A stretch of DNA of 64,000 nucleotides, taken from NCBI GenBank assembly GCA_031459915.1, contig JAVKHO010000008.1:51276-115275 (forward strand), written 5' to 3'. The translations under genes and the position numbers were made by a program. Under the pieces are notes generated by a model that had not been told where the DNA came from, did not search any database, and was given only the letters and a program-made list of their open reading frames with translations. Shown one piece after another: positions 1 to 64,000 of the stretch (positions within the stretch are counted from its first letter, which is position 1; each line of letters starts with the position of its first letter). Source of the stretch: Candidatus Tepidifontimicrobium thermophilum. Its GTDB lineage: Bacteria > Sysuimicrobiota > Sysuimicrobiia > Sysuimicrobiales > Sysuimicrobiaceae.

Positions 1-19
1 CCGCCGAGGACCCCGATCC

Positions 20-514
20 TCACGGTGCCGTACGGGGGTCTGGTTGCTCCAGGACCGCCTGGGTTTGCGCGGTGCGGTAACGGCGCAGGGCTTCCCGCAC
101 GTGTGGGTGTTTGTTCCCGAGGATGCTGGCCGCGAGGATGGCGGCGTTCACCGCGCCCGCCCGCCCGATGGCCAAAGTCCCCACCGGCACGCCCGCGGGC
201 ATCTGCACGATGGACAGCAGGGAGTCCAGACCTCCGAGGGCCTGGGTCTCCACCGGCACCCCCAACACGGGCAGGACGGTGTTGGCCGCGGTCATCCCAG
301 GGAGGTGGGCGGCGCCCCCTGCCCCCGCGATGATCACCTCCAGGCCGCGCTCCTCCGCGCTCTTCGCGTACTCGTACAGCAGGTCGGGCGTGCGGTGGGC
401 CGACACCACGCGGACCTCGTACGGAACCCCCAGCTGGTCCAGGGTGTCCGCAGCGTGGCGCAGGGTCTCCCAGTCAGACCGGGAGCCCATGATCAGGCCG
501 ACCAGGGGCTGCAT
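20..514 (-). CDS. purE: N5-carboxyaminoimidazole ribonucleotide mutase
   Basis: Motifs [25 protein letters not shown] and [13 protein letters not shown] at 514 lies 7 nt downstream of an extended -10 (TGGTACAAT). Confidence 0.97.
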
Positions 515-535
515 CAAGGCGATTGTACCAGCGGT

Positions 536-1249
536 CTAACCAAGGGGCTTGCGGGCCCGGAGGGTGACCGACCGCAGGGACACCCTCCAAGGATCGCCGC
601 AGTCGGCCCGCGACTCCTCCAGGACTTCCGCGGCCTGGAAGCCCGCCTCCGCCAAGAGCCGGAAGTACTCCCGCAAGCTCACCGCGCCGGCCACGCAAGC
701 GCTCCAGGCCCGTGGGTCCTCCCGGAGTTCCGGGGAGAGGGGGCGGTCTGCTACCACGTCGGAGACCACGAGGCGTCCACCGGGCCGCAGCACCCGGTGG
801 GCTTCCCGGAACGCCTGCGCCTTGTCCGGGACCAGGTTCACCACGCAGTTGCTGAGGACCACGTCCGCGAAGCCCTCGGGCAGCGGCAGCGACTCGAGTT
901 CAGCCACCACGAAGCGGGCGTTGGCGACACCCAGGGCCGCGGCGTTCCGCCGGGCCAGGACGACCATCTCCGCCGTCATGTCCACGCCCACCGCCTGCCC
1001 GTAGGGTCCGACCGCCTGAGCGGCACGGAGCACCTCCAGACCTGCGCCGCTTCCGAGGTCCACCACGACTTCTCCTGGGGCCAGGTCTGCGTGGGAGACT
1101 GGGCTTCCGCAACCCAACGACAACGGCACCACACCGGAGTTCTGTGAAGCCGGTGGGGGCGCACAGCCACACCCACAGCCAGCGCTACCCTCCCGGGCGA
1201 GCGCGGCGTAATGCGACCGCACTGCGTGCTTCACCGCCCCGGCGGACAT
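536..1249 (-). CDS. arsM: arsenite S-adenosylmethionine methyltransferase
   Basis: SAM motif VVDLGSGAG. ArsM cysteines retained (GCGCGC, LGCGSP, SNCVVNL, WSACVAGA). Downstream of arsR. Confidence 0.88.
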   Translation of the reverse strand: MSAGAVKHAVRSHYAALAREGSAGCGCGCAPPPASQNSGVVPLSLGCGSPVSHADLAPGEVVVDLGSGAGLEVLRAAQAVGPYGQAVGVDMTAEMVVLARRNAAALGVANARFVVAELESLPLPEGFADVVLSNCVVNLVPDKAQAFREAHRVLRPGGRLVVSDVVADRPLSPELREDPRAWSACVAGAVSLREYFRLLAEAGFQAAEVLEESRADCGDPWRVSLRSVTLRARKPLG

Positions 1250-1265
1250 GGCCCCCCGAACATCT

Positions 1266-1718
1266 TTAATCGATATCGATCAATTCTTCGACCGCCAGGG
1301 CCATGAGCCGGGCGGTCTGGGGACACGTCCCGGCGAGTTCCTGGGAGGCCTGAAGCCGCGGGTCCGCTTCCGCCCGCGGGACTTCCTGGAACTTGAACTG
1401 ACGCGCGAAGTAGTCGGCCGCGGTCTCCGTGAGGAGGTAGACCCGGCGCACGCCCATCCGGGCGGCCTCCGCGAGGGCTTCCCGGCACAGCTGGTGTGCG
1501 ATCCCCCGGTTCCGGCACGACGGGTCGGTGGCCACGGACCGCAGCAAGGCTACCTCCCCGTACACCTCCAGCCCCGCGGTCGCTATGACTCCCTCCGGTT
1601 CCTCCGCAAGCCAGAAGGTCTGCAGGTGGTCCCGCACGCCCGCGCTGGGTAACCCACAGCGGGCCAGCAGCGCCAGCACGGAGGGCTCGTCGTGCGGGGT
1701 GGCGCGCCGGACGTTCAC
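1266..1718 (-). CDS. arsN2: GNAT N-acetyltransferase, arsenic-resistance ArsN2 type
   Basis: GTG at 1718 after a GGAGGT SD. Motifs ALLRSVA, RNRGIA, VYLLTETA and CPQTA. Lies between arsR and arsM. Confidence 0.82.
   Translation of the reverse strand: MNVRRATPHDEPSVLALLARCGLPSAGVRDHLQTFWLAEEPEGVIATAGLEVYGEVALLRSVATDPSCRNRGIAHQLCREALAEAARMGVRRVYLLTETAADYFARQFKFQEVPRAEADPRLQASQELAGTCPQTARLMALAVEELIDID
1269..1284 (-). promoter_or_regulatory. putative ArsR operator copy 2 (ATTGA-N6-TCGAT) upstream of arsM
   Basis: Minus strand reads ATTGAtcgataTCGAT, with the same half-sites and spacing as the site at 2146-2161. Confidence 0.55.
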
Positions 1719-1771
1719 GTCCGCACCTCCTGGAAGGGGTCCGCACATACCTCGGCCGCGGTCTGCGCCGG

Positions 1772-2125
1772 CTACAGGAGATCCAGCAGCTCCCCCGCCA
1801 AGCGCTTGAGCGCGTCCTTCCGGATCCGGTAGTAGGCCCACGGCCCGCGCCGTTCCACCTCCACCAGCCCCGCCTCCCTGAGCACCTTCAGGTGGTGGGA
1901 CACGGTGGGCTGGCTCAGGAGCAAGGCCCCCTGCAGCTGGCACACGCAGAGGGTCCCGCGCCGCGCCAGGAGCCGGAGCGCGAGCAGCCTGGCGGGCTCG
2001 CCCAGGGCTGCAAACCCGGCCGCTAGCGCAACCGAGCGCTGTCGGGCCTCTTCCGGCACCTCAGGGACCCCAGATCGCGTCTGGGACAGCTCGAGGGGAA
2101 CTGCCGTCACCTGCACCGGATCCAT
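1772..2125 (-). CDS. arsR: ArsR/SmtB metalloregulatory repressor
   Basis: LCVCQL metal box and SQPTVSHHLKVLREAGLV HTH. Confidence 0.93.
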   Translation of the reverse strand: MDPVQVTAVPLELSQTRSGVPEVPEEARQRSVALAAGFAALGEPARLLALRLLARRGTLCVCQLQGALLLSQPTVSHHLKVLREAGLVEVERRGPWAYYRIRKDALKRLAGELLDLL

Positions 2126-2131
2126 GGCCCC

Positions 2132-2161
2132 AGGCTAGTCGCTGCATCGAAAAATGTCAAT
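2132..2161 (-). promoter_or_regulatory. sigma70 promoter of the ars operon (TTGACA-17-TAGCCT) with an overlapping ATTGA-N6-TCGAT operator; leaderless start
   Basis: -35 at 2155-2160, -10 at 2132-2137, ATG 6 nt downstream. Inverted repeat at 2146-2161. Confidence 0.75.
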
Positions 2162-2162
2162 A

Positions 2163-3410
2163 CTACAGCGCCCGGGTAGCCCCCCGGCCCAGGACCACCA
2201 GCCCCGAGGGGTCCGTGTGGTACCGGCGCGCGTCCTCCTCCGGGTCGAAGCCGATCACGGTGCCCGGCTCCAGGGTGTTGAACCGATCCACGATGACCCG
2301 GCGCAGCCGCACCCCCGGCCGCAGGACGCAGTAGTCCATCACCACCGACTCCTCCACCTCCACGTCCTCCTCCACGCGCACCTCGCGGCCCAGCACCGAC
2401 CGCACGACCCGGCCGCCGTGGATCACGCAACCTTCTCCTACCAGGGAATCCCGTACCTCCCCGAACACGATGCGGGCAGAGGGGCCCGCGTACGGTGCGC
2501 CCTTGATGGGCCACAGGTGGTTGGAGAGGTCGAACCGGGGTTCCGGCCCCAGCAGGTCCATGTGCGCGCGCCAGTACGCTTCGAGAGTCCCCACATCGCG
2601 CCAGTAGCCGGGCTCTTCGTACGGCTTGGTGCCAGGGATGCGGTTGGTGTGGAAGTCGTACGCGAACACGCGGTGGTGGGAAACCAGGGCCGGCAGGATG
2701 CTCCGACCGAAGTCGTGCTCCGTGTCCCTGGAGGCGTCCTCTGTCACCGCCTCCACCAGAAGGCGGGCGTCGAACAGATAGTTGCCCATGGAGGCCAGGG
2801 CGAACCCGGGCCGACCCGGCATGGGGCGGGGCTGGACGGGCTTCTCCTCGAAGCCTCGCACCCGCCCGTCGGCGTCGGTCTCCAGCACCCCCATGCGAGG
2901 GGCCTCCTGGAGGGGCACGGGCAGGGCGGCCACCGTCACCTCAGCGTCGCGCTCAAGGTGGAAGTCCACCATCTGCGAGACGTCCATCCGGTAGATGTGG
3001 TCGGCCCCAAACACGGCTACCAGGGCGGGCCCGAAGTCGCGGATGAGGTTCAGGTTCTGGTACACGGCGTCTGCGGTGCCCCGGTACCAGGAGTCGCCCC
3101 ACCGCATCTGGGGCGGCACCACCAGGACGAAGTGGTCCTCGTGCAGCCCGCTGGCCCGCCAGGCGTGCCGGAGGTGGTCGATCAGGGACTGAGACTTGTA
3201 CTGTACCAGGATGTACAGGGAGAAGACGTTGGAGTTGATCAGGTTGCTGAGCACGAAGTCCACGATCCGGTACTTGCCCCCGAATGGGACCGCAGGCTTG
3301 CTGCGGTCTCGGGTCAGAGGGTGCAGCCGTTCACCGCGCCCGCCCGCCAGTACCAAGCCGAGGATACGTCGGCGGCCACCGGGAGAGGGCCGGTCGGAAA
3401 TCCCGGTCAC
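2163..3410 (-). CDS. glgC: glucose-1-phosphate adenylyltransferase
   Basis: LAGGRGERLHPLT, KPAVPFGGKYR, GTADAV, ASMGNY and YWRDVGT. Start estimated at GTG 3410. Confidence 0.95.
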   Translation of the reverse strand: MTGISDRPSPGGRRRILGLVLAGGRGERLHPLTRDRSKPAVPFGGKYRIVDFVLSNLINSNVFSLYILVQYKSQSLIDHLRHAWRASGLHEDHFVLVVPPQMRWGDSWYRGTADAVYQNLNLIRDFGPALVAVFGADHIYRMDVSQMVDFHLERDAEVTVAALPVPLQEAPRMGVLETDADGRVRGFEEKPVQPRPMPGRPGFALASMGNYLFDARLLVEAVTEDASRDTEHDFGRSILPALVSHHRVFAYDFHTNRIPGTKPYEEPGYWRDVGTLEAYWRAHMDLLGPEPRFDLSNHLWPIKGAPYAGPSARIVFGEVRDSLVGEGCVIHGGRVVRSVLGREVRVEEDVEVEESVVMDYCVLRPGVRLRRVIVDRFNTLEPGTVIGFDPEEDARRYHTDPSGLVVLGRGATRAL

Positions 3411-3429
3411 GGATCCCCCACGTCCCCCA

Positions 3430-4278
3430 TCATATCGGCCACGGGCTTGCCGACAGCGCCTGAACCGCAATCCCGGCGTCCCGGAACGCCTCCCGAAGCT
3501 GCCAGCGCAGCTGGCGCTCCGCCTCCGCCCGGTACGGGGGGAGGACCGGGATGGCCACGCGGAGGATGACACCCGCCGGCGACAGCTCCACCAGGGGGTC
3601 CACCTCCACGGGACCGGTGACCCAGTCCGGGTGCGCCGCAGCCCAGGTCCCCACCACCCGCTGCGCCACCGCTGCCGCGGCCTCCAGGTCCGCGTCCGCG
3701 GGCAGGGTCGCGAGCACCACCGCGCGCAGGTAGCCGCGGCTGAGGTTCGCGAAGCGGGTGATCTCGCCGTTGGGGATGGTCACCAGCTCCCCCGTGTACC
3801 GGCGGATCTGGGTGTTCCGCAGGGTGATCTGCTCTACCTGGCCCACTTCCCCCCCCACGGACACCACGTCGCCCACCTGCAGGCCGCCGTCCAGCAGCAG
3901 GAAGAACCCGGACAGGCTGTCCCGCACCAGGGTCTGGGCGCCCAGCCCCACTGCCAGCCCCGCGATCCCGGCGCTGGCGAGGACCGCGGTGGCGTCCACG
4001 TGGACCTGCCGTAGGATCATCACCAGCGCCACGAAGTACACGGTGTAGCGCACCACGCTGTGGGCCAGGGACGCCAGGGTCCGGGCGCGGGCCAGCCGTG
4101 CCTCGTAGTCCCGGACTCCCGGCGAGGGTTGAAGCAGGCGGTCCAGCGCGCGCCGCGACAGGGACACCACGCCTGCCGCTGCGGCTACGATGACCGCTAC
4201 GGCCACCAGGGTCCGCGCTGCGGCTGCAAGCTGGACCGGAGACGCCAGCTCGCGAAGGACTTCCCGCGCAAACTCCAC
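3430..4278 (-). CDS. small-conductance mechanosensitive channel (MscS family)
   Basis: ASAGIAGLAVGLGAQ, VGDVV..GQVEQITLRNT and IPNG motifs. GTG start next to the upstream stop. Confidence 0.9.
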   Translation of the reverse strand: MEFAREVLRELASPVQLAAAARTLVAVAVIVAAAAGVVSLSRRALDRLLQPSPGVRDYEARLARARTLASLAHSVVRYTVYFVALVMILRQVHVDATAVLASAGIAGLAVGLGAQTLVRDSLSGFFLLLDGGLQVGDVVSVGGEVGQVEQITLRNTQIRRYTGELVTIPNGEITRFANLSRGYLRAVVLATLPADADLEAAAAVAQRVVGTWAAAHPDWVTGPVEVDPLVELSPAGVILRVAIPVLPPYRAEAERQLRWQLREAFRDAGIAVQALSASPWPI

Positions 4279-4279
4279 G

Positions 4280-6058
4280 TTAGATCTCCCCCTGGGCGCG
4301 GCGCACGGCGAGGTCGATGAACAGCGCCGCGGACCACCCGAAGGCCGGAGCCGCCTTGGTGCCCGGTTGGCCCGTCTCGGGGTGGTAGTACTCGCGTATG
4401 TCCGGGAAGGCCGCCACCATGTCCAGGGTGCGGTCGCACAGCTCACGGGCGCGGTCTGGGTAGCCGCAGCGCAGCAGCGCGTCGATCAGCAGGTAGTTGA
4501 CGTTGACCCACACGGGGCCCCGCCACATCCGGTCCGGGTCGTAGGTGGGGTCCGAGCGGGCCACGGTGGGTACCGGGTAGGGGGTCCAGAAGCTCTCCGG
4601 GTCCTCCAGGCGGTCCACCAAAGAAGCGCGGACGTCTTCCGGCATCCGGCCGGTGAGCAGGGGGAACAGGGAGACCGCGGCGAGGACGGGTACTCGCTCG
4701 TGGCCCTGCTCTGTCATCCGCTGGGCCCAGAAGACCCTGGCCTTCGGGTCGTAGAGGTGCTGCAAAAGTGATGCGGCCAGCTGGTCCGCCTGGGCCCGCC
4801 ACAGCGCGGCCTCCTCTGGAAGGCTCAGGGCCGCCGCCATCTGGCCCAAGGACTCCGCCTGCAGGCACAGGTAACTGTTGAGGTCCGGTGACTCCACCGG
4901 CATCCCGCGATCCCACAGGGGGCTGTCGTCCAGGCCTGACGAGAAAGGGTGGTCGTACTGGCAGACGCCGTCGCCGTCCCGGTCGCACCGCTCCAGCCAC
5001 CACCGCTGCCACCGGGTCAGGGGCTCGTACATCTCGTCCAGGAAGTCCGTGTCCCCCGTGGCTTCGTACACGCGCCACAGGCACCACCCCGCCACCGGCG
5101 GCTTGGTCACGGACGCGTCCACGGGGTACCCCATACGCTCCACCAGCCCCTCGTCAAACACGCAGTCCGGGACCATGCCGTCGGGCCGCTGGTGGTCGAA
5201 CAGCACCCGGAACTGGTCGTGGGCCAGCTGGGCGTCCACGTGCCGGTAGGCCAGGGCGTGGAAGAAGGCGTCCCACTGCCACAGCCCCACGTAGTGGACC
5301 TTGGAGGGGACCATGGCTTCCCGGGTGACGTAGAACCGGCTGCTGATGAGCCCGGCCCGCATCAGGTACCAGGCGTACAGGTAGGCGGCGCGCAGGTTAG
5401 GCGGGCACGGGGGGACGCGGTCGAACCACTGCCGCCACCGCCGCTCCGCGTCCTCGAACAGGCCCAGGGGCTGGATCCGGCGGTCGAACCCGAGCCGAGG
5501 GGTGATGTTGAGGGTGAAAAGCGGCTGTGGGTGGTCGTCCACCTCCACCGTCACCCGCCACTGACCGGCCTCCGTAGCCACCGCCTGGTTCCGCAGGATC
5601 CGGGCGTTGGTGGTGTACGCGACGTTGCGGACCCCTCTCGCCCGGCCGCCCCGGCGGTCCGGGGTGAAGTGGTCCGCGCGCACTACAAACCGGATACCCC
5701 AACGGCCGCGGGGCGGGCGCAGAGCCAGCAGCTCCGGCGTGGCGAAGCACAGCTCGAACCGTCCCGCGGGCGTGTGAAACACCAGCACGTGCGGGTAGGC
5801 GGCCAGGTCCCACGCCAGGGGCTGTCCGTCCCCGTCCAGCAGCTCCACCTCCTTCAGCAGGGGCGGCCGGACCCGATACGTCCCTTCCGCGTACTCCAGC
5901 TTCGGCCACCGCTCGCACACCCTCACATACAGCCGGTGCCGGTGGGGCTCCCGGAACACCAGGATGCGGCTGCCCCGGTCAGTGAAGGGGACGGTGGTCG
6001 GGTCCAGGCGCGACCGGACGGTCTCCAGTGGGTCCAGGGGGCGATCAGCCATCGCCAC
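4280..6058 (-). CDS. GH63/MGH1-like glycoside hydrolase (glucosyl-/mannosylglycerate hydrolase-like)
   Basis: Y.GLWQWDAFF, SGLDDSP.WD, MWRGPVW and EYYHP motifs of (alpha/alpha)6 GH63/trehalase-like enzymes. Adjacent to gpgS. Confidence 0.8.
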   Translation of the reverse strand: MAMADRPLDPLETVRSRLDPTTVPFTDRGSRILVFREPHRHRLYVRVCERWPKLEYAEGTYRVRPPLLKEVELLDGDGQPLAWDLAAYPHVLVFHTPAGRFELCFATPELLALRPPRGRWGIRFVVRADHFTPDRRGGRARGVRNVAYTTNARILRNQAVATEAGQWRVTVEVDDHPQPLFTLNITPRLGFDRRIQPLGLFEDAERRWRQWFDRVPPCPPNLRAAYLYAWYLMRAGLISSRFYVTREAMVPSKVHYVGLWQWDAFFHALAYRHVDAQLAHDQFRVLFDHQRPDGMVPDCVFDEGLVERMGYPVDASVTKPPVAGWCLWRVYEATGDTDFLDEMYEPLTRWQRWWLERCDRDGDGVCQYDHPFSSGLDDSPLWDRGMPVESPDLNSYLCLQAESLGQMAAALSLPEEAALWRAQADQLAASLLQHLYDPKARVFWAQRMTEQGHERVPVLAAVSLFPLLTGRMPEDVRASLVDRLEDPESFWTPYPVPTVARSDPTYDPDRMWRGPVWVNVNYLLIDALLRCGYPDRARELCDRTLDMVAAFPDIREYYHPETGQPGTKAAPAFGWSAALFIDLAVRRAQGEI

Positions 6059-7865
6059 GTGATCCCGCAGCCAGGGCCTGGCGACGGGCCCGGTACTCGG
6101 GGACGGTGACCATGGGCGGTCGCTCCGCCTCCACCACCTCCCGCTCCTCCAAAGACAGCCGCCCTTCCTCGTAGCGCACCAGCTTCAGCGTCCGGGCCGC
6201 GGCGTCCAACAGGGGTGTGCCCAGCCGGTCCTCCAGCCGCCGCGCGATCACCTGCACGATCTGGAACGCCATCAGGGACAGGCTCTGCAGCGACTGGTTC
6301 CGGTGGACCCGCTGCTCCAGGTCCACCTGCCCGATGGCCTCCAGCCCGAACCGGTTCAGCAGGTCGATCAGCATCCCCGTCTCCACTCCGTAGCCGGTGA
6401 AGAAGGGGATCTGCTCCAGCGCGTCCCTCCGCCCCGCGTACTCGCCCGCCAGGGGCTGGATGAGGCCCGACAGCTGCGGGAAGAAAAGGTTCAGCAGGGG
6501 ACGCGCTACCAACTCCGTCACCCGGCCCCCGCCGGTCTCGTACAGCCGGTCGCCGATCTGGACGGGACGGCGGTAGTACCCCTTCACGAACAGGATGCGG
6601 TCCTCCCGCAGGAGCGGCCCCACCAGGCCATAGACGAACTTCGGGTGCATGTTGCGGATGTCCGTGTCCACCCAAACCACCACGTCGCCCCGAAGCACGT
6701 ACAGGCTCTTCCACAAGGCCTCCCCCTTGCCCCGGTACGAGCCGAGGTGGGGGAGGACCTCCCGGTGGCGGTAGACGGGGATCCCCTCCTCCTCTGCGAT
6801 CTCCCGCGTCCGGTCGGTGGAGTCGCTGTCGATGAGCACAATCTCGTCCAGCAGCGGGACGTCGCGCATCAGGCGGTCCCGCAGCACCCGGATGATGGCC
6901 CCCACGGTTTCCTCCTCGTTGAGGGCCGGCAGTCCCAGGCTGATGGTCCAGGCGCGCCGGCGCTTGAGCTCCACCAGCCGGTCCAGGTCCTGGAACTCCC
7001 GGGCGTGGAAGGTGTTCTCCGCGAACCACTTCTCGACTTCTGGCCTGGACCAGCGGGCCGGCGCGGTGGCGTGCTCTGCCAGCCACGTCTGCACAGACTG
7101 CCCGCTGCGCACCACCACCAGGGGCTCCACCGCCCGGAGGACAGGCTGGACCGCAGGGCGGCTGGGATCCGCGGTGGCGCCTACGACCACCGCGGTGTAC
7201 GCGGGCGCCTCGCGGGCGATCACGTGGGCGGCGCTGCCGGCCGCGATGCGCTTGCGCACCGATCGCTCGGCCCGCTGCATCACCACCAGGTAAGGGCGCT
7301 CCTCCCGCCAGCGGTCCCGCTCGGAGATGTCCTCCCGGAACACGTGCAGGGCGGTGACCTCCCCGCCCGAGGCCTCCGCCAGTGCCTGAGCCACGCGCAG
7401 CGCCAGTTCCGCGTTGGGCCCGCCGCGCACGCCCACCAGCAGTCGGCACAGTGCCTCCGCAGGCAGGACGGGCGCGAGGACCGTGTCGCAGGGCGCACTG
7501 CGCAGCAGCTCGTCCGCGGAGTGCCCGAACAGGGGTTCGTCCAGACCCTTGGGCCGGAGGAGCACTAGGAGTTCCGCACCCTCCTCCTTGCATGCGGCAG
7601 TGATTTCCCTCCACGGCTCGTAGCCGGCCCGCACCAGGGTCCGCACGGGGGGGTCTGCCCCCAGCTCCCGCACCGCGGCTTCCAGCAGCTCCCGGCAGCG
7701 TTGCGCCGCGGTGGCCGCGCTGCTGAGCGGTTCCCGCTGCGGCACTGCCACGGGCTGGCACAGGACGGGCTCTACACTCCAGGCGCGGCTGAGGGGCAAA
7801 AGTAGGGTCAGGGCGGCCCGGGCGTCCTCTGGGCGCGCTAGGGCGGCCAGCACGCAGCGACCCAT
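6045..7865 (-). CDS. gpgS: universal-stress-domain / glucosyl-3-phosphoglycerate synthase fusion
   Basis: N-terminal USP-like repeats (LFGHSADELLRSAPCD). C-terminal GpgS motifs PALNEEET, DSDSTD, GKGEALW, GGRVTE, QPLAGEYA and GYGVE. Confidence 0.85.
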   Translation of the reverse strand: MGRCVLAALARPEDARAALTLLLPLSRAWSVEPVLCQPVAVPQREPLSSAATAAQRCRELLEAAVRELGADPPVRTLVRAGYEPWREITAACKEEGAELLVLLRPKGLDEPLFGHSADELLRSAPCDTVLAPVLPAEALCRLLVGVRGGPNAELALRVAQALAEASGGEVTALHVFREDISERDRWREERPYLVVMQRAERSVRKRIAAGSAAHVIAREAPAYTAVVVGATADPSRPAVQPVLRAVEPLVVVRSGQSVQTWLAEHATAPARWSRPEVEKWFAENTFHAREFQDLDRLVELKRRRAWTISLGLPALNEEETVGAIIRVLRDRLMRDVPLLDEIVLIDSDSTDRTREIAEEEGIPVYRHREVLPHLGSYRGKGEALWKSLYVLRGDVVVWVDTDIRNMHPKFVYGLVGPLLREDRILFVKGYYRRPVQIGDRLYETGGGRVTELVARPLLNLFFPQLSGLIQPLAGEYAGRRDALEQIPFFTGYGVETGMLIDLLNRFGLEAIGQVDLEQRVHRNQSLQSLSLMAFQIVQVIARRLEDRLGTPLLDAAARTLKLVRYEEGRLSLEEREVVEAERPPMVTVPEYRARRQALAAGSRGDG

Positions 7866-7919
7866 GGCAAGGGCAGTTTACCGCCTGACGGGGGGCTGCC
7901 GCACCGCCTCAGGAGAGGG

Positions 7920-9008
7920 GTGCCAGGGCTGGATCCCGAAGAGATGACCATCGTGAGCTACGTGTTGGACGACGCGGGACGCCGTTCCGCCCTGGACCCC
8001 CAGGACATGGTGGGGTTGGTCGTGCGCACCCCCGAGTTCCTGCGGGAGGGGTGGGAGCTGGGGTTGCACCTCGGGTCCCCCCCACCATCTCCCCGACACC
8101 TGCTGGTCCTGGGCATGGGCGGATCCGGGATCGGCGGAGACCTCCTACGCGGCCTCCTGTACGACCGGGTCGGCTTCCCCGTCACGGTGGTGAAGGACTA
8201 CAGCCTGCCCGCGTGGGTGGGCCCCCAGGACGTGGTGTTCGCCTGCTCGTACTCCGGGAACACGGAGGAGACCCTGAGCGCGTACGGGGCAGCGGGCAGG
8301 GCGGGCGCGCGGCGCGTGGCGGTGACCTCGGGCGGCCAGCTGGCAGACCGGGCCCAGGCGGAGGGAATCCCGTGGGTGCGGATTCCTCCGGGCCTACCTC
8401 CCCGGGCGGCTCTGGGCTACCTGCTGGGCCCGATGCTGGGAGCCCTGCACCGCTGGGGGTGGACGGAGGGGCTGGAGGAGGAGGTGGGCGAGGCGGTGGC
8501 AGTCTTGCGGGAGCTGTCCGCTCGGTGGGGCCCGGAAGTACCCACCGTGGACAACCCCGCCAAGCAGCTGGCGAGGGCCCTGGTGGGCCGCCTCCCCGTG
8601 GTCTACGCCACCTCCCGCCTGTCGGAGGCGGCCGCGCTGCGTTGGAAGACGCAGCTCAACGAGAACAGTAAGGTGTACGCCACGTGGAACGTCTTCCCGG
8701 AGCTGAACCACAACGAGACGGTGGGCTGGGCGCTGGCCGGACAGCCGGAGGGGCTGCTGGAGGTAGTGATCCTTCGGGACCCAGAGGATCCGCCGAGGCT
8801 CGTGCGCCGCCTGGAGGTCACCCGGGAGGTGGCGCTGGGCGCGGCGGGCTTCCACGAGGTGTGGGCCCACGGCCACGGGCGCCTCAGCCGGGTGCTGTCC
8901 CTCGTCTTGTTCGGGGATCTCGTGAGCGTGTATCTTGCTTATCTGAACGAGGTGGATCCGACCCCCGTGGCGGCCATCGACGAGCTCAAGCGGCGCCTGG
9001 AATCCTAG
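7920..9008 (+). CDS. bifunctional phosphoglucose/phosphomannose isomerase
   Basis: GMGGSGIGGD, SYSGNTEET, RWKTQLNENSK and PELNHNE. Confidence 0.92.
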   Translation: MPGLDPEEMTIVSYVLDDAGRRSALDPQDMVGLVVRTPEFLREGWELGLHLGSPPPSPRHLLVLGMGGSGIGGDLLRGLLYDRVGFPVTVVKDYSLPAWVGPQDVVFACSYSGNTEETLSAYGAAGRAGARRVAVTSGGQLADRAQAEGIPWVRIPPGLPPRAALGYLLGPMLGALHRWGWTEGLEEEVGEAVAVLRELSARWGPEVPTVDNPAKQLARALVGRLPVVYATSRLSEAAALRWKTQLNENSKVYATWNVFPELNHNETVGWALAGQPEGLLEVVILRDPEDPPRLVRRLEVTREVALGAAGFHEVWAHGHGRLSRVLSLVLFGDLVSVYLAYLNEVDPTPVAAIDELKRRLES

Positions 9009-9040
9009 TCGGGGACAGACCGAAGGAGGCGAAATCCGGC

Positions 9041-10147
9041 ATGGCCCGGGTGTTCCTGGAGAACGTAACGAAGCGGTTCGGGAACGTGGTGGCGGTGAAC
9101 CGGGTGACGTTGGAGATCCCGGACCGGCAGTTCACGGTTCTGGTGGGGCCCTCCGGGTGCGGGAAGACCACCTGCCTGCGCCTGATCGCGGGGCTGGAGG
9201 AGGCCACGGAGGGGAACATCTACATCGGAGACCGGTTGGTGAACGACGTCCCGCCCAAGGACCGGGACATCGCCATGGTGTTCCAGAACTACGCCCTGTA
9301 CCCGCACATGACCGTGTACGACAACATGGCCTTCGGGCTGCGGTTGCGGAAGTACCCGAAGGCGGAGATCGACCGGCGGGTCCGGGAGGCGGCCGCCATG
9401 CTGGGCATCGAGAACCTGCTGGACCGGAAGCCGCGGCAGCTGTCGGGCGGGCAGCGGCAGCGGGTGGCGGTGGGCCGGGCCATCGTGCGGGAGCCGCAGG
9501 TGTTCCTCATGGACGAGCCCCTCAGCAACCTGGATGCGGCCCTGCGGGTCCAGACCCGCGCGGAGCTCAAGAAGCTGCACGCGAGGCTGCAGACCACCAC
9601 CGTGTACGTGACCCACGACCAGGTGGAGGCCATGACCATGGGGGACCGCATCGTGGTGATGCGGGACGGGGTGGTGCAGCAGGTGGACAGCCCCATGAAC
9701 CTGTACGAGAAGCCCGCCAACCTGTTCGTGGCGGGCTTCATCGGCAGCCCCTCCATGAACTTCGTGCCGGGCGAGGTCCGTCAGCGGAACGGGACCCTGG
9801 TGTTCGACGCGGGGGCCTGGCAGGTCCCCATCCCCCCCGACCTGCACGAGTACGTGCGGCCGTGGGAGGGACAGCGGGTGATCTTCGGGATCCGGCCAGA
9901 GCACATGGAGGACGTGGCCCTGCGCGACGGACAGCTGCCCCCCTCCTTCGTCACCCTGCGCGCGAAGGTGGAGGTCCACGAGCCCCTGGGTTCCGACGTG
10001 ATCCTGTACCTGGACGCGGGCGGGCACTCCCTGGTAGCCCGGGTGGACGCCCACAGCCAGGCGAAGATGGGGGACGAGGTCACGGTGGCCATGGACCTGC
10101 GGAAGATGCACCTCTTCAACGCGCAGACCCACGAGGCCATCGTGTAG
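9041..10147 (+). CDS. sugar ABC transporter ATP-binding protein (MalK/MsmX/UgpC type)
   Basis: GPSGCGKTT, LSGGQRQR, DEPLSNLD and a C-terminal TOBE region. AAGGAGG SD before ATG 9041. No permease genes adjacent. Confidence 0.95.
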   Translation: MARVFLENVTKRFGNVVAVNRVTLEIPDRQFTVLVGPSGCGKTTCLRLIAGLEEATEGNIYIGDRLVNDVPPKDRDIAMVFQNYALYPHMTVYDNMAFGLRLRKYPKAEIDRRVREAAAMLGIENLLDRKPRQLSGGQRQRVAVGRAIVREPQVFLMDEPLSNLDAALRVQTRAELKKLHARLQTTTVYVTHDQVEAMTMGDRIVVMRDGVVQQVDSPMNLYEKPANLFVAGFIGSPSMNFVPGEVRQRNGTLVFDAGAWQVPIPPDLHEYVRPWEGQRVIFGIRPEHMEDVALRDGQLPPSFVTLRAKVEVHEPLGSDVILYLDAGGHSLVARVDAHSQAKMGDEVTVAMDLRKMHLFNAQTHEAIV

Positions 10148-10151
10148 CCGG

Positions 10152-11021
10152 CTACCCGGACGGCCCCTTGTCCTCCACGGCCTTCTGAGCCAGGTCGCCC
10201 AGGGGTGCCAGCAGCCGCGTGAACTCCATGGGGAACACGAACTTGGTGGCGGGGCTCTCGCCCAGGGCCTTCAGAGCCTCCAGGTACTGCAGCGTCATGG
10301 TCTTGCTGTCCACGTTGCGGGCCACGCTGAAGATCTTGTCCAGGGCCAGGGCGAACCCCTCCGCCCGCAGGATGGCCGCCTGGCGGTCTCCCTCCGCCTT
10401 CAGGATGGCTGCCTGCTTTTCGCCCTCCGCCACCTTGATGGCCGCCTCGCGTTTGCCGTCTGCCTCGGTCACCACCGCCCGGCGGTTGCGCTCCGCGGAC
10501 ATCTGACGGGTCATGGCCTCCTGGACCTCCCGCGGCGGGAGGATCTCCCGGATCTCCACCGCGGTCACCTTTACACCCCACCGCTCGGTCACCTCGTCCA
10601 GCTTGGCCCGCAGCACGTGGTTGATCTGCTCCCGCCGGGCCAGGACGTCGTCCAGGACGATGTCCCCGATCACAGCGCGGAGCGTGGTGGTGGCGATGCC
10701 CCGGGCCGCGCCCGCGAAGTCCGCCACCTGGATCACGGAGGCCTCGGGCTCCACCACCTTCCAGTAGATCAGAAAGTCGATGTTGATGGGCGCATTGTCC
10801 TTGGTGATGCACGTCTGGGAGGGGATCTCCAGGAAAGCCTCCCGCAGGTCCACCCACACGGCGCGGTCCACGAAGGGGATGAGGAAGACGATGCCGGGAC
10901 CCCGCTGGCCCACGGACCGCCCGAACCGGAACACCACCAGCCGCTGGTACTCCCGCACGATCTTCACCGCGGAGTACAGCAGCCACAGGCCGAGGACGGC
11001 GGCCGCTACCAGGTACGTCAT
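10152..11021 (-). CDS. SPFH/band-7 (stomatin-like) membrane protein
   Basis: VREYQRLVVFRFG, PG..FLIPFVD, ITKDN and AERNRRA..AEGEKQA repeats. Confidence 0.93.
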   Translation of the reverse strand: MTYLVAAAVLGLWLLYSAVKIVREYQRLVVFRFGRSVGQRGPGIVFLIPFVDRAVWVDLREAFLEIPSQTCITKDNAPINIDFLIYWKVVEPEASVIQVADFAGAARGIATTTLRAVIGDIVLDDVLARREQINHVLRAKLDEVTERWGVKVTAVEIREILPPREVQEAMTRQMSAERNRRAVVTEADGKREAAIKVAEGEKQAAILKAEGDRQAAILRAEGFALALDKIFSVARNVDSKTMTLQYLEALKALGESPATKFVFPMEFTRLLAPLGDLAQKAVEDKGPSG

Positions 11022-11109
11022 CGTTCACCTCCCGCGGTACGCCCGTGGGTTCGTAGCGTATCTTTGAGCTCGAAGGGCCGGGTTCCTGCAGGGAGTCGGG
11101 AGGTGTGCG

Positions 11110-12051
11110 GTGGCGCAGGCCGCGGTGGCCGTGGACCTGGGCGGGACCTGGATCCGGGCAGGGCGGGTGAGCCCGGCGGGGGCGGTGATGGAGGCGGTGC
11201 GGGTGCCCACACCGCAGACGGGGCCCGAGGCGGTGGCGGACGCCATCGGGGAGCTGGTCCGACGCCTGGGGCCTCTGCCGCCGGGCAGGGTGGGCGTGGC
11301 GGTGCCGGGCCCCCTGAGCGTGCGGGAGGGCGTGGTGTTCGAGCCCCCCAACCTGAAGGGCTGGAGGGACGTTCCCCTGCGCGGGATGCTGGAGGAACGG
11401 CTGGGCCGGCCCGTGGTGCTGGAGAACGACGCCAACGCTGCTGCGGTGGGCGAGTGGTGGTGCGGGGCGGGACGCGGCAGCCGGCACCTGGTGTACGTGA
11501 CGGTCAGCACGGGGGTAGGAGGCGGCTTGGTGCTGGACGGGCGGCTTTACCGGGGGGCCACCGACACCGCGGGGGAGATCGGACACGTGCTGGTGGACCC
11601 GGAAGGACCGGTGTGCTCGTGCGGCCGGCGTGGCCACCTTGAGGGCATCGCCTCAGGCCCTGCCATCGCCCGCTGGGTGCAGGAGCGCATCCGGGAGGGC
11701 CGGCCCAGCGTTCTGGCGACGGGGCGGCCATTTTCCGCGCGGGAGGTGGCCGAGGCCGCGGAGGCCGGCGACGCCCTGGCCCGGGAAGCCTTTGAGAGGG
11801 CCGGAAGGTACCTGGGCTGGACGGTGGCGGGTTTGCTGAACCTGCTCAACCCGGAGGTGGTGGTGATCGGCGGGGGGGTGGCGCGGGCGGGGCGTTGGCT
11901 GTTCGACCCCCTGCGGGAGGCTGCCCGGGAGGCCAGCTTCGAGCGTCCGTGGCAGGCGGCGCGCATCGTGCCCGCAGCGCTGGGAGACCGGGCGGGTTTA
12001 GTGGGAGCCGCGTACGTGGCGATGGAGGAAGGAGGGATCTCTGGTGGCTAG
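11110..12051 (+). CDS. ROK family sugar kinase (glucokinase)
   Basis: VDLGGT, ENDANAA, STGVGGG, GEIGH and [10 protein letters not shown]. Confidence 0.92.
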
Positions 12052-12607
12052 AGTCTCGGTCCGCGTAGGGGGAGGAGTGCTAGAGCTGGTGCAGGGCGAC
12101 ATCACGCGGCAGGCCACCGAAGCCATCGTGAACGCGGCCAACCCGAGCCTGATGGGCGGAGGGGGCGTGGACGGTGCCATCCACAGGGCCGGGGGACCGG
12201 CCATCCTGGAGGAGTGCAAGCAGATCGTGAAGACCCTCCCGGGACGGCGGCTTCCGCCAGGCCAGGCGGTGATCACCACCGGTGGGAACCTGCCGGCCCG
12301 CTACGTGATCCACACCGTGGGGCCCGTGTGGCGGGGCGGCCAGGAGGGAGAGGACGAGGTCCTGGCCAGCGCTTACCGGTCCAGCCTGTTTCTGGCCAAG
12401 GAGAGAGGGCTGCGGTCGGTGGCGTTCCCCTCCATCAGCACCGGGGCGTACGGCTTCCCCGTGGAGCGCGCGGCACGCATCGCGCTGCGCACCCTGCTGG
12501 AGTTCCTGCGGCAACACCCCGGGAGCTTCGACGTGGTGCGCATGGTCCTGTGGAGCCCCCAGGACTTCGAGACGTACCGGCGGGCTCTGGAAGAGCTGGC
12601 GGGCTAG
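12044..12607 (+). CDS. macro-domain O-acetyl-ADP-ribose deacetylase (YmdB-like)
   Basis: [25 protein letters not shown] and [12 protein letters not shown]. Confidence 0.93.
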
Positions 12608-12638
12608 GGGGGCCCGGGGACCCGCCGGCCCCACGCGG

Positions 12639-13829
12639 TCACAGAAGCAGCCGCACGGGGTTCTCCAGCAGGCGCTTCACGTTCACCAGGAACTGGGCGG
12701 CCCCCACCCCGTCGGTCACCCGGTGGTCCGCGGACACCGTAAGCTGCAGCACTGACCGCACCACCACCTGTCCGGATCGCACCACGGGGCGCTCCTGCGC
12801 CCGACCCACGGCCAGGATCCCCGCCTGCGGCGGCTGGATGATGGCCACGAAGTTGACCACGTCGTACATGCCCAGGTTGCTGACCGAGAAGGTGGCACCC
12901 GCGTACTCCTCCTGCCGCAGCCGCCGGGCGTGGGCGCCTTCCACCAGGCGCCGGGCCTCCTTGGCGAGCTGCAGCAGGGGCAGACGGTCCGCGTCCCGCA
13001 GCACGGGGGCGATGAGGCCATCCGGGGTGGCCACCATGATCCCGAGGTGGACGCGGCGGAACCGCCGCAGGGTCCGTTCGTCGACGACCTGGCTGTTGAG
13101 GTCCGGATGCTGTCGCAGGGCCAGGGCGGTCGCCTTGAGAACCAGGTCGTTCACCGTCACCCGCCCTTCTTCGCCCAGGGCTTCCTGCAGCTGCTCCCGC
13201 AGCTCGAGGGCACGGGTGAGGTCCACCTCCGCGGTGACGTAGAAGTGGGGGATTTGCTGCTTGCTGTGGGTGACCACCCGGCTGATGGCCTGGCGCATGC
13301 GGCTCAGGGGGACGTCCTCGTACTCGGCCTCCGCGGGAGCAGGGGCCCTCGTCGCCCGGCTCTCCAGGTAGGCCAGCACGTCGCGCTCCACCACCCGTCC
13401 GCCGGGCCCGGTCCCGCGTACCTGGGCAAGGTCGATGCCGTGCTCGGCCGCGATGCGGCGCGCCAGGGGCGAGGCTTTCACCCGGGGGGGAGCGACCTCC
13501 GTGGGAGGTCCGCTGGGCGCCGGAGCAGGTTCCGCGGCGGGAGCCTGCTCGGGCTGCGCGGCCGGTGAAGGAGCCTGCCGCGCCGCAGCCTCAGCAGGCT
13601 GTCCGTCGATGTACGCGATCACCTGCCCCACGGGCACCACCTGGCCCTCGGGGACCAGGATCTGGAGGATCCCCGAGGCCTCGGCCTCGATCTCCACGTT
13701 CACCTTGTCCGTCTCGATCTCCGCCAAGACCTCGCCCTTCTCCACCCGGTCCCCGTGACGCTTGCGCCACGAGAGGATCTTGCCCTCGGTCATGGCGTCG
13801 CCCATCTTGGGCATGATCACCTCGGCCAT
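12639..13829 (-). CDS. pdhC: 2-oxoacid (pyruvate) dehydrogenase E2 dihydrolipoamide acyltransferase
   Basis: Lipoyl ETDKV, E3-binding KASPLARR..GTGPGGR and catalytic DHRVTDG. Confidence 0.93.
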   Translation of the reverse strand: MAEVIMPKMGDAMTEGKILSWRKRHGDRVEKGEVLAEIETDKVNVEIEAEASGILQILVPEGQVVPVGQVIAYIDGQPAEAAARQAPSPAAQPEQAPAAEPAPAPSGPPTEVAPPRVKASPLARRIAAEHGIDLAQVRGTGPGGRVVERDVLAYLESRATRAPAPAEAEYEDVPLSRMRQAISRVVTHSKQQIPHFYVTAEVDLTRALELREQLQEALGEEGRVTVNDLVLKATALALRQHPDLNSQVVDERTLRRFRRVHLGIMVATPDGLIAPVLRDADRLPLLQLAKEARRLVEGAHARRLRQEEYAGATFSVSNLGMYDVVNFVAIIQPPQAGILAVGRAQERPVVRSGQVVVRSVLQLTVSADHRVTDGVGAAQFLVNVKRLLENPVRLLL

Positions 13830-13844
13830 GCCCACCTCCGGTCG

Positions 13845-14819
13845 CTACTGCAACACCCGTCGGACCGCGCGGGCAATGCGGTCCTCGTCGGGGAACGCGA
13901 GCTTCTCGAGGTTGCGGGCGTAGGGGGCGGGCACGTCCTCCCCGGTGACGCGCTCCACGGGCGCGTCCAGGTCGTCGAAGCACCGTTCGTAGATGCCCGC
14001 AGCCACCTCCGCGGCGGCCCCGAAAAGCGGCCACTGCTCCTGCACTACCACCGCCCGGTGCGTGCGCCGCACCGACTCGGCCACCGTGTCCATGTCGAGG
14101 GGGCGTAGGCTGCGCAGGTCCACCACCTCGCACTCCACACCTTCGCGGGCGAGCTCGTCCGCGGCCGCCAGGGCTAGGTGCAGCATGCGGCTGTACGCCA
14201 CCACAGTGACGTGCCGGCCCGGGCGGACCACCGCGGCTTGGCCGAAGGGGACGGTGTAGTCCCCGTCGGGCACGGGCCCCTTGATCCCGTACAGGGCCGC
14301 GTGCTCGAGGAAGATCACGGGGTCCTCGGACCGGAGGGCGGTGCGCAGCAACCCTTTGGCGTCCGCGGGGGTGGCGGGAGCCACTACCCGCAGGCCGGGG
14401 AAGTGGCCGTAGAAAGACTCCAGGGACTGGGAGTGCTGGGCGGAAAGCTGGACGCCCGCTCCGTTGGGGCCCCGGATGACCAGGGGCACGGAAACCTGCC
14501 CGCCGGAGAAGTAGCGCACCTTGGCGGCGTTCTGCAGGATCTGGTCCGCGGCGGGCAGGGAGAAGTTCCAGGTCATGACCTCCACCACCGGCCGCAGCCC
14601 CAGCAGGGCCATGCCGATGGCGGCGCCAATGAACCCCAGCTCCGAGATGGGGGTGTCGATGACCCGCTTGGGTCCGTAGCGGTCCAGCAGCCCCTCCGTG
14701 ATCCGGAAGGTGCCCTGGTAGACGCCGATGTCCTCGCCCAGGAGCAGCACCCGCGGGTCGCGGTCCATCTCCTCCACCAGGGTGGATCGCAGGGCTTCCC
14801 GGTAGGTCATCTCGGTCAT
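13845..14819 (-). CDS. pdhB: pyruvate dehydrogenase E1 beta subunit
   Basis: MTYREAL, GEDIG, DTPISE, AQHSQ and DLRSLRPLD. Confidence 0.92.
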   Translation of the reverse strand: MTEMTYREALRSTLVEEMDRDPRVLLLGEDIGVYQGTFRITEGLLDRYGPKRVIDTPISELGFIGAAIGMALLGLRPVVEVMTWNFSLPAADQILQNAAKVRYFSGGQVSVPLVIRGPNGAGVQLSAQHSQSLESFYGHFPGLRVVAPATPADAKGLLRTALRSEDPVIFLEHAALYGIKGPVPDGDYTVPFGQAAVVRPGRHVTVVAYSRMLHLALAAADELAREGVECEVVDLRSLRPLDMDTVAESVRRTHRAVVVQEQWPLFGAAAEVAAGIYERCFDDLDAPVERVTGEDVPAPYARNLEKLAFPDEDRIARAVRRVLQ

Positions 14820-14824
14820 GTCCC

Positions 14825-15820
14825 TCACGCCCCGTACACGTCCCGATACAGCTCCTCCGGCGGCGGTTCGGGGCTGGATTCCGCGAAGCTCACCGCTTCC
14901 TGCACCCGTTTTTCCGCCCAGGCCTCCACCTCGCGAACCGCCTCGTCGTCCAGGGCGCCCGCTTCCCGGAGCCGCCGCTCCAGCACGAGGATGGGGTCGC
15001 GTTGCCGCCAGCGTTCCACCTCCTGCTTGGTACGGTAGGGCTGGAACAGGTCCGCGGCGCCGTGGCCGGAGAACCGGTAGGTGAGGGCCTCCACCGCGTA
15101 GGGCCGGCCCGTGCGGCGCACCTCCTCCACGACCCGCCGGGCCACCTCGTAGACGGCTACCACGTCCATCCCGTCGCATCGTTCGTTCGGGATGTCGTAC
15201 GCGTCGAACCGCCGCGCCAGCTCCACCACCGCGGAGGCGCGTTCCACGGAGGTGCCCATCCCGTACTGGTTGTTCTCCACCACGAAGACCACGGGGCACA
15301 GGCCCTCGCGGCCCCACAGCCCCGCCAGGTTGGCGCCCTCGTGGAGGGCTCCGCTGTTCATCGCGCCGTCCCCGAAGAAGCACAGGCACACCCGGTCGGT
15401 CCCCTGGTAGCGGAGCGCGTACGCAGCCCCCACCGCCAGCGGGATGTGTCCCCCCACGATCCCGTAGCCGCCGTAGTTTCCCCGGGCGACGTCGAACAGG
15501 TGCATGGATCCCCCCTTGCCCTTACACGTGCCCCCGAGCTTCCCGTACAGCTCCGCCATCACCGTGCCCGGGTCCGTGCCCCGGACCAGGGTGTGCACGT
15601 GGTCCCGGTACGAGACGAAGAACACGTCGTCCGGACGGATGGCGGACAGAAAGCCCAGGGGGACCGCCTCCTGGCCGATGGCCACGTGCAGGTAGCCTCC
15701 GATCTTCCCGCGCCGGAAGCTCCGCTCCGTCTGCTCCTCGAAGCGACGGCAGAAGACCAGGGTCCGGTACCACTCCAGGAGGGTGTCCACCGGCACGGTT
15801 ATCGGCTCCGCGTGCTGCAT
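14825..15820 (-). CDS. pdhA: pyruvate dehydrogenase E1 alpha subunit
   Basis: GYLH..IGQEA, YRDH, GKGGSMH, TPP motif GDGA..NN and YRFSGH. Confidence 0.92.
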   Translation of the reverse strand: MQHAEPITVPVDTLLEWYRTLVFCRRFEEQTERSFRRGKIGGYLHVAIGQEAVPLGFLSAIRPDDVFFVSYRDHVHTLVRGTDPGTVMAELYGKLGGTCKGKGGSMHLFDVARGNYGGYGIVGGHIPLAVGAAYALRYQGTDRVCLCFFGDGAMNSGALHEGANLAGLWGREGLCPVVFVVENNQYGMGTSVERASAVVELARRFDAYDIPNERCDGMDVVAVYEVARRVVEEVRRTGRPYAVEALTYRFSGHGAADLFQPYRTKQEVERWRQRDPILVLERRLREAGALDDEAVREVEAWAEKRVQEAVSFAESSPEPPPEELYRDVYGA

Positions 15821-15838
15821 GGGTCCTCCCCTCCGTGC

Positions 15839-17206
15839 TCACGACGACCAGCGGCCGAGCTGGCCGAGGTCCACCCGGCGCTGGACGAAGTTCGTGTACA
15901 CCTCGCCGCGCCGGAAGAAGGCGTTGTCCAGGATGGCCCGGTGAAGCGGGAGGGTGGTGCGGATCCCCGTGATCTCGAACTCCCGGAGCGCCCGCTCCAT
16001 GCGGGCGATGGCCTCCATCCGGTCCCGTCCCCAGGCCACCACCTTTGCCACCAGTGAATCATAGTACGGGGGGATCGTGTAGCCCGCGTACACGTGGGTG
16101 TCCACCCGCACCCCGGGGCCGCCGGGCGGCACGAAGGACACCACCCGACCCGGGGACGGGCGGAAGTCCCGCGCGGGGTCCTCCGCGTTGATCCGGCACT
16201 CCAGGGCGTGGCCGCGGAACTCCACCTCCCGCTGGCTGAAGCGGAGGCGCTCTCCCGCGGCGATGCGGATCTGCTCGGCCACCAGGTCCAGGCCCGTGAT
16301 GGCTTCCGTGACGGGGTGCTCCACCTGGATGCGGGTGTTCATCTCCAGGAAATAGAAGTTGTCCTGGCGGTCCACCAGGAACTCCACGGTGCCCGCGTTC
16401 ACGTATCCGATGGTGCGGACCAGGCGCAGGGCCGCACGGTACAGCTGCGCCCGCAGGCGGGGGGATAATCCGGGGGCCGGTGCTTCTTCCAACAGCTTCT
16501 GGTGGCGGCGCTGGATGGAGCACTCCCGGTCGCCGAGGTGGATGGCGTTGCCCCGGCTGTCCGCGAGGACCTGCACCTCCACGTGCCGGGGCTCCTCCAG
16601 GTACTTCTCCAGGTACAGCTCGCCGCTGCCGAAGGCGGCCTCCGCCTCCCGCTGCGCAGTTTGCAGGGCGCGGGCGAGGTCCTCGCGGTTGTGCACCACC
16701 CGCATGCCGCGCCCCCCGCCGCCCGCGGAGGCCTTCACCAGCAGCGGGTAGCCGATGCGGTCGGCGATCTGGTAGGCCTCCCGCTCGTTCCGTACAGGTC
16801 CGGGGCTCCCGGGGACCACGGGGACGCCCGCGCGCTGGGCGATCTCCCGGGCTCGGGCTTTGTTGCCCATGGCCTCGATGGCCTCGGGGGGCGGGCCGAT
16901 GAAGGCGATCCGGGCGTCCCGACAGATCTCCGCGAACCGCGGGTCCTCCGACAGGAAGCCGTAGCCCGGGTGGATGGCGTCCACCCCAAGCAGCTCCGCG
17001 GTGCTCAGGATGTTGGGCACGTTCAGGTAGCTCTCGGAAGCCGGAGGCGGGCCGATGCAGAACGCCTCGTCCGCTAGCCGGACGTGCAGGCTGTCCCGGT
17101 CCGCCTCGGAGTACACGGCCACGGTGCGGATCCCGAGCTCCCGGCACGCCCGGATCACCCGTACCGCGATCTCGCCCCGGTTGGCTACGAGGACCTTCCG
17201 GAACAT
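15839..17206 (-). CDS. accC: acetyl-CoA carboxylase biotin carboxylase
   Basis: [23 protein letters not shown] and [10 protein letters not shown]. Confidence 0.97.
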
Positions 17207-17215
17207 GCGGGGAGG

Positions 17216-17677
17216 CTACCCTTGAGGGTCGATGAGGAACAGGGGCTGCCCGTACTCCACGGGAGCCCCGTTCTCCGCCAGCACCCGCACCACCCGCCCG
17301 GACACCTCCGCGGGGATCTCGTTGAACATCTTCATCGCCTCGATGATGCACAGGGTCTGGCCAGCTTCCACCCGGTCGCCCTCCTGGACGAAGGGCGGCT
17401 GGTCCGGTCCGGGAGCCCGGTAGAAGGTGCCGACCATGGGCGCGGTGACGGGGACCCAGTGGGGGCTGTGTGCCTCCGGGGCCGGGGCAGCAGGGGCGGG
17501 GGCTGCGGCCGGAGGGTTGACCGGGGTAGGCGGCGCAGTCCCGCGGGGGGCCTTCCGGATGGCCACCCGGAGGTGCCCGGCCTCCACCTCCAGCTCCGTG
17601 ATGTCCGCTTCGCTGGCGATCCGCACCAGCTCGCGGATCTCGTCGAAGTTCAGCGAGGGCCGCTGGTCGTCCGACAT
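17216..17677 (-). CDS. accB: acetyl-CoA carboxylase biotin carboxyl carrier protein
   Basis: APMVGTFYR and the EAMKM biotinylation site. AAAGGAG SD before ATG 17677. Confidence 0.96.
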
Positions 17678-17700
17678 CGGCGCTCCTTTTCGGGGCGGGT

Positions 17701-18690
17701 TCACCAACCGCCTGCCAGCAGGTCCGAGGGGTGAGAGGTGAACCGGCCCATCCGCCGGTACTTATCGTAGCGGCGCCGTAGCCGCTCCTCAGGAGGGACG
17801 GCCTGGACCTCCCGCAGGTGCCGTACCAGCGCCTCGCGCAGGGCCTGGGCGGCGCGTTCCGGGTCCAGGTGGGCGCCCCCTAAGGGCTCCGGGACCACCT
17901 CGTCCACCACGCCGAGCTCCAGGAGGTCCTGCGCGGTGAGTTTGAGGGCTGACGCGGCCTCCTCCTTGCGGGCGGCGTCCCGCCACAGGATGGCGGCGCA
18001 GCCCTCGGGCGGGATCACGGAGTAAATGGCGTACTGCATCATGAGCACCCGGTCTCCGACCCCGATGGCCAGCGCCCCGCCGCTGCCGCCCTCGCCGGTG
18101 ATTGCCACCACCACGGGCGACCGCAGCTGCACCAGGGTCAGGATGCTGCGGGCGATGGCTTCTGCCTGGCCGCGCTCCTCCGCCTCCACGCCCGGGTACG
18201 CCGCGGGAGTGTCCACCAGCGCCACCGCGGGCAACCCCAGTTTGTCCGCCAGGCGCAGGACCCGCGCGGCCTTCCGGTAGCCCTCCGGGTTCGGCATGCC
18301 CCAGCGCCGGTGCACGTTCTCCCGCGTGTCCTTGCCCTTGTGGTGGCCCACCACCACCACCGGCTGGCCGTCCAGGCGCGCGAGCCCGCAGAACATGGCG
18401 GGGTCGTCGCCGAACAGGCGGTCCCCGTGCAGCTCCACCACGTCCGTGAACAGCCTCTGCAGGTAGTCCGCGAGCTTGGGGCGCTGCGGGTGACGGGCGG
18501 CCTGCACCACTTGCCAGGGCGTGGGCTGGCGCCACAGGGCCTCCCGCAGGACCTGCACCCGCTCCCGCAGAGCCTGCAGGCGGGCCTCCAGGTCGGGGAC
18601 GTCGGGACTCGCCGCCTGCAGCTGCGCCAGCTGCTCCTCCAGCTGCTGCAGCTCCCGCTCCTGCTCGCTCCGGTCAGGCGCGGTGGTCAA
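17701..18690 (-). CDS. accA: acetyl-CoA carboxylase carboxyltransferase alpha
   Basis: [24 protein letters not shown] and [10 protein letters not shown]. Confidence 0.96.
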
Positions 18691-19531
18691 CGGTCACCTC
18701 TCCGCCCACGCTCATCAGCCGCAGCAGGCGCGCCACGGTGCGCTTCAGCTCTGACCGGGGCACGATGAGGTCCACGAGCCCGCAGCGCAGGAGGAACTCC
18801 GCGGTCTGGAAGCCCTCGGGGAGCTTCTGCCGGATGGTCTGCTCGATGACGCGGGCGCCCGCGAAGCCGATGAGGGCTCCCGGTTCGGCCACGTGCACGT
18901 CGCCCAGCATCGCGAAGGACGCGGTGACCCCGCCCGTGGTGGGGTCGCACAGAACGGACACGAAGGGCAACCCCGCCGCGTGCAGCCGGCCCACCGAGGC
19001 CACCGTCTTGGCCAGCTGCATGAGGGACAGGACGCCTTCCTGCATCCGGGCTCCGCCACTGGCGCTGCAGGTGACCACGGGAAGCCGGAGCTCCACAGCC
19101 CGCTCGAACGTCCGGGCGACCTTCTCGCCCACCACGGAGCCCATGCTGCCGCCGAGGAACTCGAAGTCCAGCACCGCCACCGCCGCCTCCACACCCTCGA
19201 TGCGGCCGCGGCCGGTGAGCACCGCCTCCCGACGGCCCGTGCGCTGCACCGCCTGACGGTAGCGGTCCGCATACTCCGGGAAGCCCAAAGGGTCTACGGA
19301 GGCGAGCTCCGCGTCCCACTCCTCGAAGGTCCCCTCGTCCACCAGCAGCCGGAGCCGCTCGGGCCCGCTCAGGCGGTGGTGGTAGCCGCACTTGGGACAC
19401 ACCTTCAGGTTGCGTTCCAGCTCCTTGCGGTACACCAGCTGCGCGCACCGGGGACATTTGGCCCACAGTCCCGCGGGGATGTCCCGCCGCTCCACGGACT
19501 CGTACTTGGGACGGCGCAACCAGTTCAACAC
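18674..19531 (-). CDS. accD: acetyl-CoA carboxylase carboxyltransferase beta
   Basis: Zn finger CPRC..CPKC, GGSMGSVVGE, SGGARMQEG and LPEGFQTAEFL. Start estimated. Confidence 0.95.
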   Translation of the reverse strand: MLNWLRRPKYESVERRDIPAGLWAKCPRCAQLVYRKELERNLKVCPKCGYHHRLSGPERLRLLVDEGTFEEWDAELASVDPLGFPEYADRYRQAVQRTGRREAVLTGRGRIEGVEAAVAVLDFEFLGGSMGSVVGEKVARTFERAVELRLPVVTCSASGGARMQEGVLSLMQLAKTVASVGRLHAAGLPFVSVLCDPTTGGVTASFAMLGDVHVAEPGALIGFAGARVIEQTIRQKLPEGFQTAEFLLRCGLVDLIVPRSELKRTVARLLRLMSVGGEVTVDHRA

Positions 19532-19600
19532 GGTTTCGGCTTTTCGGGTCTCCCGGTGCGGAATCCTGCCCGCACAATGGGTCAGGAGGGAGGTGACCGG

Positions 19601-20716
19601 ATGGTCCGGAAGGTGGGTGCCCTGGTGGTGCTGGCCGCGGTGTGGCTGAGTGCTTCGGGTGCTATCCACGCGGGCGCGGTGGACGAAGTGGAGGTTTACC
19701 GCTGGCGGCTGGAGAACGCGGCCGGGGGGGCGGTGGAGGCCAGCGAGGACGGCGGCCGCACGTGGAGGGTGATCGGGCGGGTCGTACGTCCCGCGGTGAG
19801 CTCCGCGGTGGGGTTCACGGCCAGCCGATGGGGCCGGACGGGCACGGTGGTGGCCAGCGGTGCCAACGCGGTGCACGTGAAGGTAGGAGAGGCTGCCGAC
19901 GGCCGTGGGCTCATTTTCAGCGTGTGGCCCCGTGGCACGCCGTGGGCACCCCACGGGATCCTCACGGACATCCCTGGCGGCCGCGGGATCTTCGGCGGGC
20001 GCTACAGCGCCTTCGTGGGCAACGAGGTCCTGGCGGAGGGGCCGGACGGGCTGCGGCCTGTGGCCGGCTGGGTCCCCACCGTGGGCGTGCGGCTGTGGGT
20101 GGTGGTCCGGCGGCCTGCCCGCTACCCCGCAGAGGTGGAGTTCGAGAACCGGTTCGGCGGCTTGATCCGGGCCCGCTACCTGGACGGCACGGAGGAGCTG
20201 CTGGCGGTGGTGCTGCGGCCCGTGGCGGGCGTGGGCCGGTTCCAGGGGACGCAGTACGTGGGCATCGGCCGCGTGCGGGCCAACCACCCGGGCGTCATCG
20301 ACATCTCTACCTCGCCCGTGGGGCAAGTGGGCGGGTTCCAGATCATCCCCCGGGACCACGCCCACAGCCCGGAGCTGGTGGGCGCGGTGCTGGGGACGCA
20401 GTGGATGGTGGTGGGTCCCCTCAACCCGCTCGACCCCTCGCCCCAGGGGACCGCGCCGCTGTTCTCCGCGTTCATCGCGCCGCGCTACGACCCCGACGAC
20501 CTGCTGGACGAGGAGGAGTGGCAGCGGCGGGTCGCGGAGCGGTTTTTGGTGATGTGCCGGGTGGACGCGGGTCCGTGGACCCTGTTCCCGCCCTTGGTGG
20601 GCCGTCGGGACGACGCCCTCCTGCGGGTGACCCACATCAAGATCCTCATGCCCCTTTGGTCCCGCCAGACGGCGCCGGAGCCTGAGGGCCCGCGAAAGGG
20701 AGGCCGGGGGTTGTGA
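19601..20716 (+). CDS. secreted/exported hypothetical protein
   Basis: GGAGGT SD, signal-peptide-like N-terminus and strong GC3 coding bias. No recognised domain. Confidence 0.8.
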   Translation: MVRKVGALVVLAAVWLSASGAIHAGAVDEVEVYRWRLENAAGGAVEASEDGGRTWRVIGRVVRPAVSSAVGFTASRWGRTGTVVASGANAVHVKVGEAADGRGLIFSVWPRGTPWAPHGILTDIPGGRGIFGGRYSAFVGNEVLAEGPDGLRPVAGWVPTVGVRLWVVVRRPARYPAEVEFENRFGGLIRARYLDGTEELLAVVLRPVAGVGRFQGTQYVGIGRVRANHPGVIDISTSPVGQVGGFQIIPRDHAHSPELVGAVLGTQWMVVGPLNPLDPSPQGTAPLFSAFIAPRYDPDDLLDEEEWQRRVAERFLVMCRVDAGPWTLFPPLVGRRDDALLRVTHIKILMPLWSRQTAPEPEGPRKGGRGL

Positions 20717-20766
20717 GATTATGGGGGAGAAGGGCAGGGAGAATTGTCCGAGCGGAGGGTAGAGGG

Positions 20767-21921
20767 ATGTCGACACCCTATTCCGTGTACGGACCGGCTC
20801 AAGATACCCCGCCGCCCACTAGGCCGCGCGGCCCCGGGTTCGGGGTGTGGGTGGCGGTGGTGGTGCTGGCGGTGGCCAGCGGGGCCGTGGGCGGCTATCT
20901 GTCCGCGCGACGGCTGGCCGGCCCGACCCCTGTGGTGGTCGCCTCCCCACAGGCACCGTCGGCCCCGGGCGGGGTGGTCCGGGTGCAGGCGGAAGAGTCC
21001 GTGGTCATCCAGGTGGTGGAGAAGGTCCGGCCCGCGGTGGTGAACATCCAAACCCGCGGCTTCGCACCGGACTTCTTCGGCCAGCTGTTCCCGCAGGAGG
21101 GAGCGGGCTCGGGCGTCATCGTCAGCGAGGACGGGTACATCCTCACCAACAACCACGTGATCCGGAACGCGACTCAGATCCGGGTGCGGCTGCTAGACGG
21201 CACCGAGCTGGAGGGTCGCGTGGTGGGGACCGACCCGCCCTCGGACCTGGCGGTGATCAAGGTGGATCCCAGGGGCCGGAAGCTCCCGGCAGCAGAACTG
21301 GGGGACTCCCACGCCCTGCGGGTGGGCCAGCTGGCCATCGCCATCGGGAACCCCTTCGGGTTGGGGAGCACGGTGACGGTAGGGGTGGTGAGCGCCCTCA
21401 ACCGCTCCATCCAGGTGCCCGGGTTCGTCATCGACAACCTGATCCAGACCGACGCCGCCATTAACCCTGGCAACAGCGGGGGCGCCCTGGTGAACAGCGC
21501 GGGCCAGGTGATCGGCATCAACACCGCCATCATCCCTCAGGCCCAGGGCATCGGCTTCGCCATTCCCTCCTCGGTGGCGCGGTCCGTGATGGAACAGCTG
21601 ATCCGCACGGGCAGCGTGCAGCGGCCCTTCTTCGGCGTGGCGTACGTGGAGGTGACCCGAGAGCTGGCGCAGGCGTACGGACTGGCGGCAGACCACGGGG
21701 TGCTGGTCCAGCAGGTGGTGCCGGGCAGCGGAGCGGAGGCGGCGGGCGTCAAGCCCCTGGACATCATCGTGGAGATGCAGGGCAAGCGGATCGAGGGTGC
21801 TTCGGACTTCCAGCGGGAGATCCTGCAGCGCCGGGTGGGCGACGTGGTGACGGTGACGGTGGTCCGGGGCGGGCAGCGGCTGCAGCTGCGGGTGCGGCTG
21901 GGACCGCGGCCGCCGCAGTGA
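20767..21921 (+). CDS. HtrA/DegP-family serine protease with PDZ domain
   Basis: TNNHV, DLAV and GNSGG triad, N-terminal TM segment and C-terminal PDZ. Confidence 0.95.
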
Positions 21922-21928
21922 GGGTGCC

Positions 21929-22900
21929 GTGGAACGAGCCCTGATGTTGGAGTTCGTGCAGGTGACAGAGGCTGCAGCCCTGGCCGCGGCCCGCCTCATG
22001 GGACGGGGCGACGGTGAGGCGGTGGACCGGGTGGCGGTGGAGGCCATGCGGGGCGCGCTGGCCCAGCTACCCATCCGCGGCCGGGTGGTCATCGGGGAGG
22101 GCGAGCGGGACGAGGCGCCCATGCTGTACATCGGCGAGGAGGTGGGCGCGGGTACGGGCTACCCGGTGGACATGGCGGTGGATCCCGTGGAGGGCACCAC
22201 CCTGGTGGCTCGGGGTCAGCCCAACGCCATCTCCGTCATTGCCGCCAGCGAGCGGGGCGGGATCCTGCACGCTCCCGACGTGTACATGGAAAAGCTCATC
22301 GTCGGGCCTGCCGCGGCGGGCCGGGTGGATCTGCGGTGGCCGACAGCGCGGAACCTGAGCACCATCGCCAGCTCCCTGCGGCGGAGCGTGCAGGACATCA
22401 CGGTGGTGATCCTGGACCGGCCCCGCCACGCGGGACTCATCGAGCAGGTGCGCGAGGCGGGCGCCCGGATCCGGTTGATTTCCGACGGGGACGTCAGCGC
22501 CGCCATCGCGGCCGCCCTCTCGGGCACCGGGGTGCACGCGGTGATGGGGATCGGGGGCGCTCCGGAGGGAGTGCTGGCGGCCGCGGCCCTGCGCTGTCTC
22601 GGCGGGGAGATCCAGGGCCGGTTCTGGTTCCGCAACGACGAGGAGCGGGAGCGGGTCCGGGGGATGGGGGTGGACGACCCCGACCGGGTCTTCCTCACCG
22701 AGGACCTGGTCCCGGGGCGCGAGGTGGTGTTCTCCTGCACCGGGATCACGGACGGGGACCTGTTCAAGGGGGTGTTGTTCTTCGCCGGTGGTCAGCGCAC
22801 CCATACCCTGGTCATGGGTGCGCGCTGCGGGGAGATCCGATTCGTGGATTCCGTGCACGTGGCCGACCGTGAGCGGGTAGGGCCCATCCGGCTCTTCTGA
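21929..22900 (+). CDS. glpX: fructose-1,6-bisphosphatase class II
   Basis: [28 protein letters not shown] and GGAPEGV. Confidence 0.97.
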
Positions 22901-22906
22901 AGGGCT

Positions 22907-24256
22907 TCAGGCCCGGGCGCGAGACTCCCACTCGTGGAGCCAGTTGCGCAGCAGGTCCGCGAGGGTCGGGGAGCCCACCTCCTCCAGCTCGTACCGGACC
23001 CTGGCGGCGGGCTTGTCCAGGCGCAGCAACCGTCGCAGGTCCACGGGGGTTCCCACCACCACCGCGTCCGCCTCGGCGCGCAGGAGGGTTTGCTCGAGCT
23101 CCCGCAGCTGCTCGCCTCCGTACCCCATGGCCGGCAGCACCTGGGTGAGGTGCGGGTAGTCGCGGAACACTTGCTGCAGGCTGCCCACCGCGTACGGCCG
23201 CGGGTCCACCACCACCGCCCCCAGTCGGCGGGCGGCCAGAAGCCCGGCGCCGTAAGGCATCCCGCCGTGCGTCACGGTGGGCCCGTCCTCCACGACGACC
23301 ACCCTACATCCCACCACTACCTCCGGGCGATCCACCTGGATGGGCGAGGCCGCCTCCACCACCACCGCGCCGGGGTTGGCGGACCGGACGTTCCGCACCA
23401 CCTCCTCCACCGCCTCCCGGGGTGCGGTGTCCACCTTGTTGACCACCACCACGTGGGCCATGCGGAGGTTGACCTCTCCAGGGTGGTAGCGCAGCTCGTG
23501 GCCGGCCCGGTGGGGGTCGGCTACCACCACGTAGCGGTCGGGCCAGACGAACGGGAAGTCGTTGTTGCCTCCGTCCCACACCAGGACCTCGGCCTCCGCC
23601 TCGGCTCTGCGGAACACCTCCCCGTAGTCCACACCCGCGTACACCGGCACGCCCACGGCCACGTGGGGCTCGTACTCCTCGCGCTCCTCCACCGTCAGGG
23701 GCGTGCGGTCCAGGTCCTCCCACGAAGCGAATCGCTGCACCGCCTGGGCCACGAGGTCGCCGTAGGCCATGGGGTGGCGGACCACCACCACCCGCTTCCC
23801 CCACTCGCGCAAAAGGCGCGCCAGCTTGCGGGCCGTCTGGCTCTTGCCGCTGCCCGTGCGCACCGCACCGACGGCCACCACCGGCACGCGGACCCGCAAC
23901 ATGGTGTCTTCTGGGCCCAGGAAGCGGACGCTGCTGCCCGCGGCCAGCGCCCGGGAGGCCACGTGCATCACGTGCTCGTGGGAGACGTCACTGTAGCTGA
24001 ACACCACCTCCCGGACGCCCTCCCGGCGGATCCACGCCTCCATCTCCTCCTCGGGCACGATGGGGATCCCCTCCGGGTAGCCGGGACCTGCTAGCTCCGG
24101 TGGGTACCGTCGGCCTGCGAGGTTGGGGATCTGGGTGGCGGTGAACGCCACCACCCGGTAGTCCGGCCGGTGGCGGAAGTACACGTTGAAGTTGTGGAAG
24201 TCCCGGCCGCCGGCCCCCAAGATCAGCACGCGGACGGGTTCGGCCACCACGCTCAC
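22907..24256 (-). CDS. P-loop NTP-dependent enzyme of the 'putative GTPase / cDPG synthase-like' family; likely arginine synthetase (ArcE-like)
   Basis: GAGGRDFHNFN, FTATQIP, RTGSGKS, RHPM, EEREEYE, WDGGNND and EDGPT.THGGM. Overlaps the argS stop. Confidence 0.7.
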   Translation of the reverse strand: MSVVAEPVRVLILGAGGRDFHNFNVYFRHRPDYRVVAFTATQIPNLAGRRYPPELAGPGYPEGIPIVPEEEMEAWIRREGVREVVFSYSDVSHEHVMHVASRALAAGSSVRFLGPEDTMLRVRVPVVAVGAVRTGSGKSQTARKLARLLREWGKRVVVVRHPMAYGDLVAQAVQRFASWEDLDRTPLTVEEREEYEPHVAVGVPVYAGVDYGEVFRRAEAEAEVLVWDGGNNDFPFVWPDRYVVVADPHRAGHELRYHPGEVNLRMAHVVVVNKVDTAPREAVEEVVRNVRSANPGAVVVEAASPIQVDRPEVVVGCRVVVVEDGPTVTHGGMPYGAGLLAARRLGAVVVDPRPYAVGSLQQVFRDYPHLTQVLPAMGYGGEQLRELEQTLLRAEADAVVVGTPVDLRRLLRLDKPAARVRYELEEVGSPTLADLLRNWLHEWESRARA

Positions 24257-26082
24257 ATGACCTCGGGGGCGGGGACCCCCAACAGTTCCAGGCCGGTACG
24301 CAGCACGTCCCGCACCTGGCGCACCAGGGCCAGCCGGACGCCCCGCAGCCCCGGCGGTGCCTGGAGGACGGGGGTAGCGGGGCTTCCGTCCGGGCGGCGG
24401 GCGTTGTAGTAAGCGTTCCACGCGGCGGCTAGGTCCAGCAGGTACTGGGCCAGAACGTGCGGGGTGCGCTGGGCCGCGGCCGCGGCCACCACGTCCGGGA
24501 AGTCCAGCAACGCGCGGGCCACCGGCCTCTCGTACTCCGTGGCCTGCGCGAAGTCCGGTTCCTCGGTCAGCACGCCCGCCTCCTCCGCCCGGCGCAGGAT
24601 GGAGGCCGCCCGGGCGTGGGCGTACTGCACGTACGGCCCGCTGTCCCCGTCGAAGGACAGGGCCTGCTCCCAGCGGAAGTCGATCTGCCGGCGGGGTTCT
24701 GTCTTCACCATGGCGAACCGTACCGCGCCGATCCCCACCTGCTCGGCGGCCGACTCCGGGTCGGGGTGTTCAGGGTTCTTTTCCGCCACCACCGCCCGCG
24801 CCCTGCGGTGCGCCTCGTCCAGCACCTCGTCCACGGAGACCGTGTGACCCCGGCGGCCAGAGATCCGGCGGCCCTCCAGGGTCACGGTCTCGTAGGCCAG
24901 GTGGTGGGCGCCCTCCGCCAGGTCCGGCCGGCCGGCCACGGCCAGGGCGGTCCGCACCACCCGCTGGGGGTAGCTCTGGGTGGCGTCGATGACGTTGATG
25001 GTCTCCTCGCAGCCTCCGAACCGCACCGAGCGGTCGCCCTCCGGGTGGGAGGTGTACAGGAGGCGGCCGGAGGGCTGCCGGGTGAAAGGCCGGAAGCCCA
25101 GGCCCTGCAGCAGCCCCATCTTCCAGAACTGGAAGGCGATGTCCTTGGCCGGGTAGGTGGCGGTGCCATCGGACCGGACCAGTACCAGGTAGGGGTCCTC
25201 CAGCCCCTGTACGAACGACGACGTGTCCATCACCAGGGCCCCCGCGTACTTCCCCTCACGGGGTCGTTGCACGTAGGGGGTGTGTTCCAACAGGGCCAGG
25301 GCCTGCTGCAGGAGACCTTCCCGTACGAGGTCAGACTCCCACACCAGCGCGTCGTACTCCGCGCCCAGGCGCCACATGGTGTCCAGCTGCGCCCGCAGGA
25401 CGCGCTCTACCGCCGACCGCAGCTCCCCGGCTTCCAGCCGGTGGAGCACCGCCCGCACGCCTGCCTCGAGCTCCTCCCGGAGGCGCGGATCCTCCATCTC
25501 CCGGTGCAGGCGGACGTACGCCTGGCCCACCCAGTGGTCGTACTTGGTGACGCCGTCGTAGCGCAGCCCGTACCGCTCCACGGCGAACAAGGTCTCCGCC
25601 ACCTGGCGGCCGGTGTCGTCGATGTAGTTGAGGACCTGGACCTCATAGCCGGCGTATCGGAGGATGCGGCTCAGGGCGTCACCTAGGGCGATGTTGCGCA
25701 GGTGGCCCACGTGCAGCTCTTTGTTCGGGTTGACGGAGGTGTGCTCCACCAGCACCCTCCGCCCCACCGGCGCAGGCGGGCGGAGGGGTTCGGTGGCTGC
25801 CCGGACCAACTCTCCTAGCCCCACGGTGAAGTTCACATACCCGCCTGCTGCCTCCGCACCGACCACGCCGGGCGGCAGGCAGACCCGGGCGGCCAGCTCC
25901 TGAGCGATCTCCGCGGGAGGACGGCGCAGGACTCGCGCGAGGGAGAAGGCCACCGGGGTGCCGTAGTCGCCGGGCCGGTCCGGCGGGGTCGGTTGCACCG
26001 GCACGTCCACGGACTCCTCCACCCCGAGCAGGGCCAGTGCCTGCTCTAGGGCCCTTTGCAGCTCCGCCTTGAGGTTCCGCAC
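24253..26082 (-). CDS. argS: arginine--tRNA ligase
   Basis: GDYGT, EHTSVNPNKELHVGHLRN (HIGH), RSDGTATY and GPYVQYAHARAASI. Confidence 0.95.
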   Translation of the reverse strand: MRNLKAELQRALEQALALLGVEESVDVPVQPTPPDRPGDYGTPVAFSLARVLRRPPAEIAQELAARVCLPPGVVGAEAAGGYVNFTVGLGELVRAATEPLRPPAPVGRRVLVEHTSVNPNKELHVGHLRNIALGDALSRILRYAGYEVQVLNYIDDTGRQVAETLFAVERYGLRYDGVTKYDHWVGQAYVRLHREMEDPRLREELEAGVRAVLHRLEAGELRSAVERVLRAQLDTMWRLGAEYDALVWESDLVREGLLQQALALLEHTPYVQRPREGKYAGALVMDTSSFVQGLEDPYLVLVRSDGTATYPAKDIAFQFWKMGLLQGLGFRPFTRQPSGRLLYTSHPEGDRSVRFGGCEETINVIDATQSYPQRVVRTALAVAGRPDLAEGAHHLAYETVTLEGRRISGRRGHTVSVDEVLDEAHRRARAVVAEKNPEHPDPESAAEQVGIGAVRFAMVKTEPRRQIDFRWEQALSFDGDSGPYVQYAHARAASILRRAEEAGVLTEEPDFAQATEYERPVARALLDFPDVVAAAAAQRTPHVLAQYLLDLAAAWNAYYNARRPDGSPATPVLQAPPGLRGVRLALVRQVRDVLRTGLELLGVPAPEVM

Positions 26083-26119
26083 TCCCGGACCATGGTAACA
26101 GGACCCGCGCGGCTCCGGA

Positions 26120-26128
26120 TGGTATAAT
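26120..26128 (+). promoter_or_regulatory. extended -10 (TGGTATAAT); leaderless start of the 26135 ORF
   Basis: Perfect TGnTATAAT 6 nt before GTG 26135, with no SD. Confidence 0.65.
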
Positions 26129-26134
26129 GCGGCC

Positions 26135-26470
26135 GTGAGCGCGGCGCGGGAGCTGCTGGACCGGGTGGTGCGCTCGGTGCGGGAGGGTGCCACCTCGGTG
26201 GCGCGCGAGTCCGAGAGGCTCGCCCGGGCGGCCCGGGTGCGTCTGGAGATCGGGACGCTGCAGGCCCGCCTGGAAAACCGCTACACGGACATCGGGCGGC
26301 TGGTGCACGCGAGGTACCGGGCGGGCACCCTGCAGGACCCAGAGCTGGCGGCCCTGTGCGAGCCCGCGGAGGCGCTGGAAGTGGAGATCCGCCGGCTCGA
26401 ACAGGAGCTGGCGGACCTGCGCAGCGCGGAGGCGGCCCGGGTCGGGCCTGACCACCGTCCCGGCGAGTAG
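26135..26470 (+). CDS. small coiled-coil hypothetical protein
   Basis: Helical heptad pattern, coding-like codon usage and its own promoter. Confidence 0.75.
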   Translation: MSAARELLDRVVRSVREGATSVARESERLARAARVRLEIGTLQARLENRYTDIGRLVHARYRAGTLQDPELAALCEPAEALEVEIRRLEQELADLRSAEAARVGPDHRPGE

Positions 26471-26561
26471 CTAGTCCCGGCACGTGGGGACGCCAGGCCC
26501 AGGGGAACGGGTTGCCGCGTCGGTGAGCAGTTCCCCCTTGACGGAGACCTGAGGAGGTCCA

Positions 26562-27815
26562 GTGGGTGTGTTTGGCCGGAGGCACGTTTGCGCGGTCCTG
26601 CTGGCGGCCGTGCTCGCCCTACCCGCGTGGGGCCAGATCTTCACCGACGTGGCGGGCCGGCCGGAGCAGCGGATGCTGGACAAGCTGGCGGCCAGAGGGG
26701 TGTTCCCCATCCCCCAGGACCGCCGCTTCCAGCCGGAAGAACGCATCACCCGTCTGGACTTCTTCACCGCCCTGGCCCGGGCGGTGGGACTGCGGGAGGG
26801 CGGGGGCGCCCTGCCGGACTACCGGGACGCTCAGGAGATCCCCTCCGGTGCGCGCGGCCTGCTGGCGGCCCTGGCCAGCGCGGGAACCGTCAACCAGCGC
26901 AAGGCGGTCCGCAAGGTGCAGGAGTGGGAGGTGATCCTGGAGACGGACAAGGGGACCTACGGGCCCGGGGAGGAGATCGGGCTCACCCTGTCCCTGCGCA
27001 ACACGTCCGGCCAGGCCGCTCAGGTGGAGTTCCCCACGTCGCAGCGCTACGACTTCGTGATCCGCAGCCCGTCCGGGGAGGAGGTGGCCCGCTGGTCTTT
27101 GGGCCAGCAGTTCACCGCCCAGGGCCTGAAGCTGACGGTGCAGCCCAACCAGCAGGTGGTCCTCGGGGACACGAAGTGGAAGCAGCTGGACCAGAACGAC
27201 CGGCCGGTGCCGCCGGGCCGGTACGAGTTGGTGGGCGTGGTCACCGCGCGGCCCCAGCCCATGACGGTGACCATCTTTTTCACCAAGGGGTTCGTGACCA
27301 GCTTCCCCGACAACACCTTCCGGCCGCGGGCGCCCATCTCGCGGGCGGAGGTGGCGGAGCTGGCCGCGCGGGTGAGCGGGCTGGAGCAGGAGGCGCTGGC
27401 CAAGCGCGGTGGCCCCATCCCCGCGCAGGACGCCCAGGAGGTGAAACCGGAACACCGCGGATACGTGGCCCTGGCGGTGGAACGGAAGTTCCTCCTGCTC
27501 TCGGACGGACGGGTGCGGGCCAACGACCCCGCCACGCGGCTGGACGCGGCGGTAGCGCTGGACGGGGTCATGAACGTCCTGGGCCGGTACAGCTTCGTGC
27601 GCGGCCGCTTCCGGTCCATCCAGCCCGGGAACCCGTCCATCCTGTCCGTGACCGACGGGCCCACCATCCGCAGCTTCCGCCTGGGCCCGGTGGTGGCGGT
27701 TTACCGGAACGACCGGCCCGCTCAGCTTCAGGACTTGAAGCCCAACGACGAATTGGCCATGCTGTTGCTGGGGGACGTGGGAGACGTGAGCTACATTGAG
27801 GCGAAGGGACCGTAG
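26562..27815 (+). CDS. S-layer homology (SLH) protein carrying a BsuPI-like (proteinase-inhibitor Ig-like) domain
   Basis: Signal peptide, SLH repeats (FTDV..FQPEERITR; FPDNTFRPRAPISRAE; ATRLDAA) and a BsuPI-like FPTSQRYDF..RWS..F segment. Confidence 0.8.
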   Translation: MGVFGRRHVCAVLLAAVLALPAWGQIFTDVAGRPEQRMLDKLAARGVFPIPQDRRFQPEERITRLDFFTALARAVGLREGGGALPDYRDAQEIPSGARGLLAALASAGTVNQRKAVRKVQEWEVILETDKGTYGPGEEIGLTLSLRNTSGQAAQVEFPTSQRYDFVIRSPSGEEVARWSLGQQFTAQGLKLTVQPNQQVVLGDTKWKQLDQNDRPVPPGRYELVGVVTARPQPMTVTIFFTKGFVTSFPDNTFRPRAPISRAEVAELAARVSGLEQEALAKRGGPIPAQDAQEVKPEHRGYVALAVERKFLLLSDGRVRANDPATRLDAAVALDGVMNVLGRYSFVRGRFRSIQPGNPSILSVTDGPTIRSFRLGPVVAVYRNDRPAQLQDLKPNDELAMLLLGDVGDVSYIEAKGP

Positions 27816-27827
27816 CGGAGCCCGCGC

Positions 27828-28511
27828 ATGCGCCTCTTCCTGGACACCGCCAACCCTGACCAGATCCGTACCGCGGCGTCGTGGGGGATCCTGGACGGGG
27901 TGACCACGAACCCGACCCTGATGGCGCGGGAGGGGCGGGAGCCGCGGGAGCTCGTGCGGGAGATCGCCCGCTGGGTCTCCGGCCCCATCAGCGTGGAGAC
28001 CACCAGCCTGGACGCGGAGGGCATGATCCAGGAGGCCCGGGAGTTTGTGGGCTGGGCTCCGAACGTGGTGGTCAAGGTGCCCATGACGCCGGAGGGCTTG
28101 CGGGCGGTGGTGGCCCTCCGGGGGGAGGGCATCCGCACCAACGTGACTCTGGTGTTCACGCCGGTGCAGGCGTTGCTGGCGGCGAAGGCGGGTGCGACGT
28201 TCGTCAGCCCCTTCGTGGGTCGGCTGGACGACATCGGCCACGTGGGGATGGACACGGTCCGGCAGGCGGTGGAGATCCTGCGGCGGTACGGGTTCCCCAC
28301 CCAGGTGCTGGCCGCCAGCCTGCGGCACCCCCTGCACGTGCTGGAAGCGGCACGGGCAGGAGCGGACATCGCCACCATGCCCTTCGCCACGATGGAGCAG
28401 CTGTTCCGCCACCCGCTCACGGACCAGGGGCTGGAGCGGTTCCTGGCGGACTGGCGCAGGCTGCAGGCGGAGCTATCTAGCCGCACCGCCGCGCCCGCCG
28501 GGGGGTCGTAG
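27828..28511 (+). CDS. tal: transaldolase / fructose-6-phosphate aldolase (type 3B)
   Basis: [34 protein letters not shown] and HPLTDQG. Confidence 0.93.
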
Positions 28512-28625
28512 GAGCGACCCGCACCCCGGGCGCGGAGCTTCGGAACGGCGCGCCTTGCAGAACGCCGAGACGTCCCCGGTCGGCCCGGCCGGGCGGCAGC
28601 GGACACACGGGCACAGGAACTGGAG

Positions 28626-29906
28626 GTGGCAACGATTCTCGCGCTGGCGGAACTGGAAGCCAAGAACCTGAACGAGCTCCAGGAGATTGCGAAGGAGCTG
28701 AACATCCCCAACTACCGCCGGTACCGCAAGCAGGAGCTCATCATGCGGATCCTGCAGGCGCAGACCGAGCAGTCGGGGCTCATGTTCCGCTCCGGGATCC
28801 TGGAGATCATGCCGGAGGGCTACGGGTTCCTGCGATCCAGCGGGTACCTGCCCGGCTCGGAGGACATCTACGTGTCCCCCTCCCAGATCAAACGGTTCGG
28901 GCTGCGGGTGGGGGACGAGGTCCTGGGACAGGTGAGGCCCCCCAAGGACAACGAAAAGTACTACGCCCTCCTGCGGGTGGAGGCGGTGAACGGCCTGGAT
29001 CCCGAGCAGGCGCGCAGCCGTCCCCACTTCGAGCAACTGACCCCGGTCTTCCCGTACGAGCGCTTCCGCCTGGAGACCGGCAGCGACCTGACCACCCGGG
29101 TGGTGGATCTGTTCGCGCCCATCGGCAAGGGGCAGCGGGCCATGATCGTGTCCCCTCCCAAGGCGGGGAAGACCACGCTGTTGAAGAAGATCGGGCAGGC
29201 CATCGTGCAGAACCACCCCGAGGTGTACCTCATGGTGCTGCTGCTGGACGAGCGGCCGGAGGAGGTCACCGACATGCGTCGGTCCGTGGAGGCGGAGGTG
29301 GTGGCCAGTACCTTCGACCGGCCGCCGGAAGAGCACGTGCAGGTGGCGGACCTGGTGCTGGAGCGAGCCAAGCGGATCGTGGAGGGTAAGCGGGACGTGG
29401 TGATCCTCCTGGACAGCCTAACGCGGTTCGCGCGGGCCAACAACCTGGTGATCCCGCCCTCAGGTCGCACCCTGTCCGGTGGCCTGGATCCCGCGGCCCT
29501 GCACCGGCCCAAGCGGTTCTTCGGAGCCGCGCGCAAGATCGAGGAGGGGGGCAGCCTAACCATCGTGGCCACCGCCCTCATCGACACCGGCAGCCGTATG
29601 GACGACATGATCTACGAGGAGTTCAAGGGCACGGGGAACATGGAGCTGCACCTGAACCGCAAGCTCCAGGAGCGGCGCACGTTCCCCGCTATCGACATCA
29701 AGATGTCCGGCACCCGGCGCGAGGAACTCCTGCTGACGGAGGAGGAGCTGCGCAAGGTGTGGGTGCTCCGCAAGTCTCTGGAGCAGCTGGACACGGTGGC
29801 CATGACGGAGCTGATCCTGGACCGGATGCGCAAGACCCCCAACAACGCGGCCTTCCTCCGGTCCATCGTGAAGTCCTCCGAGGAAGAGATCCGGGTGGGT
29901 TCCTAA
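28626..29906 (+). CDS. rho: transcription termination factor Rho
   Basis: [38 protein letters not shown] and [10 protein letters not shown]. Confidence 0.98.
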
Positions 29907-30100
29907 AGAACAACGGATCCCCCAACCTCGCCAGGGGCCACGCGCGAAGCTGGGATAGATTGAGGGCCAGGTCGCTCGTGGCGGGCATTCGTTCGAATCT
30001 ATCCCTGTTGACAACCTAGCCTATAATCTATGCGTCCGCTGTTGCGCGGGCGTCGTCCGTAGCAGCAACCATACTCAGGTAAGGATACCCGGGAGGGGCG

Positions 30101-31114
30101 TTGCGACGCGCCGCTTTCCGAGCCCTGGCTGTGTGCGTGGTGCTGTTGCTCCCGGGCCCGCGCACCGGCTCCACAGAGGTTCACAGGGCCACTGACCGCG
30201 CGGCTTCGGGTTCCGTGGTGTTCCGCGAGCCTCCGCGTCCGCGGCTGCCCGAGGTCGTCCAGCCTCCGGCGTTTCTGGTGGCCCGCGACAGGCCCCGTGG
30301 TTCACCGGCGAGCACCCCCAAGGCTGACCGGCGCCCGAAGAAGAGGGCTCCGCAGATGGCGGCTCAGGGGGTAGCGTCCCAGCGGTACACCGTGGTGGAG
30401 GGGGACACCCTGTGGGGAATCGCGCGCCGGTTCGGGACCACGGTGGACGCGCTGGTGGAGGTCAACGGGATCTCGGAGGCAGAGTTCCTCCGCCCGGGTC
30501 AGGTTCTTCGGGTCCCCTCCCCAGGCGAAGGTACCAGACGCCGCCCGGCGGTGGCGTCCACCTACACCGTCCGTAAGGGCGACACCCTGTGGGCCATCGC
30601 CCTCAAGACCGGGGTGCCGGTGGAGCAGCTGGCGGAGGTCAACGGGATCCGCGGGGACCGCCTCCAGATCGGGCAGAAGCTGGTGATCCCCACGGGCCCT
30701 GCCGCGGGCCCGCAGGCCGCCCGGGCTTTACCCCGCACCCGCGCGGCGGTGGCATACCTGTGGCCGGCCCGGGGTGTGGTGACCTCGCGGTTCGGCACCC
30801 GATGGCGCCGCCACCACACCGGGGTGGACATCGCGGCACCGCGCGGAACGCCCATCCACGCCGCGCGGGACGGGCGGGTGGTGCGGGCGGGCTGGTACGG
30901 CGGGTACGGACTGGTGGTGGTTCTGGACCACGGGGACGGTATGGAGACGTGGTACGGCCATGCCTCGGCAGTGCTCGTGCGGGTCGGACAGCAGGTGGAC
31001 CGCGGGCAGGTCATCGGCCGGGTGGGTTGTACGGGCGCGTGCACCGGCCCGCACGTGCACTTTGAGGTCCGGGTCCGTGGCCAGCCCGTAAACCCCCTGC
31101 GCTACCTGCCGTAG
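30101..31114 (+). CDS. LysM x2 + M23 peptidoglycan endopeptidase
   Basis: Two YTVxxGDTLW LysM repeats, plus HTGVD and GPHVHFE M23 motifs. Confidence 0.92.
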   Translation: MRRAAFRALAVCVVLLLPGPRTGSTEVHRATDRAASGSVVFREPPRPRLPEVVQPPAFLVARDRPRGSPASTPKADRRPKKRAPQMAAQGVASQRYTVVEGDTLWGIARRFGTTVDALVEVNGISEAEFLRPGQVLRVPSPGEGTRRRPAVASTYTVRKGDTLWAIALKTGVPVEQLAEVNGIRGDRLQIGQKLVIPTGPAAGPQAARALPRTRAAVAYLWPARGVVTSRFGTRWRRHHTGVDIAAPRGTPIHAARDGRVVRAGWYGGYGLVVVLDHGDGMETWYGHASAVLVRVGQQVDRGQVIGRVGCTGACTGPHVHFEVRVRGQPVNPLRYLP

Positions 31115-31245
31115 CCCTCTGGGTTGCCCACGCTGTCGTGCCCGGGTACTTCGGGATGGGGCGGGGGGGTTCCGACGTTTTCCCCGTTGAGGACTTAGAC
31201 CTGCTGGTTTGCTGGGGGCGGCCGCGGGTCCGGTAGGATGGAAGC

Positions 31246-32151
31246 GTGACAGGGCGTCTGAGCTCCCCACCGAGGGCCACCATCGGCGGTCAGGCGGTCC
31301 TCGAGGGCGTGATGATCCGCGGGCCCCACTGGGTCAGCACCGCGGTGCGCCGCCCGGACGGGGCCATCGCGGAGGAGGTGCTGCACCGACCGAGCGCGCT
31401 GGTCCGCAGGCGGTGGGCGCGGCTGCCGGTGGTCCGTGGGGCGGTGGTGCTGTGGGAGGCCCTGGTGCTGGGCACGCGGGCGCTCGTGTACTCCGCCAGC
31501 CAGGCGGTAGCGGGCGAGCTGGGACGGCCCCTCTCGAGCCGCGAGGTAGCCCTGAGCTTGGGGCTGGGCGTGGGCCTCGCGGTGGGCCTGTTCTTCGTGT
31601 TGCCCACGGTGTTGGTGCGGTGGGTGGATCCCGGTTGGGGGGTGGTGTCGTTCAACCTGGTGGAGGGGCTGGTGCGCGCTGGGGTCCTGGTGTTGTACGT
31701 GGGCGCGGTGGGGGCGTTCCCGGAGATCCGCCGGGTGTTCATGTACCACGGCGCCGAGCACAAGGTGGTGAACGCGTGGGAGCGCGGAGTGCCGCTGGTG
31801 GTGGACGAGGTGCAGAAGCAGAGCCGGTTCCACCCCCGGTGCGGGACGTCGTTCTTGCTGGTAGTGGTCCTGGTGGCGGTGGGGGTGTTCTCGCTGCTGG
31901 GCAAGCCGCCCCTGTGGGCGCGGGTGGTTTCGCGGGTGCTGCTGGTCCCGCTGATCGCGGGCGTGGCGTACGAGGTCATCCGGGCCGGGGCGCGGTCGCG
32001 GTGGCTGCGCCCCCTGGTGGCGCCGGGGATCTGGCTGCAGCGGTTGACCACGCGGGAACCGGATCCCCGCCAGGTGGAGGTGGCCATCCGCGCCCTGCAG
32101 GCGGTGCTGGATCGAGAGGACTCAGGGTCGTTGGAGCGGACGGTGGTGTGA
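31246..32151 (+). CDS. DUF1385 membrane protein (putative metal-dependent enzyme)
   Basis: [26 protein letters not shown] and LQRLTTREP. Usual position before prfA/prmC. Confidence 0.92.
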
Positions 32152-33236
32152 TGAAGAGCGTGCGGGATCTGCTGGAGGAGCGCGTGGCGCGGCTGGAGCA
32201 GCGGTATGAGGAACTGGGCCGGCTGCTCGGGGACCCGTCCGTCCTGCAGGATCCCGGACGGTACCGGGAGCTGGCCAAGGAGTACGCGGAGCTGGAAGAG
32301 GTGACCCAGCGGGCTAGGGCGCTGCGCCAGGTGGAGGCGGAGCGGGCCCAGGCCGAGGCCCTGCTACAGGACCCCGACCCGGCGCTGCGGGACCTGGCGG
32401 CCCAGGAGCTGGAGAGGCTGGACGGGTTGAGGCAGGCCCTGCGGTCGGAGCTGGAGGATCTGCTGGCACCCAGGGACCCGTACGACGACCGCAACATCTT
32501 CCTTGAGATCCGACCCGCCGCGGGCGGCGAGGAGGCCGCCTTGTTCGCCGGGGACTTGCTCCGGATGTACACCCGGTACGCAGAGCGGCGCGGGTGGAAG
32601 GTGGAGGTGCTGGAGCTGAGCCCCTCGGACCTGGGCGGGGTGAAGTCCGCCACGTTGAGCATCGCGGGCAAGGGGGCGTACAGCCGGTTGAAGTACGAGA
32701 GCGGCGTGCACCGGGTCCAGAGGGTCCCCGCCACCGAGGCCGCGGGCCGCATCCACACCTCCACCGCCACCGTGGCGGTGCTGCCGGAGGCGGAGGAGGT
32801 GGAGGTGGAGATCCGGCCGGAGGAGCTGGAGGTGGACACCTTCCGGGCTGGCGGCGCGGGCGGCCAGAACGTGAACAAGGTGGAGACCGCGGTGCGGATC
32901 AAGCACCTCCCCACGGGGATCGTGGTGACGTGCCAGGACGAGCGGTCCCAGCACCAGAACCGGGAGAAGGCCCTGCGGATCCTGCGGGCGCACCTGCTGG
33001 AGCTGCGGCGCCGGGAGCAGCAGGCGCGCATCGCGGCTACCCGGCGGCAGCAGGTGGGCACCGGGGAGCGCAGCGAGAAGATCCGGACGTACAACTTCCC
33101 GCAGAACCGCGTCACCGATCACCGGATCGGTCTGACCCTGCACCGCCTGGACGCAGTGCTGGACGGGGAGCTGGACCCCATCCTGGACGCCCTGGTGGCC
33201 CACGCCCGCGGCCAGGCGGCTCAGGCGGCGCGCTGA
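32151..33236 (+). CDS. prfA: peptide chain release factor 1
   Basis: PAT recognition motif (VPATE), GGQ and [14 protein letters not shown]. Confidence 0.97.
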
Positions 33237-33245
33237 AGGAAGCGC

Positions 33246-34151
33246 ATGCGGCCAGTTCCTCCCCGGACCGCTTTCTGCAAAAGCGCGGTACCCAGTAGCG
33301 TCCGCGAGGCGTACCTGTGGGGCAGGGAACACCTGAGCGCCTGCGGGGTGGAGGCGGCCGCCCTGGAGGCGGAGGTCCTGCTGCGCTGTGCCCTCGGGGT
33401 GACCCGGGCGCAGCTGTACGTGCGGTGGCCGGCCCCGGTGGAGGAGGGTGCCTGGCGCCGCTACGTGGAGCTGCTGGAGCAGCGCGGGTCCGGGAGGCCG
33501 CTGGCGTACCTGGTAGGCGAGCGGGAGTTCTGCGGGCTGCCGTTCTGGGTGGACGAGCGGGTGCTGGTGCCTCGACCCGAGACGGAGCACCTGGTGGAGG
33601 TGGTTCTGGAGGCCACGCGGGACGTGAAGGATCCCGCGTACGTGGACGTGGGCACGGGTAGCGGCGCGGTGGCCGTGGCGCTGGCGGTCCGTCGGCCGGA
33701 CGCCACGGTGTACGCCACGGACGTGTCCCGGGACGCCCTGGCCGTGGCGGAGCGGAACGCAGGACGCCACGGGGTGTCCGGGCGCGTGCAGCTGTTGCAC
33801 GGGGACGCGCTGGAGCCGTTGCTGCAGGCTGGCCTGCGGGCGCACGCGGTGGCGGCGAACCCGCCGTACGTGCCTCCCTCCGCGCGCTCGGAGCTGCCCC
33901 CGGAGGTGCTGGCCGAGCCGGAGGTGGCGGTGTTCGCGCCCGGCCCGCGCGGGGTTGAGCTGCACGAGCGGATCGCGGACCAGGCGCGGGCGGTGTTGCG
34001 GGAAAGCGGGGTCCTCGCGTTGGAGGTAGCGGCAAAGTGGGACCAGGCGCGGCAGGTCATGCGGACCCTGGAGCGGATGGGCTACCGGGAGGTGCGGGCG
34101 GTGAGGGATCTGGCGGGGCTGGAGCGCGTGGTGGTGGCGCGGTGGAGGTGA
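33246..34151 (+). CDS. prmC: release factor glutamine methyltransferase
   Basis: VLVPRPETE, DVGTGSGA and NPPY. Confidence 0.95.
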   Translation: MRPVPPRTAFCKSAVPSSVREAYLWGREHLSACGVEAAALEAEVLLRCALGVTRAQLYVRWPAPVEEGAWRRYVELLEQRGSGRPLAYLVGEREFCGLPFWVDERVLVPRPETEHLVEVVLEATRDVKDPAYVDVGTGSGAVAVALAVRRPDATVYATDVSRDALAVAERNAGRHGVSGRVQLLHGDALEPLLQAGLRAHAVAANPPYVPPSARSELPPEVLAEPEVAVFAPGPRGVELHERIADQARAVLRESGVLALEVAAKWDQARQVMRTLERMGYREVRAVRDLAGLERVVVARWR

Positions 34152-34243
34152 GCGATCGCCGGTTGCGGCGCTGGCCCCACGGCCGTACAGTGGGGCCGAG
34201 GCCCGCTTCGACCGGCCATCCGTTCGTGGAGGGACCTGAGCCT

Positions 34244-34915
34244 ATGGTGGAGCTGCTGTTGAACCCCGTAGCGGTGCTGCGTGTGGACGCCGACGCTCCA
34301 GTTCCCAGAAGGGCTGTGGAGGCCCTCCGGGCGGGGGACGTGGTGGTTTACCCCACCGACACCGTGTACGGGCTGGGCTGTGACGCCACCAACCCATCCG
34401 CCGTCCGCCGGGTCTTCGAGATCAAGGGAAGGCCTCCGGACCAGCCCGTGCCCGTGCTGCTCGCGGACGTCCGACAGGCCGATGAGCTCGCGGAGATCCC
34501 TGAAGGAGCTCGCAGGCTCATGAAGCGGTTCTGGCCCGGACCGCTCACGGTCGTGCTGCCGTCCCGGGGTGTGGTGGCGGAGCTGGTCACCGCGGGGACA
34601 GGCACCGTGGGCCTGCGGGTGCCGGACCACCCCGTGCCGAGGGCACTGGTGAGGGCGTGCGGGTCCCCGCTGGTGGGGACAAGCGCCAACTCTACGGGAA
34701 GGCCCGCGCCGGTGACGGTGGCGCAGGTGCTGTCGGACCTGGACGGCCGTGTGGGCCTGGTGCTGGACGGCGGCCGCTTGGCGGGCCGGCCCTCCACCGT
34801 GGTGGACTGCACCGGGGTCCGGCCGCGGGTGCTGCGGCCCGGCCCCATCCCTGCGGAGGTCGTGGAGCGCGTGTGGGACGCCGGGCAGGTGGAGGTGGTC
34901 TCGGCCGCGAAGTAA
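34244..34915 (+). CDS. tsaC: L-threonylcarbamoyladenylate synthase (Sua5/TsaC)
   Basis: PTDTVYGL, KGRP, FWPGPLT and TSAN. Start estimated. Confidence 0.93.
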   Translation: MVELLLNPVAVLRVDADAPVPRRAVEALRAGDVVVYPTDTVYGLGCDATNPSAVRRVFEIKGRPPDQPVPVLLADVRQADELAEIPEGARRLMKRFWPGPLTVVLPSRGVVAELVTAGTGTVGLRVPDHPVPRALVRACGSPLVGTSANSTGRPAPVTVAQVLSDLDGRVGLVLDGGRLAGRPSTVVDCTGVRPRVLRPGPIPAEVVERVWDAGQVEVVSAAK

Positions 34916-34925
34916 CGACCCGGCC

Positions 34926-35378
34926 GTGCGCATCGCCATCGCCAGCGACCACGCGGGCTACGCCCTCAAAGAGGAGCTGAAACGGTTCGTCCAGGACCTG
35001 GGACACGAGGTCCAGGACTTCGGCACCCACACTCCGGACCCCGTGGACTACCCGGACTTCGTGGTCCCCGCGGCGGAAGCGGTGGCGCGGGGGGAATGTG
35101 ACCTCGGCATCGTGCTGGGCGGCAGCGGCAACGGGGAGGCCATGGCGGCCAACAAGGTACCGGGCGTGCGGTGCGCGGTGTGCTGGGAGTCCTACACCGC
35201 GCGGATGGCGAGGGCCCACAACGACGCCAACGTGCTGTCCCTGGGGGCGCGGGTGATCGGGCCGGAGCTGGCCCGGGAGATCGTGCGCACGTGGCTGGAG
35301 GCCCGCTACGAGGGCGGCCGGCACGACCGGCGGCTCGCGAAGATCCGGGCGGTGGAACGAAAGTACGGGAGGGGGTGA
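34926..35378 (+). CDS. rpiB: ribose-5-phosphate isomerase B
   Basis: IASDHAG, DYPD, GGSGNGE (Glu-type), ANKVPG, HNDAN and GGRH.RR. Confidence 0.95.
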
Positions 35379-35385
35379 ACCTGTC

Positions 35386-36660
<1,275 letters not shown>

Positions 36661-36706
36661 GGAGCGTGGGGGGCTTCGGGCGGGTCAGGCGGAAAGGGGT
36701 GCGAGG

Positions 36707-37336
36707 GTGTCCAAGGTCTTCGTGGTGGATCACCCCCTGATCCAGCACAAGGTGGCGATCCTGCGCGACCGCAACACCCCCCACAAGGAGTTCCGGGAGC
36801 TAGTGGAGGAACTCAGCATGCTCCTGGCCTTCGAGGCTACCCGGGACCTGCGGACGCGGGACGTGGAGGTGGAAACGCCCCTCGCCCGGACCCGGGGGAA
36901 GTCCATCGCCGGCTACGAGCTGGCGGTGGTCCCCATCCTGCGGGCGGGTCTGGGGATGGAGCCGGGCATCACCAAGCTGATGCCCACGGCGCGGGTGGGG
37001 CACGTGGGCATCTGGCGGGACCCCGAGACGTTGGAACCGGTCACCTACTACGTCAAGCTGCCCCCGGACATCGCGGAGCGGGAGGTCATGGTGTTGGACC
37101 CCATGCTGGCCACAGGCGGGTCCGCGGCGGAGTGCGTGCGGCTCATCAAGGAGCGCGGGGCGACGCGGTTCAAGCTCATGTGCCTGATCGCGGCGCCCGA
37201 GGGCATCGCGCGGGTACACCGGGACCACCCGGACGTGGTCATCTACACCGCGGCGGTGGACGAGCGGCTCAACGACCACGGCTACATCCTCCCGGGCCTG
37301 GGGGACGCAGGGGACCGGCTGTTCGGCACCAGATAG
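36707..37336 (+). CDS. upp: uracil phosphoribosyltransferase
   Basis: [15 protein letters not shown] and [13 protein letters not shown]. Confidence 0.98.
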
Positions 37337-37337
37337 G

Positions 37338-37817
37338 GTGGAGCGGCCCGGCTGGGACGAGTACTTCATGAGCATGGCGGCTTTGGCCGCCACGCGGTCC
37401 ACCTGTACCCGGCGGCGCGTGGGTGCCGTGGTGGTGAAGGACCGCATGGTGCTGTCCACCGGGTACAACGACACCCCGAGGGGACTCCGGAACTGCGGCG
37501 ACGGTGGCTGCGCGCGCTGTGCGGGGGCTACTCCGCCGGGGACCGGCCACGACACGTGCCTGTGTATCCACGCCGAGCAGAACGCCATCATCCAGGCGGC
37601 CTACCACGGGGTGGCCATCGCGGGGGCCACGCTGTACTCCACCTACCAGCCGTGCCTGGTGTGCGCGAAGATGATCGTGAACGCGGGGATCCGCCGGGTG
37701 GTGTACGCGGGCGACTATCCGGACCCCATGGCAGCCCGGCTCCTGCAGGAGGCGGGCGTGGAGCTCGTGCGGTACACGGGTCCCTTGCAGGCCCTGGCGC
37801 CGGCCGCCTTCCCCTGA
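37338..37817 (+). CDS. dCMP deaminase (ComEB-like)
   Basis: RPGWDEYFM, HAEQNA and PCLVC. Confidence 0.92.
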   Translation: MERPGWDEYFMSMAALAATRSTCTRRRVGAVVVKDRMVLSTGYNDTPRGLRNCGDGGCARCAGATPPGTGHDTCLCIHAEQNAIIQAAYHGVAIAGATLYSTYQPCLVCAKMIVNAGIRRVVYAGDYPDPMAARLLQEAGVELVRYTGPLQALAPAAFP

Positions 37818-37818
37818 G

Positions 37819-38490
37819 ATGGCGGCCCGGATCCTAGTGGTGGACGACGAGCCGCCCCTGGTCGACGCCATCCGGTTCGCCCTCCAGCGGGAGGGCCACG
37901 AGGTGGCGGAGGCCCTGGACGGCCTGCGGGCCCTGGAGCTGGCCCGGTCCGAGCGGTTCGACCTGATCCTACTGGACGTCATGCTGCCGGGCATGAGCGG
38001 GTTCGAGCTGTGCCGGATCCTGCGGCAGGACAGCGACGTCCCCATCGTGCTGCTCACCGCCCGGTCGGACGAGACCGACCGCGTGGTGGGGTTGGACCTC
38101 GGTGCGGACGACTACGTCACCAAGCCTTTCTCCATGCGGGAGCTCATGGCCCGGGTGCGGGCGGCCCTGCGTCGGCGGGGGATCCAGCAGACAGCTCCTC
38201 TGTCGGTGGGCGACCTGGTGTTGGACCCCGCGCGCCACGAGGTGCGTTGCGGCGGCCGGTCCTTGCCCCTGAGCCCCAAGGAGTACGACCTGCTGGAGGT
38301 CCTGTTGCGAAACGCACGGCGGGTCCTCAGCCGCGGCCAGCTGCTGGAGCGGGTGTGGGGCTACGACTATGAGGGGGACGAGCGCACCGTGGACGTGCAC
38401 GTCTCGTGGCTTCGGCGCAAGCTGCGGGAGGCGGGCTCCGCGGTGCGCATCGAGACCGTGCGCGGAGTTGGGTACCGTCTGGAACCCTGA
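37819..38490 (+). CDS. OmpR/PhoB-family response regulator
   Basis: ILVVDDE, LLDVMLP, GADDYVTKPF and a winged helix. Confidence 0.95.
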   Translation: MAARILVVDDEPPLVDAIRFALQREGHEVAEALDGLRALELARSERFDLILLDVMLPGMSGFELCRILRQDSDVPIVLLTARSDETDRVVGLDLGADDYVTKPFSMRELMARVRAALRRRGIQQTAPLSVGDLVLDPARHEVRCGGRSLPLSPKEYDLLEVLLRNARRVLSRGQLLERVWGYDYEGDERTVDVHVSWLRRKLREAGSAVRIETVRGVGYRLEP

Positions 38491-38517
38491 TCCGCCCTGT
38501 ACAGGGCACCCAGCATC

Positions 38518-39819
38518 GTGAGTCCCCGGACATGGTGGGTTCTGGCGGCGGTGGCCGGTGCCGCGGCCGCGTGGGCTTGGGCCGCGGCGGACCGGTGGGC
38601 TGCGGCCTTCGGGTGGCTGGCCTGCGTCGCATTCCTGGTGGCGGGCTGGCGGGAGTGGTCCTGGCGGCGGGCCGTTCGGGCTGTCGCGCAGGGACTCCGC
38701 GACCCGCGCGCCTTGGAGCGGGAGGGGGCTTCTGGCCGGGAGCTGGCCGCGGCGGTGGAGTCCGTGCTGCGGGAGGTGCGGGAGGACCTGCAACGGGCCC
38801 GGGCCCGGGGGAGCCACCTCCGGGAGCTGGTGGAGGCGCTCCCGTGGGGTCTCGTGGAGCTGGACCACCGGCGGCGGGCGGTGTGGGTGAACCGTCCCGC
38901 GGCGGCCCTGCTGGGCGTCCAGCGCGAGCAGGCGGCGGACACGTCCGCGGTGGCGCTCTTTCGACGCCACGAGGTGGACGAACTACTGGACCGTGCAGAG
39001 CGGGCCGGCGAGGCGGTGCGGGACCTGGAGCTGGGCGGCGTGCTGCAGGTGGTGGCCCGTCGGCTGGCCTCAGGCGGGTTCTTGCTCCTGGTGCAGGACG
39101 TGACCCAGGATCGTCGGGCGGAGGCGGTGCGGCGCGACTTCGTGGCCAACGTCTCCCACGAGCTGCGCACCCCCCTTGCGTCGGTGCGGGCCATGGCGGA
39201 GGCGCTGCGGGACGGCGCACTGGAAGACCCACAGCTGGCGGCCCGGTTCCTCGCTCAGATGCTCCAGGAGGTGGACCGTATGAGCCGGCTGGTGAACGAC
39301 CTGCTGGACCTGTCCGCCCTGGAGGCCGGGGTGGTGCGCCTGCGGTGGGAGGACCTCGAGGCGGAGGAACTGCTGGAGGCGGTGGCGCGGCGGTACGCGG
39401 CCGCAGCCGAGCGGAAGGGAGTGGCCCTGGTGGTCCAGCCCGGAAAGGCGCGGGTCCGGGGCGACCGGGATCGGCTGGAGCAGGCCCTTGGGAACCTGGT
39501 GGACAACGCGGTCAAGTACACACCGTCTGGCGGCCAGGTGGTGCTCAAGGTAGAGCTACGCGACGGGGAGGTGTCTCTGGTGGCGGAGGACACGGGCCCA
39601 GGGATCCCTCCAGAGCACCTCCCCCGGGTGTTCGAGCGCTTCTACCGCGCCGACCCTTCCCGCAGCCGGGCGGAGGGAGGGACAGGGCTGGGGCTGGCCA
39701 TCACCAAGCACATCGCCCTGGCTCACGGGGGCCGGGTGGAGGCGGCCAACCGCCCGACCGGCGGCGCCCGGCTGGCGGTGGTCCTGCCTGCGGCCGGCGG
39801 CGGAACGCGGGAACGGTAG
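38518..39819 (+). CDS. PhoR-like PAS sensor histidine kinase
   Basis: RRDFVANVSHELRTPL H-box, NLVDNAVKY, and G-boxes. Confidence 0.93.
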   Translation: MSPRTWWVLAAVAGAAAAWAWAAADRWAAAFGWLACVAFLVAGWREWSWRRAVRAVAQGLRDPRALEREGASGRELAAAVESVLREVREDLQRARARGSHLRELVEALPWGLVELDHRRRAVWVNRPAAALLGVQREQAADTSAVALFRRHEVDELLDRAERAGEAVRDLELGGVLQVVARRLASGGFLLLVQDVTQDRRAEAVRRDFVANVSHELRTPLASVRAMAEALRDGALEDPQLAARFLAQMLQEVDRMSRLVNDLLDLSALEAGVVRLRWEDLEAEELLEAVARRYAAAAERKGVALVVQPGKARVRGDRDRLEQALGNLVDNAVKYTPSGGQVVLKVELRDGEVSLVAEDTGPGIPPEHLPRVFERFYRADPSRSRAEGGTGLGLAITKHIALAHGGRVEAANRPTGGARLAVVLPAAGGGTRER

Positions 39820-39824
39820 CCGGC

Positions 39825-41441
39825 TCAGCCAGACCGCGCACCCACGCCCGATACGGCACCAGTCCCGAAGACCCGCTGGTAGACGTCCTCCGCGTGGCTG
39901 GTGGGTAGCGGCTCCGCCTCCACCATGCGGTACGTGCGCCGGCCCTGGGCGTCCCGCTCCGCCCGCAGGAACAGCACGGAGCCGGATCGCCGGGCGCGGA
40001 AGCGATCCGCCAGTTCGAAGAAGTGAGTAACGAAGAACACGCGGACCCCCGCTTCCGTCAACGCGTCCAGAACCTGGCAGGCGATCTCCGACCCCTCGCG
40101 CTCGTGGGTGGCGGAGAAGGACTCGTTGCACAGGAACACCGAGCGCGCGGTGGCGAGGTCCACGAGGGTTCGCATGCGACGGAGTTCCTCCACGAACTTG
40201 CCGGACTCCAGGCGCGGGTCCTCCTCCCGCTTGAAGTGGGTCAGCACCCCGTCACAGACGCTTACGGCGAAGGACTGGGCGGGCACGAACAGGCCCGCCT
40301 GCGCCATCAGCCAGGCGATCCCCACGCTCCGGAGGAAGGTGGTCTTGCCCCCGGAGTTGGGCCCGGTGATCAGGACGAGGCGCTTGCCGTTCGCCTCGAG
40401 GTCGTTGGGGACGACAGTTCGGTCGGTTGCCAGGGCCAGCACGGGGTCGTAGAGGCCTCGGGCGGAAAGGTTGTAGCCTGCGGGATGCACGGAGGGCAGG
40501 CAGGTGGGGAATCCGCGCCGGCGAAGCTGAGTGTGCAGCCGCAGACCGCCCACGTAGAAGGCGAGTTCGGCGCGCAGGCAGGAGAAGAAGTCCCGGACGT
40601 GGTCGGCGGCCTGGCCCACGGCCGTGGCTGCTGAGGCCAGAGCCCGGTCCCGCAGGGCCTCCAGGGCCTTGACACCCGCCTCATCGCGAGGAGACAGCTC
40701 GAAGGTGTAGGCATCCTGGCCCCGACGGAACCACGCCTTCCACCGCTCCAGCCAGCTCCGGGGGCCCTCCGGAGGCGGGTGCAGGAGGAGGTCGGTGGGC
40801 TTGTTGGCAGGCCCAAGACGCGCGCTCCAAAGGTGGCCGTGTGGTAGCCTCAGAGCGTCCAGGTGGTGTTGCATCTCACCGAGATAGGAGTCCTCCAGGT
40901 CACGGTGCAGCGCTGCGAACAAGCGCCTCCAGCCCTCGCTGTGGAAGCGAGGCGCGTGGCGATCCGCGGCGGACTTCAGCCGGCGGAGGGAGCCCAGCAG
41001 CGCCGCGAGAGTCCCGACGGACTCGCGCAGCACCCAGTCGGGGTAGCGGGCGAGGACGCCCAGATACCGGCCTTTGAGTTTGTCTGCGGCCTCCAGACTG
41101 ACCCCATACAGCTCCAGAACAGCGTCCGGGTTGTCCAGACAGTCTGCCAGTACGGCCTGTCGGTGGGCCACCACAGCAGGGTCTGCGGACGTGCCCTCCA
41201 GCAGGAGCCTCCGGCTGACCTCGAAGACCAGGTCGTCCTCCCCGGCCATGGCCTCCAGGAGGGGTAACAGCCCCAGGTCCTGGACTAGGTCGTCCACGTT
41301 TGGGGGAAGTCCCGCGGAAGGATCGAAGCCTGGGGGAGGGGCAGTGTGGTGGCCGGCCCGCAGGCCCGCTCGGACCGTGGCGGCCTGCAGGGCCCAGCGC
41401 CAGTCGAAATCCCGGTCGGGGTACAGTAGGCGCGGGGTCAT
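39825..41441 (-). CDS. MutS-domain-V ATPase lacking the mismatch-binding domain (MutS4-like subunit B)
   Basis: ITGPNSGGKTT, THFKREE, NESFSAT and VTHF. About 540 aa with no N-terminal domain I. Confidence 0.85.
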   Translation of the reverse strand: MTPRLLYPDRDFDWRWALQAATVRAGLRAGHHTAPPPGFDPSAGLPPNVDDLVQDLGLLPLLEAMAGEDDLVFEVSRRLLLEGTSADPAVVAHRQAVLADCLDNPDAVLELYGVSLEAADKLKGRYLGVLARYPDWVLRESVGTLAALLGSLRRLKSAADRHAPRFHSEGWRRLFAALHRDLEDSYLGEMQHHLDALRLPHGHLWSARLGPANKPTDLLLHPPPEGPRSWLERWKAWFRRGQDAYTFELSPRDEAGVKALEALRDRALASAATAVGQAADHVRDFFSCLRAELAFYVGGLRLHTQLRRRGFPTCLPSVHPAGYNLSARGLYDPVLALATDRTVVPNDLEANGKRLVLITGPNSGGKTTFLRSVGIAWLMAQAGLFVPAQSFAVSVCDGVLTHFKREEDPRLESGKFVEELRRMRTLVDLATARSVFLCNESFSATHEREGSEIACQVLDALTEAGVRVFFVTHFFELADRFRARRSGSVLFLRAERDAQGRRTYRMVEAEPLPTSHAEDVYQRVFGTGAVSGVGARSG

Positions 41442-42970
41442 GGGACGAAGCGCTGGCGGACGTCGTGGTACGTGAGTCGGTACCTCTGGGCCAGGGCCTC
41501 CGCGTACGCGCGCCCGTCCGCTGGACGACGCAGCACGCGGAAGGTGCGCCCTTCGGGCTGGCCTGGCGGCACCGTGGCTACCAGGCTCACGGTCTTCTCG
41601 TTCAGGGAAGCCAGCTCATCGAGGAACGTCACCCACACGCACAGGCCGCCAATCTCCAAGAGCCGGCCCAGCAGCCGTCGGCTCAGGGTGCGGGCGTCGC
41701 GGAGGGCGGTGGAGGAGAGGATCTCGTTGACGATCACCACACTTTTGGGGGTCGCAACCTGGAGGATCTCACGGATCCTCAGAAGGTCGTCTTCCAGTTT
41801 GCCGTGCAGGTCCAGCGTGTACTCTCCGCGGGGAAAGTGGGTGAGGACGTGGTCCGGCACCGGAAGGGCGGCCTGCCGGCCAGGGACCGGGCAACCGAGC
41901 GAAGCCAGGTAGAAGACCTGACCCACCGCGCGGGCGAAGGTAGTCTTTCCGCCCTGGTTGGGACCGGTGACCACCAGGGCCCGCTCCGGAGAACGGAAGA
42001 GGAAGTCGTTGAGGACCGGCACCCGGCCGTGCGCCACCAGCTTCGCGGCCAGTGCGAGGTCGAAGCAGCCCTGGGCGAAGGCTTCTGAATTGTCCGCGCG
42101 CAGGGTGGGCAAGCAGAAGGGCAGGCCTGCCGCCTCGAGGGGAGCGAGGAAGTCTAGGTAGCCCAGGTAGAACTGGGCCTCCCGGTCGAAGGCGTCGATC
42201 CAACGTGCCGGCAGTCCCCCGCACGTTCTCCGGAAGTCCGCCACCCGAAAGAACAGGTCCGGGTTCAGGCGGGAAACCCCTTCCAGGATCTGCGCTTCCA
42301 CGTGGTTCAGCTCCGCGGAGTGCCGGAACTCGAAGGCGTACGGGGTGCCGTGGGCCTGTCGGAAACGCTCGAAGGTGGACCGCACCACTTCCGCGTAGTC
42401 GGGCTCCCCCCGGTAGGGGCGGACGGTGACCCTCAGGCCCTGGACGAGCACCGCAAAGCGCAGGGACGATAGCTCCGCCTGCAGGCTCTCGGCGGCCTCC
42501 GCGAGGCTGCGGAATGCGGGGGAAGCGGCGTACGCGGCCAGCAGGTCGCGGAAGCGCACGAGCCCACGGCTGTGGAGCGGACAGGAGGACAGGCCCTCCA
42601 ACAGCGCGAGGACTGCCTGCACGTAGAGGTGGGCCGCGTCAAGGAACCAGCGGTCTTTCTCCAGCGTGGAGTATGCCTTGTCCGCACGGCGCAGGTGGGC
42701 CCGCACCGCGCGGAGGGCCGAAGCGAAGGCACGGACCGCGTCCGACACTCGGGGCTCCCGGAAATCGCGGAAGACCTCCTGGCGGAAGGAGACCGTGTCG
42801 CTGTCCCGCAGCGGGGTGTAGAAGACGGGTTCCAGGCCGTACTCCCCCCGGTCCGCCACGATGGCCTCCACCACCCGGTCCAGCTCTAAGTCCCGCAGGC
42901 ATGCGGGCGGTCGTTCCCGGAGCGCCGGAGGTTGGCCTGAAGGAAAAAGGAGGCTCGAAACCTCGTCCAT
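41438..42970 (-). CDS. MutS-domain-V ATPase lacking the mismatch-binding domain (MutS4-like subunit A)
   Basis: VTGPNQGGKTT, THFPRGE and NEILSST. Overlapping stop/start with its partner. Confidence 0.85.
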   Translation of the reverse strand: MDEVSSLLFPSGQPPALRERPPACLRDLELDRVVEAIVADRGEYGLEPVFYTPLRDSDTVSFRQEVFRDFREPRVSDAVRAFASALRAVRAHLRRADKAYSTLEKDRWFLDAAHLYVQAVLALLEGLSSCPLHSRGLVRFRDLLAAYAASPAFRSLAEAAESLQAELSSLRFAVLVQGLRVTVRPYRGEPDYAEVVRSTFERFRQAHGTPYAFEFRHSAELNHVEAQILEGVSRLNPDLFFRVADFRRTCGGLPARWIDAFDREAQFYLGYLDFLAPLEAAGLPFCLPTLRADNSEAFAQGCFDLALAAKLVAHGRVPVLNDFLFRSPERALVVTGPNQGGKTTFARAVGQVFYLASLGCPVPGRQAALPVPDHVLTHFPRGEYTLDLHGKLEDDLLRIREILQVATPKSVVIVNEILSSTALRDARTLSRRLLGRLLEIGGLCVWVTFLDELASLNEKTVSLVATVPPGQPEGRTFRVLRRPADGRAYAEALAQRYRLTYHDVRQRFVP

Positions 42971-43392
42971 CAGTGGACCACCATCACGGGGCAGTGGGCG
43001 TACCGGAGCACGCGCTCGGAGACCGAGCCCAGCATCCAGCGCTGCACAGGCGTGAGCCCGCGTCGGCCCAGGACGATGAGGTCGAAGGCTTCTTCACGGG
43101 CCACCCGTACCAGGACCTCTGCGGGGTGGCCCACCTCGGTGCGCAGGGTCACCGGAACCCCCGCCTTGCGGGCCTGGTCCCGGGCCCAGCGGAAGGCCTC
43201 CGCCAACGGTCCACGGGACTGAGCCACGGCTGCGTCCACCTCGCCCTGCAGCTCCGCGAACTCCGGCGGACGCACTACCGCCAGCGCGACCACGTCCGCG
43301 CGGTACCGGCTGGCCAGGTCCAGAGCGGCCAGCAGCGCCTTTCGGGCTGCCGGGGATCCGTCGTAGCCGACCAGTACGCGCCGGAACATCAT
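42970..43392 (-). CDS. universal stress protein
   Basis: VLVGYDGS, GHPAE and DLIVLGRRG..LGSVSERV. Confidence 0.95.
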   Translation of the reverse strand: MMFRRVLVGYDGSPAARKALLAALDLASRYRADVVALAVVRPPEFAELQGEVDAAVAQSRGPLAEAFRWARDQARKAGVPVTLRTEVGHPAEVLVRVAREEAFDLIVLGRRGLTPVQRWMLGSVSERVLRYAHCPVMVVH

Positions 43393-44576
43393 TCACCTCC
43401 GGGGGCCAGGGCCAGCTCGGGAGCCGCCTGCTGCACGTGGTGGGCGGGAAGGAAGAAGCGGTTGGCGATCCAGGTGGGCACCACCGCGCTGGCCACGACC
43501 GCGCTCACGAGGAAGGAGTACTGCGCCTGGTCGATGATGCCGTGGGTGAGGCCGTACAGGGAGGAAATGGTCCCGAAGGTGAGCCCGGTGGACATCAGCA
43601 GGGTCGTGTACATGGCCTCGTCCCGCGCGTACCGGTACGCCCGGGTCAACGGGAACACGCCGGCAAACTTGCTCAGGGCTTTGGCCGCGAAGAGCACCGC
43701 GAACGTCCCCAGACCGCCCGCCACGACGGGGAGCTGGACCAGCAGCCCCGCGCGGATGAAGTAGAAGGGGGTGAGCAGCCCGAAGGTGAGGCTGCGCAGG
43801 CGTCGGACCAGTTCGTGGTGGCGGCCCACGGTCCCCGCCAGGGCCATTCCCAACACGTACGCGGGGAGGACCGCTTCGGACCCGGACCACGCCGCCAGGG
43901 CGCCCAGGGCGAACAGCACCCCCAGGAGGAATTTCACTTCCAGCTCAGAGGTCCGGCCAGCGAAGCGGCGCAGCACGGGCCGGGCGGCGCGGGCGCAACC
44001 CCATAGGGCGACCCCGAGAGCTGCGACGAACACTACGGTGCGCCAGCTGAAGGGAGCGAACAGGAGCCCCAGAGCCACCACCGTCCCCAGGTCGTTGATG
44101 AAGCACGCTGCGAGGATGACCTTGCCGTACTCGGTGCGGTTGATCCCCAGTTCCAGGAGCACCGCGTACACGACCGCCACGGAGGTGGTGGACAGGGCGA
44201 CCCCTGCGACCCAGCTGGCCTGGGGAGCCCACCCCAGGACCTGCCGGGCGGCCCACGCGGCGCCCAAAAAGGGAGCCAGGAAGCCGGCCAGACCCATCAC
44301 CGTGGCCTCCTTCCAGCGCCTGCGGAAGGCGTCTGGGTCGAGCTCGGCTCCCGCGAGGAAGGTGAGGACCACCGATCCGGTACCCGCGAGGAAAGCCACC
44401 CAGCCATCCCGGACTCCGGGCAACGAGGTGTGGCCGAAAACCCCCATGAGCAGCTGGCTCAAGATTCCGACGAGGATCTCGGTGAGGGCTACGGAGACCC
44501 GCAGCCAGCTTCCCAGAAGGGCGGCGAGCAGGGCGAGGGCCAGCCACGCTGCCGCGGTCCACCAGATGGTTTCCAT
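43389..44576 (-). CDS. cation:proton antiporter (CPA2/Na+-H+ exchanger family)
   Basis: About 12 TM segments, with FLAGAE, STTSVAVV, NDLGTV and TPFYF motifs. Confidence 0.88.
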   Translation of the reverse strand: METIWWTAAAWLALALLAALLGSWLRVSVALTEILVGILSQLLMGVFGHTSLPGVRDGWVAFLAGTGSVVLTFLAGAELDPDAFRRRWKEATVMGLAGFLAPFLGAAWAARQVLGWAPQASWVAGVALSTTSVAVVYAVLLELGINRTEYGKVILAACFINDLGTVVALGLLFAPFSWRTVVFVAALGVALWGCARAARPVLRRFAGRTSELEVKFLLGVLFALGALAAWSGSEAVLPAYVLGMALAGTVGRHHELVRRLRSLTFGLLTPFYFIRAGLLVQLPVVAGGLGTFAVLFAAKALSKFAGVFPLTRAYRYARDEAMYTTLLMSTGLTFGTISSLYGLTHGIIDQAQYSFLVSAVVASAVVPTWIANRFFLPAHHVQQAAPELALAPGGE

Positions 44577-44605
44577 GGAGTCGACCTCCGGCGGGGTAGA
44601 GGCCG

Positions 44606-44641
44606 AAAAAGATTGGCCCCTACCCGACTTGGGTAGGAGCC
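44606..44641 (-). terminator. intrinsic terminator of fluoride riboswitch 1
   Basis: Minus-strand hairpin GGCTCCTACCC-aagtc-GGGTAGGGGCC followed by AATCTTTTT. The 5' arm is the aptamer 3' end. Confidence 0.8.
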
Positions 44642-44683
44642 ATCAGCCTCCGTGGGAGGCGGTTCGGGCGGGCTCCATCGCCC
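44633..44683 (-). ncRNA. fluoride riboswitch (crcB motif) 1
   Basis: GGGCG-AU-GGAGCC-CGCCC-GAACC-GCCUCC-CAC-GGAGGC-UGAU-GGCUCC-UAC, showing P1, pseudoknot, hairpin and the conserved GAUG/UGAU/CUAC. Confidence 0.93.
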
Positions 44684-44689
44684 GCGGGC

Positions 44690-44719
44690 ATTATCCGGCA
44701 AGCTCCCCGCGGCCGTCAA
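44690..44719 (-). promoter_or_regulatory. sigma70 promoter of the riboswitch-1 operon (TTGACG-18-GATAAT)
   Basis: -35 at 44714-44719, -10 at 44690-44695, aptamer begins 6 nt downstream. Confidence 0.7.
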
Positions 44720-44751
44720 TGCCATCCGGGCTCGCCGGGAGCGTGCCCGCC

Positions 44752-45945
44752 TCATCGTGGTCGTAGGGGGGACCGTGCAGCGGACCAGCCGAACAACACG
44801 GCGGCGGACAGCTGCGCGCCGACCGCGAACAGAACCAGGTAGCGCGGGTGCACGTCGTACAGGAATCCCATCAGGCCGCTGCCCGCGAACCAGGCCACAC
44901 CGTATACCGTCTGGAACAGCCCGAAGGCGGAGGCCCGGCGTTCCTGGGCCACCATGCGGGCCACCGCCGCGCGCAGCACCGACTCCTGCAGGCCCACTCC
45001 CATCCCCCACAGGGCGACCCCGACCCAGGCGCCCGCAGGCCCTCCGAAAATGGCAAGAGGCGCGAACAAGGCGGTCACCGCGGTCCCCGCAGCGAGGGTC
45101 ATGGTACCGTACCGGTCGAACCAACGTCCCAGGAGCAGAGCCGCACCCGCATCCGTGGCCATAGCGAGCGCATACAGCATGGGCACGACGGCCGTCGGGA
45201 GGACGGCGGTGCGGGCGAAGTGGTACGCCAGCAGCGGGAAGTCCGCGAAACCCGCCGCCACCAGTCCGACACCGATCAGGTAGAGGCCCAGTACGCGGCG
45301 CAGCTGGAAGTCCACGGGAACCGAACTGTCCTCCAGCTGGGACGGTTGCGGGAACCGGGTGCGGGTCCAGGCGATCGTCACCAGGCAAAGGGCCGCCGGA
45401 AACGCCAGGGCCGCGAAACCCCACCGCAGGCTGCCGCCGGCAGAGAGGACCGCGGCGACCAGCAACGGACCGGCTACAGCTCCCACTTGGTCCAGGGCCT
45501 CGTGCAGGCCGAAGGCCCAGCCGGCACCTACCCGGCTTGCCGCGTACGACAGCATGGCGTCCCGGGGTGGCGTCCGTACGGCCTTGCCCGCGCGCTCAGC
45601 CACCACCAGTAGCGCAGCAGCCTCCCACCGGCCCACCAGGGCGAGGAGCGGGACGGACAGGAGGTTGGCCACGTAGCCTGCGACGGTGAGGTCCCAGAAG
45701 CGGCGGGTTCGGTCAGCCAGTCGGCCGGACACCAGGCGCAGTCCGTAGCCCACCAGCTCCCCGAACCCGGCCACGAAACCGACTACGGTGGCGGAAGCAC
45801 CTAGGGCGAGCAGATAAGGGCCGAGGATGCTGCGGGCGCCCTCGTAGGTGGCGTCCGCCAGGAGGCTGACGACGCCCATCAGTACTACGAAGCGGGTCGC
45901 TTCCCGGGCGGGGTCCTGCCGGATGCCGAGTGTCGGGGTCTTCAT
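44752..45945 (-). CDS. MFS transporter
   Basis: About 12 TM segments, with VSLLAD.TYEG, SGRLADRT, ERAGKAVRTPPRD and G.W.DR.G. Confidence 0.9.
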   Translation of the reverse strand: MKTPTLGIRQDPAREATRFVVLMGVVSLLADATYEGARSILGPYLLALGASATVVGFVAGFGELVGYGLRLVSGRLADRTRRFWDLTVAGYVANLLSVPLLALVGRWEAAALLVVAERAGKAVRTPPRDAMLSYAASRVGAGWAFGLHEALDQVGAVAGPLLVAAVLSAGGSLRWGFAALAFPAALCLVTIAWTRTRFPQPSQLEDSSVPVDFQLRRVLGLYLIGVGLVAAGFADFPLLAYHFARTAVLPTAVVPMLYALAMATDAGAALLLGRWFDRYGTMTLAAGTAVTALFAPLAIFGGPAGAWVGVALWGMGVGLQESVLRAAVARMVAQERRASAFGLFQTVYGVAWFAGSGLMGFLYDVHPRYLVLFAVGAQLSAAVLFGWSAARSPLRPR

Positions 45946-46706
45946 GGTCGGGTGGGCGACCGGATGGGTCGCGGCCGCACGTCCGGGGCGGCCCTGATCT
46001 CGTTGGGGTCGCGGCCGGCCAACACCTCCAGGGCCCGCGTCCAGCTGACACCCTGCTCCAGGGTGAGTCCCTCATGCCGGAAGCGGTAGTCGTGCTTGCG
46101 GACAAGCTCGGAGAGGTCAGCCTCCAGCCGCGCCAGGGCTTGCCGTTGGTCCTCCAGGAGGCGCTTGAGCTGTTCTGCAGACTTGGCCAGGGAGGCGGCG
46201 AGAACCAGGTGGTGCAGACACAGGGGCGCCGGACCCGCAAGGGCCTGCCGCACGTGAGGGTCCGCAGAGTGCTCCAGTAGGCTTGCCACGTACACCTCCT
46301 CCATACGCTGACGGTGCAGGCAGGCAGGGCACGGGGCAACGGGGCCCAGGAGGAGGTGGAGGGCAGACTCCGCAGCCCGTCGGCGTCCGGGCCGACTCCG
46401 GAGCGCGGCATCCAGTCGGTCCCGCAGGGCTCCCACGAGGTCCCGGTACACGATGGCGACCCCCAGGACTGGGTTGCGCTGCGCCGGCAGCGCCCACGCG
46501 TGCTCTGGGCAGAACCCCCAACTGGCCCGCAGCTCGTCGCGCATTTCAGGGTCGTTCACGCGCTCGTACAGGAAGTTGTCCAGGAACCGCTGGACCGCGT
46601 GGGTGACGAGGCGGCAGACGGGACATCCGCCAGACGCCAGGGCCTCCCGTACCCTGGCGAAGACCAGGTCGTCCCGCCGCGCGCCGCCGTGGGCGTCACC
46701 ACGCAC
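45942..46706 (-). CDS. tandem CxxC/CxxH putative zinc-binding protein (DUF6062-like)
   Basis: CPVC..YE.VND, GFCPEH, CPAC, LCLHH and RKHDYRF. Start estimated at GTG 46706. Confidence 0.75.
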
Positions 46707-47559
46707 GGCGCACGCTCCGCAGGAACCGTCCGATCCAGCTCCGGATGGGCTGCCCTTTTCCCGCATGCGGCGCCGGCGGGGAGGGAACCCGCGCGTCCGG
46801 AGGTGCAGGGGCAAGTCCGCCCGGCCGCCTTCCCCACTCGGCCAGGGATCGGCGGGCCTGTTCCACGGAGGCCTCCAGGCCCACCAGGTTCATGCGCAGC
46901 CCGCGCACGGCTTCGTCCGCCAGGTACGCGCGGTGCCGCAGGGTCGCAAGCTCGGCCCGTGCGGCCCCGAGGGCCCGCAGCGCGTCGTCCGGCGCAGGCC
47001 ACAGGTGTACCGCCGCGCCGTAACCGAGGAGGATCCGCAGGCCTTCTGGCTCGGTCCAACCCTCCGTCCGCAGGACGCCGTCCACCGCCTGGGCTGCCTC
47101 CTCGTCCAGGGAAACGTGCACCGTGGCCAGGACGTCGTGTTCGCCCGCGGGCGTAAGCTGCCCTTTTCCAAGCCCTTTTTCCGGCGGCCCGGACGGTGCC
47201 CCCTGCTGGCTCCGCAGGGCGAACAGATCCCGGCGCAGCCGCGTGTACTCCACGCTGAGGCTAGCCACCTGTTCACGGAGGATGTCCCGCTCCCTCTCGC
47301 GAGCCAGGGTCCGGGCGCGCATGGACAGCGCGTGCGCAAGGGCTTCCCGGCGCTGCAGCTCGAGCCGCACGCCGTCCCGATCGGGCGCCCTGGACGCGGC
47401 CAGTTCCTCCCACGTCCTCTGGTCGGCTGCGTACCGGCGCGCGCCCTCGGCGACAAGCCACGCGAGGCCGACCTCGAGGGGCCAGAAACCAAGGGAGGAC
47501 AGGCCCTCCGCCAGCTGCGCCAGGTCCTCGCCAGACAGGGTCAGAATCAGGTCCCGCAT
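46696..47559 (-). CDS. hypothetical coiled-coil protein with internal duplication
   Basis: First ATG directly after the riboswitch-2 terminator. Two similar halves. Overlaps the next start. Confidence 0.7.
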
Positions 47560-47566
47560 CCCGAAC

Positions 47567-47598
47567 AAAAAGCTCCTACTGGCAACCCAGTAGGAGCT
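47567..47598 (-). terminator. intrinsic terminator of fluoride riboswitch 2
   Basis: Perfect 12-bp hairpin AGCTCCTACTGG-gttg-CCAGTAGGAGCT plus a T-run. Overlaps the aptamer 3' end. Confidence 0.9.
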
Positions 47599-47642
47599 AT
47601 CAACCCGGCGAACCGGGTACACAAGGGCGAGCCCCATCGCCC
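47590..47642 (-). ncRNA. fluoride riboswitch (crcB motif) 2
   Basis: GGGCG-AU-GGGGCU-CGCCC-UUGUGU-ACCCGG-UUCG-CCGGGU-UGAU-AGCUCC-UAC. Same fold as copy 1 with compensatory changes. Confidence 0.92.
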
Positions 47643-47650
47643 GCACGTCC

Positions 47651-47679
47651 AAGATAAGGGGGCCGACGACCCTCGTCAA
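47651..47679 (-). promoter_or_regulatory. sigma70 promoter of the riboswitch-2 operon (TTGACG-17-TATCTT)
   Basis: -35 at 47674-47679 and -10 at 47651-47656. Confidence 0.7.
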
Positions 47680-47724
47680 CCGGCCCTGAGGACCGGGCGA
47701 CTCTCGGGAGCGGTCGAGCGGCCC

Positions 47725-47756
47725 TTGACCTTCCAGGGTCGTGGAAGGTTTACCGT
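47725..47756 (+). promoter_or_regulatory. MerR-family metal-responsive promoter with ACCTTCCA-N6-TGGAAGGT dyad
   Basis: TTGACC-20 bp-TACCGT. The elongated spacer holds a perfect 8-bp inverted repeat resembling CueR-type boxes. Confidence 0.88.
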
Positions 47757-47778
47757 CTTCCGGGAGGAGGTGGTGCGC

Positions 47779-50007
47779 GTGACTTGGAGCCCGCAGCGGC
47801 TGCACCTCAAGCTGGGTGGGATGCACTGCTCCCTCTGTGTGGAGTCCGTGCGCAAGGCGGTCCTGCGGCTCCCCGGGGTACGGTCCGTGCACGTGTCCAT
47901 CGCGCACGAGGAGGCCCTGGTGGAGTACGAGCCGGACCGCCTGTCCGCCGAGGCCATCTCCAGGGCGCTGGAGGACATCGGGTTCCGCGTGCGCCCCCCG
48001 GACGAGGCTATCCGGGTCCAGGAGGAAGAGACCGAGCTGCGCCGGGCTCGCGGTCTGGCGTGGTGGGCCGGCGTCCTGCTCGGGCTGGCGAGCGTCCTGA
48101 TGGTAGCCAGCGCCCTCTGGGGTCCGAGCCGGCCGCGGGCCCTCGCTATGGGCGGCCTGGCCGTGTTCGCGGCTGTGGGCCCCGGCCGCTGGGTGTTGCG
48201 CAACGCCTGGCAGTCCCTCCGCCGGGGCATTCTGAACCAGGACGTGCTGGCCGCCGCATCCGCCCTCGCGGGCGTGGCGGGAGGGACCGTGGGCTTGGTA
48301 CTTCCGGGTTTCCCTCCCGGGGAGTTCTTCGGGGCTGCGGTGTTCGTCTTCGCCTTCCACATCGTCGGCGGCTACCTGTCGGTCGCGGTGCACGTGCGGG
48401 CGTCGCAGTCCGTGCGCCGGCTCCTGAGCCTGGCGCCGTCTACCGCGTGGCGGCTGTTGCCCGACGGTTCCGAGGAGGAGGTCCCCGCGAGCAACCTGCG
48501 GCCTGGAGACCGGGTACGGGTCCGCCCGGGCGAGCGCGTTCCCGCGGACGGGGTGGTGGTGCAGGGTGCTTCGGCGGTGGACGAGAGCCTGCTGACCGGG
48601 GAACCCATGCCGGTAGACAAGTCTGCGGGCGACGAGGTGGTGGGTGGGTCGCTGAACCAGCTGGGGAGCCTCGTGGTGGAGGTGACCCGGGTCGGTCCGG
48701 ACAGCTTCCTCCAGGCGGTGGCGCGGCACGTGGCGGAGGCCCGGGCCCTCAAGCCGGGGGTGCTGCGGCTGGTGGATTGGGTCCTCCTGTGGTTCGTGCC
48801 GGTCGTCTTCGCTGCCGGAGCTGCGGGATTCCTCGCTTGGACGCTTGGTGGAATGCTGGTCGTGGGCCGACCCGACTGGGCGCGGGCGGCCTTCGCGGCC
48901 TTGAGCGCGCTCGTGATGGGCTACCCCTGCGCCCTGGGGATGGCGACGCCGCTCGCCATCGTCCGGGCTTCCGGCGAGGCGGCCCGACGCGGGATCCTCA
49001 TGCGGTCCGGGGAAGCCTTCCAGCTTCTGGGTCGAGTGGACACCTTCGTGCTGGACAAGACCGGCACCGTGACGGAGGGCAGGCCCCGTCTGGCGGCCTG
49101 CAGGACCCTCGGGATGGCGGAGGAGGAGCTCCTGCGGCTGGCCGCCGGAGCCGAGAGCCCATCTGAGCACCCCTTGGCCAGGGCGGTGGTGGAGGGTGCC
49201 GCGACGCGAGGAATCGGCGTGCCTGGTGCTGCGGACTTCGGGGCTCACCCGGGTCAGGGCATCGAGGCCCGGGTGGACGGGCGATGGGTCCTAGCCGGCA
49301 GCGCTAGGTTCCTGCGCGAACGCGGGGTGGACACAGCACCGCTTGCATCCGTCGCGCGAGAGCTACAAGGCCGGGGCCAGACCACGGTCCTGGTAGCCGT
49401 GGACGGGCGCCCCGCTGGTGTTTTGGGCATCGAAGACCCGCTCAAGCGCGACGCGGCGGAAACGGTGCGTGAGCTGCGGGGCAGAGATTGCCGGGTCGTC
49501 CTCCTGACGGGCGACGACCGGCGCACCGCCCAGGCCGTGGCGCAGGAGGCCTGCATCGAGGAGGTCCTGAGTGAGGTCCTGCCGGGGCAGAAGGCGGAGG
49601 TGGTCCGGGCGCTGCAGGCACAGGGACGGCGCGTGGCCATGGTGGGAGACGGGATCAACGACGCGCCGGCCCTCATGCAGGCGGACGTGGGGGTGGCGAT
49701 GGGCGCGGGCGCCGACATCGCAGTGGACTCCGCGGACGTGGTGCTGGTGAGCGGACGCCTGGGCGCCCTGGTGGACGCGGTGGAGCTGGCCCGCCGCAGC
49801 TACGGCCTGACCGTGGGCAACGTGGCCGTAGCTCTGGCGTTCAACGGAGTGGGGGTTGTGGCGGCCACCAGCGGGTTGGTCAGGCCGGTGTGGGCCATGC
49901 TGGCGATGGCGGTGAGTGTGGGGCTCGTCTTGGCCAGGTCTTTGGTGGGCCGCCTGGGGCGGGTGCGGGAGCGCCAACTCGCAGGAGGTGCTCCGCTGCA
50001 GGAATAA
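47779..50007 (+). CDS. heavy-metal translocating P1B-type ATPase (atypical YPC motif)
   Basis: HMA GMHCSLC, TGE, YPCALG, DKTGT, SEHP and GDGINDAP. Confidence 0.93.
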
Positions 50008-50042
50008 GGAATATGGGAGACAGGGCGCCAGGAGGTGAACCC

Positions 50043-50498
50043 GTGCGCGGACGGGTGAGCGAGAAGGTCGGAGCCCGGATCGGCGAGCTGGCTCGCGGGT
50101 TCGGCCTCAACCCGAGGACCCTGCGGTACTACGAGTCGGTGGGCCTGCTGCGGCCGCGGAGGACGGCCTCCGGATACCGGGTGTACGATGACCGGGACCG
50201 GGACCGGTTGCGGTTCGTCCTGCGGGCAAAGCGGGCGGGGCTGACGCTGCGGGAGATGGCAGAGATCCTGACGCTGTGGGATCGCGGGGAGGCGCCGTGC
50301 GGGTACGTGCGAGGCTGGCTGGAGCGGAGGCTGCGGGAGGTGGAGGCCCAGCTGAGAGCCCTGCGAGTGTTGCGGCAGGAGCTGGGGCGGCTGCGCCGCC
50401 GGGCGGCCCGACGTCCCCGCGGGGAGCCTCCCTGCGTGTGCCCGATCCTCGAGGAGGCTCGCGACGGTTCGGGCCCGTCTGCGTGGCGGGCCGGGTGA
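50043..50498 (+). CDS. MerR-family heavy-metal-responsive regulator
   Basis: RIGELA..TLRYYE, GYRVY, and Cys in APCGY and PPCVCPIL. GGAGGT SD. Confidence 0.92.
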   Translation: MRGRVSEKVGARIGELARGFGLNPRTLRYYESVGLLRPRRTASGYRVYDDRDRDRLRFVLRAKRAGLTLREMAEILTLWDRGEAPCGYVRGWLERRLREVEAQLRALRVLRQELGRLRRRAARRPRGEPPCVCPILEEARDGSGPSAWRAG

Positions 50499-50584
50499 AG
50501 CGGCCCGTGCGGATCTCAGAGTCCCGCAATAAAGCGGAGCCGCAGACTCGTCTTTGCTGGTAGACGCCGGGTCGGAGGGTTGGG

Positions 50585-51134
50585 GTGACGGGGACGGTGG
50601 GGCCTGCGTTGGACTATGAGGCGTGTGTGCGGCCGCACCTGGACTACCTCTACGGTCTGGCGGTCCGTCTGTGCGGCAGCCGGACGGCCGCGGAGGACCT
50701 CCTGCAGGACGCGCTGCTGCGGGCGTTCCGGGCCTTAGGAACCGGGAGCACCCCCGGCGGTGGCTGACCCGAGTCCTCACCAGTGCCTTCCACGACCGCA
50801 CCCGGACGGAGTGGAGGAGGACTTCGACCTGTTCGACAAGATCGCCGAGGAAGACCCGTTCCCCTACTCCGACCGCGTGCACCTGGACTTCCTGGAGCTG
50901 TTCGACGACGCGCGGATCCTCGAGGTGCTGCAGGGTCTGGTCCCGCAGCACCGGGTCGCGGTGATCCTGGCCTATGTGTACGGCTTCACGGCGCGGGAGA
51001 TCGGCGAAATCACGGGCCGGCCTATGGGGACCGTACTCAGCTGGCTGCACCGGGGGCGGAAGCAGCTGGAACGGGAGCTGTGGGAGTACGCGGTCAGCCA
51101 TCACCTTATCCACCGGGGGGCAGTCAGGAGATGA
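50585..51134 (+). pseudogene. ECF sigma factor, twice frameshifted
   Basis: Region 2 (AEDLLQDALLRAF), then LRNREHPRRWL and region 4 (GTVLSWLHRGRK), spread over three frames. Shifts near 50733 and 50810. Confidence 0.82.
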
Positions 51135-51370
51135 TCAGTTGCCGGGAAGCCGTCGCACGCCTGTGGGCGTACCTGGACCGCAACCTGGGGCGTTTGCAGG
51201 AACGAGAACTGGAGGAGCACCTGGGGTTGTGCCGGCACTGCTGCGGGGAGCTGGAGTTCGCGCGTCACGTGCGGGCGCTCCTGCAGCGGCCGGGCGTAGC
51301 TGTGGAGCTGCCCGCAGACACCCGGGCGAAGCTGGAGGACTTCATCCGTCAGTTGGGAGGGGGGGCATGA
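51131..51370 (+). CDS. zf-HC2 zinc-binding anti-sigma factor
   Basis: MISC..LWAYLD and EEHLGLCRHCC (HxxxCxxC). Overlaps the sigma stop. Confidence 0.88.
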   Translation: MISCREAVARLWAYLDRNLGRLQERELEEHLGLCRHCCGELEFARHVRALLQRPGVAVELPADTRAKLEDFIRQLGGGA

Positions 51371-52188
51371 GGGAGCACGCGCACGCGGGCGCACAACCGT
51401 CCGAGGACCTATTGGGCCAGGAGACGATCAAGGAGTTGGTACGCGAGGCTTACCGGGCGGTGGTCGGGACGACCACGGGCGTGGCCGGGAGGCTGTACGA
51501 CCCGGAGCAGCTGGCCCGGCTGCCCCGCGGCGCCGTCGAGCAGGCTCTGGGGGTGGGCAACCCCGTGCGCGCCGCCGGCCTGCAGCCAGGAGAGGTGGTC
51601 CTGGACCTGGGGTGCGGTGGGGGCATCGACACCACCCTGGCGGCCCATGCGGTGGCGCCCGGCGGCAGAAGCATCGGCCTGGACATGCTGCCGGAGATGC
51701 TGGAGGTGGCGGCGCGCCACGCCGCGGAGGCCGGCGTGGCCAACGTCGAGTGGATGCTGGGGGAGATGGAGGCCATCCCGCTGCCCGAGGCGAGCGTGGA
51801 CGTGGTGCTCAGCAACGGGGTGATCAACCTCTCGCCCCGCAAGTCCCGGGCCTTCGCGGAGATCTACCGGGTCCTGCGGCCGGGCGGCCGCATGGTGGTG
51901 GCGGACATTGTGGTGGACGAGGACCTCCCCCCGGAGATCCTAACGAGCGCCGCTGCCTGGGCCGGTTGACTCTCGGGCGCTTTGGCGGAGCGTGTCTTCG
52001 CCAGCAAAGTGCAGAAGGTCGGGTTTGTGGACATCCAGCGGGGAGAGGAGTTGCCCTTCGGGGTGGACGAGTGCGAGCAGTACCCGCTGTTCACGCCGGA
52101 GCTGATTGCCCTGATGCGCCGGCTCATTCCGCCGGAACGGCAGGCGACGGTGGCCCGGTCGGTGATCTTCACGGCCCGTAAGCCGTAG
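51367..52188 (+). CDS. ArsM-like SAM methyltransferase, probable selenoprotein (UGA 51967-51969 = Sec)
   Basis: VLDLGCGGG and SNGVINL. In-frame TGA in WAG-U-LSGAL aligns to the Cys of WSA-C-VAGAV in arsM. The frame continues to TAG 52186-52188, and a SECIS-like hairpin follows the TGA. Confidence 0.8.
51977..52012 (+). promoter_or_regulatory. bacterial SECIS-like stem-loop
   Basis: GCGCUUU-GGCGGAG-cgugu-CUUCGCC-(agc)-AAAGUGC. The apical loop starts 21 nt after UGA and has GU at loop positions 2-3. Confidence 0.7.
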
Positions 52189-52255
52189 GTGAGGCTTCGC
52201 CGACCTCCCGGTTTGGGGGGACAGAGCAGGATCAACACGAGAGAGGAGGACAGCC

Positions 52256-52426
52256 ATGACAAGCCAGGCGGTGGTGAACGGGGTGGACGTGGGGCAGCTC
52301 GTGGCGACGGTGGAAGCCATCAAGGCGAATCCGGATCTCGCGCGGTTTACGGGCCCCGGCTTGGTGGAGGTCCGCCGCTGGCCCGTGGGCCGGACGGGCG
52401 CCGCCGCGACGCCGACTCCGCAGTAG
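52256..52426 (+). pseudogene. truncated OsmC/Ohr-family gene remnant
   Basis: GGAGGA SD then MTSQAVVNGVDVGQLVATVEAIKANPDLARF, an N-terminus typical of OsmC-like proteins. Unrelated sequence and a stop follow after 56 aa. Confidence 0.6.
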
Positions 52427-52535
52427 ACCGGAGAGGAGTTCCTCTTCGGCCCGTAGCGTGCCCGCGGCCCGCGGTTGCAGGCGGTAGGCAGATCCCGCCG
52501 TACCGGCGGTTGCCGGAGGTGTTAGAGTCAGCACG

Positions 52536-54560
52536 GTGGGAGTCGACGAACCCTTCGTATCCCGAGCGCTCAGGCCCTACGTGTACTCGAGCGGTCGCCC
52601 CGGGCCGGCAGAACTCGCCAGGGCCGGCGGCCTCCGTGTTCGGTACGGGGCCGCGGGGCTTTCCGGCGTGCTGCTCGCCCTGAGCTTTCCGCATCCCGGC
52701 TGGTGGCCCCTCGCCTGGGTCGCTCTGGTCCCCTTGCTCCTGGCACTCCGCGGGCTGCGGCCGGCGGCCGCGGCAGGGGTAGGCCTCGTATTCGGGTTGG
52801 CCTTCTACGGGCTGCTGCTCACGTGGCTCGACAGCCTGGGGGTGGCCGCGTACCTCACGGTTGTGGCGTTCAGCGCGGGATACTCCGCCCTGTTCGGAGC
52901 GCTGGCAAGCTGCGGAGGCCAGGGCGCGGGGGACGTTCGGTTCCTCTTGACGGCGTGGCTGGCGTGGGTCGTGGTGGAGTGGCTGCGCAGCCTGGGCGTT
53001 GCCTCGTTCCCGTGGGGCCTCGTGGGCTACTCCCAGTGGACGAACCTGCCTGTCCTGCAGCTCGCCTCCGTGGGCGGTGTGTACCTCGTTTCCGCGGCGG
53101 TGGTGGCCGGGAACGTTGGGCTTGCGCTCCTTCTGCTCCGCAGACCCTCGGGGCTGGTGCCCCTGCTTCTCGTGGCCCTGGCGTGGGGGTGGGGAAACGG
53201 GAGACTTGCGCGCCTGGAAGCGGAGGCGCAACCAGGGATGCCGGTGGCCGTGATCCAACCGAACCTGGCGCAGCAGCGCAAGCTCGATCCCGACCACGCC
53301 CCCCAGACCCAGAAGACCCTGCTGCAACTCACCCGGGAGGCGGTGCGTTCGGGAGCGCAGCTGGTGGTGTGGCCCGAGCACTACTGGCCGGTTCCCCTCC
53401 TCCGCGATGGACGACTCGATGCCCTGATTCAGACCGCGGTGCCCGAGGGCGTGGCGCTCCTGGCCACTGGGGAAATCGACGGCCGGCGTAACTCAGCCGT
53501 CGTCGTGGACCGCGGACGCGTGAGGGGGCGGCACGACAAGGTGCGGCTCGTGCCCCTCGGAGAATGGTGGGCGGATCCGGGAGCAGGCTATCAGGCCCTC
53601 TGGGCTCCCGAGGGGCCCGCGGGTGTGCTCCTGTGTTACGAAGTCGTGTATGCTGCCTCCGCGCGAGCCCTGGTGACCGACGGAGCCCGCTACCTGATCC
53701 ACTCTACCGAGGAGGGCTGGTTCGGGGAGTCCGCAGGGCCTGTGCAGCACCTGGGGTTCGCGGTGGTGCGGGCGGTGGAGCTGGGCCGGGACGTGGTGCG
53801 GGCTGCCAGCATCGGGATCTCCGCCGTCATTGAGCGGACCGGGCGCATCCAGACACGGCTTCCACAGATGACACAGGGATGGGTCGCCGGTCGCATCGAG
53901 CCACGGTCGGACCTCACGCCCTACGCCCGCTGGGGAGACCTGTGGGTGTGGGTAGCCGCCGGGGTCCTGGGTGGCATGGTGCTGCCGGCCACGCTCCCGT
54001 GGATGCGCCGGGAGGTGGTAGCCCCGTTTCTCCTGCCCGCCACGGCCGCGATGTTGGGAGGCGCCCTCGGGTTCGGGTGGCTTCTCACAGGGCTACTCCT
54101 GGGCGCGGTCGCCCTCGCGACGTGCCCGGATCCCCGGAGGCTCGGGCTTGTGCCGGTCCGGCGGTTCACGAGCCTCCTGACCGCCGCAGGGTTTTCCGGA
54201 ACCGCGGTGTGGCTCGTGCAGGCGGGGTTTGCGGCTCAGGGGATCCCGCTGTTCTTTCAGATGCCCGGGTGGGATCGCGTCTTGGCGTACCTTGTGTTTG
54301 GAGCCGCGGAGGAGCTGTGGCTGCGGGGTGTGATCGTCGCTTCCCTTCCCACCTCTCCCCTCGCCGCCTTCGTCCTCTCGCAAGTGGGGAGCCTGCTCCT
54401 GTACCTGGGGGCGAGGGGGGAGGTGGTGGCCTGGCACCTCCTGAGCGGCGCGGCCTTTTTCCTGATCCGGCGGGTGACGGGGAGCCTTTGGGGGCCCATG
54501 CTAACGCGGGGCGTCGGGGACGCGGCCCTGTGGGCCCTGCTGGGCCGGTGGCCGTTTTAG
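52536..54560 (+). CDS. lnt: apolipoprotein N-acyltransferase fused to a C-terminal CPBP/Abi intramembrane protease-like domain
   Basis: FPWGLVGYSQ, QPN, WPE, KVRLVPLGE and LCYE triad. Extra C-terminal TM region with AEELWLRG. Confidence 0.85.
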   Translation: MGVDEPFVSRALRPYVYSSGRPGPAELARAGGLRVRYGAAGLSGVLLALSFPHPGWWPLAWVALVPLLLALRGLRPAAAAGVGLVFGLAFYGLLLTWLDSLGVAAYLTVVAFSAGYSALFGALASCGGQGAGDVRFLLTAWLAWVVVEWLRSLGVASFPWGLVGYSQWTNLPVLQLASVGGVYLVSAAVVAGNVGLALLLLRRPSGLVPLLLVALAWGWGNGRLARLEAEAQPGMPVAVIQPNLAQQRKLDPDHAPQTQKTLLQLTREAVRSGAQLVVWPEHYWPVPLLRDGRLDALIQTAVPEGVALLATGEIDGRRNSAVVVDRGRVRGRHDKVRLVPLGEWWADPGAGYQALWAPEGPAGVLLCYEVVYAASARALVTDGARYLIHSTEEGWFGESAGPVQHLGFAVVRAVELGRDVVRAASIGISAVIERTGRIQTRLPQMTQGWVAGRIEPRSDLTPYARWGDLWVWVAAGVLGGMVLPATLPWMRREVVAPFLLPATAAMLGGALGFGWLLTGLLLGAVALATCPDPRRLGLVPVRRFTSLLTAAGFSGTAVWLVQAGFAAQGIPLFFQMPGWDRVLAYLVFGAAEELWLRGVIVASLPTSPLAAFVLSQVGSLLLYLGARGEVVAWHLLSGAAFFLIRRVTGSLWGPMLTRGVGDAALWALLGRWPF

Positions 54561-54638
54561 AGCTGTAGGAGCAGCGGCATCCTCCGGCGATCGCAGTACG
54601 TCGGTGACTGGAAAGAGCATCGAGGGGAGGGTCTCCGG

Positions 54639-55862
54639 TTGTGGTGGACCGGGTATGACATCCGCCTGGAGGACGTCAGGGACGCGGCCGCGGCCCTCGG
54701 CGCGTACGTGCAGCGAACCCCGCTCCTGAGGGCTCGAGCCCTGGGCCAGATGGCGGGGGTGGAGCTGTGGCTGAAGGCGGAGAACCTCCAGCGCACCGGT
54801 TCCTTCAAGGTCCGGGGAGCGTTCAACCGGATCCGTCTGCTGGGCCCGGAGGAACGGCGCCGCGGAGTGGTAGCGGCGTCTGCGGGCAACCACGCCCAGG
54901 GGGTGGCCCTGGCGGCGCGCGAGCTGGGCGTACGGGCCACCGTGGTCATGCCGGAGGCCGCTCCCCTGGTGAAGGTGGAGTCGACGCGCGGGTATGGTGC
55001 GGAGGTGGTGCTGCACGGGCGGGACTTTGACGAGGCCTTCGCGTACGCGGAGGCGCTGCACCGGGACTCCGGTGCGGTGCTCGTCCACGCCTTCGACGAC
55101 CCGGCGGTTATCGCGGGCCAGGGGACGGTGGGACTGGAGATCGTGGAGCAGCTGCCGGACGTGCAGCTGGTGGTGGTTCCCGTGGGCGGCGGAGGTCTGA
55201 TTTCCGGGGTGGCGGTGGCGGTCAAGTCCCTGGTGCCCACGGCCCGCGTGGTAGGGGTGCAGGCCGCGGCGGCACCCGCGGTGTACCAGTCTTGGCGGCA
55301 GGCGCGAGCGGTCGAGGTCCCCGCGCGGCGGACTCTGGCGGACGGCCTGGCGGTGAGCGCTGCACGCGGCGGGGTCCTGGAGCTCCTGCGGCGATGGGTA
55401 GACGACCTGGTCACGGTGGAGGAGGACGAGCTGGCGGGTGCCATGGTGCTGCTGCTGGAGCGGGCAAAACTAGTGGCGGAAGGGGCGGGAGCGGCTGCGG
55501 TGGCGGCCCTGGTGTACGGCAAGGTCCGCATGCCAGGGGCCCGCACGGTGGCGGTGGTGAGCGGGGGGAACGTGGACCTCAACACCCTGGTGCGGGTGGT
55601 GGACCGGGGACTGATGAAGACCGGGCGCCTGCTCCGTCTGCACACACGCTTGCTGGACCGTCCCGGGAGCCTGCGGCAGCTGCTGGAGGTGGTGGCCCGG
55701 GAGGGGGCCAACGTGGTTACCGTGGAGCACGATCGCCTCGCCCCCGACGTCCCGGTGGGCGAGGCCGACGTCACCCTGCTGGTGGAGACGCGGGATGCGG
55801 AGCACGCGCAGGTGCTGCTGACCCAGGTCCGACGCGCCGGCTTCTCCGTCCACGGTGACTAG
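54639..55862 (+). CDS. ilvA: threonine ammonia-lyase with C-terminal ACT domain
   Basis: KAENLQRTGSFKVRGA, SAGNHAQG, PVGGGGL, SGGN and DRPGSL. Confidence 0.93.
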   Translation: MWWTGYDIRLEDVRDAAAALGAYVQRTPLLRARALGQMAGVELWLKAENLQRTGSFKVRGAFNRIRLLGPEERRRGVVAASAGNHAQGVALAARELGVRATVVMPEAAPLVKVESTRGYGAEVVLHGRDFDEAFAYAEALHRDSGAVLVHAFDDPAVIAGQGTVGLEIVEQLPDVQLVVVPVGGGGLISGVAVAVKSLVPTARVVGVQAAAAPAVYQSWRQARAVEVPARRTLADGLAVSAARGGVLELLRRWVDDLVTVEEDELAGAMVLLLERAKLVAEGAGAAAVAALVYGKVRMPGARTVAVVSGGNVDLNTLVRVVDRGLMKTGRLLRLHTRLLDRPGSLRQLLEVVAREGANVVTVEHDRLAPDVPVGEADVTLLVETRDAEHAQVLLTQVRRAGFSVHGD

Positions 55863-55906
55863 GACCGTCCCCACGAGGGGCCTGACTTACCCGGCGCACC
55901 TTCTCG

Positions 55907-55944
55907 TTCACGGATTCTTCACACGTCCGCCAACGGCGCCTCAC
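55907..55944 (+). promoter_or_regulatory. putative OmpR-family regulator site copy 1 (TTCAC-N6-TTCAC-N14-CGCCTCAC)
   Basis: Direct repeat with an 11-bp period. Same module recurs at 61206-61243. Confidence 0.65.
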
Positions 55945-55978
55945 GGACGTCGCCCAACCTGATCCCGGAGGGTTCGAC

Positions 55979-56413
55979 ATGTCCTGGACGCGCCGGTTTT
56001 TCGTGGTTTGGCTCGTGGCCGGCCTGTGGGCGGTTGTCGCGGGCACTCGGCCGGTCCGGGCGGAGGTCTGGCAACCCGTCCAGTTGACCGTGCGCGATCG
56101 GGGTGAGGGTCGCGTGACGGTCACCGCCACGTGGCAGGGGGTCCGGGAGGGGACGCTGGTACTGCGCGTGGCCTTCGACACGCATTCCGTGGACCTGTCC
56201 GGGTTCGACGTGGCGAGCAACACGGTCCTGCGGGACGAGGCCGGTCGGGAACTGCGGCTCCTGCGGTGGCAGGAGGAGCAGGGTAGCTCGCACCACCGCC
56301 GCGGCCTGCTGGTGTTTGCCGCTCCCCCGGCTCCTCCCGGACGCCTCTTGCTGGTGGTCCGGAACCTGGCGGGGGTCCCCGAGCGCGTGCTGGCCTTCGA
56401 GTTCCGGCAGTGA
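55979..56413 (+). CDS. exported hypothetical protein (metal-cluster associated; THSVDL, HHR)
   Basis: GGAGG SD, signal peptide and His motifs. Confidence 0.75.
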   Translation: MSWTRRFFVVWLVAGLWAVVAGTRPVRAEVWQPVQLTVRDRGEGRVTVTATWQGVREGTLVLRVAFDTHSVDLSGFDVASNTVLRDEAGRELRLLRWQEEQGSSHHRRGLLVFAAPPAPPGRLLLVVRNLAGVPERVLAFEFRQ

Positions 56414-57105
56414 GAACGGCGCTGGCGCTTCCGGCTAGGCGAAGTCTGCTGGCCCGCTGCGCGGCCGGACGCGGTGCAGGAGTTCCTCCGTGGGTGTGGG
56501 GTGCGGTGGGGAGCGCGGGGCTGTTTGGGCTGTACGTGGGGGCCGTGGCCGGGCTGTCCCGCTCCCTGGGACATGCGTGGGAGCTCCTGGCCACCGACTG
56601 GCCCTTCGTGGCCGCCCTCGCCGGGGGCTTCGGGGCGCGGGTGGGGTTGTACGCCCACCTGCGGAGGTTGCGGAGGGCGTCCGGTGCCGTCGCGGGCGCT
56701 GCGGGTTTCGGTACCGGGACCTCGACCGCGGCCATGGTGGCCTGCTGTGCTCACCATGCCACAGACCTGTTGCCGTTCTTGAGCCTGCCCGCGGTCACGG
56801 GTGTCGTCGGTGCCCTGGCCGCGTGGCGGGTCCCGCTGATGACCCTGGGGATCGTTACGAACCTGGTGGGGGTGGGAGTGAGCCTGCGACTTGTGCAGCG
56901 GGCACGGTCGGATCTTGGCGGAACTGCAACCGGGGAGGGAAAGGCTATGGCGGAGCGCGTGAAGGACCCCGTGTGCGGTATGGAGGTGGACCCGGAGCGG
57001 GCGGCAACGCGGTCGGAGTACGAGGGCAAGACGTATTACTTCTGCTCCGCTCACTGTAAAACCAGCTTCGACCGCCAGCCGGAGCAGTACGCCGGGCAGT
57101 CCTGA
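56410..57105 (+). CDS. membrane protein (ACCAHH motif) in frame with a C-terminal YHS domain
   Basis: TM helices with MVACCAHH, then KDPVCGM..YYFCSAHCK. Internal SD and ATG at 56947. Confidence 0.75.
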   Translation: MRTALALPARRSLLARCAAGRGAGVPPWVWGAVGSAGLFGLYVGAVAGLSRSLGHAWELLATDWPFVAALAGGFGARVGLYAHLRRLRRASGAVAGAAGFGTGTSTAAMVACCAHHATDLLPFLSLPAVTGVVGALAAWRVPLMTLGIVTNLVGVGVSLRLVQRARSDLGGTATGEGKAMAERVKDPVCGMEVDPERAATRSEYEGKTYYFCSAHCKTSFDRQPEQYAGQS

Positions 57106-57151
57106 CGGCGACTTTTCTGAGGAACCCACGGACGACTGTGGGAGGTGGAGC

Positions 57152-57637
57152 GTGCGTCCCACACACCGCTCGCGTCCAAGCAGAGCTGAACGGCAGTCGG
57201 GCGGCCGGCCGGGCCAAGTGGGCAGGCTGTTCGGGGCTACGCCCGCGGTGCGCAAGGCTGTCTTTCTGCTTCTCGCCCTGACGGCTGCCGGAGGGGCTGC
57301 GGCCCTGCTGTGGCCCCGGGGTGGTGGTCCGGAGGAGGCGGACCAGACCGTGGAGATCACCATGGCGGGGTTCAGCCAGCCCGTCCTCCTGGCGCGGGCA
57401 GGCAAGCCCCTGCGCCTGCGGATCGTAAACCCCGACAGCCCCTACCACACGGACGGTGGCGGGTGGCACCAGCTGGCCATCCCCGCCCTCAAGGTGGATG
57501 TCCGGGTGCCTCCGCGCAGCAGCCGTGTGGTGGAGATCCCAGCCGCGCCAGCTGGCGAGTACGGCTTCTACTGCGACGTCTGCTGCGGCGGCAAGGCGAA
57601 CCCGACCATGCGGGGCGTTCTGCGGGTAGAGGCCTGA
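57152..57637 (+). CDS. cupredoxin-domain membrane-anchored protein
   Basis: TM anchor, then H..., YGFYCDVCCGG..PTMRG. Confidence 0.8.
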   Translation: MRPTHRSRPSRAERQSGGRPGQVGRLFGATPAVRKAVFLLLALTAAGGAAALLWPRGGGPEEADQTVEITMAGFSQPVLLARAGKPLRLRIVNPDSPYHTDGGGWHQLAIPALKVDVRVPPRSSRVVEIPAAPAGEYGFYCDVCCGGKANPTMRGVLRVEA

Positions 57638-57658
57638 CGTCGGCGGTTTGACGGCCTG

Positions 57659-58372
57659 GTGGAGGGAGCTGGGTTGGACGCCGCCGACCTCGCCCTGCCC
57701 GCGGTGGCGGGAGCTGCAGTGCTGGACAGCCTCAACCCGTGTTCCTTCGCGGTGCTGCTGATGTTCGTGGGTGTCGCCCTCCTGCTGGCGGAGCGGTCGG
57801 GGGTATCTGGGGCAGGGGGAAAACTGTGGTGGACGGGACTCACCTTCATCTTCGGCGTCTTCCTGGCGTACCTGGCTTTGGGGCTGGGCGGGTTGACGTT
57901 CCTCCGCGGGCTCGCTGGCGGGCACTGGGTGGGTCGCGCGGCGGCCCTGGGCGCTGTGGGCTTGGGACTGCTGACGCTTCAGGAGGCGCTGGTACCGGAA
58001 TGGGGGGTACGTCTCGGTGCGCCCCCAGCGCTGGGCGAACGGCTGCGGGCCCTGAGCGCCCGGGGCAGTCTGCCCGCGGTGTTCGGCGCGGGCGGGCTCG
58101 TAGGTCTGTGCACCGTGCCCTGCTCGGGGGCCATCTATCTGGCGGTGCTGGCCCTGCTGGCCAGTCAGCCTACGTTCGCGCGAGGGCTGGCGTACCTGGT
58201 GGTGTACAATTTCGTTTTCGTGCTCCCGCTGGTGGCGCTGTTGGCGGTGGCCGGATCCCGGCCCGTTTTCAACCAGCTCGGGCGCTGGCAGCTCCACCAC
58301 CGCCGGACGCTGAAATTCGCCATGGGGGCCGGGGCGGTGATCCTGGGCCTGCTGGTCCTCGCGGTGCTGTGA
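57659..58372 (+). CDS. CcdA/DsbD-type transmembrane thiol-redox protein
   Basis: DSLNPCSF and LCTVPCSG motifs across about 6 TM segments. Confidence 0.8.
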   Translation: MEGAGLDAADLALPAVAGAAVLDSLNPCSFAVLLMFVGVALLLAERSGVSGAGGKLWWTGLTFIFGVFLAYLALGLGGLTFLRGLAGGHWVGRAAALGAVGLGLLTLQEALVPEWGVRLGAPPALGERLRALSARGSLPAVFGAGGLVGLCTVPCSGAIYLAVLALLASQPTFARGLAYLVVYNFVFVLPLVALLAVAGSRPVFNQLGRWQLHHRRTLKFAMGAGAVILGLLVLAVL

Positions 58373-58436
58373 AGACCCGGCTCCGCACACCGCCCGATGC
58401 GGTGCCTGGGCGTACAATGGCGACAGGAGGGCAGCC

Positions 58437-59054
58437 GTGTCCCGCGGGCTGGTGCTGGTAGGTGTCGGGCTCGTAGCGCTGGCGGCAGTCCTATCCTTGA
58501 CCGTCCCGTGGGCCGGGCCGGCCATGGGGTGGCCGGACTTCTGGGGATCCTCGCCTGCGACACCGGTGACGCTGGACGCGGCTGCGGAGCTGGTGCGGCG
58601 GGTCCTGGCGGAGTGGGGCTACCCGGACCTCGTGCCCAAAGAGGTGATGGAGTTCACGAACCACTTCTACGTCCTGGTGGTGGAGAAAGACACGGGGAAG
58701 GGCGCCATGGAGCTCATCGTGGAGCGCAACGGGTTCGTGCACCCGGAGCCCGGGCCCAACATGATGTGGAACACGAAGTACGGGCACATGGCCGGCATGA
58801 TGGGCCCCGCTTCCGGAATCTGGCTGGGGGCACCGACGCTGTTCCGGGAGCGCGCGCGGGAGATCGCCCGGGAGTTCCTGGAGCGCGTCTACCCCGGTGC
58901 AGAGCCAGACCACGGCACGGAGTTCTACGGCTACTTCACATTCGATGTGGAACGGGGCGGCAAGACTTTCGGCATGTTGAGCGTGAACGCGTACACCGGC
59001 CAGGTGTGGTACCACGCCTGGCACGGAGCGTTCATACGGGAGAAGGAGCTGTAA
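58437..59054 (+). CDS. exported Met/His-rich protein (PepSY-like repeats)
   Basis: Signal peptide, EPGPNMMWNTKYGHM, FYGYFT and SVNAYTGQVWYH.WHG. Confidence 0.75.
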   Translation: MSRGLVLVGVGLVALAAVLSLTVPWAGPAMGWPDFWGSSPATPVTLDAAAELVRRVLAEWGYPDLVPKEVMEFTNHFYVLVVEKDTGKGAMELIVERNGFVHPEPGPNMMWNTKYGHMAGMMGPASGIWLGAPTLFRERAREIAREFLERVYPGAEPDHGTEFYGYFTFDVERGGKTFGMLSVNAYTGQVWYHAWHGAFIREKEL

Positions 59055-59064
59055 GGAGGGGCAG

Positions 59065-59388
59065 ATGAGTTGGCGAGATGCGGTGCTGGTGGCCGTTGTG
59101 GTGCTGGGAGTCCTAGTGTTGCTGCCGGCCCTGTGGATGGGAGTGGGAGGTTGGGGTTGGATGATGGGGCCCGGAATGATGGGCCGGTGGGGCGGTTGGG
59201 GCTGGGGTTGGGGTGGGCTGCTGGGATCCCTCGTCCTCCTGCTCCTGGTGGCGGGTGTGGCCCTGGTAGTTGTTGGGCTCACGCGGCGGGAGAGATCCGA
59301 CAGCGCCCTGGAGATTCTGCGGGAACGGCTGGCGAGGGGTGAAATCACCGCGGAGCAGTACGAGGAGTTGCGGAGACTCCTCCAGTAA
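59065..59388 (+). CDS. SHOCT-domain membrane protein
   Basis: GMMG-rich TM segment and ALEILRERLARGEITAEQYEE. Confidence 0.88.
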   Translation: MSWRDAVLVAVVVLGVLVLLPALWMGVGGWGWMMGPGMMGRWGGWGWGWGGLLGSLVLLLLVAGVALVVVGLTRRERSDSALEILRERLARGEITAEQYEELRRLLQ

Positions 59389-59412
59389 ACCCGAGCGTCT
59401 ACCATGGGGGAG

Positions 59413-60102
59413 ATGGTACGCGTCCTCGTGGTGGACGACGACGAGGCGATCCTGAGCCTCCTGGGGTCGTACCTGGCCCGCGAGGGATTCGAGGTCCAGA
59501 CCGCGGGGGACGGGGAGGCTGCCCTTGCCGCGGCCCGGACCTCCCGCCCCGACGTGGTGGTGCTCGACGTTCTGCTGCCCGGCCTGGACGGGCTGGAGGT
59601 ACTCCGTCGGTTGCGGGCCGAGGGCGAGCCCTACGTGATCCTCCTCACCGCGAAGGCGGAGGAGGCAGACCGGGTGGTGGGCCTGGAGCTGGGGGCGGAT
59701 GACTACGTGACCAAGCCGTTCAGCCCCCGGGAGCTGGTGGCCCGGATCCGGGCCGTGCTGCGCCGGGGTCGCGGCCGGGCGGAGGTCCCGGAAGCTCCCC
59801 TGGTGTTCCCGCGGCTCCGGATCGACCCCGCCCGCCGGGAGGTGTGGCGGGACGGGGAGCGGGTGTACCTGACGCCCCTGGAGTTCGACCTGCTGCGGGC
59901 CCTGGCGTCCTTCCCCGGCCGGGTGTGGACCCGGGAGCAGCTCATCGAGCGGGTGTGGGGCCACGACTACTTCGGGGACGAGAGGGTGGTGGACGCACAC
60001 ATCAAGGAGCTCCGCCGGAAGCTACAAGACGACCCGGCGCGCCCCTCCTTCATCGGCACGGTACGCGGCGTGGGGTACCGGTTCGTGGACGAACCCCGGT
60101 AG
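59413..60102 (+). CDS. OmpR-family response regulator
   Basis: VLVVDDD, VLDVLLP, GADDYVTKPF and a winged helix. TACCAT -10 lies 7 nt upstream. Confidence 0.93.
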   Translation: MVRVLVVDDDEAILSLLGSYLAREGFEVQTAGDGEAALAAARTSRPDVVVLDVLLPGLDGLEVLRRLRAEGEPYVILLTAKAEEADRVVGLELGADDYVTKPFSPRELVARIRAVLRRGRGRAEVPEAPLVFPRLRIDPARREVWRDGERVYLTPLEFDLLRALASFPGRVWTREQLIERVWGHDYFGDERVVDAHIKELRRKLQDDPARPSFIGTVRGVGYRFVDEPR

Positions 60103-60103
60103 C

Positions 60104-61201
60104 ATGCCCACGCGGCTGTTCCCCAAGCTCCTCCTTGCCTTCCTGGTCGTCATCGCCACCGGTGCGGTAGTGGCCTGGGGGACTGCATGGGGGCTCGCGC
60201 CGGTGGCGTTCGCGGACCACCTCGCCAGCATGGCGGACCGGCTGGGACGTGAGGTAGGGCTAGTCGAGGAGCTGTTCGCGGGATTCCAGCAGGCGGTGGG
60301 CACCGCGGTGCTGGTGGCGGTGGCCGCCTCTGTCGTGGTCGCGTCCGGGGTGGCCACCTTTGTGGCTCGCAGGATCGTGGATCCCATTGAGGCGATGCGG
60401 CACGCCGCGGACCGGATCGCCTCCGGTCAGTACGGGGAGCGGGTTCCGGTGCGGTCCGCGGACGAGCTGGGGGAGCTCGCGGACCAGTTCAACCGTATGG
60501 CGGCTTCCCTGCAGCGGCTCGAGCGCGCCCGCCGGGACCTGGTGGCGGACGTGGCGCACGAGCTGCGCACGCCCCTGGCAGGACTGGGGGGGTACCTGGA
60601 AGGTCTGCTAGACGGGGTTCTGGAGCCCACCCCCGAGCTGCTGGGCCGCATGCGCCGGGAGGTCCGCCGACTCGAGCGCCTCGTGGAGGACCTCCAGGAA
60701 CTGTCGCGGGTGGAGGCCGGACGGGTTGAGTTGCGGCGAAGAGCCGCCTCGGTCCACGAACTACTGGAGGTGGTACTCTCCCGGCTCCGGTCGCAGTTTG
60801 TGGACAAAGGCGTGCGCCTAGCAGTGGAAGTACCCGCGGACCTGCCCCGCGTACTCGCAGATCCCGACCGGGCGGCCCAGGTGCTGACCAACCTTCTGGG
60901 GAACGCCCTTCAGTACACTCCCTCCGGAGGCCAGGTGACCGTGCGGGCATGGCCCGTGGATGGGGAGGTGGCGGTGTCGGTGACTGACACCGGGGTCGGA
61001 ATCCCGGCAGAACACCTGCCCCACGTCTTCGAGCGGTTCTACCGGGTTGACCGATCCCGAGCGCGGGCCGGTGGTGGGACGGGAATCGGGCTGACCATCG
61101 CTAGGGGCTTGGTGGAGCTCCACGGGGGCCGCATCTGGGCAGAGAGCCCTGGCCCCGGTCGGGGAAGCACCTTCACCTTCACCCTGCCCCGGGCCGGGTA
61201 G
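60104..61201 (+). CDS. HAMP sensor histidine kinase (BaeS/CopS-like)
   Basis: Two TM segments, HAMP DELGELA, VAHELRTPL and G-boxes. Confidence 0.93.
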   Translation: MPTRLFPKLLLAFLVVIATGAVVAWGTAWGLAPVAFADHLASMADRLGREVGLVEELFAGFQQAVGTAVLVAVAASVVVASGVATFVARRIVDPIEAMRHAADRIASGQYGERVPVRSADELGELADQFNRMAASLQRLERARRDLVADVAHELRTPLAGLGGYLEGLLDGVLEPTPELLGRMRREVRRLERLVEDLQELSRVEAGRVELRRRAASVHELLEVVLSRLRSQFVDKGVRLAVEVPADLPRVLADPDRAAQVLTNLLGNALQYTPSGGQVTVRAWPVDGEVAVSVTDTGVGIPAEHLPHVFERFYRVDRSRARAGGGTGIGLTIARGLVELHGGRIWAESPGPGRGSTFTFTLPRAG

Positions 61202-61205
61202 GGCC

Positions 61206-61243
61206 TTCACCGATTCTTCACGGACGGCGCAGGTACGCCTCAC
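61206..61243 (+). promoter_or_regulatory. putative OmpR-family regulator site copy 2
   Basis: TTCACcGATTCTTCAC-N14-CGCCTCAC followed by a TAGACT -10. Confidence 0.65.
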
Positions 61244-61277
61244 TGAGGCCACGTAGACTGGACCCCGGAGGAGACTC

Positions 61278-61922
61278 GTGATGGTGTGGATGGTGGCTTT
61301 CTGGGTGCTGGTGGCGGTCCTAGCCGCCGCGGTGGTGTCGCTGCTGTTCCCTCGGAACAGCAGTCGGGAGGACGCGCGCCGAGTCCTGAGGGAACGGCTG
61401 GCCCGGGGCGAGCTCGGGGCAGCGGAGTACCGGGAACGGATGCAGAACCTGGAAGTGCAGAGCAGCAAAGGTTCTCGGGGTTGGGTGGGCGTCGCGGTCG
61501 TAGTGCTTCTGGCGCTCGTGACCCTGTGGGCGGTCCTCGCGATGGGAGCCGGGTGGGGCATGCACGGGCGCTGGGGCATGCCCGGCATGTCCATGCCCCA
61601 CATGGGAAGCTGGAGTCCCAGCCCCGTAGCCAGCGCTCGTCCGGGCGGACGGCTCCTGCCCGTGGAGCTGGCAGACTTCAGCTTCCGGCCCGGCGTGGTG
61701 CGGGTGCGGGCCGGAGAGCCTGTGAACCTGAAGCTCCGCAACACCGGCTACGTCCCCCACGACCTGTACGTTCCGGACCTGCACTTTCGCGCCGCGTTGG
61801 CTCCAGGGCAGGAGCTGGTGGCGGGACTGCTAGCGGACCGGCCCGGCACGTTCGAGTTTTACTGCACGGTCCCCGGCCACCGGGAGGCGGGCATGAGGGG
61901 GGTGCTGGTGGTCTCCCCATAG
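61278..61922 (+). CDS. SHOCT + cupredoxin domain protein
   Basis: LRERLARGEL SHOCT, a Met/His linker, and PHDL..FYCTVPGHREAGM type-1 Cu ligands. Confidence 0.85.
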   Translation: MMVWMVAFWVLVAVLAAAVVSLLFPRNSSREDARRVLRERLARGELGAAEYRERMQNLEVQSSKGSRGWVGVAVVVLLALVTLWAVLAMGAGWGMHGRWGMPGMSMPHMGSWSPSPVASARPGGRLLPVELADFSFRPGVVRVRAGEPVNLKLRNTGYVPHDLYVPDLHFRAALAPGQELVAGLLADRPGTFEFYCTVPGHREAGMRGVLVVSP

Positions 61923-62007
61923 GCCCGGACAAGCCGCCTCGCCGATCGGTTCAAAAAACCACCTACGTTCGGCTGATGTCGTATGTCGCGTAACCGTATG
62001 AAGGGAG

Positions 62008-62502
62008 GTGGTTCACGTGAGGGTTGTGCTGATATCTGTCATCACCGTGCTCGTGGCGGTAGGCTTCCGAGCACAGGAGGGCGCGGGCGCTGCGGGTGCG
62101 CGGCAGGTGGTGGAGCTGCAGATGAAGGAGTTCGCCTTCGTGCCCGCCACCGTCACCTTCAGGGCCGGGGTGCCTGTGGAGCAGCGTCTGGTAAACCGGG
62201 GGGCGGTGGAGCACGAGTTCATGGTGTACGACCCAGGCCACATGCACCTAGCGGGGATGGACCCGGATGTCATGCACCGGGAGCTGGAAGCGCGGTCGTA
62301 CTTCCGGGGCATGGACGTGCGGGTGGAGGGAAAGGCAAAGATGGTTGAGCGCATGGGCAAGGACCTGGTCATGATCACCCTTGCCCCGGGCGAGCGGGTG
62401 GTCCTGCGCTTCACGCCCAAGAAGAAGGGTACGTTCGAGGTCGGCTGCCACATCCCGGGCCACTACGAGGCGGGGATGAAGGGGCGTTGGGTGGTCCGCT
62501 AG
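62008..62502 (+). CDS. exported cupredoxin (plastocyanin/azurin-like)
   Basis: HEFM and GCHIPGHYEAGM. Confidence 0.88.
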   Translation: MVHVRVVLISVITVLVAVGFRAQEGAGAAGARQVVELQMKEFAFVPATVTFRAGVPVEQRLVNRGAVEHEFMVYDPGHMHLAGMDPDVMHRELEARSYFRGMDVRVEGKAKMVERMGKDLVMITLAPGERVVLRFTPKKKGTFEVGCHIPGHYEAGMKGRWVVR

Positions 62503-62520
62503 TTCCGCCGCGGCGGTGTT

Positions 62521-63324
62521 TCACGCAGAAGCTCGCGGGCGTGACTGCGACGGGAGGGGAGCAGGTCTGCGTCGCGGGATCCAGGCCGGGGTACGACGGG
62601 CGTATTCCTCGTAGGTGGCACCGAAGCGCCGGGCGAGCTCCGCTTCCTCTTGCCGCGCCTGCCGCACGTAGGCAGCGGTGAGCACCGGCCACATCAGCAG
62701 CCCGGGGAGGGTAGGCCAGTGCACCAACCAGCCGCCGGTTACCAGTACCAGGCCCAGGTACTGGGGGTGTCGGAGATACCGGTACGGCCCCGTGGTCACG
62801 AGTCCCTCGCGGTGCCGGTAAAGCTCCCTCCACCCGAGGACCACGAGGAGTACGCCCAGGAGGGTGATGGCGGAGCCCACCGGCATTCCGAAGCGGTACA
62901 TGTACGTCATGAACTCCGGCTCGAACAGCGTCCAGCCCAGGGCGGACGAGAACAGGTAAGCTGTCAGGGGAAACCCGAACATCTCCGCGAACAGTGAGAT
63001 CACGAAGGCCGCGTACAGCCCGTGGGGCCGCCAGTCCCTCCGGGCCCGCACGGGCAGCAACAGCAGGAAGGCCAGGAACAAGGCTGCGGAGAGCACTACC
63101 AGCCCCCACTGCCCGCGGGTGATGGACAACAGTTCCGCCCGCAGGGGGCTCCCCCAAAGCGCCAGGGAGTGCCCCGCAGCCACCAGGAGGGCGGTGACGC
63201 TGACCGTGGCGGCCACCACACCCGCCGCGCTCGCCAGCCGTTGGCTGCGGGAAGCGGGGAAGGTGGCGTCCTGCGATCCGTGGCCCGAAGTTGGCCTCAT
63301 GCCCGTCGCAAGGTTCTGGACCAT
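62521..63324 (-). CDS. isoprenylcysteine carboxyl methyltransferase (ICMT/PEMT)-family membrane protein
   Basis: LFAEMFGFPLT, LVTTGPYRYLRHPQY and EE.EL..RFG..YEEY. Start uncertain. Confidence 0.85.
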   Translation of the reverse strand: MVQNLATGMRPTSGHGSQDATFPASRSQRLASAAGVVAATVSVTALLVAAGHSLALWGSPLRAELLSITRGQWGLVVLSAALFLAFLLLLPVRARRDWRPHGLYAAFVISLFAEMFGFPLTAYLFSSALGWTLFEPEFMTYMYRFGMPVGSAITLLGVLLVVLGWRELYRHREGLVTTGPYRYLRHPQYLGLVLVTGGWLVHWPTLPGLLMWPVLTAAYVRQARQEEAELARRFGATYEEYARRTPAWIPRRRPAPLPSQSRPRASA

Positions 63325-63369
63325 CCTTGCCGTACGTGGCCGCCGCGAGGTGCAACCCGGTGACTGCGT

Positions 63370-63576
63370 CTACGTGGCCACCGGATATCCTGCCTGCTCC
63401 AGGGCCCGCTTTAGGGTCTCCTCGTCGAACGCCCCCTCTTCGAAGACCACGCGGACCTCCTTCCTAGTGAGGTCCACGTGCACGGACCGTACGCCTGGTA
63501 CGCCGCGGGCTGCCCGATCCACGGTGGCCGCGCACCCGTTGCAGTGCATGCGCGGTACCCTGTACACCTTCTCCAT
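63370..63576 (-). CDS. copZ: copper chaperone (HMA domain)
   Basis: MHCNGC, 68 aa, AGY C-terminus. Confidence 0.88.
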   Translation of the reverse strand: MEKVYRVPRMHCNGCAATVDRAARGVPGVRSVHVDLTRKEVRVVFEEGAFDEETLKRALEQAGYPVAT

Positions 63577-63580
63577 CCGG

Positions 63581-63799
63581 TCACCTCCCTTCCGTGCGCT
63601 TGCGAACCCACGGGATGACCACGGGCATGAGGACGATGGTGGTGAGCAGGAACACCCATGCGGATCCGATCAGGCGGCTCGACCAGGAGGTTTCACCCTT
63701 CAGGGTGGCTAGGCCCACGAAGACTGCCGCCGCCAGCAAAGAAGCGCCCAGGTACAAAGCCGCGGCTGCTGCGGATGGGTTCCGAACCGTCTTGAACAT
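63581..63799 (-). CDS. small two-TM membrane protein
   Basis: GGAGGT SD, two hydrophobic helices, located between copA and copZ. Confidence 0.7.
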   Translation of the reverse strand: MFKTVRNPSAAAAALYLGASLLAAAVFVGLATLKGETSWSSRLIGSAWVFLLTTIVLMPVVIPWVRKRTEGR

Positions 63800-63803
63800 C
63801 GCT

Positions 63804-64000
63804 TCACCTCCCCGCGGCCGCAGGAGCCACCGCGCCCTCCACCCGGGCCCTCTCCTCGGGCCGGTGCCGCCGGCGCACGGGCGGCGTGTAGCCGCGCATG
63901 CGCTGGGTGTTCAGGGTCACCGACAGGGAGCTGGTGGCCATCAGCAGCGCGGCCAGCTCCGGGCTCACGATCTGGCGCAGGAACGGGTACAGGATCCCGA
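63804..64000 (-). CDS. copA: Cu+-type P1B-ATPase, 3' end (truncated by the window edge)
   Basis: Manual translation GILYPFLRQIVSPELAALLMATSSLSVTLN...* contains the MxxSS motif. Confidence 0.8.
   Translation of the reverse strand, partial: GILYPFLRQIVSPELAALLMATSSLSVTLNTQRMRGYTPPVRRRHRPEERARVEGAVAPAAAGR

Follow-up and report, generated by a model that had tools for sequence, protein, structure and literature searches.

A candidate fluoride-responsive regulon with a distinct clade of CPA2 antiporter in Candidatus Tepidifontimicrobium thermophilum

In Candidatus Tepidifontimicrobium thermophilum, two fluoride-type riboswitches head seven co-directional open reading frames (ORFs) on the minus strand, at positions 39825..47679 of a 64,000-nt stretch of contig JAVKHO010000008.1 (here, the window; Table 1). 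We read this locus as a modular fluoride-ON regulon, in which a CPA2 antiporter would act as an electroneutral cation/H+ exchanger that limits the weak-acid trapping of fluoride, rather than pumping fluoride itself. Built as it is from sequence and comparison, this reading is given roughly an even chance (about 0.5).

The initial annotation of this DNA had called the locus a dedicated fluoride-tolerance module of about 8 kb. Much of this stands. All seven ORFs are present on the one strand, the regulon sits in a genome without detected Fluc or CLC, and its gene families are linked to riboswitches across phyla. What was not borne out is a fixed stand-in for an exporter: the parts are reshuffled among relatives, and antiporter and Fluc often occur together. 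The MFS transporter, the CPA antiporter, the universal stress protein (USP) and the two MutS-like ATPases keep their names, while the "coiled-coil protein" (ORF1) proved to be a fusion of two paralogous genes and the "CxxC protein" a member of DUF6062.

The G+C content of the locus (0.70) equals, in effect, that of the genome (0.71), and thus gives no sign of recent transfer. Near-identical DNA was found mostly in hot-spring sequencing runs. Short contigs from three RNA runs (X12, X17 and X20) cover portions of the locus; these contigs are uninformative on transcription, strand and termination. PADLOC returned just a weak P-loop match.

Table 1. Features of the locus, in the order of reading on the minus strand (positions in the window)
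Feature	Position	Strand	Remarks
Sigma-70-type promoter of RS1	47651..47679	-	TTGACG-17-TATCTT; consensus match only
RS1, variant fluoride riboswitch aptamer (likely)	47584..47650	-	RF01734 28 bits, E 7.7e-5; position in 15 relatives; pseudoknot pairing
Intrinsic terminator over RS1 3' end	47566..47598	-	12-bp stem, 5' arm = aptamer 3' end
ORF1, 287 aa, fused paralog pair	46696..47559	-	start ATG 47559
DUF6062 protein	45942..46706	-	PF19538 E 3e-15; Atlas 0.97; start uncertain
MFS transporter, 397 aa	44752..45945	-	PF07690
Sigma-70-type promoter of RS2	44690..44719	-	TTGACG-18-GATAAT
RS2, canonical fluoride riboswitch aptamer	44627..44691	-	RF01734 54 bits, E 3.6e-12
Intrinsic terminator over RS2 3' end	44604..44642	-	12-bp stem, fold z -4.3; 5' arm = aptamer 3' end
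CPA2-type antiporter, 395 aa	43389..44576	-	PF00999; distinct riboswitch-led clade
Universal stress protein (USP)	42970..43392	-	PF00582; overlaps antiporter stop
MutS4A-type ATPase, 510 aa	41438..42970	-	PF00488 only
MutS4B-type ATPase, 538 aa	39825..41441	-	PF00488 only

Two riboswitches

The covariance model for the fluoride riboswitch, proposed earlier as a check on both sites, separates them. RS2 is the only RNA in the 64-kb window to reach gathering level with the Rfam models; RS1, at 28 bits, lies under the RF01734 gathering score of 34, because the AACCGC linker ahead of its second hairpin has been replaced. RS1 is nevertheless accepted as real, since the model matches directly upstream of the ORF1 ortholog in 15 relatives, where some copies score 34-48 bits. 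Position and pairing in relatives led us to reject a chance or decayed riboswitch, and RS1 is likely a variant fluoride riboswitch that works alike.

The expression platforms are as first described. Both TTGACG promoters were found, whereas shuffled sequences yielded 0.1 +/- 0.3 sites compared with the two observed. Each terminator borrows the 3' end of its aptamer. RNAs of the crcB class are, of course, ON switches that work by terminator exclusion. The pseudoknots of the two copies (GGAGCC/GGCUCC and GGGGCU/AGCUCC) differ, as had been claimed, in a compensatory manner: in one pair both bases have changed (C-G to U-A), in another just one has (A-U to G-U). Across 31 aligned copies, which were selected by Rfam or regex and are mutually related, all cells of the 6-bp pseudoknot are paired (100%, vs 47-61% in slid controls), and 3 of its 6 pairs have changed on both sides. 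When the first stem is included, 99.7% of cells are paired, with five doubly changed pairs, and none of 500 shuffles scored as high. This conserved pairing is part of the evidence for a fluoride-ON regulon headed by two real riboswitches. The 3' arm of the RS1 terminator also carries AGGAG, 13 nt ahead of the start of ORF1, which suggests that this arm may have a second, translational role.

In its aptamers, pseudoknots and overlapping terminators, the locus resembles the known RF01734 regulons, and its gene classes (mutS, ion transport, antiporters) are already listed in passages on them. It departs from them in its sub-threshold RS1 and in belonging to a genome without Fluc or CLC-F. The passages on riboswitch genes in PMC2864571 and PMC11139923 do not name the pair fused in ORF1 or DUF6062.

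Known exporters in the genome

The absence of Fluc/CrcB and CLC-F, noted earlier for the window, holds for the whole assembly (33 contigs, 96.25% complete). Either PF02537 or a CLC carrying GREGT/V and GEVTP was counted here as an exporter; neither Fluc nor CLC was found by Pfam, by tblastn with the Fluc proteins of three relatives, or by motif scan. These searches argue against an exporter elsewhere in the genome, within a completeness of 96% that could hide one.

In relatives, the CLCs (8/40 and 5/36 genomes) have GREGP in place of the CLC-F motifs, and no motif was matched in loci L246 and L247. The CLC-F pattern, which is insensitive, was found in 3 of 57 genomes, while the control gave 5 matches. 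Fluc itself is present in 6 of 73 genomes of the phylum. As judged from these assemblies, the exporter-less state is the norm in this phylum.

The antiporter and its ion site

The antiporter has the fold of NapA, the CPA2 Na+/H+ antiporter of T. thermophilus (TM 0.79 to 5bz2), and shares with it a TS at the unwound helix as well as the Asp and the Lys at motif positions 7 and 8. In a quick tree, its clade stands on a long separate branch with support 100. By motif-position rules taken from passages of PMC6181914, it is a CPA2 protein: an NhaA/NapA fold, the essential Asp at position 7 (invariant), Lys at position 8, and no Glu at position 5. Position 4 is non-polar. Position 6 is Asn in 36 and Thr in 9 of the 45 sequences; having no Asp there (no DD), the protein falls outside the electrogenic NapA/NhaA type, and by these rules reads as an electroneutral, Na+-type antiporter. 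The reading as a cation/H+ exchanger draws on positions 4, 6, 7 and 8.

However, the protein is only 23% identical to NapA, and its ion site is not that of NapA. The DD has become ND or TD, and RGE has become GLT. D156, R331 and E333 of the NapA core are lost, and the core has acquired a further, invariant Lys (K299) along with several Thr/Ser. These changes occur in 45/45 clade sequences and 0/7 aligned paralogs, with D162, K299, K303 and TGLT 330-333 invariant throughout the clade, and they take the net charge of the core from -1 in NapA to +1 (our count). Since this site is unlike those of NapA-like and Kef-like paralogs alike, the motif rules may not apply to it.

The altered core can also be read, tentatively, as that of a fluoride exporter. 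Here, the riboswitch-led clade would perform F-/H+ antiport or cation-coupled efflux as a third class in prokaryotes, next to Fluc and CLC-F, its antiporter fold made an anion carrier by the extra lysine and the loss of acidic residues. It might be the sole exporter here and a booster beside Fluc elsewhere, serving as main defence of a phylum nearly without Fluc and CLC-F, and travelling with USP and the rewired MutS4 pair in a mobile cassette whose range extends to plasmids of enterobacteria. Other proteins of the NhaA fold do carry anions, and the genome encodes another CPA for housekeeping. The invariant Asp of the cation site speaks against export of fluoride.

Distribution within the phylum

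None of these components occurs in 39 of the 73 phylum genomes, which speaks against a simple replacement of Fluc. The antiporter clade (19/19), the MFS transporter (23/23) and Fluc (6/6) are confined to the 34 with a strong riboswitch. Among these 34, 18 have the antiporter only, 5 Fluc only, 1 both and 10 neither, a near-exclusion (one-sided p 0.046, among kin that are not independent and with a threshold set post hoc) that suits redundancy, and hence an exporting antiporter, better than it suits the proposed exchange mechanism. At family level the trend is similar (antiporter only 5, Fluc only 4, both 1, neither 2; p 0.12); over the whole phylum sample, Fluc is not depleted (p 0.50), which counts against export. 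In one relative, G056, all that is left between RS2 and MutS4A is a remnant of USP, and Fluc lies elsewhere. This arrangement counts against the exchange mechanism.

Linkage in other phyla and on plasmids

The links of antiporters and mutS to the riboswitch, mentioned in the initial annotation, are indeed in print: passages of PMC2864571 list mutS and ion transport genes behind the crcB motif RNA, and passages of PMC11139923 place Na+/H+ antiporters directly after exporters, by frequency, among the riboswitch-controlled classes. When neighborhoods were compared, the linkage recurred across phyla, but the gene set was not fixed; in relatives, its parts shuffle freely. Of 63 antiporter loci, 42 have a riboswitch no more than 350 nt upstream of the antiporter, a first slot that would suit an exporter. 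For MutS4A this holds in 26 of 50 evaluable loci, a count that rises to 42 of 50 when no limit is set on the upstream distance. USP is present in 46 of the 63 antiporter loci.

The antiporter and Fluc occur together in 34 of 50 antiporter-bearing genomes (68%), and in 30 of 63 loci Fluc lies no more than 8 kb from the antiporter. By comparison, the redundant exporters Fluc and CLC-F are shared by just ~3% of genomes (in passages of PMC11139923). This difference argues that the antiporter is not redundant with Fluc, and so against its being an exporter. Conversely, 14 of 48 antiporter genomes of other phyla show neither Fluc nor the CLC-F-type motif, by a pattern that is insensitive and in genomes whose completeness is not given; these favor export.

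The order riboswitch–CPA–USP–MutS–MutS recurs on a plasmid of Enterobacter ludwigii, adjoining crcB. Here, the cassette meets the crcB-gpmA-ATPase end of the FRM operon, known from Enterobacter cloacae (PMC5533749). FRM, like the present locus, is a riboswitch-led multi-gene island with a USP, and deletion of its crcB did not abolish resistance. FRM acts, however, via crcB and an extra enolase, pyrophosphatase and mutase (PMC5533749), none of which is in this locus.

The MutS4 pair

The two ATPases fit the MutS4A/B type of PMC2190696. As in passages of that paper and of PMC5742357, they are adjacent paralogs in which only the ATPase domain is recognized, with a stop/start overlap (ATGA). They score far under the NCBIfam cut-offs for MutS1 and MutS2, and Pfam found MutS_V only, with no mismatch-binding, clamp or Smr domain. 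A plasmid of M. branderi carries homologs of the pair and of the MFS transporter; this island is the counterpart of the mycobacterial MutS4 island of PMC5742357 (enolase, hydrogenlyase-like complex) and gives an indirect link to the reference MutS4 sequences.

The active sites are changed. Both proteins have Asn for Asp in Walker B (NE); MutS4A also has Phe for the H-loop His, which MutS4B keeps. N415 and F449 of MutS4A are found in 66/66 homologs, and N439 and H473 of MutS4B in 81/82 and 82/82. In the passages of PMC2190696 and PMC5742357, these changes do not appear and MutS4A/B stand without a link to fluoride. The literature covered (titles, abstracts and passages) gave no work linking MutS4 to fluoride and none testing the antiporter.

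The name would suggest that the pair serves DNA recombination or repair against fluoride-linked damage, within an operon for general stress. We consider this improbable. The proteins do have a MutS-family ATPase domain, the linked genes are termed DNA repair in passages of PMC2864571, and M. yongonense MutS4A/B raised the number of recombinants in M. smegmatis (55 vs 22 colonies, in passages of PMC5742357). That effect is modest, however, and fluoride is nowhere in the main text of that paper. The domains expected of repair proteins were not detected, the pair's Walker B, signature and H-loop have all been altered while the genome's own MutS and MutS2 retain DE and THY, and the transporters are left unexplained.

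The remaining genes

In ORF1, two paralogous beta-alpha-alpha plus coiled-coil proteins are fused in frame; they are encoded by separate genes in every relative examined save L134. Plain BLAST found no link between the halves; hhalign did (94%, E 1.4e-7). Pfam has no family for ORF1 and gave weak matches to ribbon-helix-helix (RHH) models, Foldseek found nothing at E 0.001, and Atlas gave 0.80-0.81. Matches of the halves to DARPins and coiled coils were set aside as low-information. The AlphaFold model (pLDDT 84.6) pairs strands 2-9 and 144-151 and resembles chain E of 9f0x, which we take to be TraY (VIA Z 9.6), and the single-chain Arc fusion 1u9p (Z 6.2), each with two beta-alpha-alpha units per chain. 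From the model and these structural matches, ORF1 is predicted to be a single-chain tandem RHH protein. Unlike both structures, it has a long coiled coil in each unit, and most relatives encode it as two genes. At neither promoter was an operator-like repeat found.

The DUF6062 protein, with its motifs CPVC, CPEH, CPAC and CLHH, is predicted to have two metal sites; its homologs are riboswitch-led in L135 and L198.

The MFS transporter might be thought to be the missing fluoride exporter, the antiporter being merely its support. Found in 23 of the 73 phylum genomes, it occurs in 23 of the 34 with riboswitches, including 7 of the 10 that have neither Fluc nor antiporter, and is directly riboswitch-led on an Alicyclobacillus plasmid. 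This is nonetheless hard to credit, as MFS is also present in 5 of 6 Fluc genomes, adjoining Fluc in three, and a homolog on a Nostoc plasmid (51%) lies among metal genes without a riboswitch.

A proposed mechanism

Fluoride enters cells as HF and accumulates by a factor of roughly 10^(pH difference); Fluc draws its driving force from the membrane potential. In the mechanism that we prefer, binding of fluoride would block both terminators and turn on the seven genes. The induced antiporter would then swap a cation for H+, making the pH gradient smaller and the weak-acid trap shallower. Run downhill (H+ in, Na+ out), such exchange should turn pH gradient into membrane potential, which would help alone and would also help Fluc; presumably, this accounts for the occurrence of the antiporter in some genomes alongside Fluc and in others on its own. 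USP probably regulates the antiporter. MutS4A/B probably form an asymmetric ATPase heterodimer whose role lies with targets stalled by fluoride rather than in mismatch repair. A second layer of regulation is likely provided by the tandem RHH protein through DNA binding, and MFS and DUF6062 probably serve ion or metal balance.

Passages of PMC11139923 link fluoride adaptation in yeast to a lower internal pH, consistent with such exchange. The same source holds that antiporters counteract acidification, a direction opposite to that proposed here.

What the locus may mean

The gene links are already known; the mechanism is still a proposal. Among the gene classes controlled by fluoride riboswitches, antiporters rank second in frequency, and so far their presence has been explained by assumption only. 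Here, they fall into a single, clearly delimited clade that has an ion-site signature of its own, in a genome with no known exporter and a phylum that nearly lacks them. This definition makes an old open question testable gene by gene, and mesophilic orthologs exist, such as the antiporter on a plasmid of Caulobacter sp. S6. Either outcome would be useful, whether it adds a class of exporter or shows that fluoride can be tolerated by way of the pH gradient, and would be relevant to the engineering of cells that degrade fluorinated compounds. MutS4, filed as a DNA-repair gene, would be recast as a fluoride-response ATPase. The antiporter, a second transporter and the ATPase pair, recurrent behind such switches in many phyla, are thus a candidate way of coping with fluoride.

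Fluoride riboswitches without a known exporter

The riboswitch-led locus is real, and is a variant of the known fluoride regulon. The initial annotation had proposed twin fluoride riboswitches, each with a promoter and an overlapping terminator, and both promoters and both terminators were found. Here, the 5' arm of each terminator is the pseudoknot-forming strand, which is the ON layout according to the available text of PMC2864571. The covariance model scored RS2 above and RS1 below the gathering score; RS1 is kept by position and pairing. In RS1 both the first stem and the pseudoknot are intact, as is the UGAU.CUCCUAC end, but the AACCGC linker is missing; in 15 relatives, a riboswitch-model match lies immediately 5' of the gene orthologous to the one that RS1 leads. 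Across 31 aligned copies, which are kin chosen by model or regular expression, pairing holds in 99.7% of first-stem and pseudoknot cells, and in five pairs both partners have changed; none of 500 shuffles was equally high, and slid controls gave 47-61% paired. The two sites are the only riboswitch matches genome-wide. A scan of the interval from the MFS gene to RS2 gave no further terminator, and thus RS1 transcripts may also feed into RS2.

The absence of Fluc and CLC-F, first claimed for the window, extends to the whole assembly (2.6 Mb, 33 contigs, 96.25% complete), which has zero matches to PF02537 and PF00654; in 14 control genomes, these families were matched in 11 and 12, respectively. 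Searches by tblastn (Fluc queries from three relatives) and a motif scan likewise gave no exporter. Two ChrA (chromate-transporter) family genes elsewhere have no adjoining riboswitch match. Close homologs carry the source label Armatimonadota, and sequencing runs with near-identical DNA are for the most part hot-spring metagenomes.

Features of the locus, its surroundings and related loci
Feature	Position	Strand	Remark
RS2	44627-44691	minus	canonical fluoride riboswitch, 54 bits (gathering score 34)
RS1	47584-47650	minus	28 bits, E 7.7e-5, below gathering score 34
ORF1	start 47559		
PAS sensor kinase	38518-39819	plus	
P-type ATPase promoter repeat and gene region	47728-47749 and 47784-50498	plus	ACCTTCCA-6-TGGAAGGT, perfect inverted repeat
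ArsM-like methyltransferase	51367-52188	plus	one in-frame TGA read through (AWAG*LSGAL)
ChrA family genes, genome under study (G000)	C32:30344-31420; C29:36535-37568		
M. branderi plasmid NZ_AP022607.1	L240:12808-21422		four riboswitches
Alicyclobacillus plasmid NZ_CP066785.1	L241:6292-16734		four riboswitches
Extra riboswitch loci, relatives G119/G122/G123	L248:10545-12990; L250:5921-8305; L251:3703-4764 and 17921-18916		

Genes of the locus and its neighbors

ORF1 is a fusion of two paralogous proteins, each of which has its own gene in all relatives examined save one (locus L134). Its AlphaFold model has two beta-alpha-alpha units with paired strands and a long helix after each; the best informative structural matches were 9f0x_E (Z 9.6, rmsd 3.6, 103 aligned) and single-chain Arc (Z 6.2), but Foldseek gave no significant match. 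ORF1 is therefore likely to be a tandem ribbon-helix-helix protein. ORF2 is DUF6062, with riboswitch-led homologs in two loci (L135 and L198). There follow the MFS protein, the CPA2-type antiporter and a USP, then two proteins having the MutS ATPase domain only. A gap of 5 nt separates the MutS4B stop from the end of a PAS sensor kinase on the opposite strand, and a scan of this gap saw no terminator-like site.

Divergent from RS1 is a heavy-metal P-type ATPase gene with a MerR-like regulator after it; with the inverted repeat, these presumably form a CueR-type copper module. The ArsM-like methyltransferase, whose homologs we take to have Cys at the TGA position, is likely a selenoprotein; the genome encodes SelA (E 8e-143).

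The MutS4 pair

The MutS4A stop overlaps the MutS4B start, the hallmark of this pair in the accessible part of PMC2190696. Walker B reads NE in 66/66 A and 81/82 B sequences, the STF signature is replaced by GK[LF], and the H-loop His has become Phe in all 66 A sequences; the MutS and MutS2 that this genome also encodes are canonical. Of 80 metagenome loci, 50 extended far enough to be evaluated, with a riboswitch within 350 nt of the A gene in 26 and a same-direction riboswitch anywhere upstream in 42. The M. yongonense MutS4 island holds enolase and a hydrogenlyase-like complex and, in the main text of PMC5742357, is described without mention of fluoride. The similar island on the M. branderi plasmid has a fluoride riboswitch 32 nt before the A gene. 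This riboswitch linkage makes it likely that MutS4 is an ATPase of the fluoride response. The one experimental hint toward a DNA role is the effect on recombination reported for MutS4 (PMC5742357, section 9).

Besides the MutS4 pair, enolase and hydrogenlyase-like genes, the M. branderi island has a USP, DUF190 and a homolog of the MFS of this locus; one of its four riboswitches precedes PE/PPE genes. On the Alicyclobacillus plasmid, from acid mine drainage, riboswitches lead the MutS4 pair and genes for an MFS protein, a sigma factor and a hydrogenlyase-like product. Extra riboswitches in three relatives lead genes for a MoxR-like AAA protein and a hydrogenlyase-like membrane subunit (families assigned by eye from translations).

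The antiporter and its likely role

Relatives of the antiporter, 51-92% identical, occur in 63 loci, many of them kin, from Acidobacteriota, Proteobacteria, Myxococcota, Spirochaetota and Chloroflexota. A riboswitch lies within 350 nt upstream in 42 and anywhere in the locus in 51, by a model built from the lineage of the genome under study, which picks up some variants less readily than Rfam does; USP is found in 46 and Fluc in 30. The fold is that of NapA. All 45 sequences compared share D162, K299, K303 and T330-G-L-T333; at position 161, 36 of them have Asn and 9 have Thr. At these sites NapA carries DD, a single Lys and RGE, and the clade ND or TD, two Lys and GLT. Seven aligned paralogs from relatives lack the second Lys and TGLT, and a quick tree places 47 clade members on one long branch against six paralogs (support 100). 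By the CPA2 motif rules in the available text of PMC6181914, the motif is that of an electroneutral, Na+-type antiporter.

We put the probability that the antiporter performs cation/H+ exchange at about one half. Fluoride enters as HF, and the pH gradient then traps it. Electroneutral exchange in the downhill direction would make this gradient smaller and move driving force into the membrane potential, on which Fluc runs. Such exchange would explain why the antiporter occurs both in genomes that have Fluc and in genomes that lack it, and why the Asp is retained. In the consulted part of the review PMC11139923, antiporters counteract acidification; the exchange proposed here runs the opposite way. 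By charge count, the antiporter core is more positive than that of NapA, which leaves room for anion transport; direct fluoride export by the antiporter itself is a reading we consider rather unlikely.

Replacement of Fluc, or help to it

Fluc is also present in 34 of the 50 clade-bearing genomes covered (50 of the 63 loci), whereas Fluc and CLC-F occur together in only ~3% of genomes (PMC11139923, section 11); this counts toward a helper role. An Enterobacter ludwigii plasmid has riboswitch (59 bits)-CPA-USP-MutS-MutS in the same order, adjoining crcB and gpmA; the antiporter is on 38 plasmid records and the MutS gene on 47, for the most part enterobacterial. Also on the helper side, Fluc is rare in the whole phylum sample (6/73, one being the unpublished genome G103), without depletion where the antiporter is present (p 0.50); strong riboswitch, antiporter, MFS and Fluc are all missing in 39/73.

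Conversely, 34 phylum genomes with a strong riboswitch divide into antiporter only (18), Fluc only (5), both (1) and neither (10), with G076 scored as positive despite its split gene; this counts toward replacement (p 0.046, with kin not independent and the threshold, E at most 1e-10, set after viewing). No CLC in the phylum sample shows CLC-F motifs. In one genome (G056), Fluc is elsewhere and only the last 20 USP codons remain between RS2 and MutS4A. Of the ten with neither gene, seven have the MFS, and one of the ten (G125) has an antiporter fragment behind its riboswitch; that the MFS exports fluoride directly is improbable. In other phyla, 14 of 48 antiporter genomes, completeness not given, show neither Fluc nor the CLC-F pattern.

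The literature covered, with subscription papers and supplements outside its scope and PMC5533749 and PMC11777429 included in part, gave no test of this antiporter and never tied MutS4 to fluoride; the available text of PMC6317114 names a Kef-type plasmid gene along with crcB and mutS but draws no connection among them. With this locus, a long-standing question can be tested one gene at a time.

Follow-up and report, generated by a model that had tools for sequence, protein, structure and literature searches.

A fluoride riboswitch-linked operon of Candidatus Tepidifontimicrobium thermophilum with a candidate accessory MFS antiporter

Introduction

What do the genes behind a fluoride riboswitch do in a bacterium in whose genome neither a Fluc channel nor a CLC protein is found? 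The fluoride (crcB) riboswitch was reportedly the subject of work by Baker in 2012. We analyzed a 64,000-nucleotide stretch of contig JAVKHO010000008.1 (the window), which carries two adjoining fluoride riboswitch operons (Table 1). Behind riboswitch 2, all on the minus strand, lie ORF1, a DUF6062 protein (ORF2), and an MFS transporter, which a first-pass annotation had grouped as a candidate fluoride exporter unit. As a family, the fluoride riboswitch (RF01734) is known to control, among others, mutS-like, antiporter, and universal stress protein (USP) genes (Weinberg 2010, PMC2864571). According to PMC11139923, Fluc or CLC-F is present in >85% of reference bacteria, and the two occur together in only ∼3% of genomes.

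Table 1. Features of the two riboswitch operons (window coordinates)
Feature	Position	Strand	Description
Sigma70-type promoter-like site	47651..47679	-	TTGACG-17-TATCTT, directly upstream of riboswitch 2
Fluoride riboswitch aptamer 2	47584..47650	-	variant linker; P1, 6-bp pseudoknot, P2 with UUCG loop
Intrinsic terminator	47567..47598	-	12-bp hairpin (47598-47571) that overlaps with the 3' strand of the pseudoknot; a U-tract follows
ORF1	46696..47559	-	287 aa, ATG start; RHHa (∼1-135) + RHHb (∼140-287)
ORF2, DUF6062 protein	45942..46706	-	254 aa, GTG start, all-helical
MFS transporter	44752..45945	-	397 aa, 12 helices, MFS_1 103 bits
Second promoter-like site	44690..44719	-	TTGACG-18-GATAAT, ∼30 nt past the MFS stop
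Fluoride riboswitch 1 + terminator	44614..44691	-	canonical, 54 bits
CPA2-family cation/proton antiporter	43389..44576	-	first in the riboswitch 1 operon; competing candidate for fluoride export
Universal stress protein	42970..43392	-	behind CPA2
Two tandem MutS-domain-V ATPases	41438-42970, 39825-41441	-	profile matches

Results

Riboswitch 2 scored 28 bits (E=2e-4) against RF01734, under the Rfam cut-off of 34 bits, because its linker lacks the usual AAC; a model built with the riboswitch 2 sequence included gave 49.7 bits. Across 26 orthologous leaders, P1, the pseudoknot, and P2 were 97.8% paired with 17 compensatory cells, a level reached by 0/500 shuffles, a count that overstates the significance because the leaders are kin. 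The terminator was 96.5% paired in the same 26 leaders, with a folding energy of -23 kcal/mol (z=-6.1). The first gene had been placed a few nucleotides past the terminator U-tract, and indeed the ATG of ORF1 lies 11 nt after the hairpin and 7 nt after the 5-U run. Two promoter-like sites were observed, one each upstream of riboswitches 1 and 2, versus 0.1 expected from shuffles, and a TTGAC -35 box can be made out in the majority of the 24 orthologous leaders inspected; no conserved ribbon-helix-helix (RHH) operator was seen by eye upstream of these 24. The sequence evidence supports riboswitch 2 as a fluoride-type transcriptional ON switch, with fluoride binding and switching as predictions.

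The ORFs overlap at their junctions, as the first-pass annotation had described (ORF1/ORF2 by 11 nt and ORF2/MFS by 4 nt, ATGA), and these overlaps suggest that the three genes may be translationally coupled. The stop/start overlaps would also be consistent with a single fluoride-exporting complex of ORF1, DUF6062, and MFS, as would the finding that DUF6062 adjoins the MFS gene, in either orientation, in 14 of the 19 genomes of the phylum that have both. However, among the 28 genomes of the phylum that carry MFS, just 5 had RHHa-RHHb-DUF6062-MFS in contiguous order, and searches for DUF6062 came up empty in 9, 7 of which are at least 94% complete; in five genomes, DUF6062 and MFS were on convergent transcripts. 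The MFS gene is often on a separate transcript in this phylum, where the operon genes reshuffle. RHH genes occurred in only 2 of 80 GTDB MFS loci, both from the window's genus; moreover, ORF1 and DUF6062 have no predicted membrane helix, and both look soluble. The three-protein exporter unit of the first-pass annotation is therefore not borne out, and we regard such a complex as highly improbable.

ORF1 proved to be two paralogous ∼150-aa genes fused into one (hhalign 97.3%); in the two closest relatives, a stop codon divides RHHa from RHHb. In public RNA runs, contig depth was flat and low (X1 and X2) and raw reads numbered 2 in X4 and 0 in X5; one X2 contig matched positions 47079-47278 without differences, supporting the fusion as real DNA. 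Both halves showed a predicted beta-alpha-alpha N-terminal pattern followed by a coiled coil, and the Atlas score for RHH was 0.80-0.82. By profile, the likeness was weak: RelB matched at E=0.01, ranking under many chance DARPin matches, RHH_1 matched 1 of 18 family members at E=0.027, and for the first half no RHH match was among the best 60 listed. From sequence, the halves are likely RHH/coiled-coil proteins. All 24 members of the ORF1 family, from loci fetched around MFS genes or riboswitches, lie behind a fluoride riboswitch, which bears out the fluoride context expected for this coiled-coil protein.

ORF2 matched DUF6062 (PF19538) with 57.2 bits against a cut-off of 27 (Atlas 0.97), and it contains a conserved RKHDYRF motif and two CxxC...CxxH putative zinc sites (C28/C31/C66/H69 and C126/C129/C163/H166). 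A fold search with its model returned no Foldseek match at E<=0.001; the best VIA match (Z 4.8, rmsd 4.4 over 99 residues) is uninformative on fold novelty. The fluoride context proposed for DUF6062 also stood, with 21 of 25 DUF6062-bearing ORFs behind a fluoride riboswitch, a count biased upward by the choice of loci, which had been collected around MFS genes or riboswitches. Fusions of DUF6062 to dynamin-like GTPases also occur behind fluoride switches, and for this reason we read DUF6062 as a likely soluble zinc-binding adaptor. A literature search found no paper on DUF6062.

The MFS model (AF2 pLDDT 91.6) had the 12-helix two-bundle fold, as judged by the MFS_1 profile and Foldseek, and all its structural relatives were at most 19% identical. 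Among 110 homologs, the previously highlighted D.TYEG and ERxGK motifs were 90-100% conserved (D31-x-T33-Y34-E35-G36 and E117-R118-x-G120-K121), and the subfamily signature reads D-x-TYEG-x-R, ERxGKxxRxPxRD, and HExxDQ. Motif C of MFS antiporters is defined as G-x8-G-x3-GP-x2-GG in helix 5 (PMC10604125); its G146-x8-G155-x3-G159-P160 part was invariant in the 110 homologs, with the final two glycines absent. MFS reached no NCBIfam cut-off, so a substrate is not transferable from NorA, MdfA, or OxlT, and it had no CRCB profile match.

MFS might then act alone, as an F-/H+ antiporter or F- uniporter of a third prokaryotic exporter family, with the RHH pair and DUF6062 as co-regulated extras. The conserved R38, R118, K121, and R124 together with motif C would suit such an exporter, as would the fusion of MFS to DUF190, a gene that MFS is either fused to or adjoins and that also flanks Fluc in those loci. 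However, the helices hold many carboxylates (eleven acidic and nine basic conserved residues), and the cavity residues are the same whether or not a member has a riboswitch.

We surveyed MFS in 80 close GTDB loci from many phyla, in 94 genomes of the phylum (28 carriers and 66 non-carriers), and in Acidobacteriota (18 carriers and 383 others). The Acidobacteriota sample is unbiased; the riboswitch scan model R1 was trained on 26 of the analyzed sequences and favors those, and the MFS locus tree omits two loci (L001 and L158). The first-pass annotation had suggested counting MFS homologs behind fluoride riboswitches, and MFS was enriched near them: 42 of the 80 GTDB loci, scattered across the tree and across many phyla, had a riboswitch no more than 5 kb away, and an Rfam riboswitch was present in 27/28 MFS carriers of the phylum versus 15/66 non-carriers. 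In 27 of the 80 loci, a riboswitch on the same strand preceded MFS by at most 3.5 kb, and in 8 loci MFS had its own riboswitch within 400 nt, a point in favor of the lone exporter. By a rough estimate, so close a placement would arise by chance in this genome with a probability of ∼0.008.

In Acidobacteriota, MFS was near a riboswitch in only 2 of 18 carriers and its other contexts were mixed, indicating that the family overall is not dedicated to fluoride; this low linkage in the unbiased sample also argues against MFS as the exporter. If MFS were a generic transporter carried along as a hitch-hiker on mobile fluoride islands, with no fluoride role, this would explain why 16 of 17 newly fetched Acidobacteriota loci had no riboswitch within the fetched flanks and why 35 of the 80 loci lacked both a riboswitch and any listed fluoride marker gene. 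Nevertheless, across many phyla and gene arrangements MFS has come to lie behind different riboswitches, a sister MFS subfamily takes the same slot in two genomes (G002 and G014), and MFS and the CPA2 subfamily tend to share genomes even where the two are not linked (6/18 carriers versus 13/383 others in Acidobacteriota). We consider hitch-hiking distinctly unlikely.

Neighbors in the 80 loci included enolase (9), histidine phosphatase (10), MutS-like (13), CPA2 (13), and Hyf (6-7) genes, which are known fluoride accessory genes (PMC11139923, PMC5533749). ChrA follows riboswitch-CPA2 in three genomes of one genus and is divergent in one more, and ChrB_N is near MFS in 3/80 loci, a weak lead toward a phosphate-like MFS substrate. 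Metal efflux by MFS, considered from its non-fluoride neighbors, was rejected: the RND neighbors fell under the CusA/CzcA cut-offs, and the contexts were mixed.

The window's genome (96% complete) contained no Fluc (best CRCB match 14.3 bits versus a cut-off of 32.9) and no CLC match. Searches of the 94 phylum genomes recovered Fluc in 6 and fluoride riboswitches in 42, and none of the CLCs retrieved had CLC-F motifs (GNNLI/GMGLI, GREGT/V, and GEVTP, as given in PMC11139923). Fluc was present in 5/28 MFS carriers versus 1/66 non-carriers; the 23 carriers with no Fluc match, together with the missing CLC-F motifs, leave room for an unknown exporter. Among the 21 carriers at least 90% complete, 16 had no Fluc match, and 8 of these also had no CPA2 match (one genome so counted, G007, holds a CPA2 fragment). 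These figures favor MFS as an exporter in its own right. However, mutual exclusion of MFS and Fluc was absent in both the phylum and Acidobacteriota, where Fluc occurred in 8/18 MFS carriers versus 195/383 others. Fluc was likewise present in 28 of 50 MFS-locus genomes searched (L001-L050) and at the same locus in 9 of 80; the CLC search covered 20 of the 22 Fluc-less locus genomes, the other two (G089 and G090, matched by identity and contig range) being covered in the phylum set. Furthermore, 58 of the 94 phylum genomes had no MFS, Fluc, or CPA2 match, so the absence of Fluc need not mean a substitute. With CPA2 behind riboswitch 1 as a competitor, we judge MFS as a stand-alone fluoride exporter to be somewhat unlikely.

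CPA2 itself lies directly behind a riboswitch in most of the phylum loci mapped, and it could replace Fluc, leaving the MFS operon secondary. In the window's family (12 genomes), CPA2 occurred in 6 and Fluc in 5, with both in 1, and MFS in all 12. This pattern was not significant (one-sided p=0.12), Fluc was present in 7/19 CPA2 carriers versus 196/382 others in Acidobacteriota (p=0.25), and PMC11139923 reads these antiporters as pH homeostasis genes. Substitution by CPA2 thus appears unlikely; it would be compatible with an accessory role of the MFS operon.

Discussion

Overall, we favor, at a probability of roughly 45%, a fluoride-induced accessory operon that includes a likely proton-coupled antiporter, rather than a three-protein pump. 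When cytoplasmic fluoride rises, Mg2+/F- binding would stabilize the pseudoknot and block the terminator, and the three genes would be transcribed; the second promoter and switch would drive the CPA2-USP-MutS-like operon independently. MFS would likely work by itself as a proton-coupled antiporter, in parallel with whichever protein exports F-. Its substrate, at a guess, is likely a charged inorganic species disturbed by fluoride (an Mg2+-anion or phosphate-like solute) and not bare F-. The fused RHH pair would likely extend the fluoride response as DNA-binding proteins.

A bolder possibility, which we hold to be doubtful, is that the MFS subfamily is a third prokaryotic fluoride exporter class that exchanges F- or Mg-fluoride against protons and serves as the phylum's main defense, with the RHH pair and the zinc-binding DUF6062 as a new protein-level response layer. 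Fluc is rare in the phylum and CLC-F motifs were not seen, yet riboswitches are common; the island narrows the exporter candidates to MFS and CPA2. If either exports fluoride, the known exporters would gain a further fold, of interest to defluorination engineering, where tolerance to fluoride matters. Even if neither does, the accessory operon would still place DUF6062, an unnamed RHH-like family, and an orphan MFS subfamily in a physiological context for the first time; on this MFS we found no paper in the literature on fluoride riboswitches and MFS transporters.

Comparison with known systems

Riboswitch 2 shares P1, the pseudoknot, P2, the conserved UGAU core, and an overlapping terminator with RF01734, and the riboswitches of this island control mutS-like, antiporter, and USP genes, as described for that family. 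It differs from a typical member in the AAC missing from its linker and in having no Fluc or CLC-F gene under its control. ORF1 resembles RHH regulators (RelB, CopG, and NikA-like) in the N-terminal pattern predicted for both halves and in its paired genes; unlike them, it has long coiled-coil tails and weak statistics, and neither a toxin partner nor a conserved operator was seen.

Like Fluc channels and CLC-F F-/H+ antiporters, MFS is a membrane protein behind a fluoride switch, and it shares the DUF190 neighbor or fusion with Fluc; it differs in fold, lacks their signature motifs, and shows no mutual exclusion with Fluc. With NorA, MdfA, and OxlT it shares the 12-helix architecture (Foldseek E ∼1e-8, TM 0.66-0.76) as well as the G-x8-G-x3-GP segment of motif C, but identity is 15-17% and its conserved helix residues are far more charged.

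The closest operon-level parallel that we considered is the riboswitch-controlled ppaC-uspA-eno-gpmA-crcB-orf5249 operon of Enterobacter cloacae FRM (PMC5533749). Both place several accessory genes under a single switch, and homologous MFS loci, like the E. cloacae operon, contain enolase, phosphatase, pyrophosphatase, and USP genes. The operon described here, however, has no crcB and carries an RHH-like fusion, DUF6062, and MFS, all three uncharacterized.

Riboswitch 2 heads an operon of three overlapping genes

As the first-pass annotation had described, three minus-strand ORFs overlap at their junctions, by 11 nt (ORF1/ORF2) and 4 nt (ORF2/MFS), and the first gene begins shortly past a terminator, with the ORF1 start 11 nt downstream of the hairpin. 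The fluoride-switched operon that it had proposed is real. We found only two Rfam fluoride riboswitch matches in the whole genome, riboswitches 1 and 2; the low score of the latter is likely due to an unusual linker. Pairing across 26 orthologous riboswitch 2 leaders reached 97.8% for P1, the pseudoknot and P2, which show 17 compensatory cells, and 96.5% for the terminator; these leaders are kin, so shuffle counts for pairing are overly generous. A 12-bp hairpin incorporating the 3' strand of the pseudoknot forms the terminator (z=-6.1), and each riboswitch has a separate sigma70-like promoter. The leader is laid out like a transcriptional ON switch (compare PMC2864571), and riboswitch 2 would bind fluoride.

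A copper ATPase gene lies divergent from riboswitch 2, and one is near MFS in locus L001 and genome G084 too. Upstream of this heavy-metal P-type ATPase gene, a palindrome overlaps a TTGACC -35 box, in what we take to be a resemblance to a CueR/MerR operator; a MerR-like ORF is close by.

Features of the operon and its surroundings in the window
Feature	Coordinates	Strand	Detail
CPA2 gene	43389-44576	minus	
Fluoride riboswitch 1	44627-44691		Rfam, 54 bits; sole window match at the Rfam cut-off
MFS	45945-44752	minus	397 aa
ORF2	46706-45942	minus	254 aa
ORF1	47559-46696	minus	287 aa
Riboswitch 2, ahead of ORF1 operon	47584-47650	minus	Rfam 28 bits, E=2e-4, below cut-off
Palindrome	47724-47752	plus	
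Heavy-metal P-type ATPase gene	47773-50007		
MerR-like ORF	49890-50498		

The RHH pair, DUF6062 and MFS are modules that reshuffle

ORF1 had no Pfam or NCBIfam match. Each homologue aligns to one half or the other, the halves are mutually paralogous (hhalign 97.3%), and in the two closest relatives they are split by a stop codon; ORF1 is therefore a fusion, of units we call RHHa and RHHb. Each half shows a beta-alpha-alpha pattern followed by a coiled coil. The ribbon-helix-helix (RHH) likeness of the family is weak: RelB (E=0.01) ranked under many DARPin chance matches, and RHH_1 matched 1 of 18 members weakly (E=0.027), with Atlas values for the RHH likeness of 0.80-0.82. Further tandem fusions of both paralogues were seen (P0230, P0265, P0122, P0123), as were ~60 distant single-unit relatives in a 1.84-billion library.

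ORF2 is a DUF6062 protein; among 65 sequences its two CxxC...CxxH sets are at least 90% conserved. Its predicted model is all-helical and confident (pLDDT 92.1), and fold searches with it gave no clear match. A clear membrane helix is absent from both ORF1 and ORF2 (peak hydropathy 1.27 and 1.46 vs 1.94 for MFS). DUF6062 is also fused at the C-terminus of dynamin-like GTPases (L033:2554-4251 and L034:9455-11188 by Pfam, L027:7228-8907 by BLAST) and duplicated in L155:3510-5093, all four ORFs behind fluoride riboswitches. Dynamin-like genes occurred in ~17/80 MFS loci.

In loci picked around MFS genes or switches, RHHa was immediately behind the switch in 24/24 cases and DUF6062-bearing ORFs directly behind it in 21/25; RHH genes occurred in 2/80 GTDB loci, both of the window's genus. 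The first-pass annotation had grouped ORF1, DUF6062 and MFS as a candidate three-gene exporter unit. However, the contiguous order switch-RHHa-RHHb-DUF6062-MFS occurred in just 5 of the 28 phylum genomes that carry the MFS subfamily (G000, G089, G090, G039, G040). CPA2 (cation/proton antiporter family) and USP genes are interposed in this order in G035, and six carriers have switch-RHHa-RHHb-MFS with DUF6062 missing. Five genomes have convergent transcripts with MFS facing DUF6062, four of them behind switch-CPA2; DUF6062 lies downstream of MFS, apart from the RHH pair, in two, and MFS is under its own switch in three. DUF6062 was not found in 9/28 carriers. The RHH pair, DUF6062 and MFS are modules under shared regulation whose arrangement reshuffles; they are unlikely to form an obligate complex, and a three-protein fluoride pump is highly improbable.

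The MFS family is fluoride-linked in part

The first-pass annotation had suggested counting how often MFS homologues lie behind fluoride riboswitches. With R1, a riboswitch model trained on 26 of these RNAs and applied to 80 GTDB loci that hold close relatives of the MFS, we found a riboswitch within the fetched flanks of 42 (at least 25 bits); at 24 bits or more, a same-strand riboswitch lay upstream within 3.5 kb in 27/80 and within 400 nt in 8/80. Rfam alone matched 9 of the 14 MFS loci submitted. The association is scattered across the MFS tree and many phyla.

Within the window's phylum, probably CSP1-3, with close relatives carrying the label Armatimonadota, the MFS subfamily occurred in 28/94 genomes (excluding four matches near E=1e-31) and an Rfam fluoride riboswitch in 42/94. 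Riboswitches were present in 27/28 carriers vs 15/66 non-carriers, among kin genomes that are not independent; the 28th carrier was positive by R1. An even sample of 401 Acidobacteriota genomes held 18 MFS carriers, its tallies counting the unpublished genome G166 (Fluc match, no MFS match), publication of which requires its depositors' permission. A riboswitch was near MFS in only 2/18 of these carriers, the remaining contexts being mixed, and the CPA2 subfamily was commoner among them (6/18 vs 13/383 others). The MFS family is therefore fluoride-linked in part, not as a whole. That MFS is a hitch-hiker seems quite improbable.

Some riboswitch-less Acidobacteriota MFS genes occur in the order BlaI/CopY repressor, unknown protein, MFS (L220, L221, L222, L224), with an adjoining TonB receptor in 3/4. 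Separately, fluoride riboswitches in family f5 (L154, L156, L170, L172, L181; L182) control triads of MoxR AAA, DUF58 and a large protein, genes for Hyf-type hydrogenase, and an H+-pyrophosphatase.

Candidate fluoride exporters

According to PMC11139923, fluoride exporters occur in >85% of reference genomes and both known types, Fluc and CLC-F, together in ~3%. We found no Fluc and no CLC in the window's genome (96% complete). Across the phylum, Fluc occurred in 6/94 genomes and CLC in 14/94, none of these CLCs having the CLC-F motifs defined in PMC11139923. The rarity of Fluc and the lack of CLC-F motifs favour an unknown exporter, and the same observations speak for MFS as a stand-alone F- exporter, which we regard as possible, if rather unlikely. 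However, MFS does not avoid Fluc: Fluc was present in 5/28 carriers vs 1/66 others in the phylum, in 8/18 vs 195/383 in Acidobacteriota and in 28 of the first 50 MFS-locus genomes, and shared the locus with MFS in 9-10/80. CLC was present in 13/20 Fluc-less locus genomes, and none of the 21 loci checked for this set had a CLC-F motif. Furthermore, 58/94 phylum genomes had no match for MFS, Fluc or CPA2, so an absent Fluc need not imply a substitute. Rfam fluoride riboswitches were missing from 52/94 phylum genomes, and many phylum genomes are incomplete MAGs.

Export by the CPA2 protein behind riboswitch 1 is unlikely, and is compatible with an accessory role for the riboswitch 2 operon. In the window's family, CPA2 (6 genomes) and Fluc (5 genomes) coincide once (p=0.12); however, CPA2 occurred with Fluc in 7/19 Acidobacteriota cases, with no significant exclusion. 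The chromate transporter ChrA lies behind riboswitch-CPA2 in genomes where MFS was not found (L166, L167, L168, from G060-G062, and L147), and ChrB_N genes are close to MFS in L017, L039 and L046.

A possible fluoride-induced accessory operon

MFS is predicted to fold into 12 helices (pLDDT 91.6). Of antiporter motif C (PMC10604125), it retains G146-x8-G155-x3-G159-P160 but lacks the final GG. Its helices conserve 11 acidic residues, 9 basic residues and 2 histidines, some of which, judged by helix number, may line the cavity; conserved polar residues are identical whether or not a member has a riboswitch. MFS is fused to DUF190 (PII-like) or precedes it, convergent with a riboswitch-controlled Fluc gene, in L003:2045-3637 (genome G086) and L141, and a sister subfamily (~32% identity) fills the equivalent fluoride-island slot in L160:5575-6816 and L162:3625-4866 (G002, G014).

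From how the switch is built and from the observed gene order, protein families and distribution, we infer that fluoride would permit read-through past the riboswitch 2 terminator and so induce the operon. MFS would then probably act beside the exporter as a proton-coupled antiporter for a charged inorganic solute that fluoride perturbs, the RHH pair would probably bind DNA, and DUF6062 would probably be a zinc-binding adaptor. We hold this accessory reading tentatively, at a probability of roughly 0.45. Single-gene fluoride export, by MFS or CPA2, is a directly testable candidate reading.

Baker 2012 reportedly placed MFS genes among riboswitch-associated genes. Our literature searches found no paper on this MFS or DUF6062, and Additional files 1 and 3 of PMC2864571 may list MFS genes. 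The terms 'MFS' and 'facilitator' are absent from the main text of PMC11139923, PMC11777429 and PMC5533749, as is 'MFS' from PMC12667848. Previous work (PMC2864571, PMC11139923 and PMC5533749) already describes antiporters, USP, enolase, pyrophosphatase and mutS-like genes linked to riboswitches, and bioRxiv 10.64898/2026.10.21.760802 describes other sub-threshold fluoride switches beside crcB. Among known transporters, NorA, MdfA and OxlT share the MFS fold, at 15-17% identity.

Follow-up and report, generated by a model that had tools for sequence, protein, structure and literature searches.

A predicted selenocysteine methyltransferase of ArsM-like fold, lacking the arsenic-binding cysteine pair and encoded beside a SigH/RsrA-like pair

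An apparent stop codon in an ArsM-like gene of Candidatus Tepidifontimicrobium thermophilum almost certainly encodes selenocysteine (Sec), as judged from comparison with its orthologs, and a selenoprotein of 273 residues is predicted. The gene lies in a stretch of 64,000 nucleotides (hereafter the window; Table 1) and is a real, unannotated selenoprotein of a known family, on a variant branch that fails the definition of ArsM. The branch likely methylates something other than inorganic arsenite, to judge by its active-site residues and by its gene neighbours, which are of thiol-stress and not of arsenic type. We propose that the enzyme is a SAM methyltransferase acting on a sulfur or selenium substrate on its single Sec, as part of a thiol-stress response, a reading that we consider quite possible though short of probable.

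Table 1. Features of the methyltransferase operon, in window positions
Feature	Position	Strand	Basis
Promoter motif of ECF type (GCAATAA, 16 nt, CGTC), which the operon's own sigma is predicted to recognise	50526..50552	+	conserved; strict pattern once in genome
SigH-like ECF sigma gene, disrupted relative to L101 by deletions of 10 nt (after 50736) and 25 nt (after 50810)	50585..51134	+	comparison with close relative L101
RsrA-like zinc anti-sigma factor (zf-HC2), intact	51131..51370	+	profile matches
ArsM-like class I SAM methyltransferase, 273 aa, predicted Sec201	51367..52188	+	frame, alignment, fold
In-frame UGA at the CmArsM Cys224 column, UxxG motif	51967..51969	+	35 TGA and 2 TGC in 37 distinct close orthologs
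SECIS-like core: 8-bp stem, 5-nt loop (51991-51995), G at loop position 2, then U	51983..52003	+	conserved pairing
OsmC-like gene remnant (compared with L100, lacks about 640 nt and has about 60 nt inverted)	52256..52411	+	both forms occur in populations

The in-frame UGA and its hairpin

The methyltransferase frame holds a single TGA, at residue 201, and continues for 72 sense codons beyond it, as had been noticed in an earlier reading of the window made from the sequence only (the sequence-only reading). That reading also placed the UGA exactly on a conserved cysteine, correctly: U201 aligns with the cysteine of a canonical arsM in the window (536-1249, minus strand) and with Cys224 of CmArsM. 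An assembly error at the TGA was ruled out by the contigs of four of four DNA runs, which span the codon with no alternative letter listed; one of the runs is possibly the source sample.

The genome, which is 96% complete, carries selA, selB, tRNA-Sec (anticodon UCA) and selD clustered on one contig, so the absence of Sec machinery, named in the sequence-only reading as a reason to abandon the idea, does not apply. The cluster (G000 C16:4772-14174) comprises selA-selB-selC, selD(Sec) and fdhA(Sec). In-frame TGA codons of their own occur in selD, in the adjacent fdhA and in a second formate-dehydrogenase-like gene of this genome (C23:183815-185635).

Homologs were aligned for Cys/UGA pairs at this column, as the sequence-only reading had suggested. 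Pooling 50 full-length close orthologs from all loci and reducing them to 37 at <97% identity left 35 with TGA and 2 with TGC, and no other internal stop was found in the 37. The TGA is kept in the 35 down to 68% nucleotide identity and is never TAA or TAG. In the species collection, the 10 closest loci have TGA in 8 cases and TGC in 2, and a natural Sec/Cys pair (P0001 and P0002) is 80% identical. Conservation after the UGA is about that before it (85% vs 82% in 44 orthologs), and the tail differs from L101 by 5 synonymous changes and 1 non-synonymous change, indicating purifying selection. As a tally and not a test, because kin are not independent, selA was found in 15 of the 16 genomes with the TGA form among the window genome and 40 relatives, the exception being 72% complete, and neither selA nor selB was found in the two Cys-form genomes, which are 72% and 83% complete. 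No selA or selB match came from four further genomes of the Cys-form genus either, of which three are 94-96% complete.

What marks a bacterial selenoprotein is thus present: an in-frame UGA, coding conserved on both sides of it, Cys homologs, and selA, selB, selC and selD in the genome. The opposite reading, a nonsense mutation within an operon that is decaying, draws on the broken sigma and osmC genes that adjoin it. However, the constancy of the codon among the 35 orthologs, the purifying selection on the tail and the Sec machinery leave it a practically negligible probability, and we regard it as refuted on comparative grounds.

The sequence-only reading had also described a hairpin at 51977-52012. 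Its computed fold agrees with that description, the loop lying 21 nt past the UGA, but the lower stem is not conserved: the upper 8 bp are paired in 39 of 39 TGA orthologs, and the lower 6 bp are 45% paired. In the alignment the stem is 97.7% paired, a value reached in 3 of 500 shuffles, against 24-66% in slid controls. The evidence for the hairpin is its conservation; folding energy alone is unremarkable, with a modest z of -1.6 over 64 nt (11 of 200 shuffles) and a z of -2.7 (3 of 200 shuffles) for a hand-picked stretch of 36 nt. Variable pairs in the upper stem comprise one two-sided and two one-sided cases, and there is little compensatory change (2 pairs, 3 cells). Of 108 degenerate conserved codons, none varies less than the two in the loop (GTC in 34/34 and CGT in 34/35, against a median of 0.61), CGT being otherwise rare (43 of 714 Arg codons elsewhere). 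One Cys ortholog (L026) has synonymous changes at the loop codons; the other (L022) retains the hairpin and looks, from its sequence, like a recent reversion. With a 5-nt loop, 8 bp, G at position 2, 21 nt from the UGA and -17 kcal/mol, the element falls within the bacterial SECIS consensus given in the available text of PMC13188914 (3-9 nt loop, 4-16 bp stem, G in loop positions 1-2, 16-37 nt from the UGA, MFE at most -7.5).

The single Rfam match was at chance level. An alternative fold with a GGA loop, as in selD here and in distant homologs, was rejected, as it has only 2 base pairs in the clade and conflicts with the ACG variants. Distant TGA forms (L194-L197, L039, L143 and L145) carry another hairpin, whose GGA loop is spaced as in this genome's selD, which suggests that the SECIS element changed within the branch.

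The claim that the gene is a selenoprotein is therefore strongly supported by the Sec genes, the TGA/TGC orthologs and the conserved hairpin. Reading of the UGA as Sec through SelB, tRNA-Sec and the hairpin would be as good as certain, on evidence from comparison and not from protein data. The gene had further been called hidden, which holds for annotation but not for the family, already in a published catalogue. Among 120 listed protein matches, 100 end one residue before the Sec codon and the 20 full-length ones all have Cys there; the finding of Sec201 flags many database entries as truncated at residue 200.

Fold, cysteine pattern and operon context

By sequence and by fold, the closest solved relatives are ArsM/AS3MT (predicted structure, mean pLDDT 95). 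The top Foldseek matches are ArsM, with TM about 0.7 and 32-36% identity, and the ESM Atlas returned arsenite-methyltransferase names only. The ArsM fold and its SAM-binding motif are kept, while the ligands Cys72 and Cys174 of CmArsM are replaced by V63 and G151, and U201 occupies the Cys224 column; there is no Cys44 equivalent because residues 1-82 are without cysteine. That the other ArsM cysteines are lost, as previously stated, is thus right for Cys72 and Cys174 but not for the whole protein, in which C83 and C236 remain. C83, within the SAM motif, occurs in 47 of 51 orthologs and C236 in 48 of 51, and both are replaced in many full-length relatives, position 201 being the sole invariant Cys/Sec of the wider family. 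A conserved helical insert (residues about 229-262) is specific to the family.

According to the available text of PMC5552862, a gene counted as arsM needs at least three cysteines. Of Cys44, Cys72, Cys174 and Cys224, at least three including the Cys174-Cys224 pair define ArsM; the Sec enzyme has the 224 position only, as Sec, and fails because of the changes of Cys72 to Val and Cys174 to Gly. The best NCBIfam match is NF008823 (arsenite methyltransferase), at 229 bits under a cut-off of 263, a weak test because the window's canonical arsM also falls short (244 bits). This canonical gene, in a minus-strand unit at 536-2125, is 45% identical to the Sec enzyme and keeps the Cys72, Cys174 and Cys224 columns and an N-terminal CGCGC. 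Upstream of it are genes for a regulator of the ArsR family and for a GNAT acetyltransferase, the latter presumably ArsN-like.

The loss of Cys174 marks a branch. In aligned matches that were not de-duplicated, the Sec column is TGC or TGT in 99 of 99 that keep Cys174, and 58 of 58 TGA cases are without it. In a FastTree analysis of 132 rows, made up of 72 without Cys174 and 60 drawn at random from the 191 with it, the no-Cys174 label requires 3 changes vs 43.8 when shuffled. A branch with support of 86 has 71 of the 72 no-Cys174 rows on one side, which at this support does not prove a single origin; the 50-row subclade of the query has support of 99. The no-Cys174 side includes Chloroflexota, Pseudomonadota, Thermodesulfobacteriota, Ignavibacteriota and one archaeon. 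Domain fusions are also seen. P0122 is a 608-aa fusion of a CMD domain, a canonical three-Cys ArsM domain and a no-Cys174-type domain ending just before the Sec column, and C-terminal TusA-like or cupin fusions occur in P0125 and P0126 and in P0028, P0040, P0092 and P0130. TusA-like domains were found in two relatives, in one of them above the Pfam cut-off.

The branch also differs in its neighbourhood. In counts that were not de-duplicated, with one lineage dominant and unequal flanks, ars genes (ArsR, the window's GNAT gene, ArsC or Acr3) lie near 1 of 73 no-Cys174 loci vs 75 of 101 Cys174 loci (1 of 36 vs 57 of 74 in loci of 5 kb or more), and the no-Cys174 loci thus lack the ars operon context expected of ArsM. 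By the same counts, biased in that neighbour queries came from no-Cys174 loci and ArsC/Acr3 queries from canonical loci, a sigma gene is present at 59 of 73 no-Cys174 loci vs 1 of 101 Cys174 loci, an anti-sigma gene at 58 of 73 vs 0 of 101, and CMD/AhpD-like (27), OsmC (25), DUF1326 (10), cupin (9) and DsrE (2) neighbours occur at the 73 no-Cys174 loci and each at 0 of 101 Cys174 loci. A canonical arsM adjoins the branch gene in 2 of 92 loci (L211 and L215). At L043, L151 and L169, the sigma/anti-sigma pair is flanked by two single-Cys methyltransferases of the branch. A DsrE-family gene in the same operon of two relatives (L107:5393-5752 and L109:5562-5921, plus strand) has an in-frame TGA in UxxC and is, from its sequence, a candidate second selenoprotein of a catalogued kind.

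The promoter motif stands ahead of the operon's first gene and precedes osmC where osmC comes first. A relaxed form of the pattern matched 48 of 56 close loci, two or more of these matches being off-site. No wider regulon was found in the genome, which has 1 strict and 12 relaxed matches, the full AATAA being in one only, and no sigma-70 promoter was found at the locus. The best matches of the sigma are TIGR02947 (107 of a cut-off of 252) and TIGR03988, both under cut-off. A second SigH-like sigma gene of the genome (C10:6733-7500), 35% identical, is intact and accompanied by a zinc anti-sigma gene, with no match to the operon's promoter motif upstream of it. Directly upstream of the operon are a P-type ATPase-like gene and a MerR regulator (46453-50498, plus strand), in a layout shared with L101, L103 and L127; from its motifs, we take the gene upstream of merR to be a heavy-metal, copA-like P-type ATPase. 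Elsewhere in the window (39825-42970, minus strand), two tandem ORFs of about 510-540 aa presumably encode relatives of MutS-domain ATPases.

The pseudogenes that had been noticed beside the methyltransferase are real, sigma and osmC being broken, and bear on expression and not on the meaning of the UGA. For the sigma deletions of 10 and 25 nt, no restoring insertion is listed in the four DNA runs; the osmC deletion is shared by one run, and two other runs continue into an intact gene. The methyltransferase itself shows no decay yet, with 22 synonymous and 3 non-synonymous codon differences from L101 over residues 20-273. With sigma frameshifted and osmC deleted, expression of this copy may be poor. 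A search for a plus-strand terminator found none, and with the copA-like gene and merR upstream on the same strand, read-through is possible; any expression here would rely on it or on another sigma. Three RNA runs (X13, X16 and X20) have contigs over pieces of the gene, at low depth and possibly from DNA, and hence were not counted as expression. The methyltransferase copies of L029 and G006 are frameshifted with the TGA kept, which suggests that decay of the operon is frequent.

Possible substrates

In the part of PMC6138428 available to us, Cys174 and Cys224 are described as the arsenic site, needed in both methylation steps; methylation of As(III) by CmArsM requires all four of its cysteines, and for DMAs(III) Cys224 is the sole ligand. 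As only the Cys224 position is left in the Sec enzyme, its substrate is likely bound by one bond. Two substrates suggest themselves: a sulfur or selenium species, in view of the neighbours (a thiol-stress sigma pair, OsmC, AhpD, DsrE and TusA), and dimethylarsenite, in view of the position kept and the few arsM tandems. Our preference for the first, attached to Sec through a single bond, is accordingly tentative. With one nucleophile, the enzyme would bind a persulfide, thiol or selenide, for instance, through a selenosulfide or diselenide link to Sec, and the substrate atom bound to Sec would attack the SAM methyl group. A partner reductase, either the AhpD/CMD-like or OsmC-like neighbour or a thioredoxin, could then free the methylated product and regenerate the selenol, and the operon would be turned on by the SigH/RsrA-like pair acting at its conserved promoter. 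The view in the sequence-only reading that the substrate is not classical As(III) gains indirect support from the lost Cys174-Cys224 pair and the absence of ars neighbours. Mercury, one of the options listed there, can be set aside on chemical grounds: SAM donates a methyl cation, and mercury is thus an unlikely substrate for a SAM SN2 methyltransferase.

Evidence against a sulfur or selenium substrate comes from the arsM tandems (L211 and L215), the P0122 fusion and the holding of DMAs(III) on Cys224 alone, which point to arsenic. Sec201 might alone hold DMAs(III), which has one free bond, and make trimethylarsine or its oxide in a late step of arsenic (or antimony) methylation that complements a canonical ArsM. 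We rank this second among the readings and consider it rather unlikely, since ars genes lie near just 1 of 73 loci, control is SigH/RsrA-like and not by ArsR, and canonical arsM stands alongside in only 2 of 92 loci, even though the tandems and fusion, the retained Cys224 position said to hold DMAs(III) alone in PMC6138428 as far as available, and the closest solved structures, all ArsM/AS3MT, speak for it, as do the runs containing the stretch, which are mostly hot-spring metagenomes. The reading as a plain As(III) methyltransferase for which one Sec suffices, possibly aided by C236 or C83, deserves little credence. The gene is under the cut-off of its best NCBIfam match (NF008823, 229 of 263 bits), has one of the four conserved cysteines when surveys require at least three, and lacks ars context, and C236 and C83 are replaced in many full-length relatives; on the other hand, C236 is kept in 48 of 51 close orthologs, and a single-cysteine TtArsM is reported in the accessible part of bioRxiv 10.1101/2021.07.12.452139 to methylate As(III).

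It is also conceivable, if improbable, that Sec201 is itself methylated by SAM and serves as a methyl carrier or redox switch, the acceptor being a protein or an organic metabolite unrelated to metalloids. One invariant nucleophile near the SAM site (by homology), the conserved family-specific helical insert and the cupin fusions of relatives would fit such a role, but no precedent for this fold was found in the literature searched.

As a selenoprotein, the enzyme is a routine addition, the family and its UxxG site being catalogued already. A broader claim, which we find doubtful at present, would be that of a widespread, undescribed ArsM-like branch in which a four-Cys site became a single Sec/Cys and which acts as a selenol-based sulfur or selenium methyltransferase under its own SigH/RsrA-like switch. 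Annotation would have missed the branch because the gene is cut at the UGA, and arsM surveys would have left it out because the cysteines are missing. If the claim is true, methanethiol, dimethyl sulfide or methylated selenium would arise by a previously unrecognised route in hot springs, soils and sediments. The Sec/Cys pair P0001/P0002 makes the substrate question directly testable, and either answer, sulfur or selenium methylation or a dedicated dimethylarsenite step, bears on the cycling of volatile S, Se or As.

Comparison with known systems

With ArsM/AS3MT (CmArsM, 4FR0/6CX6; CrArsM, 5EVJ; NF008823), the Sec enzyme shares the fold, the SAM motif and the Cys224 position; it differs in lacking Cys44, Cys72 and Cys174, in having Sec at 224 and an extra helical insert, and in the absence of ars context. 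TtArsM of Thermus thermophilus is a precedent for activity with one cysteine, yet, compared by published description only and as far as its available text goes, its C77 is described as contacting SAM, two histidines are proposed as arsenic ligands and its repressor is of the ArsR type.

Like SigR-RsrA and SigH-RshA (ECF12), the operon has a SigH-like sigma, a soluble zinc anti-sigma at +1 and a conserved promoter upstream, although its sigma scores well short of the TIGR02947 cut-off. In the main text and part of the supplement of PMC7826278, no ECF group appears with a neighbour of ArsM type.

A Sec arsenite methyltransferase with UxxG has been catalogued, citing Fomenko 2007, in the available text of PMC13188914, and is likewise listed in that of PMC9312934 and PMC2398784; the entries consulted give WP_011987699 as an example and 8 sequences in the GOS survey. 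It has the same motif and is ArsM-type, and from the motif it would occupy the same column. Every Sec form found here belongs to the branch that lacks the arsenic-binding pair, and the name 'arsenite methyltransferase selenoprotein' may therefore be incorrect in their case. No description of the single-Sec/Cys branch or its operon was found in the literature searched, which covered few subscription journals, and the available main text on deep-Sep does not mention any methyltransferase; the loss of the cysteines may already be discussed in Fomenko 2007 or in Haft and Tolstoy 2025.

Three fused selenoprotein families are also described in the available part of PMC13188914, citing Haft and Tolstoy 2025. 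The fused NCBIfam families are NF041537 (ArsM/AhpD), NF041536 (ArsM/DUF2284) and NF047649 (MTase/UXPK-star), which the query matches at 182/510, 161/575 and 173/460, all under cut-off, as with NF008823. Membership calls for a score over the HMM cut-off, a second domain and two or more Sec; the Sec enzyme is stand-alone, with a single domain and one UGA, and belongs to a different lineage. Among 201 genomes, one NF041537 member (L210) exceeds the cut-off, and no sigma/anti-sigma context was found at its locus. It is 34% identical to the Sec enzyme and has the same Val/Gly/Sec pattern, which means that a catalogued family already includes this active site. In L210 the AhpD domain is part of the protein itself; the present operon often has a separate CMD/AhpD-like gene instead.
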